Part shown: one piece after another, positions 1 through 64,000 of the stretch | Layout: every line of letters begins with the position of its first letter | Position numbering within the stretch: position 1 is the first letter of the stretch | Assembly (NCBI GenBank): GCA_034520945.1 | Contig: JAXHNB010000005.1 | Location: 288,001-352,000, forward strand | DNA: 64,000 bases | From: Trueperaceae bacterium | Lineage (GTDB): Bacteria > Deinococcota > Deinococci > Deinococcales > Trueperaceae | Direction of reading: 5' to 3' | Notes under the pieces: generated by a model | Database searches by the model: none | Seen by the model: the letters and a program-made list of their open reading frames with translations, nothing else | What the model was told of the DNA's origin: nothing | Translations under genes and position numbers: made by a program

Positions 1-798
1 CCCCAGGGCCCCGAAGGCGATCCCGTAGCGCGCCTGGTTCAGGCACGACAGGGCGCCCCCCAGTCCGACGACGTCCAAGCGGTCCGCGTCCGGGACGGCA
101 ACGTCGTCCAGCCGAAGCTCGCTGGTCACGCTGGCCCGCATCGACGCCTTGGTCTTGATGTCCTCGGCGGAGAACCCGTCCGCGTCGGTCGGCACGGCGA
201 AGCCCAGCACCCGGCCGGAGTCGTCGTCACGGGCCCACACGATCGCGACGTCGGCCCGGCTGCCGCTGGTGATCCAGCGCTTCACGCCGCGGATCACCCA
301 GTCGCCTCCGACCTGGTGACAGCGCGTGGTCATGGCGGCCGGGTCGCTGCCGGCGTCCGGTTCGGTGAGGCCGAAACAGCCGATCGCCTCGCCGCGCGCC
401 AACGGCGGCAGCCAGCGGGTGCGGAGCGCCTCCGACCCGTAGGTGTGGATCGGCCACATCACCAGGCTGGACTGCACGCTCACGAAGCTTCGCAGGCCGC
501 TGTCGGCGTACTCGAGCTCCCGGTTCACCAGCCCGTACGCGGTGTGCGAGGCGCCCGCCCCCCCGTACGCCTCGGGCAACGCCACGCCCAGCATGCCCAT
601 CTCGCCGAAGGCGCGCGGGAGGTGCTCCGGGAAGATCCCCTCGCGCCACCATTCGCCCACGTGCGGGAGAAGCTCGCCCTGCACGAACTCGCGCACGCTG
701 TCTCGGATCATGCGCTCTTCCGGGGCGTACAGGCCGTCGATCTCGTAGAAGTCCTGGAGCTCGCGCCCCGTCTTGGTCTCGCTCGGTGCGGGGGTCAT
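1..798 (-). CDS. Acyl-CoA dehydrogenase, glutaryl-CoA dehydrogenase-like (C-terminus runs off the window)
   Basis: Manual translation from ATG at 798: MTPAPSETKTGRELQDFYEIDGLY...ELEYADSGLRSFVSVQSSLVMWPI...GCFGLTEPDAGSDPAAM...GVKRWIT. These are ACAD motifs. Not in the ORF track because it is truncated. Confidence 0.9.
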   Translation of the reverse strand, partial: MTPAPSETKTGRELQDFYEIDGLYAPEERMIRDSVREFVQGELLPHVGEWWREGIFPEHLPRAFGEMGMLGVALPEAYGGAGASHTAYGLVNRELEYADSGLRSFVSVQSSLVMWPIHTYGSEALRTRWLPPLARGEAIGCFGLTEPDAGSDPAAMTTRCHQVGGDWVIRGVKRWITSGSRADVAIVWARDDDSGRVLGFAVPTDADGFSAEDIKTKASMRASVTSELRLDDVAVPDADRLDVVGLGGALSCLNQARYGIAFGALG

Positions 799-817
799 GG
801 CGTCCTTTCGAAGCGGT

Positions 818-1060
818 TCACTCGCCGAACAGTCGGCGAAGCGCGTCGGCCTTGTCGGTCTTCGGCACGCAGGCGTAGCGGCCGTCCGTGGTTTCACGCA
901 CGCGCTCCGCCTCCACCAGGGCGGTGAGGGAGGCTTCGATCGTGTCGGGGGCGAGCTCGTCGCCGTGCACGTCGTCGATCCAGCGTTGAATCTCCCGTAG
1001 CGTGGCGCCACGCTCGCCGGAGGATTCGACGGCTTCGAACACCCACTCGTCGACGGTCAT
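818..1060 (-). CDS. Small acidic hypothetical protein (80 aa), probable winged helix
   Basis: MTVDEWVFEAVESSGERGATLREIQRWIDD...IEASLTALVEAERVRETTDGRY. TACACT -10 box lies 6 nt upstream of the ATG. Confidence 0.7.
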   Translation of the reverse strand: MTVDEWVFEAVESSGERGATLREIQRWIDDVHGDELAPDTIEASLTALVEAERVRETTDGRYACVPKTDKADALRRLFGE

Positions 1061-1112
1061 GGCGCGAGTGTACCGGCACGCGGGGGTGTGGGAGCCGGAC
1101 CGCGACGGGGCG

Positions 1113-2099
1113 TCACGAGGTGCGCGCGACCCCGCCCTCCGGTGCGTCGTCGGGGTCGCGGCGGTAGACCTCGCGCGGCCCGGAGGAGGCCTTCGACCAG
1201 GGGGGCGTACGGTCCATCCGGATCGCATCCACCGGGCAGGCCGAGACGCAGGCGTCACAACCGATGCACGCGGCGGGGTCCAGCACCAACGCCCCGCCCC
1301 CGTTCGCGTCGAACGTGCGCGAGAACGCGTCGGTCGGGCATACCCGCGTACAGACCGGACACAGGATGCACGTCTCGTCGACGTCGGGGACCGGCCAGGG
1401 TACGTGCGTCTCGGGCACCAGATCGGACAGTTCGAGCGCACGCCAACGCCGGGCCGGCTCCTCGGGGAGGTCGTCCTCCTCGCCGCCTGGATCCAGCGGG
1501 GCGAGCGCGTCGGCGGCACTGCGCGCGACGTTTCTCCAGCCTCCCTGCAGCAGGCTGCGACGGTCCATGCGTTCCTGCGTGCCCGTGTCGTCCTGGCGAT
1601 CGGTGACCTCGACGCGGATGGTGCGTTCGACGCCCCGCAACGCGAGCAATTCCTGGGCGTCGGCCACCACCCCGTCGATCGCTTCGGCCACCGCGGCGTT
1701 GCCGATCGGGCAATCCGCGCACTCGGCGCGTGCGAGGGTGACCTCGTCGTGTCCACGGACGAGGCGGTGCAGATCGCTGGGGCGTAGCCGGCCCAGGCAG
1801 TGCACCGTTTGTGCGTTCCCCTCGACCTGCGAGCACTTGACCGAACCCGTGCTCGGCAGCCGAACGTTGGAGGTCAGGGCCTCCGACGGGCATGCCTGCA
1901 GGCACAACCCGCAGCCGCTACAGTCCACGTCGTCGATCTCGACGCCGCGGCTACGTACGGTCACGGCGTCGTGGGGACATACTTCGGCGCAGCGCCGGCA
2001 GGCGGCCGGAGACTGCCGTACCGCCAGGCACCGTGACTTCGTGAACGTGGGCCGCACGTCAGCCGCACGAAACACGTAATTCAGCAGGTCGTCGAACAT
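1113..2099 (-). CDS. Multi-[4Fe-4S] ferredoxin-like protein
   Basis: Multiple CxxCxxCxxxCP motifs (CSGCGLCLQACP, CILCPVCTRVCP, CIGCDACVSACP) plus extra Cys clusters. Confidence 0.9.
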   Translation of the reverse strand: MFDDLLNYVFRAADVRPTFTKSRCLAVRQSPAACRRCAEVCPHDAVTVRSRGVEIDDVDCSGCGLCLQACPSEALTSNVRLPSTGSVKCSQVEGNAQTVHCLGRLRPSDLHRLVRGHDEVTLARAECADCPIGNAAVAEAIDGVVADAQELLALRGVERTIRVEVTDRQDDTGTQERMDRRSLLQGGWRNVARSAADALAPLDPGGEEDDLPEEPARRWRALELSDLVPETHVPWPVPDVDETCILCPVCTRVCPTDAFSRTFDANGGGALVLDPAACIGCDACVSACPVDAIRMDRTPPWSKASSGPREVYRRDPDDAPEGGVARTS

Positions 2100-2143
2100 C
2101 CTCGCCTACCCACGTCTCTGAAGCGTCGGGGAACGCGTAGGCA

Positions 2144-3244
2144 TCAGAAGCCGTACACCTCGTGTCGCTCGGGGGTGAGCTTCTTGTGGTAGCCGGTCGC
2201 CTCGAGGTAGGCGTCGAAGTCGTCGAAGTCGACTTGCTGCTTCTGGTCGGACAGCGCCACGGCTGGGTTGGGGTGTACCTCGACCATGATCCCGTTGGCC
2301 CCAACGGCGAGCCCCGCCTTGGTGAGGGGGACCAGCAGGTCGCGACGTCCACCGGAGTGCGTCACGTCCACGATCACGGGAAGATGGGTCTCGAGCTTGG
2401 CCAGCGCGACGCTGGACACGTCCAACGTGTTGCGGGTCGTCGGTTCGTAGGTGCGGATCCCCCGTTCGCAGAGGATCACGTTGGGGTTGCCTTCGTACAG
2501 CAGGTACTCGGCGGCCATCACCCATTCCTGCACGGTCGCGGCCAGGCCGCGCTTGAGCAGGATGGGTCGGCTGCTGCGCCCGAGGGCACGGAGCAGGGTG
2601 AAGTTGTGCATGTTGCGCGCGCCGACCTGCAACACGTCGACGTATTCCTCGAACGCGGGAAGGTCACGCGCATCCATGATCTCGGCCACGAAGCCCAGGC
2701 CGTGCGCGTCGCACGCTTCCCGGCCCAGCTTGAGGCCTTCGACCCCCAGGCCTTGGAAGGAATAGGGGTCGGTCCGCGGTTTGAACGCGCCACCACGGAA
2801 CAGGCGTACGCCGCGCGACGCCATCCGCTCGGCGGTCAGCATCACCTGCTCGCGCGACTCGATCGCGCAGGGACCGGCGATGAGGACGGGCGACTCGCCG
2901 TTGCCGACGCGGACGTCGCCGATCTCGACGTGCGTGTCGTGCTCTGGGGACCGGCGCGAGATGAGGTAGCTTTTCTTGTCCTGCTCCTGCTCCAGGTGCA
3001 TCGACGCCTGGAAGATCTGTTTGAACAGGCTCTTTACGGTGGCGTCGTCGAACGGCCCGCGATTGGCCTCGGTCAGGGTCTCCAACATCTCTTGCTCGCG
3101 GATTGGGTCGTAATGGGACGAGCCCGCCTTGGTCTGGAGCTCCCCGATCGATTCCGCGATCTCGGCGCGTCGTGAGAGGAGTTCGAGAATCTCGAGGTTC
3201 AGCGAGTCGATCTCATTCCGGAGGCTCCGGATCTGATGTTCCAT
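2144..3244 (-). CDS. Bifunctional chorismate mutase / DAHP synthase (type I-beta, Bacillus AroA-like)
   Basis: N-terminal CM domain (LRNEIDSLNLEILELLSRRAEIA, YDPIREQEML); IAGPCAIES, GGAFKPRT, QVGARNM, ILCERGIR. Confidence 0.93.
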   Translation of the reverse strand: MEHQIRSLRNEIDSLNLEILELLSRRAEIAESIGELQTKAGSSHYDPIREQEMLETLTEANRGPFDDATVKSLFKQIFQASMHLEQEQDKKSYLISRRSPEHDTHVEIGDVRVGNGESPVLIAGPCAIESREQVMLTAERMASRGVRLFRGGAFKPRTDPYSFQGLGVEGLKLGREACDAHGLGFVAEIMDARDLPAFEEYVDVLQVGARNMHNFTLLRALGRSSRPILLKRGLAATVQEWVMAAEYLLYEGNPNVILCERGIRTYEPTTRNTLDVSSVALAKLETHLPVIVDVTHSGGRRDLLVPLTKAGLAVGANGIMVEVHPNPAVALSDQKQQVDFDDFDAYLEATGYHKKLTPERHEVYGF

Positions 3245-3941
3245 GGCGTTCCTTCCGCTGTGAGAGACGCACGACGACGATACTGAGCTCGTAGAGTATC
3301 ACGAGCGGCCCGGCCACCAGCGCGAAGTTGAAGGGGTCCCCCGTCGGCGTGATCACGGCCGCCAACGCCAAGCCCGTCACCAAGGCCCACTTGCGCTGAC
3401 GGACCATCACCGGATGCTGCAGGAGGCCGATGCGGGCCAGGAGGAAGGCCAAGACCGGCATTTCGAACATCACGCCGAACACGGCCATCAGCGTCAGCAG
3501 ATTGGTGATGTAGCGCCCGATCGACAGCAGCCCCTGCGCCTGTTCGCCCAGGAACCCGAGGAGGATCGGGATCGTGAACGGGAGGACGACGTAATACGAG
3601 AACAGGACGCCGGATGCGAACGCCAAGGCCGTAAGCGCGATGAACGGCACGGCGTAGCGGCGTTCTTCGGGGTAGAGGCCGGGGGCGATGAAGCCCCAGA
3701 TCTGCGACACGATCGCTGGCGACGCCAGCACCAATCCGAAGAACGAGGCGATCTGCATACTGGTGACGAACGGCTCGAGGATCGAGAAGTAGTTCAGCGT
3801 CATCGCGTCGGGCAGCGGAGCCTGCAACCACGCGAGCACGCGGAACCGGAAGATGAAGGTGATCCCTGCCGCCACCACCCACGCGCCGAGCGATACGAAC
3901 AAGCGGGTGCGGAGCTCGGCGAAGTGATCGATCAGCGTCAT
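3213..3941 (-). CDS. tatC: Twin-arginine translocase subunit TatC
   Basis: MTLIDHFAELRTRL, QIWGFIAPGLYPEERR, FEMP, AAVITPTGDP, LYELSI. Confidence 0.95.
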   Translation of the reverse strand: MTLIDHFAELRTRLFVSLGAWVVAAGITFIFRFRVLAWLQAPLPDAMTLNYFSILEPFVTSMQIASFFGLVLASPAIVSQIWGFIAPGLYPEERRYAVPFIALTALAFASGVLFSYYVVLPFTIPILLGFLGEQAQGLLSIGRYITNLLTLMAVFGVMFEMPVLAFLLARIGLLQHPVMVRQRKWALVTGLALAAVITPTGDPFNFALVAGPLVILYELSIVVVRLSQRKERHGTSDPEPPE

Positions 3942-4019
3942 GGTGAAAGGCTACCTTGCACACGAACCCCCCGCCCGCGGCTGCGACGGCGCCACGCTGA
4001 CAGGATCTGGGGGGGTGGT

Positions 4020-4379
4020 TCAGGCCTCGGGCGCGGCCGTCTTCGAGCGGGTCTTCTCCTCGGTGCGGTCCTGTTCGCCTTCGCCGGCCGGCGCTTCTTC
4101 GGTGGCCTCGGCGGCCTGCGCGTCGGCGGGTTCCTCGGTGGGCTCGGAGCGGGGCGCCGCGGGTGCGGCCTTCGCGGCCGTCCTCTCCCGTTCGGACGTG
4201 CCTTCCGCGCCCTCCTCGAAGTCCTCCTTCATGTCACGAACGCCCTTTCGGAACTCGCGGACCGACTGCCCGATTCCTTTGGCCATCTCGGGAAGGCGGC
4301 GCGGGCCGAAAATCAACAAGACCACCACCAGGATGATCAGCAGTTCCCAAATGCCAAGCGGACCGATGCGCATACCCAC
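4020..4379 (-). CDS. tatA: Twin-arginine translocase subunit TatA/E
   Basis: GIWELLIILVVVLLIFGPRRLPEMAKGIGQSVREFRKG; AGGAGG RBS; extended -10 TGcTAGCGT upstream. Confidence 0.93.
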   Translation of the reverse strand: MGMRIGPLGIWELLIILVVVLLIFGPRRLPEMAKGIGQSVREFRKGVRDMKEDFEEGAEGTSERERTAAKAAPAAPRSEPTEEPADAQAAEATEEAPAGEGEQDRTEEKTRSKTAAPEA

Positions 4380-4586
4380 GACCTCCTAAACAAACGCTAG
4401 CACGATCGTCGGTACCAGGGAGGGCCGAACGTCCGGGGCGGGTTCGCGTCCAGCGCTACGCGCATCGATCGTTCGGCTCGCCCGTCCTGGTGGCCCGTCG
4501 TAGGGGGCGACGGCGATGCCATGGAGCGGCCCGTCCCCCGATGGCGGCGCGCCGGTTCCGGCCTTCGTGGACCCGAGAATCCGTTG

Positions 4587-4615
4587 TTGACACCCCCATG
4601 GGCCCATGCTAGGCT
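4587..4615 (+). promoter_or_regulatory. Sigma-A promoter of the tRNA-tuf operon
   Basis: TTGACA (4587-4592), 17 nt spacer, TAGGCT (4610-4615) preceded by an extended TG. Confidence 0.8.
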
Positions 4616-4665
4616 TCCCCTCCGGACGTTGGCTCATGGCGTCTGGACGCTGCCGCGAGGAGGAT

Positions 4666-4741
4666 GCCACCCTAGCTCAATTGGCAGAGCATCCGACTTG
4701 TAATCGGAAGGTTGTCGGTTCGACTCCGATGGGTGGCTCCA
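4666..4741 (+). tRNA. tRNA-Thr(UGU)
   Basis: Cloverleaf GCCACCC...GGGTGGC, anticodon loop CT TGT AA, GGTTCGAC T-loop, encoded CCA. Confidence 0.96.
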
Positions 4742-4779
4742 GCACCGTGACCGAGGTCCGCGCGGCTCCGGGTTCGCCC

Positions 4780-4864
4780 GGGCAGGTGCCCGAGTGGTTA
4801 AAGGGGACGGTCTGTAAAACCGTTGGCTACGCCTTCGCTGGTTCGAATCCAGCCCTGCCCACCA
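4780..4864 (+). tRNA. tRNA-Tyr(GUA)
   Basis: GGGCAGG...CCTGCCC ACCA, loop CT GTA AA, long variable arm. Confidence 0.96.
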
Positions 4865-4927
4865 CGCTAGGAGCCGTTCCGGGGGCGCGCCTCCGGGGGT
4901 CCGGGTCCGGGGTCCGCCCCGATCCGT

Positions 4928-5003
<76 letters not shown>

Positions 5004-5047
5004 AGCATCTCCGGCTGCCGTCGGAGGTGCGCTCGGGTCCCGAGTAG

Positions 5048-5122
<75 letters not shown>

Positions 5123-5239
5123 ATCTGGATCCCAGGCCCGCGTGATCGGCACGGAGCGTCCGGCCGGTCACGCAGATGCTGCCGCCGCGCCTGACGTACG
5201 ACACCCTCCCAGGCCGGCCCCCAGGAAAGGACGATTGTC

Positions 5240-6457
5240 ATGGCGAAAGCGACGTTTGAGCGTTCGAAGCCGCATGTGAATGTGGGGACGATTGGGCATG
5301 TGGATCATGGGAAGACGACGTTGACGGCTGCGATTACGTTTGCGGCTGCGGCGGCGGATCCGTCTGCTGAGACGATGTCGTATGAGCAGATCGATAAGGC
5401 GCCGGAGGAGAAGGCGCGGGGGATTACGATTAATACGGCGCATGTGGAGTATCAGACGGGGGCGCGTCATTATTCGCATGTGGATTGTCCGGGGCATGCG
5501 GATTATGTGAAGAACATGATTACGGGGGCGGCGCAGATGGATGGTGCGGTGTTGGTGGTGTCGGCGGCGGATGGGCCGATGCCGCAGACGCGTGAGCATA
5601 TTTTGTTGGCGCGTCAGGTGGGGGTGCCGTATGTGGTGGTGTTTTTGAACAAGGTGGACATGGTGGATGATGAGGAGTTGTTGGAGTTGGTGGAGATGGA
5701 GGTGCGGGAGCTTTTGTCGAGTTATGAGTTCCCGGGGGATGATGTGCCGGTGGTGTCGGGGTCGGCGTTGAAGGCGTTGGAGGCGTTGGTGGCGAATCCG
5801 AATGTGCAGCGGGGTGAGGATTCGTGGGTGGATCAGGTTTGGTCGTTGATGGATGCGTTGGATGGGTATGTGCCGACGCCTGAGCGTGATGTGGATAAGC
5901 CGTTCTTGATGCCTGTGGAGGATGTGTTCACGATTACGGGTCGTGGGACGGTGGCGACGGGTCGTGTTGAGCGGGGTGTGGTGAAGACGGGGGATGAGGT
6001 CGAGATCGTGGGGTTGTCGGCGACGCGGAAGTCTGTGGTGACGGGTGTGGAGATGCATCGGAAGACGCTTCAGTCGGGGATGGCTGGGGATAATGTGGGG
6101 GTTTTGTTGCGGGGGGTTGCGCGTGATGAGGTGGCGCGGGGTCAGGTGTTGGCGAAGCCTGGGTCGATTACGCCGCATACGAAGTTTCGGGGGTCGGTGT
6201 ATGTGTTGCGGAAGGATGAGGGGGGTCGGCATAGTGCGTTTTTTGCGGGGTATCGGCCTCAGTTTTACTTTCGTACGACGGATGTGACGGGGGTGTGTAC
6301 GTTGCCGGGGGATGTGGAGATGGTGATGCCGGGGGATAATGTGGAGTTGTCGGTGTCGTTGATTAAGCCGATTGCGATGGAGGAGGGGTTGCGGTTTGCG
6401 ATTCGTGAGGGGGGTCGTACGGTGGGTGCGGGTGTCGTGACGGGGATCGAGGAGTAA
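5240..6457 (+). CDS. tuf: Elongation factor Tu (tufB-type locus)
   Basis: [41 protein letters not shown]; follows the Thr-Tyr-Gly-Thr tRNA block. Confidence 0.99.
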
Positions 6458-6460
6458 GCC

Positions 6461-6500
6461 CGCGCGGCGGCCGGCTTGCGAAAGGGCCGGCCGCCGCGCG
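6461..6500 (+). terminator. GC-rich hairpin after tuf (probable terminator, weak U tract)
   Basis: 15-bp stem CGCGCGGCGGCCGGC / GCCGGCCGCCGCGCG. Confidence 0.65.
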
Positions 6501-6661
6501 TTGCGCGACACCGACCGGTGCGCGCAGATGCTAGGCTCGGTAGGTTGCCCCGGCGCGGTTCGTCGCGCTGAGCCGTCCGAACCCGTGCCGAGACCCCGCG
6601 CGGGGGTCCCTGGCACGGATTCACGAACGCCCGGAACGTACGCCCCGAACGGGAGAAGATC

Positions 6662-6826
6662 ATGGCCAGTGACGTCCGAATCAAACTGCTGTTGGAGTGC
6701 ACGGAGTGCAAGCGCCGCAACTACGCTACGCACAAGAACCGGCGCAACACCACGGCGAAGCTCCAGCTCCGCAAGTTCTGTCCGTGGGACCGCAAGCACA
6801 CCCCTCATCGCGAAGTGAAGGTGTGA
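6662..6826 (+). CDS. rpmG: 50S ribosomal protein L33
   Basis: Manual translation [54 protein letters not shown]; below the ORF-track cutoff. Confidence 0.96.
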
Positions 6827-6829
6827 GGC

Positions 6830-7009
6830 GTGAAGGCGATCCTGCGCTACTTGCGGAACTCCCGCGCCGAGCTCGGCCGCGTCACCTGGCCCACGCGGAA
6901 CGAAGTGATTCAGGCCACCCAGGCGACCCTGTTGTTCGTGCTGATCACGGTGGCGTTCCTTCTGGTGGCGGACACCACGCTCGGCAACCTCATCGGCCTG
7001 ATCACCTGA
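6830..7009 (+). CDS. secE: Preprotein translocase subunit SecE
   Basis: GTG start, ...YLRNSRAELGRVTWPTRNEV followed by one TM helix; sits between rpmG and nusG. Confidence 0.94.
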   Translation: MKAILRYLRNSRAELGRVTWPTRNEVIQATQATLLFVLITVAFLLVADTTLGNLIGLIT

Positions 7010-7048
7010 TCATCGCCGTGGGCGCCCCGGTCCCGGGAGGACGTTGAC

Positions 7049-7606
7049 GTGAGCATCGAATGGTACGCCGTCCATACCTACGTGGGCCACGAGGACAAGG
7101 TGAAGGACAACATCCAGAACCGGGCCAAGACGCTCGGGATCTCGGATCGGATCTACCAGGTGGTCGTGCCCAGCGAGGAGACGGTGGAGCATGCCGGCGG
7201 CGGCAAGCGCGAGGTGGTGAAGCGGAAGCTGTTTCCCGGCTACATCTTCGTGCAGATGGACCTCGGAGACGACCCCAACGAGCCCAACGAGGCCTGGGAG
7301 GTCGTGAGGTACACGCCGGGCGTGACCGGGTTCGTGGGCAGCTCCTCGCGGGCGGTGCCGCTCTCGCCGGAAGAGGAGCAGAGCATGTTGGGGACGTTCG
7401 GCATCACCGGCTCGAAGGCGGCCCCCAAGATCAAGGTCACCTTCTATCCCGGAGACACCGTGCAGGTCACGTCGGGACCGTTCGCGGACTTCACCGGCAT
7501 GGTGTCCGAGGTGAATCCGGAGCGGGGAACCCTCAAGGTGTTGGTGTCGATCTTCGGGCGGGAGACCCCGGTCGAACTCGATTTTGCGCAGGTCGTCAAG
7601 AGCTGA
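7049..7606 (+). CDS. nusG: Transcription termination/antitermination factor NusG
   Basis: [25 protein letters not shown] motif [18 protein letters not shown]. Confidence 0.98.
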
Positions 7607-7673
7607 CGGCTCCGAGGTGCACGCGTCATGACCCCGGCGGCGGCCACCGATCCGGGGGAGCGAAGGAGGAAGC

Positions 7674-8106
7674 ATGGCCAAGAAGGTCGCAGGAATCGTG
7701 AAACTGCAGCTGCCCGCGGGGGGCGCCACGCCGGCGCCGCCGGTGGGGCCGGCGCTCGGCCAATACGGCGCCAACATCATGCAGTTCGTCAAGGAGTACA
7801 ACGCCGCCACCGCCGATCAGGCGGGCGCGATCGTGCCGGTCGAGATCATTATCTTCTCCGACCGCTCGTTCACGTTCAAGATGAGGACGCCACCCGCCAG
7901 CTACCTGATCAAGCAGGCGGCGGGCATCGACAAGGGCTCGGGCGTGCCGCACAAGGAGAAGGTCGGCAGCATCAGCTGGGACCAGTGCCTCGAGATCGGC
8001 CGCCGCAAGATGAGCGACCTGAACGCCACCGACGAGTCGGCGGCCGCCCACATCATCGCGGGAAGCGCCCGCTCGATGGGCGTCGACGTGGAGGGAGCCC
8101 CCGCTG

Positions 8107-8114
<8 letters not shown>
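7674..8114 (+). CDS. rplK: 50S ribosomal protein L11
   Basis: [33 protein letters not shown]. Confidence 0.98.
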
Positions 8115-8790
<676 letters not shown>

Positions 8791-8855
8791 ATGAAAGGCA
8801 TCCCGGTGCGTAGCGGGGTGACGGCGCCCGGAGGGCGCCGCCCGAACCACCTGAT

Positions 8856-9000
8856 GGCGTTCGAGACAGCAGGGGCCGGCCAGGCTTAAAGATCCTGCCG
8901 AGGCGCTCGGGAGGCGATGGACGTCGCACCCGTTACGCCTCGCGGCACGTTCCGCCGCGCCCGTCGGGGCGGAACGAACGCAAGTGAGATACCGAGAAAG
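8856..9000 (+). promoter_or_regulatory. L10 leader (rplJL autoregulatory RNA)
   Basis: GAGACAGCAGG...CTTAAAGAT CCTGCCGAGG core matches the L10/(L12)n-binding leader motif; directly upstream of rplJ. Confidence 0.8.
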
Positions 9001-9006
9001 GTTCAC

Positions 9007-9537
9007 GTGGCCAATCCAAGAAACGAACGGACGATCGCCGCGCTCCGCGAGTTGCTCGCGGACGTGAAGACGTTCTTCCTCGTGGACTACCAGGGCTTGT
9101 CCGCAGGCGACCTTGGTCGCCTGCGCGCCGAAGTGCGCGATGCTGGCGGACGGATCCTCGTGGCGAAGAACACCCTCCTGGGCGTCGTGCTCGGCGAACA
9201 GGGCATCGAGGGGTTCGACGACACGCTCCGGGGGCCGACGGCCCTCGTGCTGATCGAGGAGGACCCGGTCGCCCCCGCCAAGGCGCTGATGGACTTCGCC
9301 AAGGGGCACCCCAAGAAGCTACCGACCGCCAAGGGCGGCATGCTGCAAGGGGGCCGGGTCGGCCCGGAGGCGCTGGCGCGCATCGCCACGCTGCCCAGCC
9401 GCGATCAGCTGCTCAGCGAGCTGGTCGGCGTCCTGGAGGCCCCGATGCGGCAGCTCGTGGGCGTCCTGCAGGGGCCTGAGCGAGACCTGGTGTCCGTGAT
9501 GACCAACCATTCCGACAACTTGAAGGAGGAGAACTGA
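9007..9537 (+). CDS. rplJ: 50S ribosomal protein L10
   Basis: GTG start after [32 protein letters not shown]. Confidence 0.96.
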
Positions 9538-9538
9538 G

Positions 9539-9925
9539 ATGGCATTCGACAAAGACGCAATGGTGGAACAACTCAGCGGGTTGACGGTCCTGGAACTCGT
9601 CGATCTGGTCGAGGCGCTCAAGGAGAAGTGGGGCGTCGAGGCGTCGGCCGCGATGCCCGCGGGCATGATGATGCCGCAGGGGGGCGCGCCCGCCGCGGAA
9701 GAGGCGGCCGAGGAGCAGACCGAGTTCACCGTCACCATCACCAGCGCGGGCGACAAGAAGCTCCAGGTGATCAAGGAGGTCCGCGGCATCACGCAGCTGG
9801 GTCTCAAGGAGGCCAAGGAGCTGGTCGAGTCGGGTGGCACGGTCAAGGAAGACGTGAGCAAGGACGAAGCCGACGAGATCAAGGAGAAGCTCGAAGCCGC
9901 GGGGGCGTCCGTCGAGGTCAAGTAA
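9539..9925 (+). CDS. rplL: 50S ribosomal protein L7/L12
   Basis: [33 protein letters not shown]. Confidence 0.98.
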
Positions 9926-10312
9926 GGCGCCCCACCCGCACCGGATGCAACGCGGGACGGCCCGGCCGGCCGAGTTCGGCCGGGCCCCGCGCCCAAGATG
10001 CGGGGCGTTCTTGCACGTGGACGACATCGCCGCGTCCTATTTGGTCGTACGCTTGGTATTTGAACTGTTCGCCCGCCTGCTCCCCGTGGAGGTGGACTTG
10101 CGCAGCGCGTCAGAGATCACGGTCTCGTGCACGGACCGAACGGGACCGGCGGTGGAGAGGGGCACGCCTCCCGCCAACCTCTCAGGAACGTCTTCAGGCA
10201 GCGACCGGGCACGCCCGACGGCACATGGCGGGCGGGTATCTCCGTGCGCGCCCGCACCGCGTGACCGGGAAGAGGGGCATCCTACGGCGGTCCCAACGTA
10301 CGCAGCGAAGGG

Positions 10313-13300
10313 GTGACAATGCGCAAGATCGAATCGTTCGGCAGCATTCGTGAGGTCACGGAGCTACCGAACCTCACCAACATCCAGATCACGTCCTACG
10401 AGCATTTCCTGCAACGCGAGCTGGCACCGAATCAACGCGACATGCACGGCCTGCAGGCGGCATTCCGCGAGGTCTTCCCGATCGACGAGACCGAGCGCGG
10501 CCGCCAGACCGGCCTGGTCATCGACTTCCTCGAGTATACCTTGACCGAACCGGAATTCGGCCCGGACGAATGTCGCGAGAAGGACCTCAGCTACCAGGCG
10601 GGCCTGTTCGCCAAGCTCCAGTTGGTGCACAAGGACACCGGCCTGATCAAGGAGGACCAGGTCTTCCTGGGCGACCTTCCCTTGATGACGGAGGATGGCT
10701 CGTTCGTGATCAACGGCGCGGACCGCGTGATCGTGTCGCAGATCCACCGCTCGCCCGGGGTGTACTTCACCAGCACCCTGCGGGGCAGCGGCGCGAAGAG
10801 CCTGACGGCCAGCATCATCCCGATGCCGAAGCGCGGCCCGTGGATCGAGCTCGAGTTCGACAACGCCGGCGTGCTGTGGATGAAGGTGAACAAGCGCAAG
10901 TTCCCGTTCTCGCTGCTGTTGCGCGTCCTCGGCTACGACGACGGGAGCATTCGGGAGCTGTTCGAGGGGAACGCCGCGCTGGTCGACCCGACGTTGGAGG
11001 CGGAGGAGTCGGCCGGCATCACGCCGGAAGAGGCGCTGTTGCGCCTGTTCACCGTGCTTCGGCCCGGCGACCCGCCGAAGGTGGACAAGGCGACCAGCTA
11101 CCTGCACAGCCTGCTGGCCGACCCGCGCCGCTACGATCTCGGCGACGCGGGCCGCTACAAGGTCAACCAGAAGCTGGGTTTGGACTTCGAGGAGAAGACG
11201 CTCCTCGGCTACGAGGACGGCCGCTTCGTCGACTACGGCCTGGTGCCGACCCTGCAGTACCTGATTCGCCTTCAGGCGAATGATGAAGAGGTGGGCGAGG
11301 ACGACATCGACCACCTCGGCAATCGCCGCATCCGCACGGTGGGCGAACTGGTGGCCGATCAGATCCGGGTGGGCCTGGGCCGCATGGCGCGCGGCGTGCG
11401 CGAGCGGATGCTGCTCGGCAACGCGGACGCGGCCACCCCCCAGAAGCTGATCAACAACCGGCCGATCGTCGCGGCGTTGCGGGAGTTCTTCGGCCGAAGT
11501 CAGTTGTCGCAGTTCAAGGACCAGATCAATCCGCTCTCCGAGCTGCGGCACAAGCGGCGCATCTCGGCGCTCGGCCCGGGCGGCCTCACCCGTGAGCGCG
11601 CCGGCTTCGATGTTCGCGACGTGCACCGCACCCACTACGGCCGCATCTGCCCCATCGAGACGCCCGAGGGCGCCAACATCGGGCTGATCACCTCGCTCGC
11701 CAGCTACTCGCGCGTCAACGGGCTCGGCTTCATCGAAGCCCCCTACCGCCGGGTGAAGAACCACAAGGTCAGCGACGAGGTCGTGTACATGACGGCCCAC
11801 GAGGAGGACAAGTACGTCATCGCCCAGGCGAACACGGTCCTCGAGGAGGACGGCTCGTTCCAGAACGAACGGATCGTGGCCAGGGACCGGGGCGAGCCGG
11901 TGTTCGCCTCCTGGGACACCGTCGACTTCATGGACGTGTCGCCGAAGCAGATCATCTCGGTGCCGACCTCGCTGATCCCGTTCCTCGAGCACGACGACGC
12001 CAACCGGGCCTTGATGGGCTCCAACATGCAGTCGCAAGCGGTGCCCCTCGTCAAGGCCGACGCGCCGTACGTCGGGACCGGCGTCGAGGAACGCATCAGT
12101 CTCGACTCCGGCACCTGCCTGGTGGCGATGGAGGCCGGCACGATCAGCTACGTCGACGCCAACATGATCCGCGTCACCAGCGCCAAGGGCGTCGAGCGGG
12201 AGTACGTGCTGACGCGCTTCCAACGCTCGAACCAGAACACCAACCTGGACCAGCACCCCGTCGTGAACCTCGGCGACGAGGTGGCCGAGGGCCAGGTCAT
12301 TGCCGATGGGCCCGCCTCCCAGAACGGCCGATTGGCGCTGGGACAGAACATCCTGATCGCGGTGATGCCGTTCGACGGGTACAACTTCGAGGACGCCATC
12401 GTGCTGTCCGAAGAGCTGGTCCGCAGCGACGCCTACACCTCCGTGCACGTCGAGAAGTTCGAGAAAGAGGCGCGCGAGACCAAGCTGGGCCCCGAGAAGA
12501 TCACCCGAGACATCCCGGGCCTGTCCGAAGCAGCGCTGCGCGACCTGGACGAAGACGGTGTCGTCCGCATCGGCGCCGACGTGAAGCACAACTCGATCCT
12601 GGTGGGGCACACCAGCTTCAAGGGCGAGAAGGATCCCACCCCCGAGGAGCGTCTGCTGCGCTCGATCTTCGGCGAGAAGGCGCGCGAGGTCAAGGACACC
12701 TCGCTGCGCGTCCCGCCCGGCGACAGCGGCGTGGTGCTCCGCACCGTGCGGTTCCGCCGCGGGGACGAAGGGGTCGAGCTCAAACCCGGCGTGCAGGAGA
12801 TGGTGCGCGTCTACCTCGCCCAGAAGCGCCGCCTGATCGAGGGCGACAAGCTGGCGAACCGGCACGGCAACAAGGGCGTCGTCGCCAAGATTCTTCCCCC
12901 CGAGGACATGCCCTACCTCGAGGACGGCACGCCGGTCGACCTGGTGTTCAACCCCCTCGGCGTGCCCAGCCGCATGAACCTCGGGCAGGTGCTCGAGACG
13001 CACCTCGGCTTCGCCGCCTACAAGCACGGCGTCAGCTACGTGACCCCGGTGTTCGACGGCGCGGGCGAGGACCGCATCAAGGACCTGCTGGAAGAGGCGG
13101 TGCGCGGCGACATCGAGGAACGGAACAAGGCCGGCTACCAGCCCGATCGGCGCGAGTTGGAGGTGATCCGACGCGCGGCCAAGCTGGGGGTGCTGGAACA
13201 CGGTCAGGATCCCGAGGATGCCCAGATCGCGCTGGCCCGCTCCGGGAAGTCCGTCCTGTACGACGGCCGCACCGGCGAGGCGATCGACGCGCCCATCGTG

Positions 13301-13696
13301 GTGGGCATCATGTACGTGCTGAAGCTCTACCACATGGTGGAGGACAAGATGCACGCCCGCTCCACGGGCCCCTACAGCCTGATCACGCAGCAGCCGTTGG
13401 GCGGCAAGGCCCAGTTCGGCGGGCAGCGCCTCGGAGAGATGGAGTGCTGGGCGTTGCAGGCCCACGGCGCCGCCCATACGTTGCAGGAGATGCTGACCAT
13501 CAAGTCGGACGATCTGGACGGCCGAAACGCCGCCTACGAGGCGATCGTGAAGGGCAGTGACGTGTTGGAGGCGACCATCCCCGAATCGTTCAAGGTGCTC
13601 GTCAAGGAACTGCACTCGTTGGGCCTGGACGTCAAGGTGCTCGACGCGGACGACACGGCGCTCAGCATCTTCGACGAAGCCGGGCGGCACTGGTGA
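10313..13696 (+). CDS. rpoB: RNA polymerase beta subunit (start may be the ATG at 10319)
   Basis: [51 protein letters not shown]. Confidence 0.99.
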
Positions 13697-13728
13697 ACGC
13701 GCGTTCGAACACGTTCGAAGGGACACGC

Positions 13729-18312
<4,584 letters not shown>

Positions 18313-18344
18313 TGGAGGCGGCGGCGCCGGCCCGCGCGGGTCGG

Positions 18345-18372
18345 CGCCTACGTAGAACGCCTACGTAGAACG
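18345..18372. repeat. 13-bp tandem duplication (CGCCTACGTAGAA)x2
   Basis: Exact direct repeat with palindromic core CTACGTAG in the intergenic region after rpoC. Confidence 0.85.
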
Positions 18373-18431
18373 TCGATGTCGAACGCGGCCCGCCCGGATT
18401 CCGGGCGGGCCGCCGGCGTGTAGGCTGCGGC

Positions 18432-18893
18432 GTGGCCGATTCGCGTCCCCCTCCGGCCGACGAGGCGCGCCACGAGGGCGCGGCCGCGCGTGAGCGTCTC
18501 GTGGCGGCGTTCGATCCGGGCCGCAACGTGGGGTTCGCGCTGGTGGACGTGCGCGGCCAGGCCCTCCGGCTGGCGGTCCTGCGACGCGAGGAGGTGGCCA
18601 CCGTGGCCCTGCCCAGCGAGGCCGTCGTGGTCGTCGGCGCAGGGACCGGTCGCCGCGACGTTCTGGCGGCGTTGCGCCAGCGCGGCCTGGAGCCCCGGCT
18701 GGTGGACGAGCGCGGCACCAGCCTCGAGGGGTTGAGGTTGTGGCGCCGGCACGCGGCGGCGCGCGGTCTGACGCGGCTGCTGCCCGCGGCGCTGCGCACG
18801 CCGGCGCGTCCGATCGACGACCATGCCGCCTGGGCGATCGCGCTCCGCTACCTGGCCCAACGGCGAGCCGACCCGGAACAGGGGGCAGGGTGA
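18432..18893 (+). CDS. Stand-alone YqgF/RuvX/Tex-like RNase H-fold protein
   Basis: AFDPGRNVGFALVD, VVVGAGTG, VDERGTSLEG, IDDHAAWAIA; TAGGCT -10 box 5 nt upstream of the GTG. Confidence 0.72.
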   Translation: MADSRPPPADEARHEGAAARERLVAAFDPGRNVGFALVDVRGQALRLAVLRREEVATVALPSEAVVVVGAGTGRRDVLAALRQRGLEPRLVDERGTSLEGLRLWRRHAAARGLTRLLPAALRTPARPIDDHAAWAIALRYLAQRRADPEQGAG

Positions 18894-18919
18894 GGCGACC
18901 CGCGCGCCGGCACGAACGA

Positions 18920-18948
18920 ACGCCCCCCGGACCGTGTCCGGGGGGCGT
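18920..18948. terminator. Hairpin between convergent genes
   Basis: ACGCCCCCCGGAC-CGT-GTCCGGGGGGCGT. Confidence 0.6.
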
Positions 18949-18971
18949 GTGCCGCGGTGCGCATCGGCACC

Positions 18972-19481
18972 TCAGTTCAGGACTTCGTCTTCGCTGACTT
19001 CCATCATGGCGCGCGCTTCGTCGGTGCTCACGTCGAGGACGGCGCTGATCTCGCCGGCCAAGAGACGCAACGCCCGCCGGTAGGCCTGCCGGTCCAGGTC
19101 GGGAAGGCCCCGCTCCAGATCCCAGCGGCGCAGTTCGCTGGCGAGGGTGGCGATCTGGTAGGGATCGCCGCTGGTGAGGATGTCGGTGACGCGGCGGTGG
19201 CGTGCCGCCCACTGCTTCGGCAGGTTGATCCGCCCGTTGGAGAGGCGTTCGAGGACGCTGTGAACCTCGTCCTCGGTCAGCGCCGCCCGCAGCCCCGCCT
19301 CTTGCGGTGCATGGACGGGCACGTATGCGCGTGAGGTACCGTTCGGAAACTCTACCTGGTAGTACTGCAAATCAGTACCCGCCACGGTCTTGGTGGTGGT
19401 TCCGGAGACGATCCCCACGCCGTAGGGTGGGAGGACGACCTGATCACCGTTCTCGAAGTCCTTGCTACGGGTGTCCATCAA
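18972..19481 (-). CDS. carD: CarD family transcription factor (Thermus CarD-like)
   Basis: FENGDQVVLPPYGVG, YYQVEFP..SRAYVPV, LPKQWAARHR (conserved Trp), GLPDLDRQA. Confidence 0.93.
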   Translation of the reverse strand: MMDTRSKDFENGDQVVLPPYGVGIVSGTTTKTVAGTDLQYYQVEFPNGTSRAYVPVHAPQEAGLRAALTEDEVHSVLERLSNGRINLPKQWAARHRRVTDILTSGDPYQIATLASELRRWDLERGLPDLDRQAYRRALRLLAGEISAVLDVSTDEARAMMEVSEDEVLN

Positions 19482-19646
19482 TGCGGCTGCTCCTTTTCCA
19501 CCCCGTGCGACGGCGACGGTCCATGCCGCACGTCACCGCCTGGGCGGTGCCGGGAATTCCTGACTTCACTGTGCGAGGGGGGTCGCGTGCCGGTGGGCCT
19601 CTCGGGGGAATCCGCGACCGCAATCACGGTGGTCATTGTAGCAGAT

Positions 19647-21111
<1,465 letters not shown>

Positions 21112-21145
21112 GCTGGCGCCGACCAGAGACCGGGCACGCCGCGGC

Positions 21146-21505
21146 TCATGCCCGCAGCATGCGCCAGGCCAGCACGCCCCATCCCGCGATCATCATGGCG
21201 CCGCCCACGGGCGCGACGGCCCCGAACGCCCCGGCGTCGGTGAGGATCAGCAGGTAGAGGGCCCCGCCGAACGTCAGGCTGCCGGCCAGCAACAGGGGCG
21301 CCGCCGCGCGGGCGGGCGGCGGCAGGACGGACACCAGCAGCAGGGCGAGGCCATGGAGCTGCAGGTAGCGCGTCGCCGTGTCGAACGTTTCCAGCCGGTC
21401 CGGGGGCAGGGCGGGCGCCAGGAGGTGCGCGCCGACCGCGCCCAGCGCGACCGCCAGGCCGGCGAGCAGCGCGCCGGTCGCCGCCCAACCCTGCGCGGCG
21501 GTCAC
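21146..21505 (-). CDS. DUF423 family membrane protein
   Basis: ALGAVGAH, FDTATRYLQLHGLALL, GAVAPVGG. Confidence 0.85.
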   Translation of the reverse strand: MTAAQGWAATGALLAGLAVALGAVGAHLLAPALPPDRLETFDTATRYLQLHGLALLLVSVLPPPARAAAPLLLAGSLTFGGALYLLILTDAGAFGAVAPVGGAMMIAGWGVLAWRMLRA

Positions 21506-21533
21506 GGTGCGGGCGGGGCGAGGCGGGCGCGGT

Positions 21534-23594
21534 TCAGCGCCCGCCACCACCGCCACCCCCTCCGCCGCCGCCCCCGCCACTGGAGGAGCCGCCCGAGGAG
21601 GCGGAGGCCGAGGCGCTGGACAGGGCGCTGGACACCGAACGGGCGGCTTGCGACACGCTGGCCAGGTTGGTGGCGGCCGATGCGCCCGTGCCCATCCATG
21701 CGGCCTGGCGCGCCATCTGCCGGTCGTCCAAGCCGCGTTCGGGCGCGGCCCGCTCCAGCGTCTTCAGGTAGCGCTCGCTCACGCCGAGCGCGGCGGCGTA
21801 CGAGAAGTAGCGGTCCCACAGGCCGAAGAAGTCGTTGGGGGCGTCCTTCATGATGGTGTAGTCGCTCAGGGTGCGCCTGAACCCCTTCCAGCCGGCTACC
21901 TCCGTGGCGATCTCGGGCCGCCAGGACGGCAGCGCCTGTCCGGCCGCGATCACCGCGACGATCGACGCGCCCGCGAGTCCGAAGCTGATGGGCGCCGCCT
22001 GCCCATCGGCCACCAGGAAGGCCCAGCCAAATGCGACCGCGCCCACGGCGAGCCCCTTGAGCCCCCACGCATTCGCCGCCTCGCGACTCTCCTTGGTGGT
22101 GAGCGGGCCGCCGCGGGTCTCCTCGACGCGCTTGCGCACCTTGCCCGCCCAGCGCTTGACGAACTTCTTGCGTCGCTTGGCGTACGACTTCAACTCGCCC
22201 AGCGTCATCTCCAGGTCCTCGCCGCGCCGGTGTTGGGTGGCGGCCTTGCGGATGTGCGTTAGCGCCTCCTCCTCGTAAGGCCGAAGCGGCTCGTCCTGCG
22301 CGATACGCGCGGCCTCCTCCTCGTTCGGGAGGATCACCTTGAAGTTGCGTCCCTCGCCATCGAAGCGGACGTGGCCCCGCCGCGCCAGCTCCATGAGCAT
22401 GGCCGAGAACGCGTCGCTGGCTTTCTGCCCCTGCCAGCGCTGGTGGAGGAACACCGCGACCTCGGGCGGGTTCAGGTCGGAGGGCGGTTCGAAGGGGTAC
22501 TTCATGCCGTCGGTCTTCGGCTCGCGGCCGACCCGCCGGTAGGCGCGCCACACGCCCTGGGCCAACCACGCCAGCGCCAACAGCGGCGGCAGGGCGGCGA
22601 GGGGGTGTCGTCGGGCGCGGTCGAGGGCGCTGCGTCGCACGTAGGTGCGCTCGGCGCTGCCGATGGTGTCGTTGTCGGCGTAGGCCAGGACCGTGACCCG
22701 CGTCTCGCCCATGCCGACCGGGCCGACCTCGCAGCGGAAGTCGGTGGTTCCCTCGCAGTCGACCGACGTGCCCCCGGCCGGCGTGGCGGTGACGCGCGTG
22801 ATGGTCGCGTTCCCTGGGTTGGCCTCGCCCTGGACCACGACGGTGTCGCCCGACACCTCGGTGGCGTCCTCGAGGTACACCTTGGGCGAGCCGGGCACGT
22901 CGATGTTGGCGATGGCGGCCTCGTCCTGGAGGTAGGCCTCGAGCATGCGGCCCTGGCCGCTCACCTCGAACAGGTCGGGGGGCATCAGGTAGCGGATCTC
23001 GACCCCTTCGCCGGCGGGGATCCGCTCGAAGCCCACCTCCAGCCGGTCGCGATCATTGGACAAATTCACGGTCGGTTCTTCGGGGTTGTCGAAGCGGTGC
23101 ACGAACGCGTCGAAGGGCGCCTCGGCGGGACCGGGGGTGGTGACGGTGAGCTGGTAGCCGCGCAAGGGGGGGTTTTCGGTGCCGTAGATCTGCCAGTACC
23201 ACTGCACCACGTCGTCGTGCACCTGCAGCGCGCCGTCGAGCCGGTACTGGAAGCGCACGCGGCGTTCGCTGACGCGTTCGTCCTGTTCGATCACCATTTC
23301 GGTGCCGGCGGCGCCGGACTCGCACGCCTGGGTGTAGGCGCGCGCGCCCGGGCCGTCACTCACGGCGCCGCTGCCGTCCAGCAGCGTGAGATCGATGTCG
23401 GGGGCGTGCTGGACGCAGAGGAACGCTTCGCCGAAGTCCTCGTCGGTCCAGAGCGTGCGCACGTCGTCGACGACGACGCTGCCGTCGCTACGGATGTCCA
23501 CGGTCTGCTCCACGTCGCGCCACTCGAAGCGTGCCTGGGCGAGGGTGGCGAGAACGGCGACGGCGAGGACGAGCAGGAAGCGGGCGTACGGCAT
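21534..23594 (-). CDS. DUF2207 family membrane protein
   Basis: Signal peptide, VDIRSDGSVVV beta-domain, TM helices, WKGFRRTL, WDRYFSYAAALGV, S/G-rich tail. Confidence 0.85.
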   Translation of the reverse strand: MPYARFLLVLAVAVLATLAQARFEWRDVEQTVDIRSDGSVVVDDVRTLWTDEDFGEAFLCVQHAPDIDLTLLDGSGAVSDGPGARAYTQACESGAAGTEMVIEQDERVSERRVRFQYRLDGALQVHDDVVQWYWQIYGTENPPLRGYQLTVTTPGPAEAPFDAFVHRFDNPEEPTVNLSNDRDRLEVGFERIPAGEGVEIRYLMPPDLFEVSGQGRMLEAYLQDEAAIANIDVPGSPKVYLEDATEVSGDTVVVQGEANPGNATITRVTATPAGGTSVDCEGTTDFRCEVGPVGMGETRVTVLAYADNDTIGSAERTYVRRSALDRARRHPLAALPPLLALAWLAQGVWRAYRRVGREPKTDGMKYPFEPPSDLNPPEVAVFLHQRWQGQKASDAFSAMLMELARRGHVRFDGEGRNFKVILPNEEEAARIAQDEPLRPYEEEALTHIRKAATQHRRGEDLEMTLGELKSYAKRRKKFVKRWAGKVRKRVEETRGGPLTTKESREAANAWGLKGLAVGAVAFGWAFLVADGQAAPISFGLAGASIVAVIAAGQALPSWRPEIATEVAGWKGFRRTLSDYTIMKDAPNDFFGLWDRYFSYAAALGVSERYLKTLERAAPERGLDDRQMARQAAWMGTGASAATNLASVSQAARSVSSALSSASASASSGGSSSGGGGGGGGGGGGGR

Positions 23595-23643
23595 GGATCG
23601 ACCTCCTTGCGGGGGATGCGGTGAAGCAGCGACGTGGGCGAGC

Positions 23644-24828
23644 TCAGGGTGCCGGGAAGGCCTCTCCGGTGACCGCGCCGCCCGAGCCGAGCGCGCCGAT
23701 CGATTCCCCGTCGACGATGACCTCGAGGCCGCCGGCGTTGCCGACGTGCAGGTATACGGGGCGCGAGAACTCGAAGCGCTCTCCGGGTTGGGCGGTGGTG
23801 TAGGCGAGGCGTTCCCCTTCGCCGCGGGACGTGCTCTGGTACGCCTCGAGCCAGCTTGCCTCGTTGACGATCACCACGACACCGCTCGGGTCGCCGGCCG
23901 CGATGGCGCCCTCACTGCCGCCTTCTGCCTCGGACTCGGGCGTAAGCGTGACGGACAGGCTGCGATCGGTGGAGAGATCGACGGCGTCCTCGAACGGTTG
24001 GTAGCCCTCGCGGGTCACGCGGACGGTGCGGGCCTCCCGTGCCGTGACGGGGACGTCCTCGATCGGCGTCGTCCCCGGAAGCGGGAAGGCGTCCACGGTT
24101 ACTTCGGCGCCCGGTGGGTCGCTGGTGACGGAGAACAGCACCTCGTCGGGAAGGGCGTCGCCGCCCGGCAGGGCCGGCGCCGCCGGCCCGTCCTCCGCGG
24201 ACGCGTCAGGGACTCCGTTCCCGTCGGCCCCCTGCGGCTCCTGTCCCTCCTCGGCGGTCGGGGTCGACACCGGGCCGGACGGCTGGAACAACAACTCGTT
24301 GAACCCCCACACGGCCAGCCCGACCAGCGCGCCGGCCAGGACCAGCGTCATCAGGAGCGGCCCGACCTGCCGCACCATGGCACGGGCCCGGCCCGTGTCG
24401 CGACGAGGCGCCGCCGAGCGGCGCGCCCTTCGCGGTGCCGCGTCCTGAGGGGGGGTGGACCCCACCTCGCCCGTGTTGTTGGCGGGCGCCTCGCCGCTGG
24501 GCGAGGGCCGTGCGGTTTGCGCGTCGGCCTGCGCGTGCGCTTGCCCGCTCGCGGGGGGCCCGTGCTGGGCCGCTTTGGCGGCGTCGTAGCGTGTCAGGGC
24601 ATCCTGCACGTCGATGCCGACAGCGCGTGCGTACAGCCGCAGGAAGTTGCGTGCGTACACGTCTTCGGGCAGGGCGGCGAAGTCCTCGTTCTCGAGCGCT
24701 TCGAGATAGCTGGCGCGCACGTGCGTACGCGTCGACACCTCGTCGAGCTCGAGGCCGGCACGCGTGCGCGCGTCGCGAAGCAGAGAGCTCAGGCCGTGGC
24801 CCGTGGGCGTGGCGTCGTCAGGACTCAT
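23644..24828 (-). CDS. RodZ-like protein (HTH, TM helix, PEGA-like domain, DUF4115)
   Basis: LLRDARTRAGLELDEVSTRTHVRASYLEALE..LPEDVYARNFLRLYA; single TM; C-terminal SWLEAY...VGNAGGLEVIVDG. Confidence 0.85.
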   Translation of the reverse strand: MSPDDATPTGHGLSSLLRDARTRAGLELDEVSTRTHVRASYLEALENEDFAALPEDVYARNFLRLYARAVGIDVQDALTRYDAAKAAQHGPPASGQAHAQADAQTARPSPSGEAPANNTGEVGSTPPQDAAPRRARRSAAPRRDTGRARAMVRQVGPLLMTLVLAGALVGLAVWGFNELLFQPSGPVSTPTAEEGQEPQGADGNGVPDASAEDGPAAPALPGGDALPDEVLFSVTSDPPGAEVTVDAFPLPGTTPIEDVPVTAREARTVRVTREGYQPFEDAVDLSTDRSLSVTLTPESEAEGGSEGAIAAGDPSGVVVIVNEASWLEAYQSTSRGEGERLAYTTAQPGERFEFSRPVYLHVGNAGGLEVIVDGESIGALGSGGAVTGEAFPAP

Positions 24829-25730
24829 ACGGAAACTCCGATTCCGCCCGGGGCGAGTGCGTGGGCGATCGCTGCGGCGAGCGAGGCGTTTTCTTCGAGC
24901 AACCGAACGTTGACGCGGACGGTTTCGCCGCCCGACAGCTCGGCCAGGGCGGACAACAAATAGGGCGTCGCGTCCTTGCCGCGCACGCCCGCGGCCGCGG
25001 CGTTCTCGTGCGCCGTGGCGAGCCAGGCGCGCATGCGTTCGGGCGCGATGCCCTCCGACACCGGGTTGCTGATCAGAACGCCGGCCGGGAGTCGGAGCGC
25101 TCGTTGGGTGCGAATGATCGCCGCGAGTGCGTCCGGTTCGTCGGCGCGGGCGGCGAGGGGCAGATCGGTCGTGCGGACGTGGAAGCCGGCCAGGTGATCG
25201 GATCGGTAGCCGATGGTGGGCACGCCGTGACTCTCGAGGCGTTCCAGCGTGGCGCTCGCGTCCAGGATGCTCTTGGGGCCCGAGCATACCACGGCGAGAG
25301 GGGTGCGTGACAGCGCCAGCAGGTCGGCCGATTCGTCGAACGGAGCCTCGTGCACGCCCCCGATCCCGCCGGTCGCCAACACGGACGCGCCGGCGAGGGC
25401 GGCGGCGTGCAGGGTGGTCGCCACCGTGGTGCCGGCGTCGCCCCCGCGCGCGCAGATGGCGGCGAGGTTCCAGGGCGACGCCTTGTCGGCGTCGCCGCTG
25501 GCCAGGCGTTCCAGCTCGTCCGCGTCGAGGCCGACGACCAGGGTGCCTGCCACCACGCCGATCGTGGCCGGGACGGCGCCGGCGTCCTGCACCGCCGCTT
25601 CGAGGCGGTGGGCGAGTGCGAGGTTCTCCGGTCTGGGAAGCCCGTGCGTGACGACGGTCGACTCGAGCGCGACGAGAGCGCCACCCGCGTCGCGCGCCTC
25701 GAGAACGTGCGGGGCGATGCGCAACTCCAC
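24825..25730 (-). CDS. psuG: Pseudouridine-5'-phosphate glycosidase
   Basis: VALESTVVTHGLPRPEN, GTTVATT, ATGGIGGVH, DESADL, GKDATPYLL. Start is either GTG 25730 (TATCAT -10 box 7 nt upstream) or ATG 25739. Confidence 0.92.
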   Translation of the reverse strand: MELRIAPHVLEARDAGGALVALESTVVTHGLPRPENLALAHRLEAAVQDAGAVPATIGVVAGTLVVGLDADELERLASGDADKASPWNLAAICARGGDAGTTVATTLHAAALAGASVLATGGIGGVHEAPFDESADLLALSRTPLAVVCSGPKSILDASATLERLESHGVPTIGYRSDHLAGFHVRTTDLPLAARADEPDALAAIIRTQRALRLPAGVLISNPVSEGIAPERMRAWLATAHENAAAAGVRGKDATPYLLSALAELSGGETVRVNVRLLEENASLAAAIAHALAPGGIGVSV

Positions 25731-25807
25731 GGGCGCCATGATAGCGCACCCGCATGAGGAGTCCGCGGCGCGCCGGCGAAGTGCGCACCGTGCTAAGGTC
25801 GCTCGTC

Positions 25808-26137
25808 GTGGACGTGCCCGACCTCTCCTCGGTCCTTCCCGCCCTGGAGCAGCTCGGCTTCGGGGCGGTGGCCGGGTTCGTCGCCGGGTACGCGCTCAAG
25901 AAGGTGGGCAAGCTCGCCGCCGTGGTGGTCGGCCTGTTCTTCGTCGGCGTGCAGCTCTTGGCGTGGGCCGGCTACCTCACCATCGAGTGGGGCCGGGTGC
26001 GCGCCGAGGTCGAGCCGTTGCTGGCGCCGTCGTCGCTGAACGAGGCCTGGCACGCCCTGGTGTCCGTTCTGACGTACAACGTGCCGTTCGCGGCGGCGTT
26101 CGTGCCGGGCTTCCTGCTGGGGATGCGCCGCGGCTGA
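25808..26137 (+). CDS. FUN14 family membrane protein
   Basis: QLGFGAVAGFVAGYALKKVGK...QLLAWAGYLTIEW...FVPGFLLG. Confidence 0.85.
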   Translation: MDVPDLSSVLPALEQLGFGAVAGFVAGYALKKVGKLAAVVVGLFFVGVQLLAWAGYLTIEWGRVRAEVEPLLAPSSLNEAWHALVSVLTYNVPFAAAFVPGFLLGMRRG

Positions 26138-26173
26138 GGCCCGCACGCCGGCCGGCGAGCGGGGCTGATAAGA

Positions 26174-26194
26174 TCTGAGCACGCATCACTCAAG
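26174..26194. promoter_or_regulatory. HAIR-like (HspR) operator upstream of groESL
   Basis: TCTGAGC-N7-ACTCAAG versus consensus CTTGAGT-N7-ACTCAAG: right arm 7/7, left arm 4/7, correct spacing. Confidence 0.6.
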
Positions 26195-26198
26195 GGAC

Positions 26199-26228
26199 TT
26201 GACAGGTCGTGCTCGGTTCGCATAGGAT
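26199..26228 (+). promoter_or_regulatory. Sigma-A promoter of groESL
   Basis: TTGACA (26199-26204), 18 nt spacer, TAGGAT (26223-26228). Confidence 0.72.
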
Positions 26229-26236
26229 AGCCCAAG

Positions 26237-26263
26237 TTGGCACTCACGCAGGAAGAGTGCCAA
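26237..26263. promoter_or_regulatory. CIRCE element (HrcA operator)
   Basis: Perfect inverted repeat TTGGCACTC-N9-GAGTGCCAA just downstream of the -10 box. Confidence 0.92.
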
Positions 26264-26313
26264 TCCTGCGTGGGCCCGCCCACGAACCCCACACCCATCT
26301 GTATGGAGGAGTC

Positions 26314-26601
26314 ATGACGCTGAAACCGCTCGGGGACAAGATCGTCGTCGAAGTGATCGAGGAGCCACAGACCACTGCGAGTGGGATCGTGCTGCCCGAC
26401 ACGGCACAAGAGAAGAGCCAGCGCGGCAAGGTGCTCGCCGTCGGCAGCGGCAAGCTGCTCGACAACGGTGAGCGCGCGCCGCTCGAGGTCAAGGAGGGCG
26501 ACACGGTCGTCTTCGCGAAGTACGGCGGGACCGAGATCAACCTCGACGGTCAGGAGTTGATGATCCTGAGCGAGCGGGACGTGCACGCCGTCGTCGCCTG
26601 A
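26314..26601 (+). CDS. groES: Co-chaperonin GroES
   Basis: [44 protein letters not shown]. Confidence 0.98.
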
Positions 26602-26670
26602 TCCCGAACGCTTCGGAACCCCCCGAGATCTCCCGAGACACGCTCTAGAAGCATCGAAAGAGGAACTGCC

Positions 26671-28341
<1,671 letters not shown>

Positions 28342-28384
28342 TCCAGCCCCCCACGCGGCCCACGGGCCGCCCGCCTGCACGTCA

Positions 28385-28422
28385 CATCGCGCCCCGGACC
28401 TCAGCTGGTCCGGGGCGCGATG
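28385..28422. terminator. Hairpin between convergent groEL and gpmI
   Basis: 16-bp perfect stem CATCGCGCCCCGGACC / GGTCCGGGGCGCGATG. Confidence 0.7.
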
Positions 28423-28465
28423 CTGGGCCGGCGTAGCCGCCACCGCACGCCCGCGTGCGCACGCT

Positions 28466-30037
28466 TCAGCGCAGCAGGGAGCGTCCCGTCATCTCCTCGG
28501 GGCAGGCTACGCCCAGCAGCCCCAGGATCGTGGGCGCCACGTCGCCCAGGACGCCGTCCTCGCGCAGCGCGACGTCGCCTGCGCCGACCAGCACGCACGG
28601 CACGGGATTGGTCGTGTGCGCGGTGTGCGGGCTGCCGTCCTCGTGTTTCATGCACTCGGCGTTGCCGTGGTCGGCGATGACGATGGCCGCGCCGCCCTTG
28701 GCCAGCACCGCGTCCAGGACCTCGCCCAGCCCGGCGTCGCTGGCTTCGCAGGCCGCCATGGCCGCCTCGAGGCTGCCCGTGTGGCCCACCATGTCGGGGT
28801 TGGCGTAGTTGATCAACACGAAATCGTCGTCGCGCTCGCGCAGGCGCCGCACGGTGGCGTCGGTCAGCTCGGGGGCGCTCATCTCCGGTTGCAGGTCGTA
28901 GGTGGCGACCTTCGGCGACGGGACGATCTCACGATCCTCGCCCGGAAACGGCTCCTCGACCTTGGCATTGAAGAAGTAGGTCACGTGCGGGTACTTCTCG
29001 GTTTCGGCCGTGTGGTACTGGCGCAGGCCCGCCTCGGACAACACCTCGGCCATGCACCGGTACACGGGGGGGAGCGCCAGCGCGTAGGGAACGTCCAGCG
29101 CCTCGTCGTACTGCATCAGCGTGGCGAACGCGATCTCCGGGACGCGGCAACGGGCGAAGGCGTCGAACGCCGGGCCGCCGGCGAGGGCGTGCGACAGTTG
29201 CCGCGCTCGATCGGCGCGGAAGTTGAAGAACAACGCCGCGTCGCCGTCCTGGATCGGTCCCAGCGGCGACCCGTTCTCCTCGATCACGGTCGGCGCCACG
29301 AACTCGTCGGTCTCGCCCCGCGCGTACGCGGCGGCGATCGCCGCGTCGGCACTGCCGGCGTGGTGTTCCGCGTCGCCGCACACCACCGCTTGGTACGCCC
29401 GCTCGGTCCGGTCCCAACGCCGGTCGCGGTCCATGGCGTGATAGCGGCCGGTCACGCTGGCGACGCGGGCGTCCAACTCGAGCGTCTCCATGTACGCGAC
29501 CAGTTCCTCCAGGAAGCCGCGCCCGGCGTCGGGCGCGGTGTCCCGGCCGTCCGTGAAGGCGTGGACGCGCACGCGCGCCACACCGTGCCGCTGCGCCAAC
29601 CCCAGCAAGCCGAACAGGTGCTTCAGGTCGCTGTGCACCCCGCCCCGGCTCACCAGGCCCATCAGGTGAAGCGTTCCCTCGCTGGCCTGGGCGCACACCT
29701 TGGTGAGCACCTCGTTCCGGTCCAGCGAACCGTCGTCGATGCGGTCCTGCACGAAGCTCAAACTCTGCTGCACCACGCGGCCGGAGCCCAGGTTCAGGTG
29801 GCCGACCTCGCTGTTCCCCATCTGCCCCTCGGGCAGACCGACGGCGCGTCCCGACGCCTGCAGCGACGTGTGCGGCGCATCGCGCCAGATGCGGTCGAAC
29901 ACGGGCGTGTCCGCCCGCGTCACGGCGTTGCCGGGCCCGCCTGGGGCCAGGCCGAACCCGTCCAGGATCACCAGCGCGACGGGGCGACGCGACGGCGTGG
30001 ACGACGTTGCGGATGAAGGTGTGGACGGGTGGGACAT
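28466..30037 (-). CDS. gpmI: 2,3-bisphosphoglycerate-independent phosphoglycerate mutase
   Basis: LVILDGFG, GQMGNSEVGH, DGRDT, AETEKYPHVT, NPDMVGHTG, ADHGN. Confidence 0.97.
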   Translation of the reverse strand: MSHPSTPSSATSSTPSRRPVALVILDGFGLAPGGPGNAVTRADTPVFDRIWRDAPHTSLQASGRAVGLPEGQMGNSEVGHLNLGSGRVVQQSLSFVQDRIDDGSLDRNEVLTKVCAQASEGTLHLMGLVSRGGVHSDLKHLFGLLGLAQRHGVARVRVHAFTDGRDTAPDAGRGFLEELVAYMETLELDARVASVTGRYHAMDRDRRWDRTERAYQAVVCGDAEHHAGSADAAIAAAYARGETDEFVAPTVIEENGSPLGPIQDGDAALFFNFRADRARQLSHALAGGPAFDAFARCRVPEIAFATLMQYDEALDVPYALALPPVYRCMAEVLSEAGLRQYHTAETEKYPHVTYFFNAKVEEPFPGEDREIVPSPKVATYDLQPEMSAPELTDATVRRLRERDDDFVLINYANPDMVGHTGSLEAAMAACEASDAGLGEVLDAVLAKGGAAIVIADHGNAECMKHEDGSPHTAHTTNPVPCVLVGAGDVALREDGVLGDVAPTILGLLGVACPEEMTGRSLLR

Positions 30038-30067
30038 GGGGACATCCTCCAGTTCGGGCCGCGGGCC

Positions 30068-30904
30068 TCAGGCCCAGCGGCGCAGGGCACGCGCGACGCG
30101 CGGGTCGAGCCCGCCTACGTCGTCCAGGTTCACGTCGAAGGGGTCGCAGCCGCGCGCCAGCGCGACGCGGTTGCGGGCGGCGGCCGCCAACTGCGGCGCC
30201 AACCGCGGCGAGGCCAGCACCTCCGGCAGGAGCTCCAGCATGCGGGCGTCCAGCCGTTCCACCGCCAGATCGCGGGCGACCGCCCGCTCGTCGTCCCCGA
30301 ACGCGCCCATGGCGAGGGTCGGATCGAGCGCCAGTCCCTCGGCCGCGCGCACCACGCGGGGGGCGGCTCGGTGGCGGCGGCAGGCGTCGCACGGTTGTGT
30401 ACCGGGGGACAGCGCCCCGCAGTGCGGGCACGGGGTCCAACCATCCGCGCGGGCGCGAACGCGGTGGCGGAGCATGGCGTGCGCCGCCGCCAGGGTGGGG
30501 CCCGCCACTCCGTCGGGCAGGTCCAGCCGGCCGAGCTCGCGCTCGAGGGCGGACGATTCCGCCTCGTCCACGGCCGGCGGGGCAGGGGGCGCCGGCGGCG
30601 CCTCCGCAGCGCTGGGTCGGCCGGCGCGAAAGCGGATGTCACGGACGTCGCGTTGCCCGAAGCGTTCCCGGTACGCCTCCAGGAACTGCTCGCGCTGCAG
30701 CGACAGGTGCATGGCGGTCTCGCTGTCCGGCACGTCGACGAACAGCACGCCGCCCTCGAGGGCGCGCGCGGTGGTGAAACGGGCCATCTTCGCGCCCACG
30801 ATCCGTGGCCAAGCCAAGACCGCTTCGGCGCGCCGAACCGCACGGCGCATGCCGCCCCGCCGGAACACCTCACTGATCAGGTCCCGGACGTGCTTCTCAG
30901 GCAC
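30068..30904 (-). CDS. DUF721/DciA family protein with Zn-knuckle and C-terminal extension
   Basis: AWPRIVG..ARFTTA..LEGGVLFVDV..AMHLSL..DIRFR; CPHC...CDAC; immediately downstream of recF. Confidence 0.8.
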   Translation of the reverse strand: MPEKHVRDLISEVFRRGGMRRAVRRAEAVLAWPRIVGAKMARFTTARALEGGVLFVDVPDSETAMHLSLQREQFLEAYRERFGQRDVRDIRFRAGRPSAAEAPPAPPAPPAVDEAESSALERELGRLDLPDGVAGPTLAAAHAMLRHRVRARADGWTPCPHCGALSPGTQPCDACRRHRAAPRVVRAAEGLALDPTLAMGAFGDDERAVARDLAVERLDARMLELLPEVLASPRLAPQLAAAARNRVALARGCDPFDVNLDDVGGLDPRVARALRRWA

Positions 30905-31946
30905 GGGGCGACACCTCGCCGTCCGCCACCCGCAGCATCGATGCGGCGTGCGGCGGGGCCTCCGTGCCGGACACCAGCGCCTGGGGACTTCGCTCGGTGA
31001 GGGCCAACAGGTAGCGGCGCCGGTCCGGGTCCAGTTCGGCGGAGAAGTCGTCCAACAGCAGGATGGGCGCCTCGCCGTGCTTGTCCTCCAGCAGCCGGTA
31101 TTCACTCACCCGCAACGCCAACGCCACCGTGCGCGCCTCCCCCCGAGAGCCGAAGGTGTGCACGCTCCGCTGGTCCAGCGCCAGCACCAGGTCGTCGCGG
31201 TGCGGCCCCACTACCGTTACGCCGCGCGCCCGTTCCTCGGCGGCCGCCTCGCGCAGCGCCTGCCGTAGCGGCAGCTCCCCTTGGGCGCGCACCAAGCAGA
31301 GCCCCAACGTCTTGTCACCGCCCGCGATTTCGGCGTAGGCCGCCCGGGCCAAGTCGTGGGCACGCTGAATCATTCGTTGCCGCAGCCGGCCGATCTCGTC
31401 GCCCACCTCGGCCAAACGATCGCTGAAGGCGTCCAGCATGGCGGGGTCGCCGCCGCCTCGCAGCACGGCGTTGCGCTGTTCGAGCAGCTTGGCGTACTCG
31501 CGCGACAGCGCCGCGTGCCGTGGGGAGATCCTGTCCAGAAGGTCGTCCATCCAGGCGCGCCGACCCGAGGGGCCGCCGTGCACCAGGTCGGCGTCCTCGG
31601 GCGTGATGCGTACCGCCGCCGCGACGCGGGACAGGTCCACGCGCCGCACCGCCTGCCCGTCCAGGCGCAGCAGCTTGCGGCCCGCCGCCAGCCCGACGTG
31701 CACCTGCGACGTCCCGTCCGTGTGCGCGACCTCGGCGGCCACGAATCCCTCCTCCAACCCCCAGCGGAGCGCGTCGCCGATGCGGCCACGCGGCAGGTCG
31801 CCGCTGGATGCGAGGTAGCAGGCGTCCAGCAGGTTGGACTTGCCGGCCGCGTTGGGCCCCACCACGGCGGTCACCCCGGGCTCGAAGGCGAGCTCCGGGG
31901 TGGACAGGTTGCGAAACCCGTACTGGCGGAGGCTCCGCAGGATCAC
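30897..31946 (-). CDS. recF: DNA replication and repair protein RecF
   Basis: FRNL, GPNAAGKSNLL, QRNAVL, GPHRDDL, GSRGEAR, LLLDDFSAELD. Confidence 0.95.
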   Translation of the reverse strand: MILRSLRQYGFRNLSTPELAFEPGVTAVVGPNAAGKSNLLDACYLASSGDLPRGRIGDALRWGLEEGFVAAEVAHTDGTSQVHVGLAAGRKLLRLDGQAVRRVDLSRVAAAVRITPEDADLVHGGPSGRRAWMDDLLDRISPRHAALSREYAKLLEQRNAVLRGGGDPAMLDAFSDRLAEVGDEIGRLRQRMIQRAHDLARAAYAEIAGGDKTLGLCLVRAQGELPLRQALREAAAEERARGVTVVGPHRDDLVLALDQRSVHTFGSRGEARTVALALRVSEYRLLEDKHGEAPILLLDDFSAELDPDRRRYLLALTERSPQALVSGTEAPPHAASMLRVADGEVSPRA

Positions 31947-32082
31947 CCGATCAGCATACCGCCCGGCCCCGGCCCGCCGGGTGCCCGCGTCGACCCCCGG
32001 CGGTGCGCCGGCGGCCGCGTGCGGGCTCGGTGCGTCGGAGGGACGTCCGCCGCCGGGCATGCGGGCTGCTAGGCTGACGTTC

Positions 32083-33318
32083 ATGACCGTGCTGGATCCC
32101 GCTCGCCTGCGTGGCGACTTTCCCATTCTCGCGCGGGAGGTGCATGGCAAGCCGCTGATCTACCTCGACCATGCCGCCTCGTCGCAACGGCCCCGCGCCG
32201 TGCTGGATGCGTGGCGCCAGCACTACGAACGCCATCACGCCAACGTGCACCGCGGCGCGCATCAACTCTCGGCCGAGGCGACCGACCGCTACGAAGCGGC
32301 CCGGGTCGCCGTGGCCGACTTCCTGGGCGCGCCCACGGCACGGTCGCTGGTGTTCGTGCGCAACGCGACGGAGGGCATCAACCTGCTGGCCCGCGCCTGG
32401 GGCGACGCGAATTTGCGTGAGGGGGACGAGATCGTCGTCACGGTCGCGGAGCACCACGCCAACCTGGTGCCGTGGCAACAGGCGACGCAGCGCACGGGCG
32501 CCCGCATCCGAGCGGTCCCCTTGGGGCCGGATCAGCGCCTGGACATGGCGGCGTTGCGCGATGCGCTGGGGCCGGCCACGAAGGTGGTGGCCGTGCAGCA
32601 CGTCTCGAACGTGCTCGGCATCGAACATCCCCTGGCCGAGATCCGTGCGGCCGCGCGCGAGGTGGGTGCGCTCACGTTCGTGGACGGCGCGCAGGCCGCC
32701 CCGCACCTGCCGGTGGACCTCACCGCGCTGGACGTGGACGCCTACGCCGTCTCGGGCCACAAGATGCTCGGCCCGACCGGGATCGGTGCCGTGTGGGTGC
32801 GAGAGGACCTGCTGGAGGCCATGCCGCCCTTCCTCGGCGGGGGGGAGATGATCCGCACCGTCGACATCGAGCGCTCCACGTACGCCGACATCCCCATGCG
32901 ATTCGAGGCCGGCACCCCCGCTGTGGCGGAGGCGGTGGCGTGGGCCGAAGCGACCCGGTACCTTCAGGCGGTGGGCATGGAGGCGATCTGGGACCACAGC
33001 CGCGCGCTGGGGCGCCGCATGTTGGACCTTTTGGACGACGTCGAGGGGGTCACGACCTTCGGGCCGCGCGGGGACGATCGGGGTGGGATCGTGCCGTTCA
33101 CGCTCCAGGGCGTGCACCCGCACGACGTGGCCAGCGCGCTCGACGCGGAAGGGATCGCGGTTCGTGCGGGCCATCACTGCGCGCAACCGTTGATGCGCGC
33201 GCTCGGCGTGCCCTCGACCGTGCGGGCCAGCACGCACCTGACGACCACCGAGGAGGAGATCATTGCCTTCGCCGGGGCCGTTCGGGGCGCGCGCGACTTC
33301 TTCGCGGCGTTCGCCTGA
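32083..33318 (+). CDS. sufS: SufS family cysteine desulfurase
   Basis: YLDHAASSQRP, ANVHRGAH, SGHKMLGPTG, RAGHHCAQP. Confidence 0.95.
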   Translation: MTVLDPARLRGDFPILAREVHGKPLIYLDHAASSQRPRAVLDAWRQHYERHHANVHRGAHQLSAEATDRYEAARVAVADFLGAPTARSLVFVRNATEGINLLARAWGDANLREGDEIVVTVAEHHANLVPWQQATQRTGARIRAVPLGPDQRLDMAALRDALGPATKVVAVQHVSNVLGIEHPLAEIRAAAREVGALTFVDGAQAAPHLPVDLTALDVDAYAVSGHKMLGPTGIGAVWVREDLLEAMPPFLGGGEMIRTVDIERSTYADIPMRFEAGTPAVAEAVAWAEATRYLQAVGMEAIWDHSRALGRRMLDLLDDVEGVTTFGPRGDDRGGIVPFTLQGVHPHDVASALDAEGIAVRAGHHCAQPLMRALGVPSTVRASTHLTTTEEEIIAFAGAVRGARDFFAAFA

Positions 33319-33361
33319 TGCACGGGGGGCGCCCGCACCCGCCCCTCGAGGAGGCATCCCG

Positions 33362-33784
33362 GTGTTGATGGAGCAGATCTACAAGGAGGTGATCGTCTCG
33401 CGCAGCCGGCGGCCCCGGCGCCGCGGGACGGTAGAGCCCAGTACCGCGCGCCAGGAGGGCGTGAACCCGTCCTGTGGCGACGAGCTGGTGCTGAGCCTGC
33501 GCGTGGTGGACGGCGTGGTCGAGGAGGCCGCGTTCACGGGCCAGGGATGCGCCATCAGTCAGGCCAGCGCCGACCTGATGGCGGAGGCGATCGAGGGTCG
33601 CAGCGTCGAGGACGCCCGGGCCCTGTCCGAATCGTTCAAGGCGCTGATGCGCGGAGAGGAGCCCGCGATGGAGCTCGGCGAGCTCCGTGCCTTGGAGGGC
33701 GTCCGCAAGTTGCACGCCCGCGTGAAATGCGCGACGCTGCCGTTCACCACGCTGGACCAGGCGCTGGAGGGCGAAGGCGCCTAG
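33362..33784 (+). CDS. sufU: SufU Fe-S scaffold / sulfur-transfer protein
   Basis: NPSCGDE, GCAISQASA, RVKCATL; GAGGAGG RBS. Confidence 0.92.
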   Translation: MLMEQIYKEVIVSRSRRPRRRGTVEPSTARQEGVNPSCGDELVLSLRVVDGVVEEAAFTGQGCAISQASADLMAEAIEGRSVEDARALSESFKALMRGEEPAMELGELRALEGVRKLHARVKCATLPFTTLDQALEGEGA

Positions 33785-34314
33785 CCGGAGCCGTCGTCCG
33801 GGGGGCCGTGCCGGTCTGGCGCACCGGGTGCGCGGGCGGCGCTCTCCTCGTCCAACAGGACATCGCTGGCGTCCTGATCATTCAGGTCCTCGTCGCCGAT
33901 GCGGCTCGCGCGCGCGTCCAGGCTGCGCTCGAATGCGTGCAGCATGCCGCGGAACTGCTCGCGGAACGAGTCCTGCAGGCTTCGTAGGCGGGCCAGTTCG
34001 GTCTTGGCGTCGCGCAGATCGGCCTCGGCCTCTCGCTTGATGAGCGCCGCCTCCGTGCGGGCGCTCTCCTTGATCTGGTTGCCGACCCGCTCCGCCGCGA
34101 TGACGGCCTGACGCAGGTCGCTCTCGGCCTGCTGGAGCTCCTCGATGCGGGCGGCCTGGTGTTCGAGCCGCTCGCGCAACGCCTGCACCTCCTTGAGCAG
34201 GTCCTCCCGCTCGGACGCGATCCGTTCCAGGAAAGCGCGAACCTGCGCCGGGCGGTACCCCGACACGCCGCGTTCGAACTCCATGTGCTGGATGTCCAGG
34301 GGGCTGAGCCTCAT
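33781..34314 (-). CDS. DivIVA domain protein
   Basis: MRLSPLDIQHMEFERGVSGYRPAQVRAFLERI followed by a coiled coil. Confidence 0.88.
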   Translation of the reverse strand: MRLSPLDIQHMEFERGVSGYRPAQVRAFLERIASEREDLLKEVQALRERLEHQAARIEELQQAESDLRQAVIAAERVGNQIKESARTEAALIKREAEADLRDAKTELARLRSLQDSFREQFRGMLHAFERSLDARASRIGDEDLNDQDASDVLLDEESAARAPGAPDRHGPPDDGSG

Positions 34315-35024
34315 CGTCTCCTCCTCGCCTCGCCGGGCGGCGGTTCGTGCCGCGGCGTGGCGGACTGCGCGGCGGCCCCCTCGAACAGCGCGCTTCCGAT
34401 CCGGACCATGGTGGCGCCCTCCTCGATGGCGACCTCGAAGTCCCGGCTCATGCCCATGGACGCCTCGTGCAGGCCCAGCTCGTCGCGCAGGCGCCGCAGC
34501 CGCCGGAACCCGTCGCGCGCCCCCTCGGGGTCGTCGAGGAAGGGCGCCATCGCCATCAGGCCCACCACGTCGACGTGCTCCAGCTCGCGACAGTGCGCCA
34601 CTAGCGCCTTCGCCGCGCCTGGCGGCACGCCACGCTTGCGCGACTCGCCGAACGCGTCCACCTCGACCAACGCGCGAAAGGTGTGACCCCGACGCGCGCC
34701 CTGCTCGTTCATGGCGTCCGCCAGGCGCGGCGCGTTGAGCGAGTGCACCCAGCCGACGGCGCCGTCCACCAGGTACTTCACCTTGTTGCGCTGCAGATTG
34801 CCCACGAAATGCCAACGCACCCCCGGTGGCACGGCGTCCTTCTTGTCCCGCCACTCCTGCACCCGGTTCTCGCCCAGGTCCCGCACGCCGCCCTCCGCCA
34901 GCAGCGACGCGATCTCGTCCGCGTCCCGGCCCTTGGTGACCGCCACCAGCCGCACCTCGTCCACCGAACGGCCGGCGCGCCGGCAGGCAGCGTCGATGCG
35001 GGCCCGCACCTCGGGAAGGCTCAT
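34311..35024 (-). CDS. yggS: PLP homeostasis protein YggS
   Basis: LVAVTK, GENRVQE, WHFVGNLQRNK, GLMAMAP, SMGMSRDF, GATMVRIGS. Confidence 0.95.
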   Translation of the reverse strand: MSLPEVRARIDAACRRAGRSVDEVRLVAVTKGRDADEIASLLAEGGVRDLGENRVQEWRDKKDAVPPGVRWHFVGNLQRNKVKYLVDGAVGWVHSLNAPRLADAMNEQGARRGHTFRALVEVDAFGESRKRGVPPGAAKALVAHCRELEHVDVVGLMAMAPFLDDPEGARDGFRRLRRLRDELGLHEASMGMSRDFEVAIEEGATMVRIGSALFEGAAAQSATPRHEPPPGEARRRR

Positions 35025-35860
35025 AACTGCGGCAGGATCGCCCGCACCAGGCGCCGGAAGGTCGGCCCCACCTCGCGGGCCTTCATCAGCACGTCGTCGC
35101 TTTCTACGTGGTGGCCGGCGTCCGGGAGGGCCATGTCGGTGATGGTGGACAGGCCCAGCACCCGCATTCCCTCGTGGCGTGCGGCCAGCACCTCGAACAC
35201 GGTGGACATGCCGATCGCATCGGCGCCCCACGCCCGGAACATGCGCAGCTCCGCGCGCGTGGCGTAGCTCGGTCCGCTGACCGCGAGGTAGACCCCTTCC
35301 CGCAACGACACGTCGAGGCGCCGTGCGGTCTCCCGCGCGAGCTCCAGGTAGGCGGGATCGTAGGCGTCGAACATCACCGGGAACCGCGGGCCCAGCGCAT
35401 CGTCGTTCGGGCCGATCAGCGGGTTCTGGAAGGTGTGGTTCACGAAGTCGACCTGCAACATCAGCTCGCCCGCCCGGAAGTGCGGATTCAACCCCCCGCA
35501 GGCGTTGGACACCAGCAGCGCCTCGGCCCCCAACGCGTGCATCACGCGCACGGGGAACGCCACCTGGGCGCTCGGATAGCCGTCGTAGGGGTGAACGCGC
35601 CCCCGCATGGCGACGACGGGCCGGCCGTCCAGCCGGCCCAGCACCAAGCGGCCGTCGTGTCCGGGCGCGCTCGAGACGGGGAAGCCCGGCACGTCCGCGA
35701 AGGGGAGTTCCGCCTCGGGGTCGATCTCGTCGGCCAGGGGACCCAGCCCGGATCCCAGCACCAACGCGACCTCCGGCACGATCTCGGTGTGCGCTCGGAT
35801 GGCCTGCACGGCCGCGCTTCGCAACGGTTCTGCACGCAGGAAGTCGTGGGACGGCTGCAT
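35021..35860 (-). CDS. Purine nucleoside phosphorylase (trimeric PunA/XapA type)
   Basis: VLGSGLG, GHDGRL, GRVHPY, NACGG, GPSYAT.AE, GADAIGMSTV. Confidence 0.93.
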   Translation of the reverse strand: MQPSHDFLRAEPLRSAAVQAIRAHTEIVPEVALVLGSGLGPLADEIDPEAELPFADVPGFPVSSAPGHDGRLVLGRLDGRPVVAMRGRVHPYDGYPSAQVAFPVRVMHALGAEALLVSNACGGLNPHFRAGELMLQVDFVNHTFQNPLIGPNDDALGPRFPVMFDAYDPAYLELARETARRLDVSLREGVYLAVSGPSYATRAELRMFRAWGADAIGMSTVFEVLAARHEGMRVLGLSTITDMALPDAGHHVESDDVLMKAREVGPTFRRLVRAILPQL

Positions 35861-35964
35861 GCCGCACCATAACCCCCGCCGGGGTCCGCCGAGCGGCCCG
35901 ATTCCCGTCGCGACCCCGAGCGCGCCGCCCATGTCGTTCTCACCTCGCTCGGTACACTGGCGGC

Positions 35965-38646
35965 ATGTCCACCAGGCCCCGGCCGCGACCGTCCGTCCTC
36001 TTCGCGATCCTCGTCCTGCTCGCAGCCGCGCCGGTTCCCCTGGCCGGCGCTCGGGCCCAGGCGCCCGAGGTACGTGGCCCGCTGGTCGAGGTCCGTGTGG
36101 AGGGCACCGACGACTACGCCGACATCGTCCGCACGCTGATCAGCGCACGCGAGGGAACGCCGGCCGAACGCATCGACCTGGAGGCCGAACGAAACCGGGT
36201 GTTCGGCCTCGGTACCTTCGCGACCGTCAGCGTCGATCTGTTGGACGAGGATGCCGGGCCCGTGCTCCGCATCCGCGTCGAGGAGAACCCCGAGATCGGC
36301 GAGGTCGCGTTCCAGGGCGTGTCCAGCGTCGGCGCGGACCGGCTGCGGGGCGTGCTGGCCCGCGAGCACCTGCTGGAGGCGGGACGGATCTACAACGTCG
36401 GGCGTGCCGACGAGGCGACGCAGACGATCGCGGACGTGTACCGCGCGGAAGGGTTCCCGTTCAGGCCGCCGGTCGTGCTGGACACCGAAGCGGCGCCCGA
36501 GCTGGCCGAGCGGGGCGACGACCCCCCCGTCCGGCTGGTGTATCAGGTCGACGAGTCCGCCCCCTTGGACGAGGTCCGCTTCGGTTCCAGCGAGGTGTTC
36601 GAGGAGGACGAGCTGCGGAGCATCTTCGCCCGCGTGGCGGAGCAGGACGCCTTCGACCTGAGCATCTACCGCAATGCCGTCTCCGACCTCGGTGAGCGCT
36701 ACGAGGAGCTCGGCTACCGCCGCAGCGGCGTCGACCTCGAGGCGTCGTCGTTGCGCAACGGCGTGCTCGAGGTGCGGCTGCGCGAGCTTCGCATCGCGTC
36801 GATCGACACCACGCCGCTCGGCATCGACGCCAGTGAACTCAGCGTCGAGGAGGGCGATCTGTTCGATTACGACGTGCTGCTGGCGGACGTCCGGCGGCTG
36901 GCCGAGGGCCAGAGCGGGGACGTACGGCTGGTGCCGGCCGTGACCTCGTCGGGGATGGTGCGGGTCACCTTCGAGCTCGGCCCGCCCGACACGGCGGGCG
37001 AGATCCGCGAGGTCCGCATCGAAGGCAACACCGTGTTGAGCGACGAGGAGCTCATCGAACGCCTCACCCTCCGCGAGGGGGACACCTTCACCTCCACCCT
37101 GGCCGACGAGGACTTCGGGCGCATCGGCGAGGCGTACGCCGACGCGGGGTACGCCATCGCCAGCGAACCGTCCTACAACTGGCTGGACGGCGTCTACGTG
37201 CAGCGCGTCACCGAGTACCGCGTGGGCGCGTACGACCTGAACTGGACGGGCGACCGGCCCGCGGCCGAGTCGTTCGTGGTGCTTCGCGAGCTGCCCGAGC
37301 CCGGCTCGGTGCTGTCTCTGGACGAACTGGACGGTGGACTTAGGCGCCTGTTGCGCCAGGGTGCGGTCCGGCCGGTGGATCGCCGGATCCTGCCCAGCGA
37401 AGCGGGCCCCGACGACGAGGTCCTGGTCGAGGTCACGCTGGAGTCGGCGCAAACCGGGCTGTTCCAGCCGTCCGCGAACTACAGCACCGTGGCCGGTTTC
37501 TCCGCGTCGTTGAGCGTGAGCGAGCAGAACCTATGGGGTCGCGCCCACGCCGCCGAAGCGTCGGTGGACGCCCGCACCTCCGACATCGGGTTCCTGCTGG
37601 GCGGCAACGTGCGCTACCGGGTGCCGTGGGTGTACCTCGACGCCCTCGACTTCCGTGAGGTCCGCACCTCGGTGACAATGTCGCTGTACTCGAACATCGA
37701 CACCAACCAACCGCTATCGAGCGACGGCACCACGCGCCTCGAGTATCCCGGCTCAGCGGGGGGCGAGGCGAACGCGGTCTCCATCGGCGAGTACGCCAGG
37801 CGAGACACCGGCGTGTCGCTGAGTGCCGGCCGGCCGCTCACCGACACGCTGGACCTGCAGACCTCGGTGCGGGCCAGCCTGTCGGGCGCGACCCTCGAAC
37901 CCCCGCAGGCGTCGTGCCGCCTGGACGATGACGGCAACGTGGAGAATCCCGGGTCGTGCGCGTTTGCGGAGGAGGACGCCCGCGACTACCTGCCGATCGG
38001 AGGGGCGTCGGGGTTCCTCGGGGCGGACCTCGGCTACGACACGCGTGACAGCGCCGAGTTTCCCCGCGAGGGGCTGGCCGCCAGCGCGTCGGTGGGCGTC
38101 GGGATCGGCAACGACTTCTCGGTCGACGGTGAGCGGACCGCCTACCACTACGAGCCGGTGCAGTTCGGGGTCAAGAGCTACGTCACGCTGGCCAGCCTGT
38201 TCCCCGAAGAGATTCAGGACGACAACCACGTCTTCGCGGGACGCCTCAACGTCGGGCACCAGTTCGGCGGGGCCTACCCCGCCGCCAAGCGGTTTCGCTT
38301 GGGCGGCACCGTCCGGGAGGCCACGCGGGTACGTGGCTACCGCGACGGCGATTTCGACCTGTCGCGGACCTACGGCACCGCCTCGCTGGAGTACCGCTAC
38401 GACTTCGAGCTCAGCACCGTGGCGACGCAGACGCTGATCGGCATCGGCTTCGTCGATGCCGCCTGGGCCAGCGGCATGCCCGGCTTCCCCGAGTACGGCA
38501 CGCCGATCGTCGCCAGCGCCGGATTGGGGTTGCAGGTCAACCTCGGCTTCTCCGGCGTCGCGCTTCCGGCCTTGCGTTTCGACTACGGCTTCAGCGAGAC
38601 CCACCCGACGGGCGTGTTCGCGTTCCGCGTCGGCACGGTGTTCTGA
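35965..38646 (+). CDS. Omp85/BamA family outer-membrane protein with POTRA repeats
   Basis: Signal peptide, repeated POTRA motifs (IGEVAFQG, IREVRIEGN), NLWGRAH, VRGY loop, C-terminal FRVGTVF beta-signal. Confidence 0.9.
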   Translation: MSTRPRPRPSVLFAILVLLAAAPVPLAGARAQAPEVRGPLVEVRVEGTDDYADIVRTLISAREGTPAERIDLEAERNRVFGLGTFATVSVDLLDEDAGPVLRIRVEENPEIGEVAFQGVSSVGADRLRGVLAREHLLEAGRIYNVGRADEATQTIADVYRAEGFPFRPPVVLDTEAAPELAERGDDPPVRLVYQVDESAPLDEVRFGSSEVFEEDELRSIFARVAEQDAFDLSIYRNAVSDLGERYEELGYRRSGVDLEASSLRNGVLEVRLRELRIASIDTTPLGIDASELSVEEGDLFDYDVLLADVRRLAEGQSGDVRLVPAVTSSGMVRVTFELGPPDTAGEIREVRIEGNTVLSDEELIERLTLREGDTFTSTLADEDFGRIGEAYADAGYAIASEPSYNWLDGVYVQRVTEYRVGAYDLNWTGDRPAAESFVVLRELPEPGSVLSLDELDGGLRRLLRQGAVRPVDRRILPSEAGPDDEVLVEVTLESAQTGLFQPSANYSTVAGFSASLSVSEQNLWGRAHAAEASVDARTSDIGFLLGGNVRYRVPWVYLDALDFREVRTSVTMSLYSNIDTNQPLSSDGTTRLEYPGSAGGEANAVSIGEYARRDTGVSLSAGRPLTDTLDLQTSVRASLSGATLEPPQASCRLDDDGNVENPGSCAFAEEDARDYLPIGGASGFLGADLGYDTRDSAEFPREGLAASASVGVGIGNDFSVDGERTAYHYEPVQFGVKSYVTLASLFPEEIQDDNHVFAGRLNVGHQFGGAYPAAKRFRLGGTVREATRVRGYRDGDFDLSRTYGTASLEYRYDFELSTVATQTLIGIGFVDAAWASGMPGFPEYGTPIVASAGLGLQVNLGFSGVALPALRFDYGFSETHPTGVFAFRVGTVF

Positions 38647-38711
38647 GCTGAGCGAGGCCCAACGGCGGCACGGGGGAGGCGTGGCCGGGTCCGCACGCCG
38701 CCGCCCAACGT

Positions 38712-39797
38712 TCAGACGTTGAACAGGAAGTGCATCACGTCGCCGTCGTGCACGCGGTAGTTCTTGCCTTCGGTGCGCAGCTTTCCGCGGGCGCGCGCGG
38801 CGGCGATGCTGCCCGCGCGCACCAGTTCGTCCCATGCGATCGTCTCGGCGCGAATGAAGCCGCGCTGCATGTCGGTGTGGATCACGCCCGCCGCTTCGGG
38901 GGCGAGGGCGCCCTCGCGGACCGTCCAGGCACGCACCTCCTTCTCGCTGGCCGTGAGGAAGGTGACCAGTCCGAGCGCCCGGTAGCCGGTCTCGATCAGG
39001 CGTTCCAGACCGGAGCGCTCCACGCCGAGATCGTCCAAGAAGACGCGGGCCTCCTCGTCGTCCAGTTCGGCCAGCTCCTGCTCGATGCGGGCGCTGATCA
39101 CGACCACCTCGCTGCCTTCGGCGTCGGCGCGGGCGCGCACCTGGTCCACCATGGCGTTGCCGCGCGCGATATCGGCCTCGGCTACGTTGCAGACGTAGAT
39201 CACCGGCTTGGCCGTCAACAACTGCAGCTCGGCCGGCACCGCCACGCCGCTGGCGCGCGCCGGCGTCCCCTCCGCCAGGACGTCCAGGAGGCGATCGACG
39301 GCGGCCAGGGTCTTGGCGGCCTCCTCGTCGCCCTTGGCCGAGCGGCGCAGGCGTTCCTTGCGCTTCTCCAGCGTGGCGAGGTCGGCCAGGGCGAGCTCGG
39401 TGTCGATGGTGTCGATGTCCCCGCCCGGATCGACCCGGCCCGAGACGTGCACGACATCGGGATCCTCGAAGCAGCGCACCACGTGCGCGATGGCCGACAC
39501 CTCGCGGATGTTGGCGAGAAAGCGGTTGCCGAGCCCTTCGCCGCGCGACGCGCCGGCCACCAGGCCCGCGATGTCGACGAACTCGACGGTGGTCGGCACG
39601 ACCGGCGGCGTGACGCCGTTCTTGGCGTACAGGTCGCGCAAGGCCGGCAGGCGCGGATCGGGCACGGGCACGACGCCGACGTTCTTGTCGATGGTCGCGA
39701 ACGGGTAGTTGGCGGCCACGATCCCCGCGTTGGTGATGGCGTTGAACAGGGTGCTCTTGCCGACGTTCGGCAGCCCCACGATTCCGATTCCCAGCAT
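38712..39797 (-). CDS. ychF: Redox-regulated ATPase YchF
   Basis: GIVGLPNVGKSTLFNA, NYPFATI, DIAGLV, GFIRAE, EGKNY..DGDVMHF. Confidence 0.97.
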   Translation of the reverse strand: MLGIGIVGLPNVGKSTLFNAITNAGIVAANYPFATIDKNVGVVPVPDPRLPALRDLYAKNGVTPPVVPTTVEFVDIAGLVAGASRGEGLGNRFLANIREVSAIAHVVRCFEDPDVVHVSGRVDPGGDIDTIDTELALADLATLEKRKERLRRSAKGDEEAAKTLAAVDRLLDVLAEGTPARASGVAVPAELQLLTAKPVIYVCNVAEADIARGNAMVDQVRARADAEGSEVVVISARIEQELAELDDEEARVFLDDLGVERSGLERLIETGYRALGLVTFLTASEKEVRAWTVREGALAPEAAGVIHTDMQRGFIRAETIAWDELVRAGSIAAARARGKLRTEGKNYRVHDGDVMHFLFNV

Positions 39798-39914
39798 GCG
39801 CTCCTCCGGTGCCGTTCTGCGGGCCAGCAGGCGCCGCAGCGCGCCGGGCAGGATACACGAGCGGGGCCGCCGCGGCGTGCGGGGCGGACGGAGCGCCGTG
39901 CTATCCTCGCGCGC

Positions 39915-40937
39915 ATGGAATCGCCTGTCCACGCGCGTTCACGGGTCGGCCTGCTCGGGGTAGGCACCGTCGGAAGCGCGTTCGCCGAGCTGCTGGCCAC
40001 GCGCCCCGAGTTGACCCTGAGCGCCGCGTTGGTGCGGGATCCGGACAAGCCGCGTCGGCTGGCGCACCCCGACGACGTCCTCACCACCGATCCGGAGGCG
40101 GTGCTGTCCGGCGCCGACGTGGTGGTCGAGGCGATGGGGGGCACCGGCGCGGCCGTCGACCTGATGCTGGACGCATTGAATCGTGGCCTGCGGGTCGTCA
40201 CCGCCAACAAGGCGGCCCTGGCGGAGCGCTGGGAGGTGTTCGCGCCCTACCTGGGGGAGGGCCGGCTCTACTTCGAGTCCGCCGTCATGGCGGGCACGCC
40301 GGTGCTGGGCGCGGTGGCCGGGCCCCTCCGCGGCTCGGCGCCGCACGAGATTCACGCCGTGCTGAACGGCACCTGCGGGTTCATCCTGTCGCGTCTGGAG
40401 CAGGGCGTGTCGTACGACGAGGCCCTGGGCGAGGCGCAGCGGCTCGGGTACGCCGAGGCCGATCCCAGCCTGGACGTCGGCGGCATCGACGCGGCGCACA
40501 AGCTGGCGGTGCTGGCGCGCCTGGCGGTCGACCCCGAGCTTCCATGGTCGGCGGTGCGGGCGGAAACGCGCGGGATCGAGCGCCTCACGCCCAGCATCGT
40601 GCACGAGGCGATGGAGGATGGCGGCCGCGTGCAGCTGGTGGGCAGCATCGTGCCGGCCGGTGGCGGCTGGCGGGCGACCGTGCGCCCCGTCTACCTCCCG
40701 ACGGGGCACCCGCTCGGGGCGGCGGAAGAGGCGCGTGCCACGCTGGTGTACCGCGGCGTCGGTGGCGAGCTCGTGTTCACCGGTCCGGGCGCGGGGGGGA
40801 CCGAGACGGCCGCGGCGGTGCTCGGCGACGTGCTGAGTGCGGTGGCGGGCCGGCCGGGCCCCCCACCGCTGCCGCGCGCCGTGCGGCCGCCTGCGAAGGC
40901 CCCGCGCGAGGATCTGGGCGAGCTCGAACCGGCGTGA
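39915..40937 (+). CDS. hom: Homoserine dehydrogenase (short form, no ACT domain)
   Basis: GLLGVGTVG, VVTANKA, LNGTCG, GYAEADPSLDVGGIDAAHK, GPGAGG. Confidence 0.92.
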   Translation: MESPVHARSRVGLLGVGTVGSAFAELLATRPELTLSAALVRDPDKPRRLAHPDDVLTTDPEAVLSGADVVVEAMGGTGAAVDLMLDALNRGLRVVTANKAALAERWEVFAPYLGEGRLYFESAVMAGTPVLGAVAGPLRGSAPHEIHAVLNGTCGFILSRLEQGVSYDEALGEAQRLGYAEADPSLDVGGIDAAHKLAVLARLAVDPELPWSAVRAETRGIERLTPSIVHEAMEDGGRVQLVGSIVPAGGGWRATVRPVYLPTGHPLGAAEEARATLVYRGVGGELVFTGPGAGGTETAAAVLGDVLSAVAGRPGPPPLPRAVRPPAKAPREDLGELEPA

Positions 40938-42280
40938 GCGACACCGTCCCCCCGCCGCCCCCGGGGGAGCCGGGCGCCGTGCGCGTGCGAAGCACGCGCG
41001 CCCCGCACGCGCCGGGGTACGCCCTGGACGACGCCGTCCTGCAGGGGCTGGCGCCGGACGGGGGTCTGTTCGTGCCCGAGCGCATCCCGCCCCTGCCCAC
41101 GGGCTGGCGCGATGCCCACACCCCGGCCGAGCTCCTTGCGCGCGTGCTGGCCCCCTGGTGGGGTGAGGAGGTGGACGACGTCGCCTCCTGGATGACCGAC
41201 GCCCTCGACTTCCCGCTGCCGCTACGCCCGCTGTCGGACGAGCGTTGGCTGCTGGAGTTGTTCCATGGGCCGACCGCGTCGTTCAAGGACGTCGGCGCGC
41301 GCGTCCTGGCCCGGCTGGTGGCACGTACGCTGACGCGGCGCGGCGCCCGCGCGACGGTGCTCGTCGCCACCAGCGGCGACACGGGCAGCGCCGTGGCCGA
41401 CGGGTTCGCCGGCATGCCCGGCGTGCGCGTGGTCCTGCTGTACCCGCGGGGCAAGGTGAGCGACATCCAGGAACGCCAACTGATCAAAGCGCGGCCGGGC
41501 GTGCGGACGTTCGCCGTCGAGGGCGACTTCGACGACACGCAGCGGCTCGTCAAGCAGGCGTTCCGAGATCCGGCGCTGGCCCCCCTGAACCTGACGAGCG
41601 CCAATTCGATCAACGTGGGCCGCCTGTTGCCGCAGATGGCGTACTACCTGTGGGGCGCGCGCACGCTCGGGCGCGAGCATGGCGTGGAGGCGCCGCCGTG
41701 GTTCGTGGTGCCGTCGGGCAACCTCGGCAACCTCACCGCGGGCATGCTGGCGGGCCGCGCCGGGCTCGAGGTCGGCGGCTGGTTGGCCGCGCTGAACGCC
41801 AACGACTACCTGGCGTCCTACCTGGCGGGCCGCCGGGCCGCCTACGCGTTCCCGCCCACCGTGGCCACCCCGTCCAACGCCATGGACGTCGGCGCGCCCA
41901 GCAACTTCGAGCGCTTGGACGCCCTGTTCGGCGCCGAGCTGCCGAGTCTGCTGCAGGCCGAGTCGGTGTCGGACGAGGCGACGCACGCGCGCATGCGTCG
42001 CACCGCCGAGGAGGACGGCGTGGGGGTCTGTCCGCACACGGCGGTCGCCCTGGAAGCGCTGGCGCGGGCCCGCGCGGAGGGGCGCGCCGAGGGGCCCGCC
42101 ATCGTGCTGGCGACCGCGCACCCCGCCAAGTTCCCGGACGCCGTGCGGCGCGCCACCGGGGGGCCGCCGCCGCGCTCCGTGGCGCTGGAGGCGTTGCAGG
42201 AGGGGCCGGTCCAGGTCGAACCGCTGGCCGCGACCGACGTGGCGCTCCGCGAGGCGCTCCTGGCCGGCCGCTCCGCCTGA
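40934..42280 (+). CDS. thrC: Threonine synthase
   Basis: GLAPDGGLFVP, ELFHGPTASFKD, ATSGDTG, SANSIN.GRL, PSGN.GN, ATAHPAKF. Confidence 0.95.
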   Translation: MSDTVPPPPPGEPGAVRVRSTRAPHAPGYALDDAVLQGLAPDGGLFVPERIPPLPTGWRDAHTPAELLARVLAPWWGEEVDDVASWMTDALDFPLPLRPLSDERWLLELFHGPTASFKDVGARVLARLVARTLTRRGARATVLVATSGDTGSAVADGFAGMPGVRVVLLYPRGKVSDIQERQLIKARPGVRTFAVEGDFDDTQRLVKQAFRDPALAPLNLTSANSINVGRLLPQMAYYLWGARTLGREHGVEAPPWFVVPSGNLGNLTAGMLAGRAGLEVGGWLAALNANDYLASYLAGRRAAYAFPPTVATPSNAMDVGAPSNFERLDALFGAELPSLLQAESVSDEATHARMRRTAEEDGVGVCPHTAVALEALARARAEGRAEGPAIVLATAHPAKFPDAVRRATGGPPPRSVALEALQEGPVQVEPLAATDVALREALLAGRSA

Positions 42281-42286
42281 GCCGAC

Positions 42287-43144
42287 TCAGGCCTGCGTGG
42301 CGTACGGTCCTTCGGGGTCCTCCCCCAGGTGCATCACCCGCGTTTCGCGCATCAGCTTGACGAGGTGCGCCAGCACCGATGCCCGCAGCAGCGGCGTGCT
42401 GGACTTCGGCAGCCGCGGGTACACCACGTCGACCAGGTCGTTCAACATGCGGGGCCGGTCCAGGGCCTCCAGGACGTCCCGCTCCCGGGCGATCCGGTGC
42501 GCCCGCGCACGCTCGAGCGCCGCCTCGGGCGGGCCCGGGTCGGTGCCGTGCGCCGGCGCCAACCAGGCCGGCCGGAGGGCCCGCACGCGGTCCAGACTGC
42601 TCAGGTACGCCGCCACGTCGCCGTCCGGCAGCCCGACCCAGCTGGCGCCCTGCGCGGTGAGCAGGTCGCCGCACAGCACCCCGTTCACATCGTCCAGGTG
42701 GAACGCCAGGTGCCCAGGCGCGTGGCCGGGCGTGGGGACCGCGCGGACCACGCGGCCCCCGACCATCAGGCTGCGCTCGCCGGCCAGCGGAACGACGGTG
42801 TCGGCGTTCGGCACGTGCGCCGCTTCGGCCGCACCGACGTAGACCGGCCGCGGACCGATGCGCTCGAACAGCGCCGGCAGGCCCGCCACGTGGTCCTGGT
42901 GGGTGTGCGTCAACACCACGGCCTTGAGGTCGCGCACCCCGGCGCGCCCCATCAGCGTCTCGATCTGCGCGGCATCTTCGGGATCGCGGAAGCCCGGATC
43001 GACCAGCACCCCTTGGTCCGCGCCCACCACCAGGTAGAGATCCGTGGTCCGGTAGGGGGGAAGGGTGTCGCTCGGGAGCGACAGCCGCCACACGCCGTCG
43101 GCGAGTCGTTCCGGGTCGCCCGTCGCGGCCGCGCGCTGCGTCAC
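42287..43144 (-). CDS. MBL-fold metallo-hydrolase with C-terminal winged helix (LACTB2-like)
   Basis: LTHTHQDHVAG, TPGHAPGH, GD, PAHG, SVLAHLVKL. Confidence 0.88.
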   Translation of the reverse strand: MTQRAAATGDPERLADGVWRLSLPSDTLPPYRTTDLYLVVGADQGVLVDPGFRDPEDAAQIETLMGRAGVRDLKAVVLTHTHQDHVAGLPALFERIGPRPVYVGAAEAAHVPNADTVVPLAGERSLMVGGRVVRAVPTPGHAPGHLAFHLDDVNGVLCGDLLTAQGASWVGLPDGDVAAYLSSLDRVRALRPAWLAPAHGTDPGPPEAALERARAHRIARERDVLEALDRPRMLNDLVDVVYPRLPKSSTPLLRASVLAHLVKLMRETRVMHLGEDPEGPYATQA

Positions 43145-44163
43145 GGCCCCTCGACGAGAAGCGAACGGGCGGCCTTCATGGCGGCCTCCGCGTCGACCTC
43201 GACGTCGGGCACGACCCCTTCGCCTTCCCAGGTCGGCCCGCCGAGGGGAGCCAGCACGCCGGTGGCCAACCACACCTGCGAGCCGTCCCGCAGGCAGAAC
43301 GGGAGGACCGCCTCGACGTTGCCGGCGGTGCGCTCGCCGACGATCCGGGCACGGCCCGAGGCCTGCAGCGCCCCGGCCAGCCCCTCCGCGGCGCTGTGCA
43401 CGTCTTCGTCGACCAGCACCACCAAGGGAAGGTCGGTCGCGGTCGCGCCGAGGGCCGGGTACGGCATCGGCAGCGTCCACCGCGTCACCACGCGCCACAA
43501 CAACCCGTCCGTGAACACGCCGGCGGTACGCATCATCTCGACCAGGCGACCGCCCGGGTTGCCGCGCAGGTCCAACGCCAACCCTTCGGCCCCCTGCCGG
43601 GTCAGCGTGATGGCGGCCTCGCGCACGTCGGCGGCGGCGCCGGTTCGGGCCAGGTCGACCACGCGAATCACGCCCAGCGTTCCGTCCAGACGCCAACTGA
43701 CGGGGCCGTCACCCGTGTCGGGCGGAGACGGGTCGGGCGCCTGGACGTGCGAGAACACGCCGATGCACGGCAAATCGCCGTACGCCTCGCGGGTCCGTTC
43801 CACCTCGCGGGGCGACACGTACCGCGAGTGGTCGTCGTCGAGGCGGCCGACCATTTCCCTCAACACCTCGTGGAACGCTGCCTCGTCCTCGGCGGCCAGG
43901 GCGCGCCGGCGAAACGGCGCCTGCAAGGCCGCCCAGTCCACGTCGGCGCGCGTGAGGTCCCAGTAGCGCGTCCGGATCAGGTCGTACACGGTGTCGAAGC
44001 GCTGGGCGGCGTCCGCCACGGGCGCGGCGCCTCCGGCCGCCCGGGCCTGCATCGCTGCCGCCCCGACCGCCACGCCGATCACGAGAGCCAGCACCCGAGC
44101 GGTCCGGTGCCAGGCGGCCGGCCGGCGCGGGATCGTCGCGGCTCCCAGACCCGCCGTCCTCAT
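43141..44163 (-). CDS. S41 family peptidase, secreted, apparently lacking the PDZ domain
   Basis: LDDDHSRY, LDLRGNPGG, VLVD..HSAAE, IVGERTAG, EGEGVVPD. Confidence 0.85.
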   Translation of the reverse strand: MRTAGLGAATIPRRPAAWHRTARVLALVIGVAVGAAAMQARAAGGAAPVADAAQRFDTVYDLIRTRYWDLTRADVDWAALQAPFRRRALAAEDEAAFHEVLREMVGRLDDDHSRYVSPREVERTREAYGDLPCIGVFSHVQAPDPSPPDTGDGPVSWRLDGTLGVIRVVDLARTGAAADVREAAITLTRQGAEGLALDLRGNPGGRLVEMMRTAGVFTDGLLWRVVTRWTLPMPYPALGATATDLPLVVLVDEDVHSAAEGLAGALQASGRARIVGERTAGNVEAVLPFCLRDGSQVWLATGVLAPLGGPTWEGEGVVPDVEVDAEAAMKAARSLLVEGP

Positions 44164-45104
44164 GAGCGCACGCGCGACAGGGCGCGGGTCTCCCGCGTCA
44201 GCGTCTCGGCGTCCACCACCCGGTGCTGCGCCCCGATCTCCGTGGTGTTCAGCGCCCCCGCGACGTTGCCGGTGCGGGCCGCCTCGATCAGGTCGGCGCC
44301 GCCCATGATGGCGTGCGCGAACGCCGCGGTGTAGTAATCGCCCGCGCCGGTGGTGTCCACCACCCCGTCGATGTCGTACGGATCGACCAGTTCGGATCGT
44401 TCCGGCGTGATCACGATCGAGCCCATCTCGCCGACCTTGACCACCAGCCGGTCGATCCCGTGCGTAGCCAGCCCGCCGACGGCGTCGGAGATGGTCTCCT
44501 GCCCCGTGAGGGCGAACAACTCCTTCTCGTTCATCAGCAGGTAGTCCACCTTGCGGACCAGACCGATCAGGCGGCCCCGCAACGCGTTCACGGCGCCCGT
44601 GCCCATGTCCACGAAGGTGGTCGCGCCCCGCCCCCGCGCCAACTCCAGCGCCTTGACGGCGTAGTCGCGTTGGGGGCCGTCGACCAGGCTGTACGCGCTC
44701 ATCACCAGGGCGTCCACCCCCTCGAACGCCTTCGCCGTGAGGGCGCTGGCGTCCAGGTGCCGACTGGCGCCCAGGGCGCTGATCATGGTGCGTTGGGTGT
44801 CGGGCGTGACGAGGATGGTGACGCTGGACGTCTGGCGCGCCTCGTCGATCTGCATCAGGTCCTGCGACACGCCCGCCGCGAGTACGTGGCGGAGGGCCAA
44901 CTCGGAGAACGGGCCGGTGCCGACCCGCGTCGCGATGCGGGTGCGGTGCCCCAGCCGGGCCAGCGCCGTCGCCATGGTCCCGCCTGCGCCGCCCGGCTCC
45001 ATCACGGCGCGCGTCGCGGTCACCTCGCCGCCCGGCTCCGGTACCGTCTCCACGAAATACATCTGGTCGACGGTCGCGTCGCCGACGATGACGAATTCAG
45101 CCAT
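44160..45104 (-). CDS. PfkB family carbohydrate/nucleoside kinase
   Basis: GGAGGTMATALARLG, MNEKE, VKVGEMG, DTTGAGD. Confidence 0.92.
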   Translation of the reverse strand: MAEFVIVGDATVDQMYFVETVPEPGGEVTATRAVMEPGGAGGTMATALARLGHRTRIATRVGTGPFSELALRHVLAAGVSQDLMQIDEARQTSSVTILVTPDTQRTMISALGASRHLDASALTAKAFEGVDALVMSAYSLVDGPQRDYAVKALELARGRGATTFVDMGTGAVNALRGRLIGLVRKVDYLLMNEKELFALTGQETISDAVGGLATHGIDRLVVKVGEMGSIVITPERSELVDPYDIDGVVDTTGAGDYYTAAFAHAIMGGADLIEAARTGNVAGALNTTEIGAQHRVVDAETLTRETRALSRVRS

Positions 45105-45183
45105 CCAACCCTCGTCCGGACGTCGGGGTCCGGTCCCCACGTTTGCGTCGCCCCGGAGTATACCGGACCGCCCCCACGCGTGG

Positions 45184-46065
45184 CTACGCTTCCGCGTCGT
45201 CCCCTTGGAACGCCCGCAGCAGGCGCCGCCAGGTGGCGAGCTCCAGTGCCTCCGCCCGCACCGCGGCGGGCAGGCCCACGCGCTCCAGCGTCTCGGCGAC
45301 GGCGGACCACCCCGCGGCCCGAAGGTTGTTGCGCAACGTCTTGCGGCGGTGGCGAAACCCGTCGCGAATCAACGCGAACGTCTCCGGGTCGGGCGCGACG
45401 TCCGGACGCACGTCCAGGCGGACGACGGCGCTGGTGACGTTCGGTGGCGGCAAGAAACACCCGGGAGACACGGTCCGGACGATGCGGGCGTCGGCGTAGT
45501 GTCGGCAGATCAAGCTGAACGCCCCGAAGCCCGGTTCGCCCGGTGCTGCCGTGATCCGCTCGGCGACCTCCCGCTGGACGAGCACCGCCATGCGCCGGTA
45601 GCGCCCCGACGCCAGCGCCTCCTGCAGCAGCGCCGTGGCCACGCCGTAGGGAAGGTTCGACACCAACAGGCTGCCTTCCGGCATCGTGGCATGGTCGAAG
45701 CGCATCGCGTCCCCCTGCACCACCTCGACGTTGGCGTGGGCGTCGGTCGTCTCGCGAAGGGCAGGCAGCAGCCTGCCGTCCAGCTCGACGGCCAGCACCC
45801 GCGCCACCCGCACGGCCAACGCGCCCGTCAGCGTGCCCAGCCCCGGCCCCACTTCGAGCACCGTGGCCTCGCGGGGCGGGTCGGCCGCCTCCACCACCGC
45901 GGCCAGCGCCCGGCGGTCGATCAGGAAGTTCTGCCCCAGCGCGCGGTCCGGCGTGAGTCCATGACGCGCCAGCAGGGAACGCACCTCGCGGCCCGACCCC
46001 AGATCCGGCGTCGCCCCTCGGGGGCCATGCCCCGAGGGGCCGGCCGCTTCGGCGGCGCGGTTCAC
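45184..46065 (-). CDS. rsmA: 16S rRNA adenine dimethyltransferase RsmA/KsgA
   Basis: GQNFL, EVGPGLG, NLPY, QREVAER, PPPNVTS, RRKTLRN, RAEAL. Confidence 0.95.
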   Translation of the reverse strand: MNRAAEAAGPSGHGPRGATPDLGSGREVRSLLARHGLTPDRALGQNFLIDRRALAAVVEAADPPREATVLEVGPGLGTLTGALAVRVARVLAVELDGRLLPALRETTDAHANVEVVQGDAMRFDHATMPEGSLLVSNLPYGVATALLQEALASGRYRRMAVLVQREVAERITAAPGEPGFGAFSLICRHYADARIVRTVSPGCFLPPPNVTSAVVRLDVRPDVAPDPETFALIRDGFRHRRKTLRNNLRAAGWSAVAETLERVGLPAAVRAEALELATWRRLLRAFQGDDAEA

Positions 46066-46553
46066 GACGAGGGGTCCCGCAAGGACGCGGCGATACGCGC
46101 TTCGGCCGTTCGTAGGTCGGTGCCCGCGACCACGGCGAACTCGCTGGCGAGCATCGCCTTGGCGCTCTCCATCACTTCGCGTTCGGTGGCGGCCAAACCC
46201 TTCTCCAGGTCACGCTTGGCCAGCACGCCGATCAGCTTGGCCAACGCGTACGCGCTCCCTACCGACAGGATCTCCTGCTCGGCCCGGTAGCGCGGCGGCC
46301 ACTGCTGCGGCAGGTGAAGGTCGCCTGCGACCATGGCGGCCTCCAACTGTTCCAGCTCCTCGGGATCGACGGTGTGGCGGAGCCCCACCTCGCGCCCCTT
46401 CTGCAGCGGGACCAGCACCTCCATGTTTCCGCGGACGAACACGATCTTGAGGTACTCGTGGGTCTCGCCCAAGATCTCACGGGTGGCGATCTCCTCGACC
46501 ACGCCCGCGCCCTGCGAGGGGTACACGACCTGGTCCCCGACCTGGAATCTCAT
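46062..46553 (-). CDS. Second CarD family protein (divergent paralogue)
   Basis: MRFQVGDQVVYPSQGAGVVEEI..YLKI..VLVP..VGLR..LPQQWPPRYR; AGGAGG RBS and TGgTACAGT promoter. In the ORF track it is hidden at the end of a 705-aa ORF. Confidence 0.9.
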   Translation of the reverse strand: MRFQVGDQVVYPSQGAGVVEEIATREILGETHEYLKIVFVRGNMEVLVPLQKGREVGLRHTVDPEELEQLEAAMVAGDLHLPQQWPPRYRAEQEILSVGSAYALAKLIGVLAKRDLEKGLAATEREVMESAKAMLASEFAVVAGTDLRTAEARIAASLRDPSS

Positions 46554-46624
46554 TCGGCCTCCTGCGGGACTGTACCACGCGCCGTTTCTGGTCCTTTGGC
46601 GCGTCTGAGACGACACGACTCGGG

Positions 46625-48202
46625 TCAGGCGCCGAAGGTGTGAAGCCACGCCTGCAGCGTCATGAACGCCACCACGAACAGCATCACGCCCCCCGACAGG
46701 CACGCCGTCAGCAGTCGCCCGAACATGGCGTCGTGATCGCCGCGACGCCCCCACGCCCAAGCAACCAGGACGGCGGCGGCCGCGGCGGGCGCGACGACCG
46801 CCCACCCGCCCGTCAGGGCGCGCATCGTGACGGGGTCCACCTCCGCCCGCCAGGCCGCCAACGCCCCCAGCGCCCCTACCGTCGCCACCCCCACCAGCGC
46901 CCCCTCCAAGGCGGTACGCCCGGGCGACGTGGGGGGACCGCGGGCGGCCAAGGCCGCGCCGACCCACCACAGGGGCAGCAGGGCCATGCCGATCACCACG
47001 GCCGCCAGCAGGCTGATGAGCACGTGCCCACCCGCGTCGCTCCAGGGCCGCCACGGATCCCATCCCATGCGGGTGGCCACGCGTTCCACCATGCTGGGCC
47101 GGAAGCTGCCGCCGTCGCGGACCGCCCACACCTCGACGCCCCCCAGGTAGCTGCCCGCCGACCACGCTACGGTCGCCACGTGGCCGCCCCGCCCAGCTTC
47201 GATTCGTTCCGGCGCGGCGGGCAGGCGCACCACGGTGCGCGCCGCGTGCCCGTCGTGGCGTCGAATGCGTCCTTCGCGCAACCACAGCCAGCCGTCCCGA
47301 GACCGCAGCAACGGGATGCCGCGGCCCAGGGTCTCGGCGGGGCGGCCTGGGCCTGCACGGCGCACCGAGCCGTCCGGCGCCGTCCAAGCCGCCTCGACGC
47401 CCTCCCCGCCCGAGCGGGCCGGCGCCAGCACCACGCGGTCGCGGTCCCCCGCGCGGCGCGCGGGGCCGAGCTCGGTGGGGGACGCCGGCCGGGCCTCGCC
47501 GTCGTCCCAGCGGGCGTGGAGCGCCGTCCACCGACGCTCCACGCGGCCGAGCGCCACCTCCTCGCGTCCCTCCAGCCAGGCGACCCACACCGTTCCGCCG
47601 CGCGCGAGCGCATCGACGCGGCCGACCCGAAGCGGGCGCGGCGGGCTGCGCCGGACGTCGCCCGCCCAGTCGATCAGGGCCAAGCGGTGCGTACCGTCTT
47701 CGACGTGGGCGTGAATCAACCGGGGCGTCCGCGCCCCCCGGACCAGCCGTACGCGCGGGACCTGCCCGGTTCGAAGCGCGGTGCGGGTTTCGCCGCGCCA
47801 CGACCAGCGCACCTCCGTGCGTCCGGTCGTCAGGTCGCGCTGCGCCCAGGCCACCACGGGGTCCCCGCCGGCGGAGGCGGCCCATACGGCGCGCACGCCC
47901 CGTGCCCGCACCAACGGCTCCGCCGGCGCGTCGGCGGCGACGCGCCGCAGGGAAAGGCCGTCGGCGTGCTGCCAGACCGCCAGCGGCCCCTCTTGCGACG
48001 GCGCGACGGCGACCTGCACGTCGCGTTCCAGCTCTACGTCGGCCAGTTTGCGGGGTCGTTCGAACCCGCCGGCGGCGATGGGGTCGTGGCGCGTGTCCTG
48101 GGCGGCCGCCGACGCGGCCCAGGCGAGCAGGCAGGCGACGGCCAGGACGCGTCGCGATGGAAGGCGGCCGGCCAGCCAAAACGGGCGCAGGGGGCGGTGC
48201 AT
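46625..48202 (-). CDS. Hypothetical exported protein with beta-rich repeats and about 4 C-terminal TM helices
   Basis: Signal peptide ending AAAQD, recurring VAW/VW strands, hydrophobic C-terminus; genome-like codon usage. Confidence 0.7.
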   Translation of the reverse strand: MHRPLRPFWLAGRLPSRRVLAVACLLAWAASAAAQDTRHDPIAAGGFERPRKLADVELERDVQVAVAPSQEGPLAVWQHADGLSLRRVAADAPAEPLVRARGVRAVWAASAGGDPVVAWAQRDLTTGRTEVRWSWRGETRTALRTGQVPRVRLVRGARTPRLIHAHVEDGTHRLALIDWAGDVRRSPPRPLRVGRVDALARGGTVWVAWLEGREEVALGRVERRWTALHARWDDGEARPASPTELGPARRAGDRDRVVLAPARSGGEGVEAAWTAPDGSVRRAGPGRPAETLGRGIPLLRSRDGWLWLREGRIRRHDGHAARTVVRLPAAPERIEAGRGGHVATVAWSAGSYLGGVEVWAVRDGGSFRPSMVERVATRMGWDPWRPWSDAGGHVLISLLAAVVIGMALLPLWWVGAALAARGPPTSPGRTALEGALVGVATVGALGALAAWRAEVDPVTMRALTGGWAVVAPAAAAAVLVAWAWGRRGDHDAMFGRLLTACLSGGVMLFVVAFMTLQAWLHTFGA

Positions 48203-48343
48203 CGCGGCGCAGAGACTACCCCGGTGCGCGCGGGCGCACCGTGCGCCGGGCGGCGGGTCGATCGCGGGCAGGCCGGTATCGTGGGTTCATGCCCGCGGGC
48301 GCGCCGCGGTGGCCGATTCATAGCGTAGAGAAAGGAGATCCGT

Positions 48344-48766
48344 ATGCCCGTACGTAGTGCACGTGCCGTTTGGAAGGGCGACCTGAAGGGCGGCCGAGGG
48401 ACGGTTGGGCTCGGCAGCGGCATGTTCGAGGGGGCCTACTCCTTCCCGTCCCGTTTCGAGGAGGGCGACGGCACCAATCCCGAGGAGTTGATCGGGGCGG
48501 CGCATGCCGGGTGCTTCTCGATGCAGTTCGCGAACCTGTTGGCGCAGGCGGGCTTCGAGCCGGCCTCGGTCGAGACCGACGCCGAGGTGCACCTTTCGAT
48601 GGAGGGCGGTCCGCACGTCGCCAAGATCGTTTTGAACTGCCGGGCGGAGGTGCCTGGCATCGGTGATGGGCGCTTCCAGGAGATCGCCCAGGAAGCCAAG
48701 ACCGGCTGCCCGATCAGCAAGGCGCTTGCCTCCGTCCCGCTCGAACTCGACGCTCGCTTGGCCTAG
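48344..48766 (+). CDS. osmC: OsmC family peroxiredoxin
   Basis: SRFEEGDGTNPEELIGAAHAGCFSM, AKTGCPISKAL. Confidence 0.95.
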   Translation: MPVRSARAVWKGDLKGGRGTVGLGSGMFEGAYSFPSRFEEGDGTNPEELIGAAHAGCFSMQFANLLAQAGFEPASVETDAEVHLSMEGGPHVAKIVLNCRAEVPGIGDGRFQEIAQEAKTGCPISKALASVPLELDARLA

Positions 48767-50625
48767 CGTTCGGCGGCGCCCCCCACCGGCCGCTCCCCCC
48801 GGCCGAACTGCGTTTCGAACAACTGCCGGTACGGCCCGTCCGTCGTCACGAGCGCGTCGTGCCGGCCGACCTGGACGATGGTTCCGCCCACCAGCACCAC
48901 GATCCGGTCGGCCCCGACCACGGTGGACAGGCGGTGCGCGATCACCAGGCTGGTCCGTCCGCGCATCAATCGCTCCAGCGCGGCCTGCACCAACGCCTCC
49001 GATTCGCTGTCGAGGTTGCTGGTGGCCTCGTCGAGCACCAGCACGTCCGGGTCCTTGAGCAGGGCGCGCGCGATGGCGATCCGCTGGCGCTGCCCCCCCG
49101 AGAGGCGCAAGCCCCGCTCGCCGACCTTGGTGTCGTAGCCGTGGGGGAGGGCCCGCACGAAGGCGTCGGCATGGGCGGCGCGGGCCGCCTGGACGATCTC
49201 GTCCATGTCGGCGTCGGGACGGCCGTACCGGACGTTCTCGGCGACCGATCCGGAGAACAGCTGCGTTTCTTGGGGCACCAGGCCGACGGCGCGCCGCACC
49301 GCCATCGGGTCGGCGTGCCGCAGGTCCACGCCGCCCAGCTGGATCGCGCCGCGCTGCGGATCGAAGAAGCGGGGCAAGAGGCTGGCCAGCGTGCTCTTGC
49401 CCGCCCCGGAGGGGCCGACCAGGGCGACGAGTTCGCCCTCTTGCACGGTCAGGTCCACGTCCTGCAGCACCCAGTCGTCGTCTCGCTCGGCCGTGCCGGC
49501 CGGTTCGGCCGGGGGATAGCGGAACCAGACGTGCCGGGCGCGTACCTCGCCCCGCGCGCTAGGCAGGGGCGTGGGCGGATCACGCACCGGCAGGTCGGGG
49601 CGCTCGTCCAGCAGGTCGAACACCCGCCTGGACGCGCCGAGCCCCTGCTGAAGCTGGGCGTACAGGCCCGTGAACGTGGCGACGGAGCCGGCGATGAACA
49701 GGGTCAACAGCAGGAACGCGATCAGGTCGCCGGGGGCGAGGGCGCCGGCCAGCACCTGCCGCCCGCCGACCCAGAGCACCAGGGTGATGCCGGCGAACAT
49801 CGACAGAATGACGGCCGGCACGAACACGGCCCGCAGGCGCACGCGTCGGAGCGCCAGCACGAACGAGGCGTCGATGCCGGCATGGTAGCGGCGCCGCTCC
49901 TGCGCTTCCCCCGTGAACGACTTCACCACCCGGATGTTGGCGATCGCCTCTTCCGCGTCGGCGTTCGCGTCGGCGACGCGATCCTGAAACGCCGACGATA
50001 GGGCGCGCACCCGGCGCCCGAACGCCGCGCCCCCGATGATCACGGCCGGCACGACCGCCAGCATCACCAGCGTCAGGCGGGCGTCGATGACGAGAAGCGC
50101 CGCCACCCCCCCGAGCAGCGTCACCGCCTGGTTCACGAACTGCGCCAAGGCGGTGGAGACGACCTGCTGCACGGTGGCGACGTCGCTGGTGAGGCGCGAG
50201 GTGATCTCGCCGGTCTTGCGACGCTGGAAGAAGGCGGGGGAGAGCTCCAGCAGGTGCGAGAACAGGCGCTTGCGCAGGTCGGCGACGATCCCCTCGCCGA
50301 CCCGCCCCAGCGTCCACACGCGAAGGTAGTTGAACCCCGCCTGGACCACGAAGATGGCGAGAAGCGTCAGCGTGAGGCGATTCAGGCCGGCAAGCGCCCC
50401 CGGGTCGCCTTCTGCCCCAGGCGGCGCGGCGAAGGCCTCGTTGAACAGCTCGCGAGCCAGCAGCGGCAGCGCCAACTGCAGCAGGCCGGACACCGTGGTC
50501 GCGAGAAGCGCGAGCACGATCGCCGCGCGATACCCCCGCGTCAGCCCCCACACCCGCCGAAGCTGCGCGAACGTGGCGCGCGCGTCGCCACGCCCGCTGG
50601 ACCTGTCTACGCGGGGCCGGAACAC
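48763..50625 (-). CDS. ABC exporter, fused TMD and NBD (ABCB/MsbA-like)
   Basis: GPSGAGKST, LSGGQRQRIAIARA, LDEATS, IAHRLST. Confidence 0.93.
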   Translation of the reverse strand: MFRPRVDRSSGRGDARATFAQLRRVWGLTRGYRAAIVLALLATTVSGLLQLALPLLARELFNEAFAAPPGAEGDPGALAGLNRLTLTLLAIFVVQAGFNYLRVWTLGRVGEGIVADLRKRLFSHLLELSPAFFQRRKTGEITSRLTSDVATVQQVVSTALAQFVNQAVTLLGGVAALLVIDARLTLVMLAVVPAVIIGGAAFGRRVRALSSAFQDRVADANADAEEAIANIRVVKSFTGEAQERRRYHAGIDASFVLALRRVRLRAVFVPAVILSMFAGITLVLWVGGRQVLAGALAPGDLIAFLLLTLFIAGSVATFTGLYAQLQQGLGASRRVFDLLDERPDLPVRDPPTPLPSARGEVRARHVWFRYPPAEPAGTAERDDDWVLQDVDLTVQEGELVALVGPSGAGKSTLASLLPRFFDPQRGAIQLGGVDLRHADPMAVRRAVGLVPQETQLFSGSVAENVRYGRPDADMDEIVQAARAAHADAFVRALPHGYDTKVGERGLRLSGGQRQRIAIARALLKDPDVLVLDEATSNLDSESEALVQAALERLMRGRTSLVIAHRLSTVVGADRIVVLVGGTIVQVGRHDALVTTDGPYRQLFETQFGRGERPVGGAAER

Positions 50626-50707
50626 CCGCGAAGGGTACCAGGGCGCACGGTATCCTCGCGTGCGCAGCTGCGGTCCGTGGCGGGCCGCACCGGAACGGGG
50701 GTGGAAG

Positions 50708-52654
50708 GTGAGCGAAGCACCGCTGTGGACGCCGAGCGAGGACCGCGTGGCCCGTGCGGCGATGACGGCGGCCCGCCTCGATGCGCAGGAGGTCGCCGGC
50801 CGGCCGTTGCCCGACTACGACGCGTTCCACGCCTGGAGCGTCCAGGACGCGGACGCGTTCTGGTCGTTCCTGGCGGCGCGGCTCCTGCCCTGGCGCGCGC
50901 GCTGGCGCACGGTCCGCGCCGGCGGGTCGTTGCTGGACACACGTTGGTTCGAAGACGGACGCCTGAACGTCGCCGAGGCGCTGCTGTACCCGCCCGGGCG
51001 GACGGGCGACGCGCCCGCCGTGGTGGCGGTGGCGGAGGACGCCCCCACCGTGCGCCTGAGCCTGGCCGAGCTGCGGGCCCTGACGGCCCGCGTGCAGGCG
51101 GCGTTGCGCGCGTCGGGCGTCGGGCCCGGCGACACCGTGGCGTTGGTGGCGGCCAACGTGCCGGAGGCGCTCGCCGTCTTCCTGGCGTGCGCGGCGGAAG
51201 GGGCGGTGTTCACCAGTTGCAGCCCCGACTTCGGGGCGGACGCGGCCGCGGCCCGCTTCACTCAGGTGGCGCCCAAGGTGCTGTTCGGCTCGCCCGCGGC
51301 CCGCTACGGGGGGCGCCGGCACGACGTGCGGCCCACCCTGGTGGCGCTGGAGGGTGCGCTGCCGAGCCTGCGCGCACGGGTGGCCCTGCCGGTCCCGGGC
51401 GAGGGCGATGCGGCTCCCCCGCGCGGCTTCGCGTCGTTCGCGTCCTGGACCGACGTCACGGCGGGCGACGCGCCCGACTGCCGGCCGTTGCCGTTCGACC
51501 ATCCGCTGTACGTGCTGTACTCCTCGGGGACGACCGGCCCGCCCAAGGCGATCCGCCACCGGGCCGGCGGCGCGCTGCTGAGCCAACTCAAGGAGCTTCG
51601 CCTCCACGCCGACGTCCGTCCCGGCGACCGCGTGACGTACTACACCACCACCGGCTGGATGATGTGGAACTGGCTCGTGGCGGCGCTCGGCCTCGGCGCC
51701 GTCGTGACCTTGATCGACGGCTCGCCCATGTGGCCCGACCGGATGCGCTTGTGGCGGTTGGCCCGAGACGAGGACCTTTCCCTGCTCGGCACCAGCGCCC
51801 GCTACCTACACGCCTTGGACGCCGCTGGCGCGCGCCCGCGCGAGTTGGGGCCGTTCCCGGCGTTGCGGACGGTGGCGTCCACCGGGTCGCCCCTGTCGCG
51901 GGCGGGGTTCCGCTTCGTGTACCGCGAGGTCACGGACGACGTGCACCTGGCCAGCATCTCGGGCGGTACCGACATCGTGTCCTGCTTCTTGCTGGGGGTG
52001 CCGACCCTGCCCGTGTACGCCGGTCAGATCCAGCGCCCCGGCCTGGGCGTGGATCTCGCCGTGTATGGCGAGCAGGGGCGTGCGCTGGAGCGGGGCCCGG
52101 GCGAGTTGGTGTGTCGACAGCCCCTGCCGTCGATGCCGCTGGGCTTCGTCCACGACGAGGACGGCCGGCGCTACCACGAAGCCTACGGGGCGCGCTTCCC
52201 CGGCGTGTGGACGCACGGCGACCGGATCGAGCGGCGGCCCGAAGGCGGGTACGTGCATCACGGGCGCAGCGACGCCACCCTGAATCCCGGCGGGGTCCGG
52301 ATCGGCAGCGCCGAGGTCACCGGTCCCGTGCTGGCGCTTCCCGGCGTGGTGGACGCGGCGGCGGTGCCCCGTCCGCGTGGGCACGACGAGGAGATCTGGT
52401 TGCTGGTGGTGATGGCGGAGGACATCCGCTTGGACGAAGCGCAGGAGGGCGCCATCCGCCAGGCGGTGCGGGAGGGCGCCAGCCCCCGGCACGTGCCGGC
52501 ACGCGTGCTGGCCGTGCCCGATCTGCCGCGCACGCGCAACGGCAAGACGATGGAGAAGCTGCTGGCCGCCCTGGTCGCCGGCCGGGATCCGGGCCCGCTC
52601 ACGGCGGTGGGCAACCCCGAAGCGATCGACGCCGTGCGGGCGTGCCTGCCGTAG
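50708..52654 (+). CDS. Acetoacetate-CoA ligase (acetoacetyl-CoA synthetase)
   Basis: PLWTPS, SCSPDFG, YSSGTTGPPK, TTGWMMWNW, SISGGTDI, GRSDATLNPGGVRIG. Confidence 0.92.
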   Translation: MSEAPLWTPSEDRVARAAMTAARLDAQEVAGRPLPDYDAFHAWSVQDADAFWSFLAARLLPWRARWRTVRAGGSLLDTRWFEDGRLNVAEALLYPPGRTGDAPAVVAVAEDAPTVRLSLAELRALTARVQAALRASGVGPGDTVALVAANVPEALAVFLACAAEGAVFTSCSPDFGADAAAARFTQVAPKVLFGSPAARYGGRRHDVRPTLVALEGALPSLRARVALPVPGEGDAAPPRGFASFASWTDVTAGDAPDCRPLPFDHPLYVLYSSGTTGPPKAIRHRAGGALLSQLKELRLHADVRPGDRVTYYTTTGWMMWNWLVAALGLGAVVTLIDGSPMWPDRMRLWRLARDEDLSLLGTSARYLHALDAAGARPRELGPFPALRTVASTGSPLSRAGFRFVYREVTDDVHLASISGGTDIVSCFLLGVPTLPVYAGQIQRPGLGVDLAVYGEQGRALERGPGELVCRQPLPSMPLGFVHDEDGRRYHEAYGARFPGVWTHGDRIERRPEGGYVHHGRSDATLNPGGVRIGSAEVTGPVLALPGVVDAAAVPRPRGHDEEIWLLVVMAEDIRLDEAQEGAIRQAVREGASPRHVPARVLAVPDLPRTRNGKTMEKLLAALVAGRDPGPLTAVGNPEAIDAVRACLP

Positions 52655-52703
52655 GGGACCGTCCGGCTTCGGGGACCCGCCCGCCTTCGAGCCCGCCGGC
52701 CGC

Positions 52704-53765
52704 CTACGCCAGCGGCCGCCCCGCCAGCCGGCCGACCAGCTCCTGCAGGGCCAATTCCTCGAACGGAAGGCGCATCACGTGGGCCTTGGGGCGGCGCAGC
52801 CGCGCCCACCAACCGGCCGGCCGGGCCTCCAACACGACGGCGGGGACGTGCCCCCGGCCGGGCGTGGCCCGCAGGGCGCGCACCAGCTCCCAACCTTCCC
52901 CCTCGCGATCGTCCACCACGATCGCGAGGGGGCGTGCCTCGTCGAGGTGCGCCAGCGCCACCTCCCCGTCCTCGAACAGCATCGGCCGCAGCCCCACCCG
53001 CTGAAGCGTCAACCGCACCAGGCGCGCCCGGGCGTTGCTCGGCGAGACCACCAGCACCACCGGCTCGGGCACCTCGGGCGGGAGCCCCTCGATCACGCCG
53101 AGCTCCTCCAATCGCGACAGCAGCCGCAACGTCCGCTCCTCGCCCTGGTCGCCCTCGCTGGCGACCGTCCGGGCCGATCGGAACCCGTCGACGTGCGCCA
53201 GCACCTCCCATGCGCCCTCCGGCAGTTCGTGCGCCGTGGGGTCGCCCACGCGGCGGTACACGGTGGCGGGGTCGGCGATGCCGAGGTCCAACTCCTGGCG
53301 GAGGGCGTCGGCCTCCATCAACAGCGTCATCGCGTCGTACGTACGGTCGGTCGGGGCCTGCGAGGCGCTGGCGCTGCGCTCCCCGAAGGAGAACGACCCC
53401 GTGCGCCAGGACAACAGTTCCGCGATCACCTCCACCGCCTGGCGCGCCAGCGCGGCGTGCAGGTCGTCCTCGTCCAGCAGGCCGTCGGCGACCGCGCGAA
53501 GGCCCAGCGGGGTCCCGGCGTCCTCGTGCGGTTGGCGGTCGAAAATCTCCTGTACCTCGCGGGCGGTCAGCAACTCCATCCGCACCATGATCTCGCCGAG
53601 GTGCACGCCGGGACGCAGGTGCGCCACCTGCACGCGGCCCTGATCGAGGTAGATGCGCGCCCGCACGCCGTCCTGGTCCACGTCCAGCACCCCGGACTTG
53701 CCGCCACCGGTCACCAGTTGGAACACGTCCCCCAAGGGGACGTTGGAGAGACTCCCCTCGATCAC
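52704..53765 (-). CDS. DUF4388 (PATAN-like) + MshEN-like + degenerate receiver domain protein
   Basis: [45 protein letters not shown] and [17 protein letters not shown]-terminal [25 protein letters not shown]. Confidence 0.8.
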
Positions 53766-54766
53766 CGGGGTTCGAATCCTAGGGACGACAACTGCTGGGC
53801 CGCCGCGGACGCCTCGGGGACCTCCAGGCCGAGATGCCGGTAGGCCGCTTCGGTCGCGATGCGGCCCCGGGGCGTGCGCTGGATGAGGCCCTGCTGGATC
53901 AGGTAGGGCTCGTAGACCTCCTCGAGCGTCGCGCGGTCCTCGCCGATCGACGTCGCCAGCGTGTCCAGCCCGACCGGCCCTCCGGCGAAGCGTTCCGTGA
54001 GGGCCGACAGAAGAGCCCGGTCGCGGCGGTCGAGCCCCAAACCGTCGATGCCCAGCTCGTCCAGCGCGTGCCGTACGCGCGCGATCCCCACCCGGCCGTC
54101 GCCGGCCACCTCGGCGTAGTCGCGGACGCGCCGCAACAACCGCTTGGCGATGCGCATGGTGCCGCGCGCGCGGGCCCCGATCTCGTGCGCGGCGTCGTCG
54201 TCGAGGACGAGGCCTGCCGCCTCGGCGTCGCGACGCACCCCTTCGGCGAGCTCCTCGGACCGGTAGTACTCCAGGTGTTCCAGGATGCCGAAGCGGCTCC
54301 GCAACGGCCCCGTGATCAGGCCCGGGCGGGTGGTCGCGCCGATCAGGGTGAAGCGCGGCAGGTCCAGCCGCAGGGTCCGAGCGGACGGCCCCTGACCCAG
54401 GACCAGGTCGATCGCGAAGTCCTCCATCGCCGGGTAGAGGTGCTCCTCCGCCACGCGCCCCAAGCGGTGAATCTCGTCGATGAACAGCACGTCGCCCGCT
54501 TGCAGCGCGTTGGTGAGGATGGCGGCCAGGTCGCCCGGCTTCTCGATGGCGGGCCCGCTGGTCACGCGGATGCCGACGCCCAGCTCGGCGGCCACCAGGT
54601 GCGCCAACGTCGTCTTGCCCAGCCCGGGCGGGCCGTACAGGAGCACGTGGTCCAGGGCGTCCCCCCGTGCCTTGGCGGCATCCAGGTAGACGCGGAACTT
54701 CTTTTTGAGCCGGGCCTGACCGACGAAGTCGTCGAGCCGCGTCGGCCTGAGGGCGACGTCGTCCAC
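53762..54766 (-). CDS. ruvB: Holliday junction branch-migration helicase RuvB
   Basis: [36 protein letters not shown]. Confidence 0.98.
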
Positions 54767-54790
54767 GTGCCTCAGCCTAGCACCCGGACG

Positions 54791-56380
54791 TCACGCCCCG
54801 CGGGCGCGCGCCAGCAGCTCCTCCCCCTCGACGATGCGGGGTCGAGGCTCGAAGCGGACACGCACCTCGCCCTCGGCGGTGGCGTAGGTCACCCCGTGAG
54901 CCGCGAGGTGCTCGCGGGCGTCCGGCAGGGCCATGACGGGGCCCTTGACCTGGTCCAGGAAGCGCGCGGCCTCGTCGGGCGGCAGGTGACGAAGGTGCTG
55001 CTGCCACAGGGCCGACGTCCGGCGCGCCACCGCCAGCCACCCCTCGCCGCGCCAGCGCAGGGCGACCCACGCCGCGCTGACGGCGGTGCCTGCCACCAGC
55101 GCCCACCACACCCCTTGGACCCCCAGTCCAAGCGGGTGCGCCAGCAGCCATGCGAGGGGCACCACCGTCACCCAGCGACCCAGGATCGTGCCCACCATGC
55201 CGGGCCGCGTATCGCCGGCGCCTCGCAGGGCGCCGTTCACGACCATCGCCACGGCCAAGAGCGGGTGGGACAGCGCATTGATCCGCAGGTACGAGATGCC
55301 GGCGTCCAGCACGACGGGATGCGCCGAAGGGTCGAACGCGCGGACCAGCACCGGCGCCAACGCGGCCAAGGCCGCCGCCAGGAGGCTCATCACCGCAACG
55401 GCGAGACCGGTGGCGGCGGTTCCCTGCCGGCGCGCGTCGGCCGCGTCCCAACGCCCCACCGCGCGCCCGACCAGGCTGGTGGCGGCCACGCTGATCGCCA
55501 GGCCCGGCATGAACGCCAACGACTCCACCTGCAGGCCGACGGCCAGCGCCGCCGCGCCATGGCTGCCCGCCGCCGTCGACGTCACGATGCGCAGCACCAG
55601 GATCTGCGCGCTGTTGCGCACCAGCCCCTGGACCCCCGAGGGCACGCCCACCCGCAGCAGGGATGCGAGACGTGCCAGCTCGGGCCGCCAGCTGCCGCGG
55701 CCGAACGCCACCCGCGTCCGGCCCGACGCCAGGATCCACACGCCGGCGGCACTTCCCAGCGCCCGGGCCATCACCGTGCCGAGCGCCGCACCGACGACGC
55801 CCAGCGCAGGTACCGGCCCCAGGCCGAAGATGAGGACCAGGCTCAGCGCGACGTTGGCGACGTTGACGCCCGTCGTGATCAGCATGGGGGTCAACGTGTC
55901 GCCCGCCCCCTGCATCAGGGCGTTCACCGTCACGTTGGTCACCAGGAACACCGTGCCGGAGAAGATCAGCATCAGGTAGTCCCGCCCCAGCGCGGTGGCG
56001 CGCGGGTCGCCGCCGTGATTCAGGAAGCCCAACACCGGCCCGGCCGCCAGCAGGCCCACCGCGGTCAGCACGACCGCCACCGCCAGCGCCAGCAGCATCG
56101 ACTGGCGGGCGACGGTCTGCAGTTCGGAGGTGTCACCTGCACCGCGGGCCTGCGCCGCCAACGCCATCGAGCCGGTGGTCACCGCCAGGATCACCACCAG
56201 GATCAACATCCTCACGGCGCTGCCCATGCCGACCGCCGCGATCTCGATCGGGCCCAGCCGCCCCACCATCGCGAGGTCCGCGACGTTGACGAGCGACTGC
56301 AACAGGTTGGTAATGATGACCGGCCACGCCAGCAGGCCGACGCGTGAGGCGAGATGGAGCACGTGCGCGCGCGGCAGCAT
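54791..56380 (-). CDS. MATE family efflux transporter with C-terminal extension
   Basis: ADLAMVGRLG, GAGDTLTPM, LIFG..PALGVVGAALGT, LRGAGDTR. Confidence 0.9.
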   Translation of the reverse strand: MLPRAHVLHLASRVGLLAWPVIITNLLQSLVNVADLAMVGRLGPIEIAAVGMGSAVRMLILVVILAVTTGSMALAAQARGAGDTSELQTVARQSMLLALAVAVVLTAVGLLAAGPVLGFLNHGGDPRATALGRDYLMLIFSGTVFLVTNVTVNALMQGAGDTLTPMLITTGVNVANVALSLVLIFGLGPVPALGVVGAALGTVMARALGSAAGVWILASGRTRVAFGRGSWRPELARLASLLRVGVPSGVQGLVRNSAQILVLRIVTSTAAGSHGAAALAVGLQVESLAFMPGLAISVAATSLVGRAVGRWDAADARRQGTAATGLAVAVMSLLAAALAALAPVLVRAFDPSAHPVVLDAGISYLRINALSHPLLAVAMVVNGALRGAGDTRPGMVGTILGRWVTVVPLAWLLAHPLGLGVQGVWWALVAGTAVSAAWVALRWRGEGWLAVARRTSALWQQHLRHLPPDEAARFLDQVKGPVMALPDAREHLAAHGVTYATAEGEVRVRFEPRPRIVEGEELLARARGA

Positions 56381-56456
56381 CGAAGGAGCCTACCCACGCG
56401 GCCGCCGCGTCGTGGCGTGGCCGTGCAGCGCGCAGCGCCGCCAGGTAGGCTGCCGC

Positions 56457-57326
56457 ATGGTGCGACGGGTACCCACCGCACGACTCCTGATCGACTGCCC
56501 GGATCGTCCCGGCATCGTCGCCGCCGTGTCCGGGTTCCTCTTCGCCCGCGGCGCCAACGTGCTGGACGCCCGGCAACACTCCACCGACCCCGAGGGCGGG
56601 ACCTTCTTCATGCGGATGGCGTTCCGACCTGAGCGGCCGGACGTCGACCGGGAGGCGTTGGCCGAGGCGTTCGCGCGAGAGGTGGCGCAGCCGTTCGGGA
56701 TGCGCTGGCGGATCGCCTGGTCGGACGTACCGAAACGGATGGCGATCCTGGCGTCCAAGGCCGACCACGCCCTCCTCGAGCTACTGTGGCGCTGGCGCAA
56801 CGGCGAGCTGAGCGCCGACCTGCGGGTCGTGGCCTCCAATCACGACCGCTTGCGCGGCGTGGTGGGGGACTTCGGCGTACCGTTCCACCACCTCCCGATC
56901 GGCGACGACGGCCGCGAGGCGCAAGAGGCGGCCCTGCGCACGCTCCTGTTGGAGGAGGGGGTGGAGCTGGTCGTGCTGGCGCGCTACATGCAGATCCTCG
57001 GCCCCGCCTTCGTGGCCACCTGGCCGGACCGCATCGTCAACATCCACCATTCGTTCCTCCCCGCCTTCGTCGGAGCGAATCCCTACCGCCAGGCGTACGA
57101 GCGGGGCGTGAAGCTGATCGGCGCAACGGCGCACTACGTCACCGACGACCTCGACGAGGGGCCGATCATCGCCCAGGACGTGGTGCGCGTCAGCCACCGG
57201 CAGTCGCTGCGGGACCTGGTGCAACTCGGCAGCGAAGTCGAACGGACGGTGTTGGCCAGAGCGGTGGCGGCCCACCTCCGAGATGCCATCCTCGTGCACG
57301 GAAACAAGACCGTGGTATTCGACTGA
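56457..57326 (+). CDS. purU: Formyltetrahydrofolate deformylase
   Basis: ACT domain CPDRPGIVA, LARYMQIL, NIHHSFLPAF, GVKLIGATAHYVT, GNKTVVF. Confidence 0.96.
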   Translation: MVRRVPTARLLIDCPDRPGIVAAVSGFLFARGANVLDARQHSTDPEGGTFFMRMAFRPERPDVDREALAEAFAREVAQPFGMRWRIAWSDVPKRMAILASKADHALLELLWRWRNGELSADLRVVASNHDRLRGVVGDFGVPFHHLPIGDDGREAQEAALRTLLLEEGVELVVLARYMQILGPAFVATWPDRIVNIHHSFLPAFVGANPYRQAYERGVKLIGATAHYVTDDLDEGPIIAQDVVRVSHRQSLRDLVQLGSEVERTVLARAVAAHLRDAILVHGNKTVVFD

Positions 57327-57479
57327 GCCCGCCGCCGCGCCGCGCCCGGGCGTGCCGGCCGCCGCCCGCGGCCCCGCCGCCCACTGCGAGGCGCGGTTGG
57401 CACCGCGCGCAGCCGGCGCGCTACCCTGAGATCGTCGCACCGGGGGGAGCCCCGTACTCCGAGAGGACCGAACCGTTCC

Positions 57480-58037
57480 ATGAGAACCCATCAGATTCGT
57501 ATCGGACGCGTCACGCGAGACCTGCCCGTCATCGACGTCGGGGGGGTGTCCGTCGCCCTCCTGAACCTGCTGGGCGACACCGAGTTGGTCGAAGCGGCCG
57601 CGGCGGAGCTGGCCGAGGCGATGCCCGCCGGGATCGAAGCGTTGATCACGCCCGAGGTCAAGGCCGTGCCCCTCGCCCACGCCCTGTCGCGCATCACGGG
57701 TCTGCCCTACGTGGTGGTGCGCAAGACGGAGAAGCCCTACATGGTGGACGCCGTGAAGCGCAGCGTGCGTTCGATCACCACCGGTCGGCCGCAGGACCTG
57801 GTGTTGGACGGCGGCGACGTGCCTCGCCTCAAAGGCCGCCGGGTGGCGATCGTCGACGACGTCGTCTCCACCGGCGGTACGCTTCACGGGCTGCACGACC
57901 TGCTGGCGGAGGTCGAGGCGGTGGTCGCCGCCACCCTGGTGGTGTTCACCGAGGGTGAACCGCGCGATGATGTCGTGTCGCTCGGCCACCTGCCGCTGTA
58001 CCCCGCCCAGGACGAGCCCACCTCGCCGGGGGCATGA
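57480..58037 (+). CDS. Type I phosphoribosyltransferase (Apt/Xpt-like)
   Basis: EVKAVPL, VVRK..KPYM, PRPP motif [13 protein letters not shown]. Confidence 0.88.
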
Positions 58038-58038
58038 C

Positions 58039-60390
58039 GTGAGCGGCGCCGCCTCTGCCGGGCGGGTGCACGCCGACGAGGTGGCCACGCGGGCCCTCGC
58101 CGAGCGGGCCGCGGGCAGCCTGCGGGAGCATGACGCGCACCAGGCCGCGCGTGCGCTGGCGCGCATGGCCGGGGCGCGACCCGTCGACGGCGTCGCCGAG
58201 TTCGGCGTGTGGCTGCCCCAGTGCACCGGCCGGGGGGACAAGGTCGAGGTCGAGATCCTTCAACCGCACGAGGAGGTGCGCCTGGGGGAGACGCAGCGGA
58301 TCCCGGTGGCGCGACATCGCTTCGAGATGACGCAAACCGGGGGGTGGGCCTGGCTGGCGGTGCGTGGCCTTCGGCCGGGCGAGCGGGACGTCCTCGGCGC
58401 GCTCTACCGCTTCGTGGCGACGCATGAGGACGGGCGCGAAGCGCGTTGGGGCGATCCGTTGGCCACCTCGCTGCCGTTCGGCCTCGAGGGGCCGGCCGAG
58501 CTGTACGACCTGGACCGGCTCCAGGTGCATCGCGCCGACGCCGAGTTCTTCCGGCGCGTCGGCATCGGCGGGGACGGCAGCGAGGACGGGATCCCCCGCT
58601 TCGGTCCGCCCGGTCACGTACTGCAGGTGCACGTCGGTACCGCGACGCACGGCGGGACGATCGCGGACCTCGCCGACCTGTACCGCGCGCTGGCCGACAA
58701 GGCGCGCCGCGGCGAGACGCCCACCCCGGCGGAGCGGGTGTTTTTGGGCTACGACGCGGTGCAGCTCCTCCCCGTCGAGCCCGTGCCGGCCCATTCGGGC
58801 GACCCACCGCGTTTCGCGGTGCGTGAAGACGAGGACGGGCTCGTCGTGCAGCTGGGCGGGTCCGAGGTCCGCAACTGGGGGTACGACGCCACCGTGTTCG
58901 GGGCCGCCGCGATCGAACCGTCGCTGCTGCGGAGCGGCCGCCCGGACGAGCTCGCCGACCTGGCCGGCGTCCTGCACGCGTTTCCCGGCAAGCCGATCCG
59001 ATTGATCGTCGACCTGGTGCTCTCGCACGCCCACGCCGTGGCCGCCGGCCTCCTGCCGCCGGCCTTCTTCGCGGGCGAGGGGCCGTACGGGCTCGAGCTC
59101 GCGTTGCACGACCCGACCGTGCGCGCCGTCCTCCTCGAGCTCCAACGCCGCAAGGTCGACTTCGGGGCGGACGGCGTCCGCATCGACGCGGCGCAGGATT
59201 TCCGGGTCCCCGGCAGCGATGGAGGCGCCGTGCACGACGACGGATTCCTGCAGGAGATGAGCGACGTGGTGCAGTGCGTCGCCGACGTCCACTACCACGC
59301 GTTCATGATCTTCGAGGACGGGCGGCCCTGGCCCCGGCGCGACTGGCCGACCGCGGCGACCTACCTGGACGTCGCCGAGGTCCAGCCGCACGCCTTTCAA
59401 TGGGGACCGCTGACCTTCGCCCACAACACGCCGTGCGTGGAGGGGTTCTGGGCCAGCAGTTGGTGGCGCATCGAGGAGAGCGCGCGCCACGGGCAGCGCT
59501 GGATCTCCGGCTGCGCCAATCACGACACCCTGCGCCGGGCGTACCAGACGCCGCCGTGGCTGCCGCTCAACCGCCGGCTGGGACGGGACCCCCCGGAGAT
59601 CCTGCGCCGCGCCTACGACCACGTGGCGGCCGACCTGCTGTTCTACGGGGTGCTTCCCGGCGTGCCGATGACCTTCCTGGCGGCCGCGATGGGAGCGCCG
59701 TGGGCGTTCTTTCGCTCCAGCGATCACGCCCTGGCTCCCAGGCTGGCGGCGGACGAGGCGGACGTGCTGTCCTGGCGCTTCCGGGACGAGGACTACGCCA
59801 GCGAGGGCGCCTTCGCGCGCCTCAAGGGGCTCGGCTTCGCGCGGCGGACCGACGCCGAGACGTTCTTCCTGGGGCTCCGTCCGCTCCTCGCGGACGGCGG
59901 GCTGGCGCCCGACGCGCTGGCGGAGGCGGCCGGGGCGGCGGAGGTGCCGATGCCGTTCTCTCCCTCCGGCGCGGCGTTGGTGCGCGCCTCGCGGGCGTTC
60001 ATGCTGGACCTGGCGGACGCCTGCGTGGTGTGGCGTGCCGAGGATGACCTCGTGCCCGAGCGGGTCGACGCGTTGCGGGCGCTGCGTGCCGTGCGGGCCG
60101 CACGTCCGTGGTTGCGCCGTCCGCTACGGGACGGCGAGAGCGTGGCGCGCCGGGTGGGATTGGACGGCGGCCTGCGCGTGCACGGCCTCCGGCACGCGCC
60201 GGACGGGGGGGAGAGCCTCGGACTGATCGCCAACCTCGAGGGCGATCCGGTCGAACTCGTACCCGAGGCGGTCCTGGGGGCAGCGCCGTGGCAGGTGCTG
60301 GTGGCGGCGCCGGGCGTCGGCTTCGAGGCGCCCGACCGGCCGATGGTGCTCAGGAACGCAGAAGGCGTGCTTCTTCACCACGGCGGCTAG
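58039..60390 (+). CDS. Glucosylglycerol hydrolase-like protein (GghA; GH13-related fold)
   Basis: GYDAVQLLPVEP, NWGYD, DGVRIDAAQDF, IFEDGRPWP, FQWGPLTFAHNTP, SGCANHDT. Family assigned by recall of GghA motifs. Confidence 0.75.
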   Translation: MSGAASAGRVHADEVATRALAERAAGSLREHDAHQAARALARMAGARPVDGVAEFGVWLPQCTGRGDKVEVEILQPHEEVRLGETQRIPVARHRFEMTQTGGWAWLAVRGLRPGERDVLGALYRFVATHEDGREARWGDPLATSLPFGLEGPAELYDLDRLQVHRADAEFFRRVGIGGDGSEDGIPRFGPPGHVLQVHVGTATHGGTIADLADLYRALADKARRGETPTPAERVFLGYDAVQLLPVEPVPAHSGDPPRFAVREDEDGLVVQLGGSEVRNWGYDATVFGAAAIEPSLLRSGRPDELADLAGVLHAFPGKPIRLIVDLVLSHAHAVAAGLLPPAFFAGEGPYGLELALHDPTVRAVLLELQRRKVDFGADGVRIDAAQDFRVPGSDGGAVHDDGFLQEMSDVVQCVADVHYHAFMIFEDGRPWPRRDWPTAATYLDVAEVQPHAFQWGPLTFAHNTPCVEGFWASSWWRIEESARHGQRWISGCANHDTLRRAYQTPPWLPLNRRLGRDPPEILRRAYDHVAADLLFYGVLPGVPMTFLAAAMGAPWAFFRSSDHALAPRLAADEADVLSWRFRDEDYASEGAFARLKGLGFARRTDAETFFLGLRPLLADGGLAPDALAEAAGAAEVPMPFSPSGAALVRASRAFMLDLADACVVWRAEDDLVPERVDALRALRAVRAARPWLRRPLRDGESVARRVGLDGGLRVHGLRHAPDGGESLGLIANLEGDPVELVPEAVLGAAPWQVLVAAPGVGFEAPDRPMVLRNAEGVLLHHGG

Positions 60391-60462
60391 CGTCGCCACG
60401 ATGCCGGGCCGGGGCGCACGAGCGGTGCTAGCCTAAGCCTCGTTCGCCGCGAGGAGGCTCAC

Positions 60463-62292
60463 GTGAGCGAGGACGCCAAGGAACGGATCCGCGACGCCCT
60501 CGATCTGGCGGAGGTCGTCGGCGAGACGGTCGCCCTCAAGCCGGCGGGGCGTGAACGCCTCAAGGGGCTGTGCCCGTTCCACGCCGAGAAGACGCCGTCG
60601 TTCCACGTGCACACCGGTCGCGGGTTCTACTATTGCTTCGGCTGCGGGGCGAAAGGCGACCTGTTCGACTTCGTGATGCAGACCCAGGGAATCGACTTCG
60701 CCGACGCGTTGGTGACGTTGGGCCGGCGCGCGGGGGTGGAGGTGGAGCCCGCCGCCCCCAAGTCGGGCCGCCGCCGCGACCTGGTGCGCGTCAACGAGAT
60801 GGCGCTGGCCTGGTTCCGGTCGCACCTGGAGGGACCGGCCCGGGACTACCTGCTGGGGCGTGGGCTGAGCGAGGAGAGCCTCGACGTCTGGGAGCTGGGC
60901 TTCGCCCCCGAGGGATGGGACGGGCTGCTCCGGCACGCCCTGACGAAGGGGTACAAGGACGACGACCTGCTGGCGGCCGGCCTGTTGGCCGAGAACGAAC
61001 GGGGCCGCCGCTACGACCGCTTCCGCGGCCGGGTGATGTTCCCGATCCGGGACCGGTTGGGCCGCCTGGTGGGGTTCGCGGGCCGGGTGCTGGACGACGG
61101 CGTGCCGAAGTACCTGAACACCCCCGACACCGAACTGTTCGAAAAGGGCACCCTGCTGTACGGTTTGGACCGCGCCAAGAAGGCCGTGCGGGAGCGGAGC
61201 GAGTGCCTGGTGGTCGAGGGGTACCTGGACGTGATCGCGCTGCACCAGACCGGGTTTCCGTACGCCGTGGCGGTGCTGGGGGCCAACCTCACCGCCGAGC
61301 AGGCCCAGGAGCTGGCCCGGCTCGACGTGCAGCGCGTCACCCTGGCCTTCGACGCGGACGAGGCCGGCCAGCGGGCGGTGCTGGCCGGTCTGGACCAGGC
61401 GGTGGGGCGGCGCTTCCTGGTGCGGGCGGCGACGGTGCCGGAGGGCAAGGATCCCGCCGACGCCGTCCTGGGTGGCCACGTGGAGGCGTTCCGCGCGGCA
61501 TTGGAGCGCGGCGCGTCCGCCGTGGCGTACCGGTTCGAACGCGTCCTGAGCCAGCACGATGCCCGTACCCCCGAGGGCCGCAAGGCGATCCTCGAGGCGC
61601 TGGAGTCCTCCTTGACACCGCGCGACGTGGTCGATCCGGTGGCGGACGAGACCCGGCGGCTCGTGATCGATCGTCTGGGCCTCGACGGCGCCCGCCTGGA
61701 CGCCTGGATCGAGGGGCGCCGCCGGCGCCCGCTGGACGAGACGCAGGTGGAGGGCATGCGCGTGCGCAAGGAGGTGCACTCCCGCGTCGAGGCGATCGAG
61801 ATCGAGCTGATGGCGGTGCTGCTCGGCGAGCCTTCGCGGCTGCGGGCGCGGCTGGGAACGGTGTTGGCCGCCCTCCCGCCCGAGCTGGAGCCATCTAGGC
61901 TGCGGACCTTCGCGGAGGTGTGTGCCGAGGAGGGGTACGACGCCGACGCCGTGCTGGCGCGCTACCGGGCGCGGGAGGAGGGCCAGGAGCTGTTCGAGCG
62001 CCTGTTCACCTTCGAGGCGGAGGAGGACGACCGGCGGTCGCGCACCGATCGCCACCTCGAGACCAGCCTGTCGCGCCTGCGGGAGTTGGTCGTGCAGCGC
62101 GGCACCGACGAGGTGCGCCGGCGCCTGCACGAGCGCATGACCGAACTTCGGCGGACGCTGGCCCAGCCGGACCTGGACCCGGACGTGCTTCACGAGTGCT
62201 ACCAGGAGTTGGCCCGGCTTCAGGCCGGCCTGGCGGCGCGGGAGGCCGAACGGCGCGTACGCCTGCCCGCGCCGCGCGCGCGGCGGCGTTGA
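60463..62292 (+). CDS. dnaG: DNA primase
   Basis: [45 protein letters not shown]. Confidence 0.97.
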
Positions 62293-62377
62293 GGCGCGGG
62301 ACGCGGCCGGGCGGGTCGGCGGCCACGAAGCCCGTCATGATCGGGCGTGCGGGGCGTCGTGTCGGGCCGCGCGCGAA

Positions 62378-62407
62378 TTGACACCCCTTTTCAGCTGCTG
62401 GTATCCT
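62378..62407 (+). promoter_or_regulatory. Sigma-A promoter of the V/A-type ATPase operon
   Basis: TTGACA, 18 nt spacer, TATCCT preceded by an extended TG. Confidence 0.75.
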
Positions 62408-62531
62408 CGCTCGGCAGCGCGCGGGGCGCGAATTCGCGCCCCGCCCGTGCGACTGCATCACCTCGCAGAACCCACCGCCACCACCCGAGCCGTGACAGGG
62501 TCGCGTGCCGTCGGAACGAGAGGAGGGGCGT

Positions 62532-62852
62532 TTGGACGCTCAGGGAGACAACCTGCTGAAACGCCTCGTCGAACAGGAGAGCGACCTTGCCGGCAAGGTC
62601 GAGGCGGCACGCGCGCAGGCTCGCGAGATCGAGAGCGACGCGCGCGCCAAGGCCGACAAGCTTCTGGACGAGGCCCGCGAGAAGGCGAAGTCCGTGAGCG
62701 AGGAGCACGCCCGCGCCGGCGAGCGCGAGGCCAAGGAGGAGCGTGACAACGTCCTGGCACGCGCCGAAGCGGACGCGGAACGGATCCGCAACCGTGCGCG
62801 CGAGAACCGTGATGCGGCGGTCGAGCTGGTGATGGAGCGCATCTTGCCATGA
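62532..62852 (+). CDS. V/A-type ATP synthase subunit G (H) peripheral stalk
   Basis: TTG start after AGGAGG; charged coiled coil ending AVELVMERILP; first gene before subunit I. Confidence 0.85.
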   Translation: MDAQGDNLLKRLVEQESDLAGKVEAARAQAREIESDARAKADKLLDEAREKAKSVSEEHARAGEREAKEERDNVLARAEADAERIRNRARENRDAAVELVMERILP

Positions 62853-64000
62853 TCGCCCCGATGGATCGACTCACCATCGTGGGCAGGCGCGGGAACGCGC
62901 GCGAGGCGCTGCAAGCGTTGCAGAGCCTCGGCGTGGTGCAGATCGATCCGCTCGAACCCAGTGAGGGCGCCGCCCTGGCCCGCAACCGGTTGGAGGGGAC
63001 CGATCGCGACGAGGCCGATCGCTGGTCCGCCGCGCTGACGCGCCTCCGAACCGTGCGCGAGACGCTCGGAATCGAAGACGCGGCCCCCGCCCCCCGCAAC
63101 CAGGCCCCCACCACGCTGGACCAGATCGAGAACCACCTGGACGACGTCGCCACGCAGGTCGACCAGCTGGTGGCGGACGCCGGCCAAGCGCGCGACGAGC
63201 GTGAGACGGTCGACGCGTGGCTGCCGGTGTTCCGCCTGCTGGCCCCCACGCTGGCACAACTCGAAGAGAGCCGATTCCTGGCGGGCGTCCCGTTCCTGGT
63301 GCCCAGTGATCAACTGCCGGCCGTCGAGGCCCAGCTGGAGGAGGACCTGGAGGAACGGGTCCTCCTCACGCACCGAAGCTACGGCCAGCAGCGCCTGGCG
63401 GTGGCCGTCGCGCTCCGCAAGGACGTGGACGAGGTCCGGTCCTCGCTGGGACGGGCGGGCGTCGCGCCGCTGAGCCTGCCGGGCCGCTACGGCCATCTGG
63501 ATACCGCCAAGGCGGTGCACCTGATGGAGGAGCGCTCGCAGCAGCTGCCGAAGCGGGAGGCGTCGCTGGAGCAGCAGCGCGCCAAGCTCGCGGAGCAGCA
63601 CGGAGCCACGCTGGCCACGGTGCATGCCATCGTCCGCAACTACCACGATCGCATGGAGCGGTTGCAGGACCTGGCGCACGGGCGGTACGCCTTCGCGTTG
63701 CAGGGCTGGGTGCCGAGCGACGAGGCGGGCAAGGTGCGTGACGGTCTGCAGAAGCAGTTCGGCGAGAACCTGGTGATCGAGCACCGCTCCGCGGACGAGC
63801 ATCACGACACCGGCGTGCCGGTGAAGCTGGACAATCCCGGCTGGATGCGGCCGTTCCAGGGGCTGCTGTCGTTGTTCGCGCCTCCGCGTTACGGGGGCTT
63901 CGATCCGACCTGGACGTTGGCGACGTTCTTTCCGCTGTTCTTCGGGATCGTGGTCGGCGATATCGCCTACGGCCTGCTGTTCCTGGCGGTCGGCCTGTGG
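62849..64000 (+). CDS. V/A-type ATP synthase subunit I (runs off the window)
   Basis: MIAPMDRLTIVG..LQALQSLGVVQID..FALQGWVP..VPVKLDNP..PPRYGGFDPT..FFPLFFGIVVGDIAYG. Confidence 0.93.
   Translation, partial: MIAPMDRLTIVGRRGNAREALQALQSLGVVQIDPLEPSEGAALARNRLEGTDRDEADRWSAALTRLRTVRETLGIEDAAPAPRNQAPTTLDQIENHLDDVATQVDQLVADAGQARDERETVDAWLPVFRLLAPTLAQLEESRFLAGVPFLVPSDQLPAVEAQLEEDLEERVLLTHRSYGQQRLAVAVALRKDVDEVRSSLGRAGVAPLSLPGRYGHLDTAKAVHLMEERSQQLPKREASLEQQRAKLAEQHGATLATVHAIVRNYHDRMERLQDLAHGRYAFALQGWVPSDEAGKVRDGLQKQFGENLVIEHRSADEHHDTGVPVKLDNPGWMRPFQGLLSLFAPPRYGGFDPTWTLATFFPLFFGIVVGDIAYGLLFLAVGLW

Follow-up and report, generated by a model that had tools for sequence, protein, structure and literature searches.

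A G/T codon skew confined to duplicated tuf genes in Trueperaceae as a possible footprint of NucS mismatch repair

Introduction

The gene for elongation factor EF-Tu, a tuf gene of the tufB type at positions 5240..6457 on the + strand of a 64,000-nucleotide stretch of a Trueperaceae genome (the window; positions 288,001 to 352,000 of contig JAXHNB010000005.1), ends 392 of its 405 sense codons in G or T. We consider it on balance probable that this skew is the footprint of strand-specific, keto-biased conversion between tuf copies, arising because NucS/EndoMS is the sole mismatch repair, a mechanism reconstructed from composition and its correlates. The wider proposition, which we regard as evenly poised between right and wrong, is that the keto-keto specificity of NucS would act as a one-way ratchet in NucS-only lineages, driving converted sequences to G and T on the lagging-strand template, overriding codon optimization and shifting EF-Tu residues. 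This would constitute a new, strand-specific form of biased conversion, with tuf as a reporter of the repair system.

Results

Codon usage of tuf is extreme and confined to the coding sequence

Pfam matches identify the product of 5240..6457 as EF-Tu (PF00009, GTP_EFTU, 5.8e-66; PF03144, domain 2, 1e-19; PF03143, domain 3, 1.4e-38). Across the 405 codons the third positions comprise 279 G, 113 T, 12 C and a single A, and among the first 100 codons 97 have G or T in this position. Thr is ACG in 29 of 29 cases and His is CAT in 11 of 11; Asp is GAT in 25 of 26 (GAC once), Ala is GCG 33 times and GCT four times, and Val is GTG 48 times, GTT four times and GTC twice. Leu, written TTG 24 times, CTT twice and never CTG, avoids C at a synonymous first position as well. 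The rule is to use G whenever the code permits it, and T otherwise.

We expressed the skew as K3, the share of G and T at codon position 3, against a crude background set of 2441 open reading frames from the 3.47-Mb genome (71% GC). The genome mean is 0.469 (sd 0.063), and both tuf copies, at 0.968, lie 7.9 SD away, with a binomial tail of 4e-109 at p = 0.469; the next-highest frame, a group II intron reverse transcriptase, reaches 0.77. The same-strand neighbors, named from their N-termini without a family scan, have K3 values of 0.52 (nusG), 0.44 (rplK), 0.50 (rplA), 0.52 (rplL), 0.44 (rpoB), 0.45 (rpoC) and 0.38 (groEL), and groEL has 22 C-ending codons among its first 40. Neither the 2441-frame set nor the neighbors contain a graded rise of K3 in other highly expressed genes, and the preferred tuf codons are not shared.

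Upstream of tuf stands a cluster of tRNA-Thr(TGT), tRNA-Tyr, tRNA-Gly(CCC) and tRNA-Thr(GGT) (4666..5122, +), and a tRNA cluster before tuf is the classic tufB context. The spacer between them (5123..5239, +) is C-rich, carries no keto skew and has diverged from that of a same-genus relative; a consensus promoter scan of this spacer found none, and the 160 nt upstream of tuf are C-rich with a G/T share of 0.46. Just 3' of the stop, beyond the skew, lies a strong G+C hairpin (6459..6504, +; predicted -42.8 kcal/mol), terminator-like without a T run, which a consensus terminator scan did not list. Since the flanks and neighbors are ordinary, the skew begins and ends with the coding sequence, which is also the homology tract described below. 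An antisense open frame of 546 codons (5168..6808, - strand) spans tuf and, from the genetic code, is a by-product of the skew: no stop is possible in that frame because G or T at sense position 3 is C or A at antisense position 1.

Much of this had been claimed in the initial annotation, and it held on recount. The totals of C- and A-ending codons, the figure for the first 100 codons and the Leu and Thr usage were exact, the groEL count and the ordinary composition of the same-strand neighbors were reproduced, the single-copy highly expressed genes were indeed unskewed, and the skew runs from ATG to TAA as described.

Ordinary translational selection, with codons fitted to the tRNA pool of the lineage (for instance the tRNA-Gly(CCC) just before a GGG-rich tuf), could be invoked for a skew that is extreme, limited to the coding sequence and maintained from species to species. 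Among the T-ending four-fold codons, CGT and GGT are used more than the rest, and seven C-ending exceptions (AAC 92, AAC 137, GAC 140, TTC 230, TAC 343, GTC 399 and ATC 403) are the same in a same-genus relative, both in keeping with codon selection. However, the other highly expressed genes lean toward C-ending codons and none shares the skew, and the choice of T-ending codons for His, Asp, Asn, Tyr, Phe and Ile is opposite to what G34 decoding usually prefers. The amino-acid composition has shifted as well: EF-Tu here contains 54 Val and 14 Ile, compared with about 45 and 23 in low-K3 relatives, and is poorer in Pro, Thr, His, Gln, Asn and Lys than they are. Across 42 non-independent sequences, the G/T share at codon positions 1 and 2 (Leu, Arg and Ser excluded) climbs with K3 (Spearman rho 0.62). 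Because these positions shift with K3, the force acts on bases and not on codon-tRNA matching, and the codon-selection account is close to refuted.

Selection on the tuf mRNA is the main rival, although we think it unlikely. It holds that a C-poor, G/U-rich message resists Rho, which needs C-rich, G-poor RNA, and folds weakly, thereby permitting maximal output of the most abundant protein. Consistent with this, Rho is present in the genome, the skew is limited to the coding sequence, and the tuf message has a C/G ratio of 0.34, compared with 0.79-0.99 in four neighbors, and a predicted folding energy of -101 kcal/mol per 300 nt, compared with -127 to -152 in the neighbors, making it 20-35% less stable. 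Both the weak folding and the low C content follow from the skew whatever its cause. Further, mRNA selection sits poorly with the ribosomal-protein genes, rpoBC and groEL, which are unshifted.

Two near-identical tuf copies in distinct contexts

A second tuf copy, which the initial annotation had expected after fusA, was found beyond the window at G000:C5:484701-485918, between fusA and rpsJ; it encodes a protein identical to that of 5240..6457 and is equally skewed, with edges at the homology boundary. The two coding sequences differ at 4 of 1218 nt. The homology tract (5237..6460, +, and G000:C5:484698-485921) spans 1224 nt with the same 4 differences, all at third codon positions, and the flanks are unrelated past 3 nt either side of the ATG and stop. 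K3 is 0.49 in fusA and 0.41 in rpsJ, which begins only 3 nt past the tuf stop, and this abrupt return to normal composition also argues against mRNA selection. As in the concerted evolution of tufA and tufB, the copies occupy two contexts and their near-identity ends at the gene bounds. The coding sequence and the homology tract coincide in this genome, therefore the edges cannot separate the two kinds of explanation, those tied to the coding sequence and those tied to the homology tract.

Transcription-linked deamination, turning C into U and A into hypoxanthine on the non-template strand that is exposed in a very heavily transcribed gene, and spread to the second copy by conversion, would leave an amino-to-keto change as its chemical signature. 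The favored strand is the non-template strand, and codon positions 1 and 2 have moved likewise. We nevertheless judge this quite improbable, as rpsJ and fusA, co-transcribed at the second locus, are normal, the tRNA-tuf spacer is C-rich and fast-diverging between species, and the other highly expressed genes display no graded effect. Deamination of a displaced strand had been one of the original suggestions, and nothing was found for a deaminase.

The copies within a genome show 0-2 differences in each of seven two-copy relatives, with proteins 79-92% identical between genomes. K3 in these relatives spans 0.27 to 0.83, and their copies are near-identical throughout. Judged from the sequences, the identity of the copies demonstrates frequent strand exchange between them. 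Conversion alone was rejected as the cause of the skew, given that relatives with K3 values of 0.27-0.43 also keep identical copies; with identical copies at any K3, conversion is the general condition, which cannot be said of the skew. The homology-confined conversion process first suggested was therefore insufficient by itself, and its other element, a biased handling of heteroduplex, is favored by the tests described below. The second tuf copy of genome G005, which has three in-frame stops, was considered as a decaying pseudogene and this was rejected: apart from a +1/-1 pair of indels, the copy is identical.

A foreign origin or an assembly artefact is refuted by the relatives, and we give it next to no probability. 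The assembly does contain suspicious large near-identical duplications, but both tuf copies sit in native, distinct contexts, and the state is common to four same-genus genomes (K3 0.93-0.99, EF-Tu identity 87-92%) and to many genera. K3 ranges from 0.43 to 0.97 in other genera of the family and from 0.27 to 0.83 in other families of the order, and in unrelated bacteria it lies between 0.32 and 0.76 among the matches listed (80 loci). Checked for a foreign lineage, as had been advised, the protein and its skew proved to be shared with relatives.

NucS without MutS accompanies the full skew in Deinococcota

The favored bases, G and T, are those whose mismatches NucS/EndoMS recognizes, and this is the basis of the NucS-only hypothesis. 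The NucS prediction was set down before testing and was refined to NucS-only before the search for MutS. NucS is intact in this genome, with NucS_N and NucS_C in one open reading frame (G000:C2; positions 156..1094 of L178). Neither MutS domain I (MutS_I) nor the MutL C-terminal domain (MutL_C) was found in this 97% complete genome, where a divergent homologue could be missed; the same search matched T. thermophilus and D. radiodurans and was positive in 11 of 14 control genomes. In all genomes other than this one, MutS status refers to domain I only. The inventory of MutS, MutL and NucS proposed at the outset thus proved to be the key comparison.

The survey covered 364 Deinococcota genomes and took as its query a 16-residue stretch of the protein, with its codons written as 48 nt in all-G/T form. 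With up to three mismatches the pattern occurs in 52 of the 364, and with at most one mismatch in 31, all of them in family f1. MutS_I was found in none of these 31 full-state genomes, against a base rate of 248/364, and NucS_C in 30 (the exception being G314), against 156/364. Within family f1, all nine genomes with NucS and no MutS_I found have K3 values of 0.68-0.99, and all fifteen with MutS_I have values of 0.37-0.73. The MutS-negative f1 genera may form one clade, in which case the skew may be a single event there.

NucS presence alone was rejected as the cause: family f2 has NucS in 57 of 125 genomes, with MutS_I in 121, but the pattern in 0 of 125, and Deinococcus-like genomes possess NucS and have ordinary tuf genes. 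Genus g11, with neither NucS nor MutS_I, has identical tuf copies at a K3 of 0.27. There are exceptions to the association. G303 has MutS_I, no NucS and a K3 of 0.72, and two genomes with both NucS and MutS_I have K3 values of 0.79 (G024) and 0.73 (G333).

Families f3 and f4 contribute 16 matches, all with two or three mismatches; most of these mismatches are at His and Asp codons that end in C (CAC, GAC). This "Thermus type" uses TTG and ATT alongside G at four-fold sites, and agrees with the milder Thermus form mentioned in the initial annotation. The Thermus-like genomes have this partial skew without NucS, and three of them (G025, G021 and G014) reach K3 values of 0.81-0.83 despite MutS_I.

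The association recurs in Actinomycetota

The G/T pattern was then sought in 401 Actinomycetota genomes, centered on the genome of L092, and was present in 25, with two matches in 18 of these. Fifteen of the 18 two-match genomes were examined (G490, G635 and G714 were left out): 14 have NucS_C and none has MutS_I. In G419 the pattern is present and NucS was not found. Among the first 80 pattern-negative genomes, the motif occurs in 70 and occurs twice in 27; setting aside G392 and G422, in which the pairs differ, there are 25 pattern-negative identical pairs, of which four have NucS, four others have MutS_I and 17 have neither; that two-copy genomes with neither gene are unskewed is a further point against deamination. 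Three of the four NucS-positive pairs nearly attain the pattern. By hand count, 11, 10, 12 and 7 of the 15 shown codons end in G or T in these four, and no more than 8 of 15 do so in the 21 NucS-negative pairs, with the exception of the MutS_I-positive G424 (10). G437 has NucS and two tuf copies, yet no skew.

NucS is present in 11 of 43 single-match genomes, whose G/T counts run from 4 to 12, and 8 of the 11 are ordinary. Two of the three highest single-match counts (G391 and G448) come from genes at contig ends, as happens with collapsed duplicates. The survey counts include genomes flagged as unpublished (G337, G594, G369, G386, G416 and G450), and none of these is by itself decisive for any conclusion.

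It is the combination of two tuf copies with NucS in the absence of MutS that accompanies the skew; either factor alone mostly does not. The Deinococcota and Actinomycetota groups may each be one clade, which would leave only two independent events, and the associations ignore kinship. Selection on the mRNA predicts no link to mismatch repair, whereas the link was predicted and then seen in two phyla.

In nine actinobacterial tuf genes with the pattern, K3 drops across the last 30-90 codons, although the copies are identical to the stop and up to 60 nt beyond. This fade could reflect a lower conversion rate near the end of the tract; in Salmonella, tuf conversion near the gene end (nt 1126) is reported to be about 100-fold lower (PMC5485169). 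An mRNA-level requirement weighted to the 5' end could equally produce it, and a skew that weakens 3'-ward, where premature termination matters least, counts in favor of mRNA selection. On the other side, the skew of G018 is weaker in the 5' half of tuf. Overall, the effect is limited to the recombining tract and includes non-synonymous sites, as biased conversion would have it, with the qualification that the actinobacterial skew fades before the tract ends.

Most other repeats are unskewed

The initial annotation had proposed that repeated sequence in general is driven to G and T. This did not hold: K3 skew is absent from most other repeat pairs of 88-99.9% identity in this genome, and RIP-like mutation of all sizeable repeats was rejected on the same ground. 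Most repeats being unskewed, duplication as such would not suffice, and the copies would have to evolve in concert over a long time. Ordinary composition is also found in several large duplications (98.7-99.5% identity), which look like assembly artefacts.

One repeat departs from this. A cytochrome c domain present as three tandem repeats of 97-100% identity (G000:C2:316265-317820, - strand) has C/A-ending codons, with a K3 of 0.11, and carries a frameshift; in five NucS-only relatives the orthologues have a single domain and K3 values of 0.32-0.50. The + strand of contig C2 is G-rich and the repeat is carried on the - strand, and its restriction to C- and A-ending codons there means that the G/T-rich strand is the leading-strand sequence, even though it is the transcription template. 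We regard the repeat as a candidate mirror-image second case, with polarity set by replication, in an assembly that has doubtful duplications. Its mRNA composition is the opposite of that of tuf, contrary to selection on the message, and its G/T-rich strand is the template strand, contrary to deamination of the non-template strand.

Discussion

The mechanism that we propose builds on the specificity of NucS, established in the literature, and on the genotype, copy identity and associations that we observed. Publications on mycobacteria and on Corynebacterium describe the action of NucS against G-T, G-G and T-T mismatches. Oligonucleotides annealing at the fork in M. smegmatis are reported to be rejected more than 500-fold, in a nucS-dependent manner, when they make G-G, G-T or T-T, and to be incorporated when they make other mismatches (PMC11551767). 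NucS is also reported to suppress recombination when the sequences are diverged, but not when they are identical (PMC5290159), and deletion of nucS to impair gene conversion in Haloferax (PMC11276520). For the Salmonella tufA/tufB pair, mismatch repair is described as lowering conversion 100- to 1000-fold (the rate is about 2e-6, and rises to 1e-3 when mutS is mutated), with the recognition efficiency of each mismatch type deciding which conversions are recovered (PMC5485169).

In this model the tuf copies would often exchange strands. The resident single strand would mostly be the lagging-strand template, which for tuf, running in the direction of replication, would be the sense strand, and the imported strand would be the template strand of the other tuf copy; the + strand of the tuf contig is the G-rich strand. 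NucS would destroy any heteroduplex containing G-T, G-G or T-T and ignore all other mismatches. Replacement of a resident G or T by A or C would therefore create one of these three mismatches and be blocked, whereas replacement of a resident A or C by G or T would pass through an A-C, C-C or A-A mismatch, and interchange of G and T through G-A or T-C. The outcome would be a one-way drift to G and T on the sense strand wherever selection tolerates it, with GC pressure picking G if the code permits and T elsewhere. Three elements of the model are inferred: the polarity of the strands, the route of exchange and how strong the bias is. Replication-strand polarity, which the initial annotation had dismissed, is a required part of this NucS model.

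The same logic may extend to the milder Thermus type. C-C is the classic mismatch poorly recognized by MutS, so that where MutS is present only C-C would escape well; C to G would pass and G to C would be blocked, giving G at four-fold sites but retaining C in codons for His and Asp. Such escape may also account for the high K3 values of G024 and G303. It does not by itself explain the TTG and ATT of the Thermus type. Thermus thermophilus tuf, in sequence papers of 1987, is reportedly G-rich at third positions. Thermus-like tuf genes differ from the gene described here in keeping CAC and GAC, where this genome uses T, and in occurring alongside MutS_I.

Biased conversion is more familiar in its GC-biased form, which favors G and C symmetrically on both strands. 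The effect proposed here resembles it as a repair-driven, non-adaptive allele bias in heteroduplex that overrides codon preference, and differs in that the winners are G and T, on a single strand, such that T beats C. Repeat-induced point mutation in fungi, an enzymatic C-to-T change on both strands that inactivates repeats, is likewise homology-dependent, transition-type and confined to duplicated DNA. In the present case, by contrast, the genes are intact, one strand gains G and T, most repeats are untouched and no deaminase is implied.

Closer parallels come from the concerted evolution of tufA and tufB in Salmonella and E. coli (PMC5485169), with which our system shares the tufB (tRNA-tuf) and tufA (fusA-tuf-rpsJ) positions, identity to the bounds of the coding sequence and, in the account given there, the filtering of conversions by mismatch repair. 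The enteric genes differ in having ordinary codon usage and MutS as the filter, whereas here silent C and A are nearly lost and NucS acts alone. Studies of NucS/EndoMS describe the same partition of G and T from the other bases and anti-recombination on diverged sequence, but present the enzyme as a corrector of replication errors, and a lasting compositional footprint on duplicates is not described in the parts of these papers cited here (PMC11551767, PMC5290159). A 2017 survey lists Deinococcus-Thermus species with both NucS and MutS-MutL, unlike this genome, in which the searches for MutS_I and MutL_C found neither. For M. tuberculosis paralogues, a 2026 preprint reports a transition bias within conversion tracts and suggests that NucS-related asymmetry could reshape paralogue composition (PMC13061034). 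As far as its cited parts go, that work differs in describing an excess of T-to-C changes where antigen families have recent tracts, with no keto ratchet, strand model or tuf case.

A literature search by title, abstract and full text, within whose reach the 1987 Thermus papers did not fall, found no published description of a G/T skew in tuf. What is novel is the combination of concerted evolution, biased gene conversion and NucS repair, with a mechanism that may as easily prove mistaken as correct.

The tuf gene routinely serves as the yardstick of "optimal" codon usage and is widely used as a marker in phylogenetics. In these lineages its codons, and part of the EF-Tu sequence, appear to be set by DNA repair and not by translation, and a tuf gene set in this way would mislead expression indices, dN/dS estimates and trees. 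The NucS idea is directly testable in laboratory actinobacteria. If it is true, the skew would be the first compositional footprint left by non-canonical mismatch repair, biased gene conversion need be neither GC-biased nor strand-symmetric, and the composition of tuf would offer a cheap genomic read-out both of the repair system of a lineage and of the resident strand in ectopic exchange.

Codon skew in other tuf copies

The third-position pattern is not uniform along every tuf gene in which it occurs. In the relative G018, both copies (loci L005 and L116) share the same mosaic, in which the proportion of codons ending in G or T (K3) is about 0.6-0.8 over codons 1-225 and about 0.91-1.0 over codons 226-403, and this could reflect a recombination import. 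In nine Actinomycetota genomes with the G/T pattern (L160-L177) the skew weakens across the final 30-90 codons, the last few of which end in C or A, despite both copies being identical up to 60 nt beyond the stop. The second tuf copy of the same-genus genome G005 (L111, G005:C13:518418-519632) has two indels, an inserted base (+1) at about nt 778 and a lost one (-1) within a run of G at about nt 985, which together result in three in-frame stops; these indels probably represent homopolymer error, as opposed to a pseudogene.

Skewed and repeated sequences elsewhere in the genome

A tRNA-Gly(CCC) gene (window 4928-5003), which decodes GGG, lies closely upstream of the Trueperaceae tuf, and GGG is used 29 times in tuf itself. 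Ranking third by K3 in this genome (G000) is a group II intron reverse transcriptase/maturase (C5:835810-837240; K3 0.77, T3 0.26). The mirror image of the tuf skew is seen on the minus strand, in a cytochrome c domain that forms a fusion with a membrane protein resembling an oxidase subunit (C2:316265-317820; L129 1766-3321), with codons nearly all ending in C or A (K3 = 0.11). This domain is present as three tandem copies with periods of 543 and 542 nt, therefore containing one frameshift. The orthologues in five relatives each have a single domain and ordinary codon endings.

Three islands of restriction-modification and mobile genes (C5:16000-29000, C5:576000-588000 and C6:941000-968000) display a strong strand asymmetry, independent of gene direction, with K3 values of 0.72-0.75 for plus-strand genes and 0.13-0.29 for minus-strand genes; stretches of the three are 90-94% identical to one another. 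The assembly also contains large duplications (C1:274916-315488; C2:47290-81254; C8:51707-62446; C10:2862-28492 with C5:869904-895528) that span 5-26 kb at 98.7-99.5% identity, several lying in exact tandem. These look like artefacts of long-read assembly or strain merging, and the contamination estimate for the assembly is 5.1%.

Distribution of mismatch repair systems

In 17 of the 25 two-copy Actinomycetota genomes, searches detected neither NucS_C nor MutS_I, and a search for NucS_C only did not find it in 32 of the 43 single-copy genomes; some of the genomes sampled from this phylum may lack any known mismatch repair system. The Trueperaceae genome encodes NucS (C2:304722-305039), and neither MutS domain I nor MutL_C was found in a whole-genome search. 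Many genera of its family likewise carry NucS, with MutS domain I not found. Since a 2017 survey reported Deinococcus-Thermus species carrying both NucS and MutS-MutL, a NucS-only clade within Deinococcota may be new to the literature.
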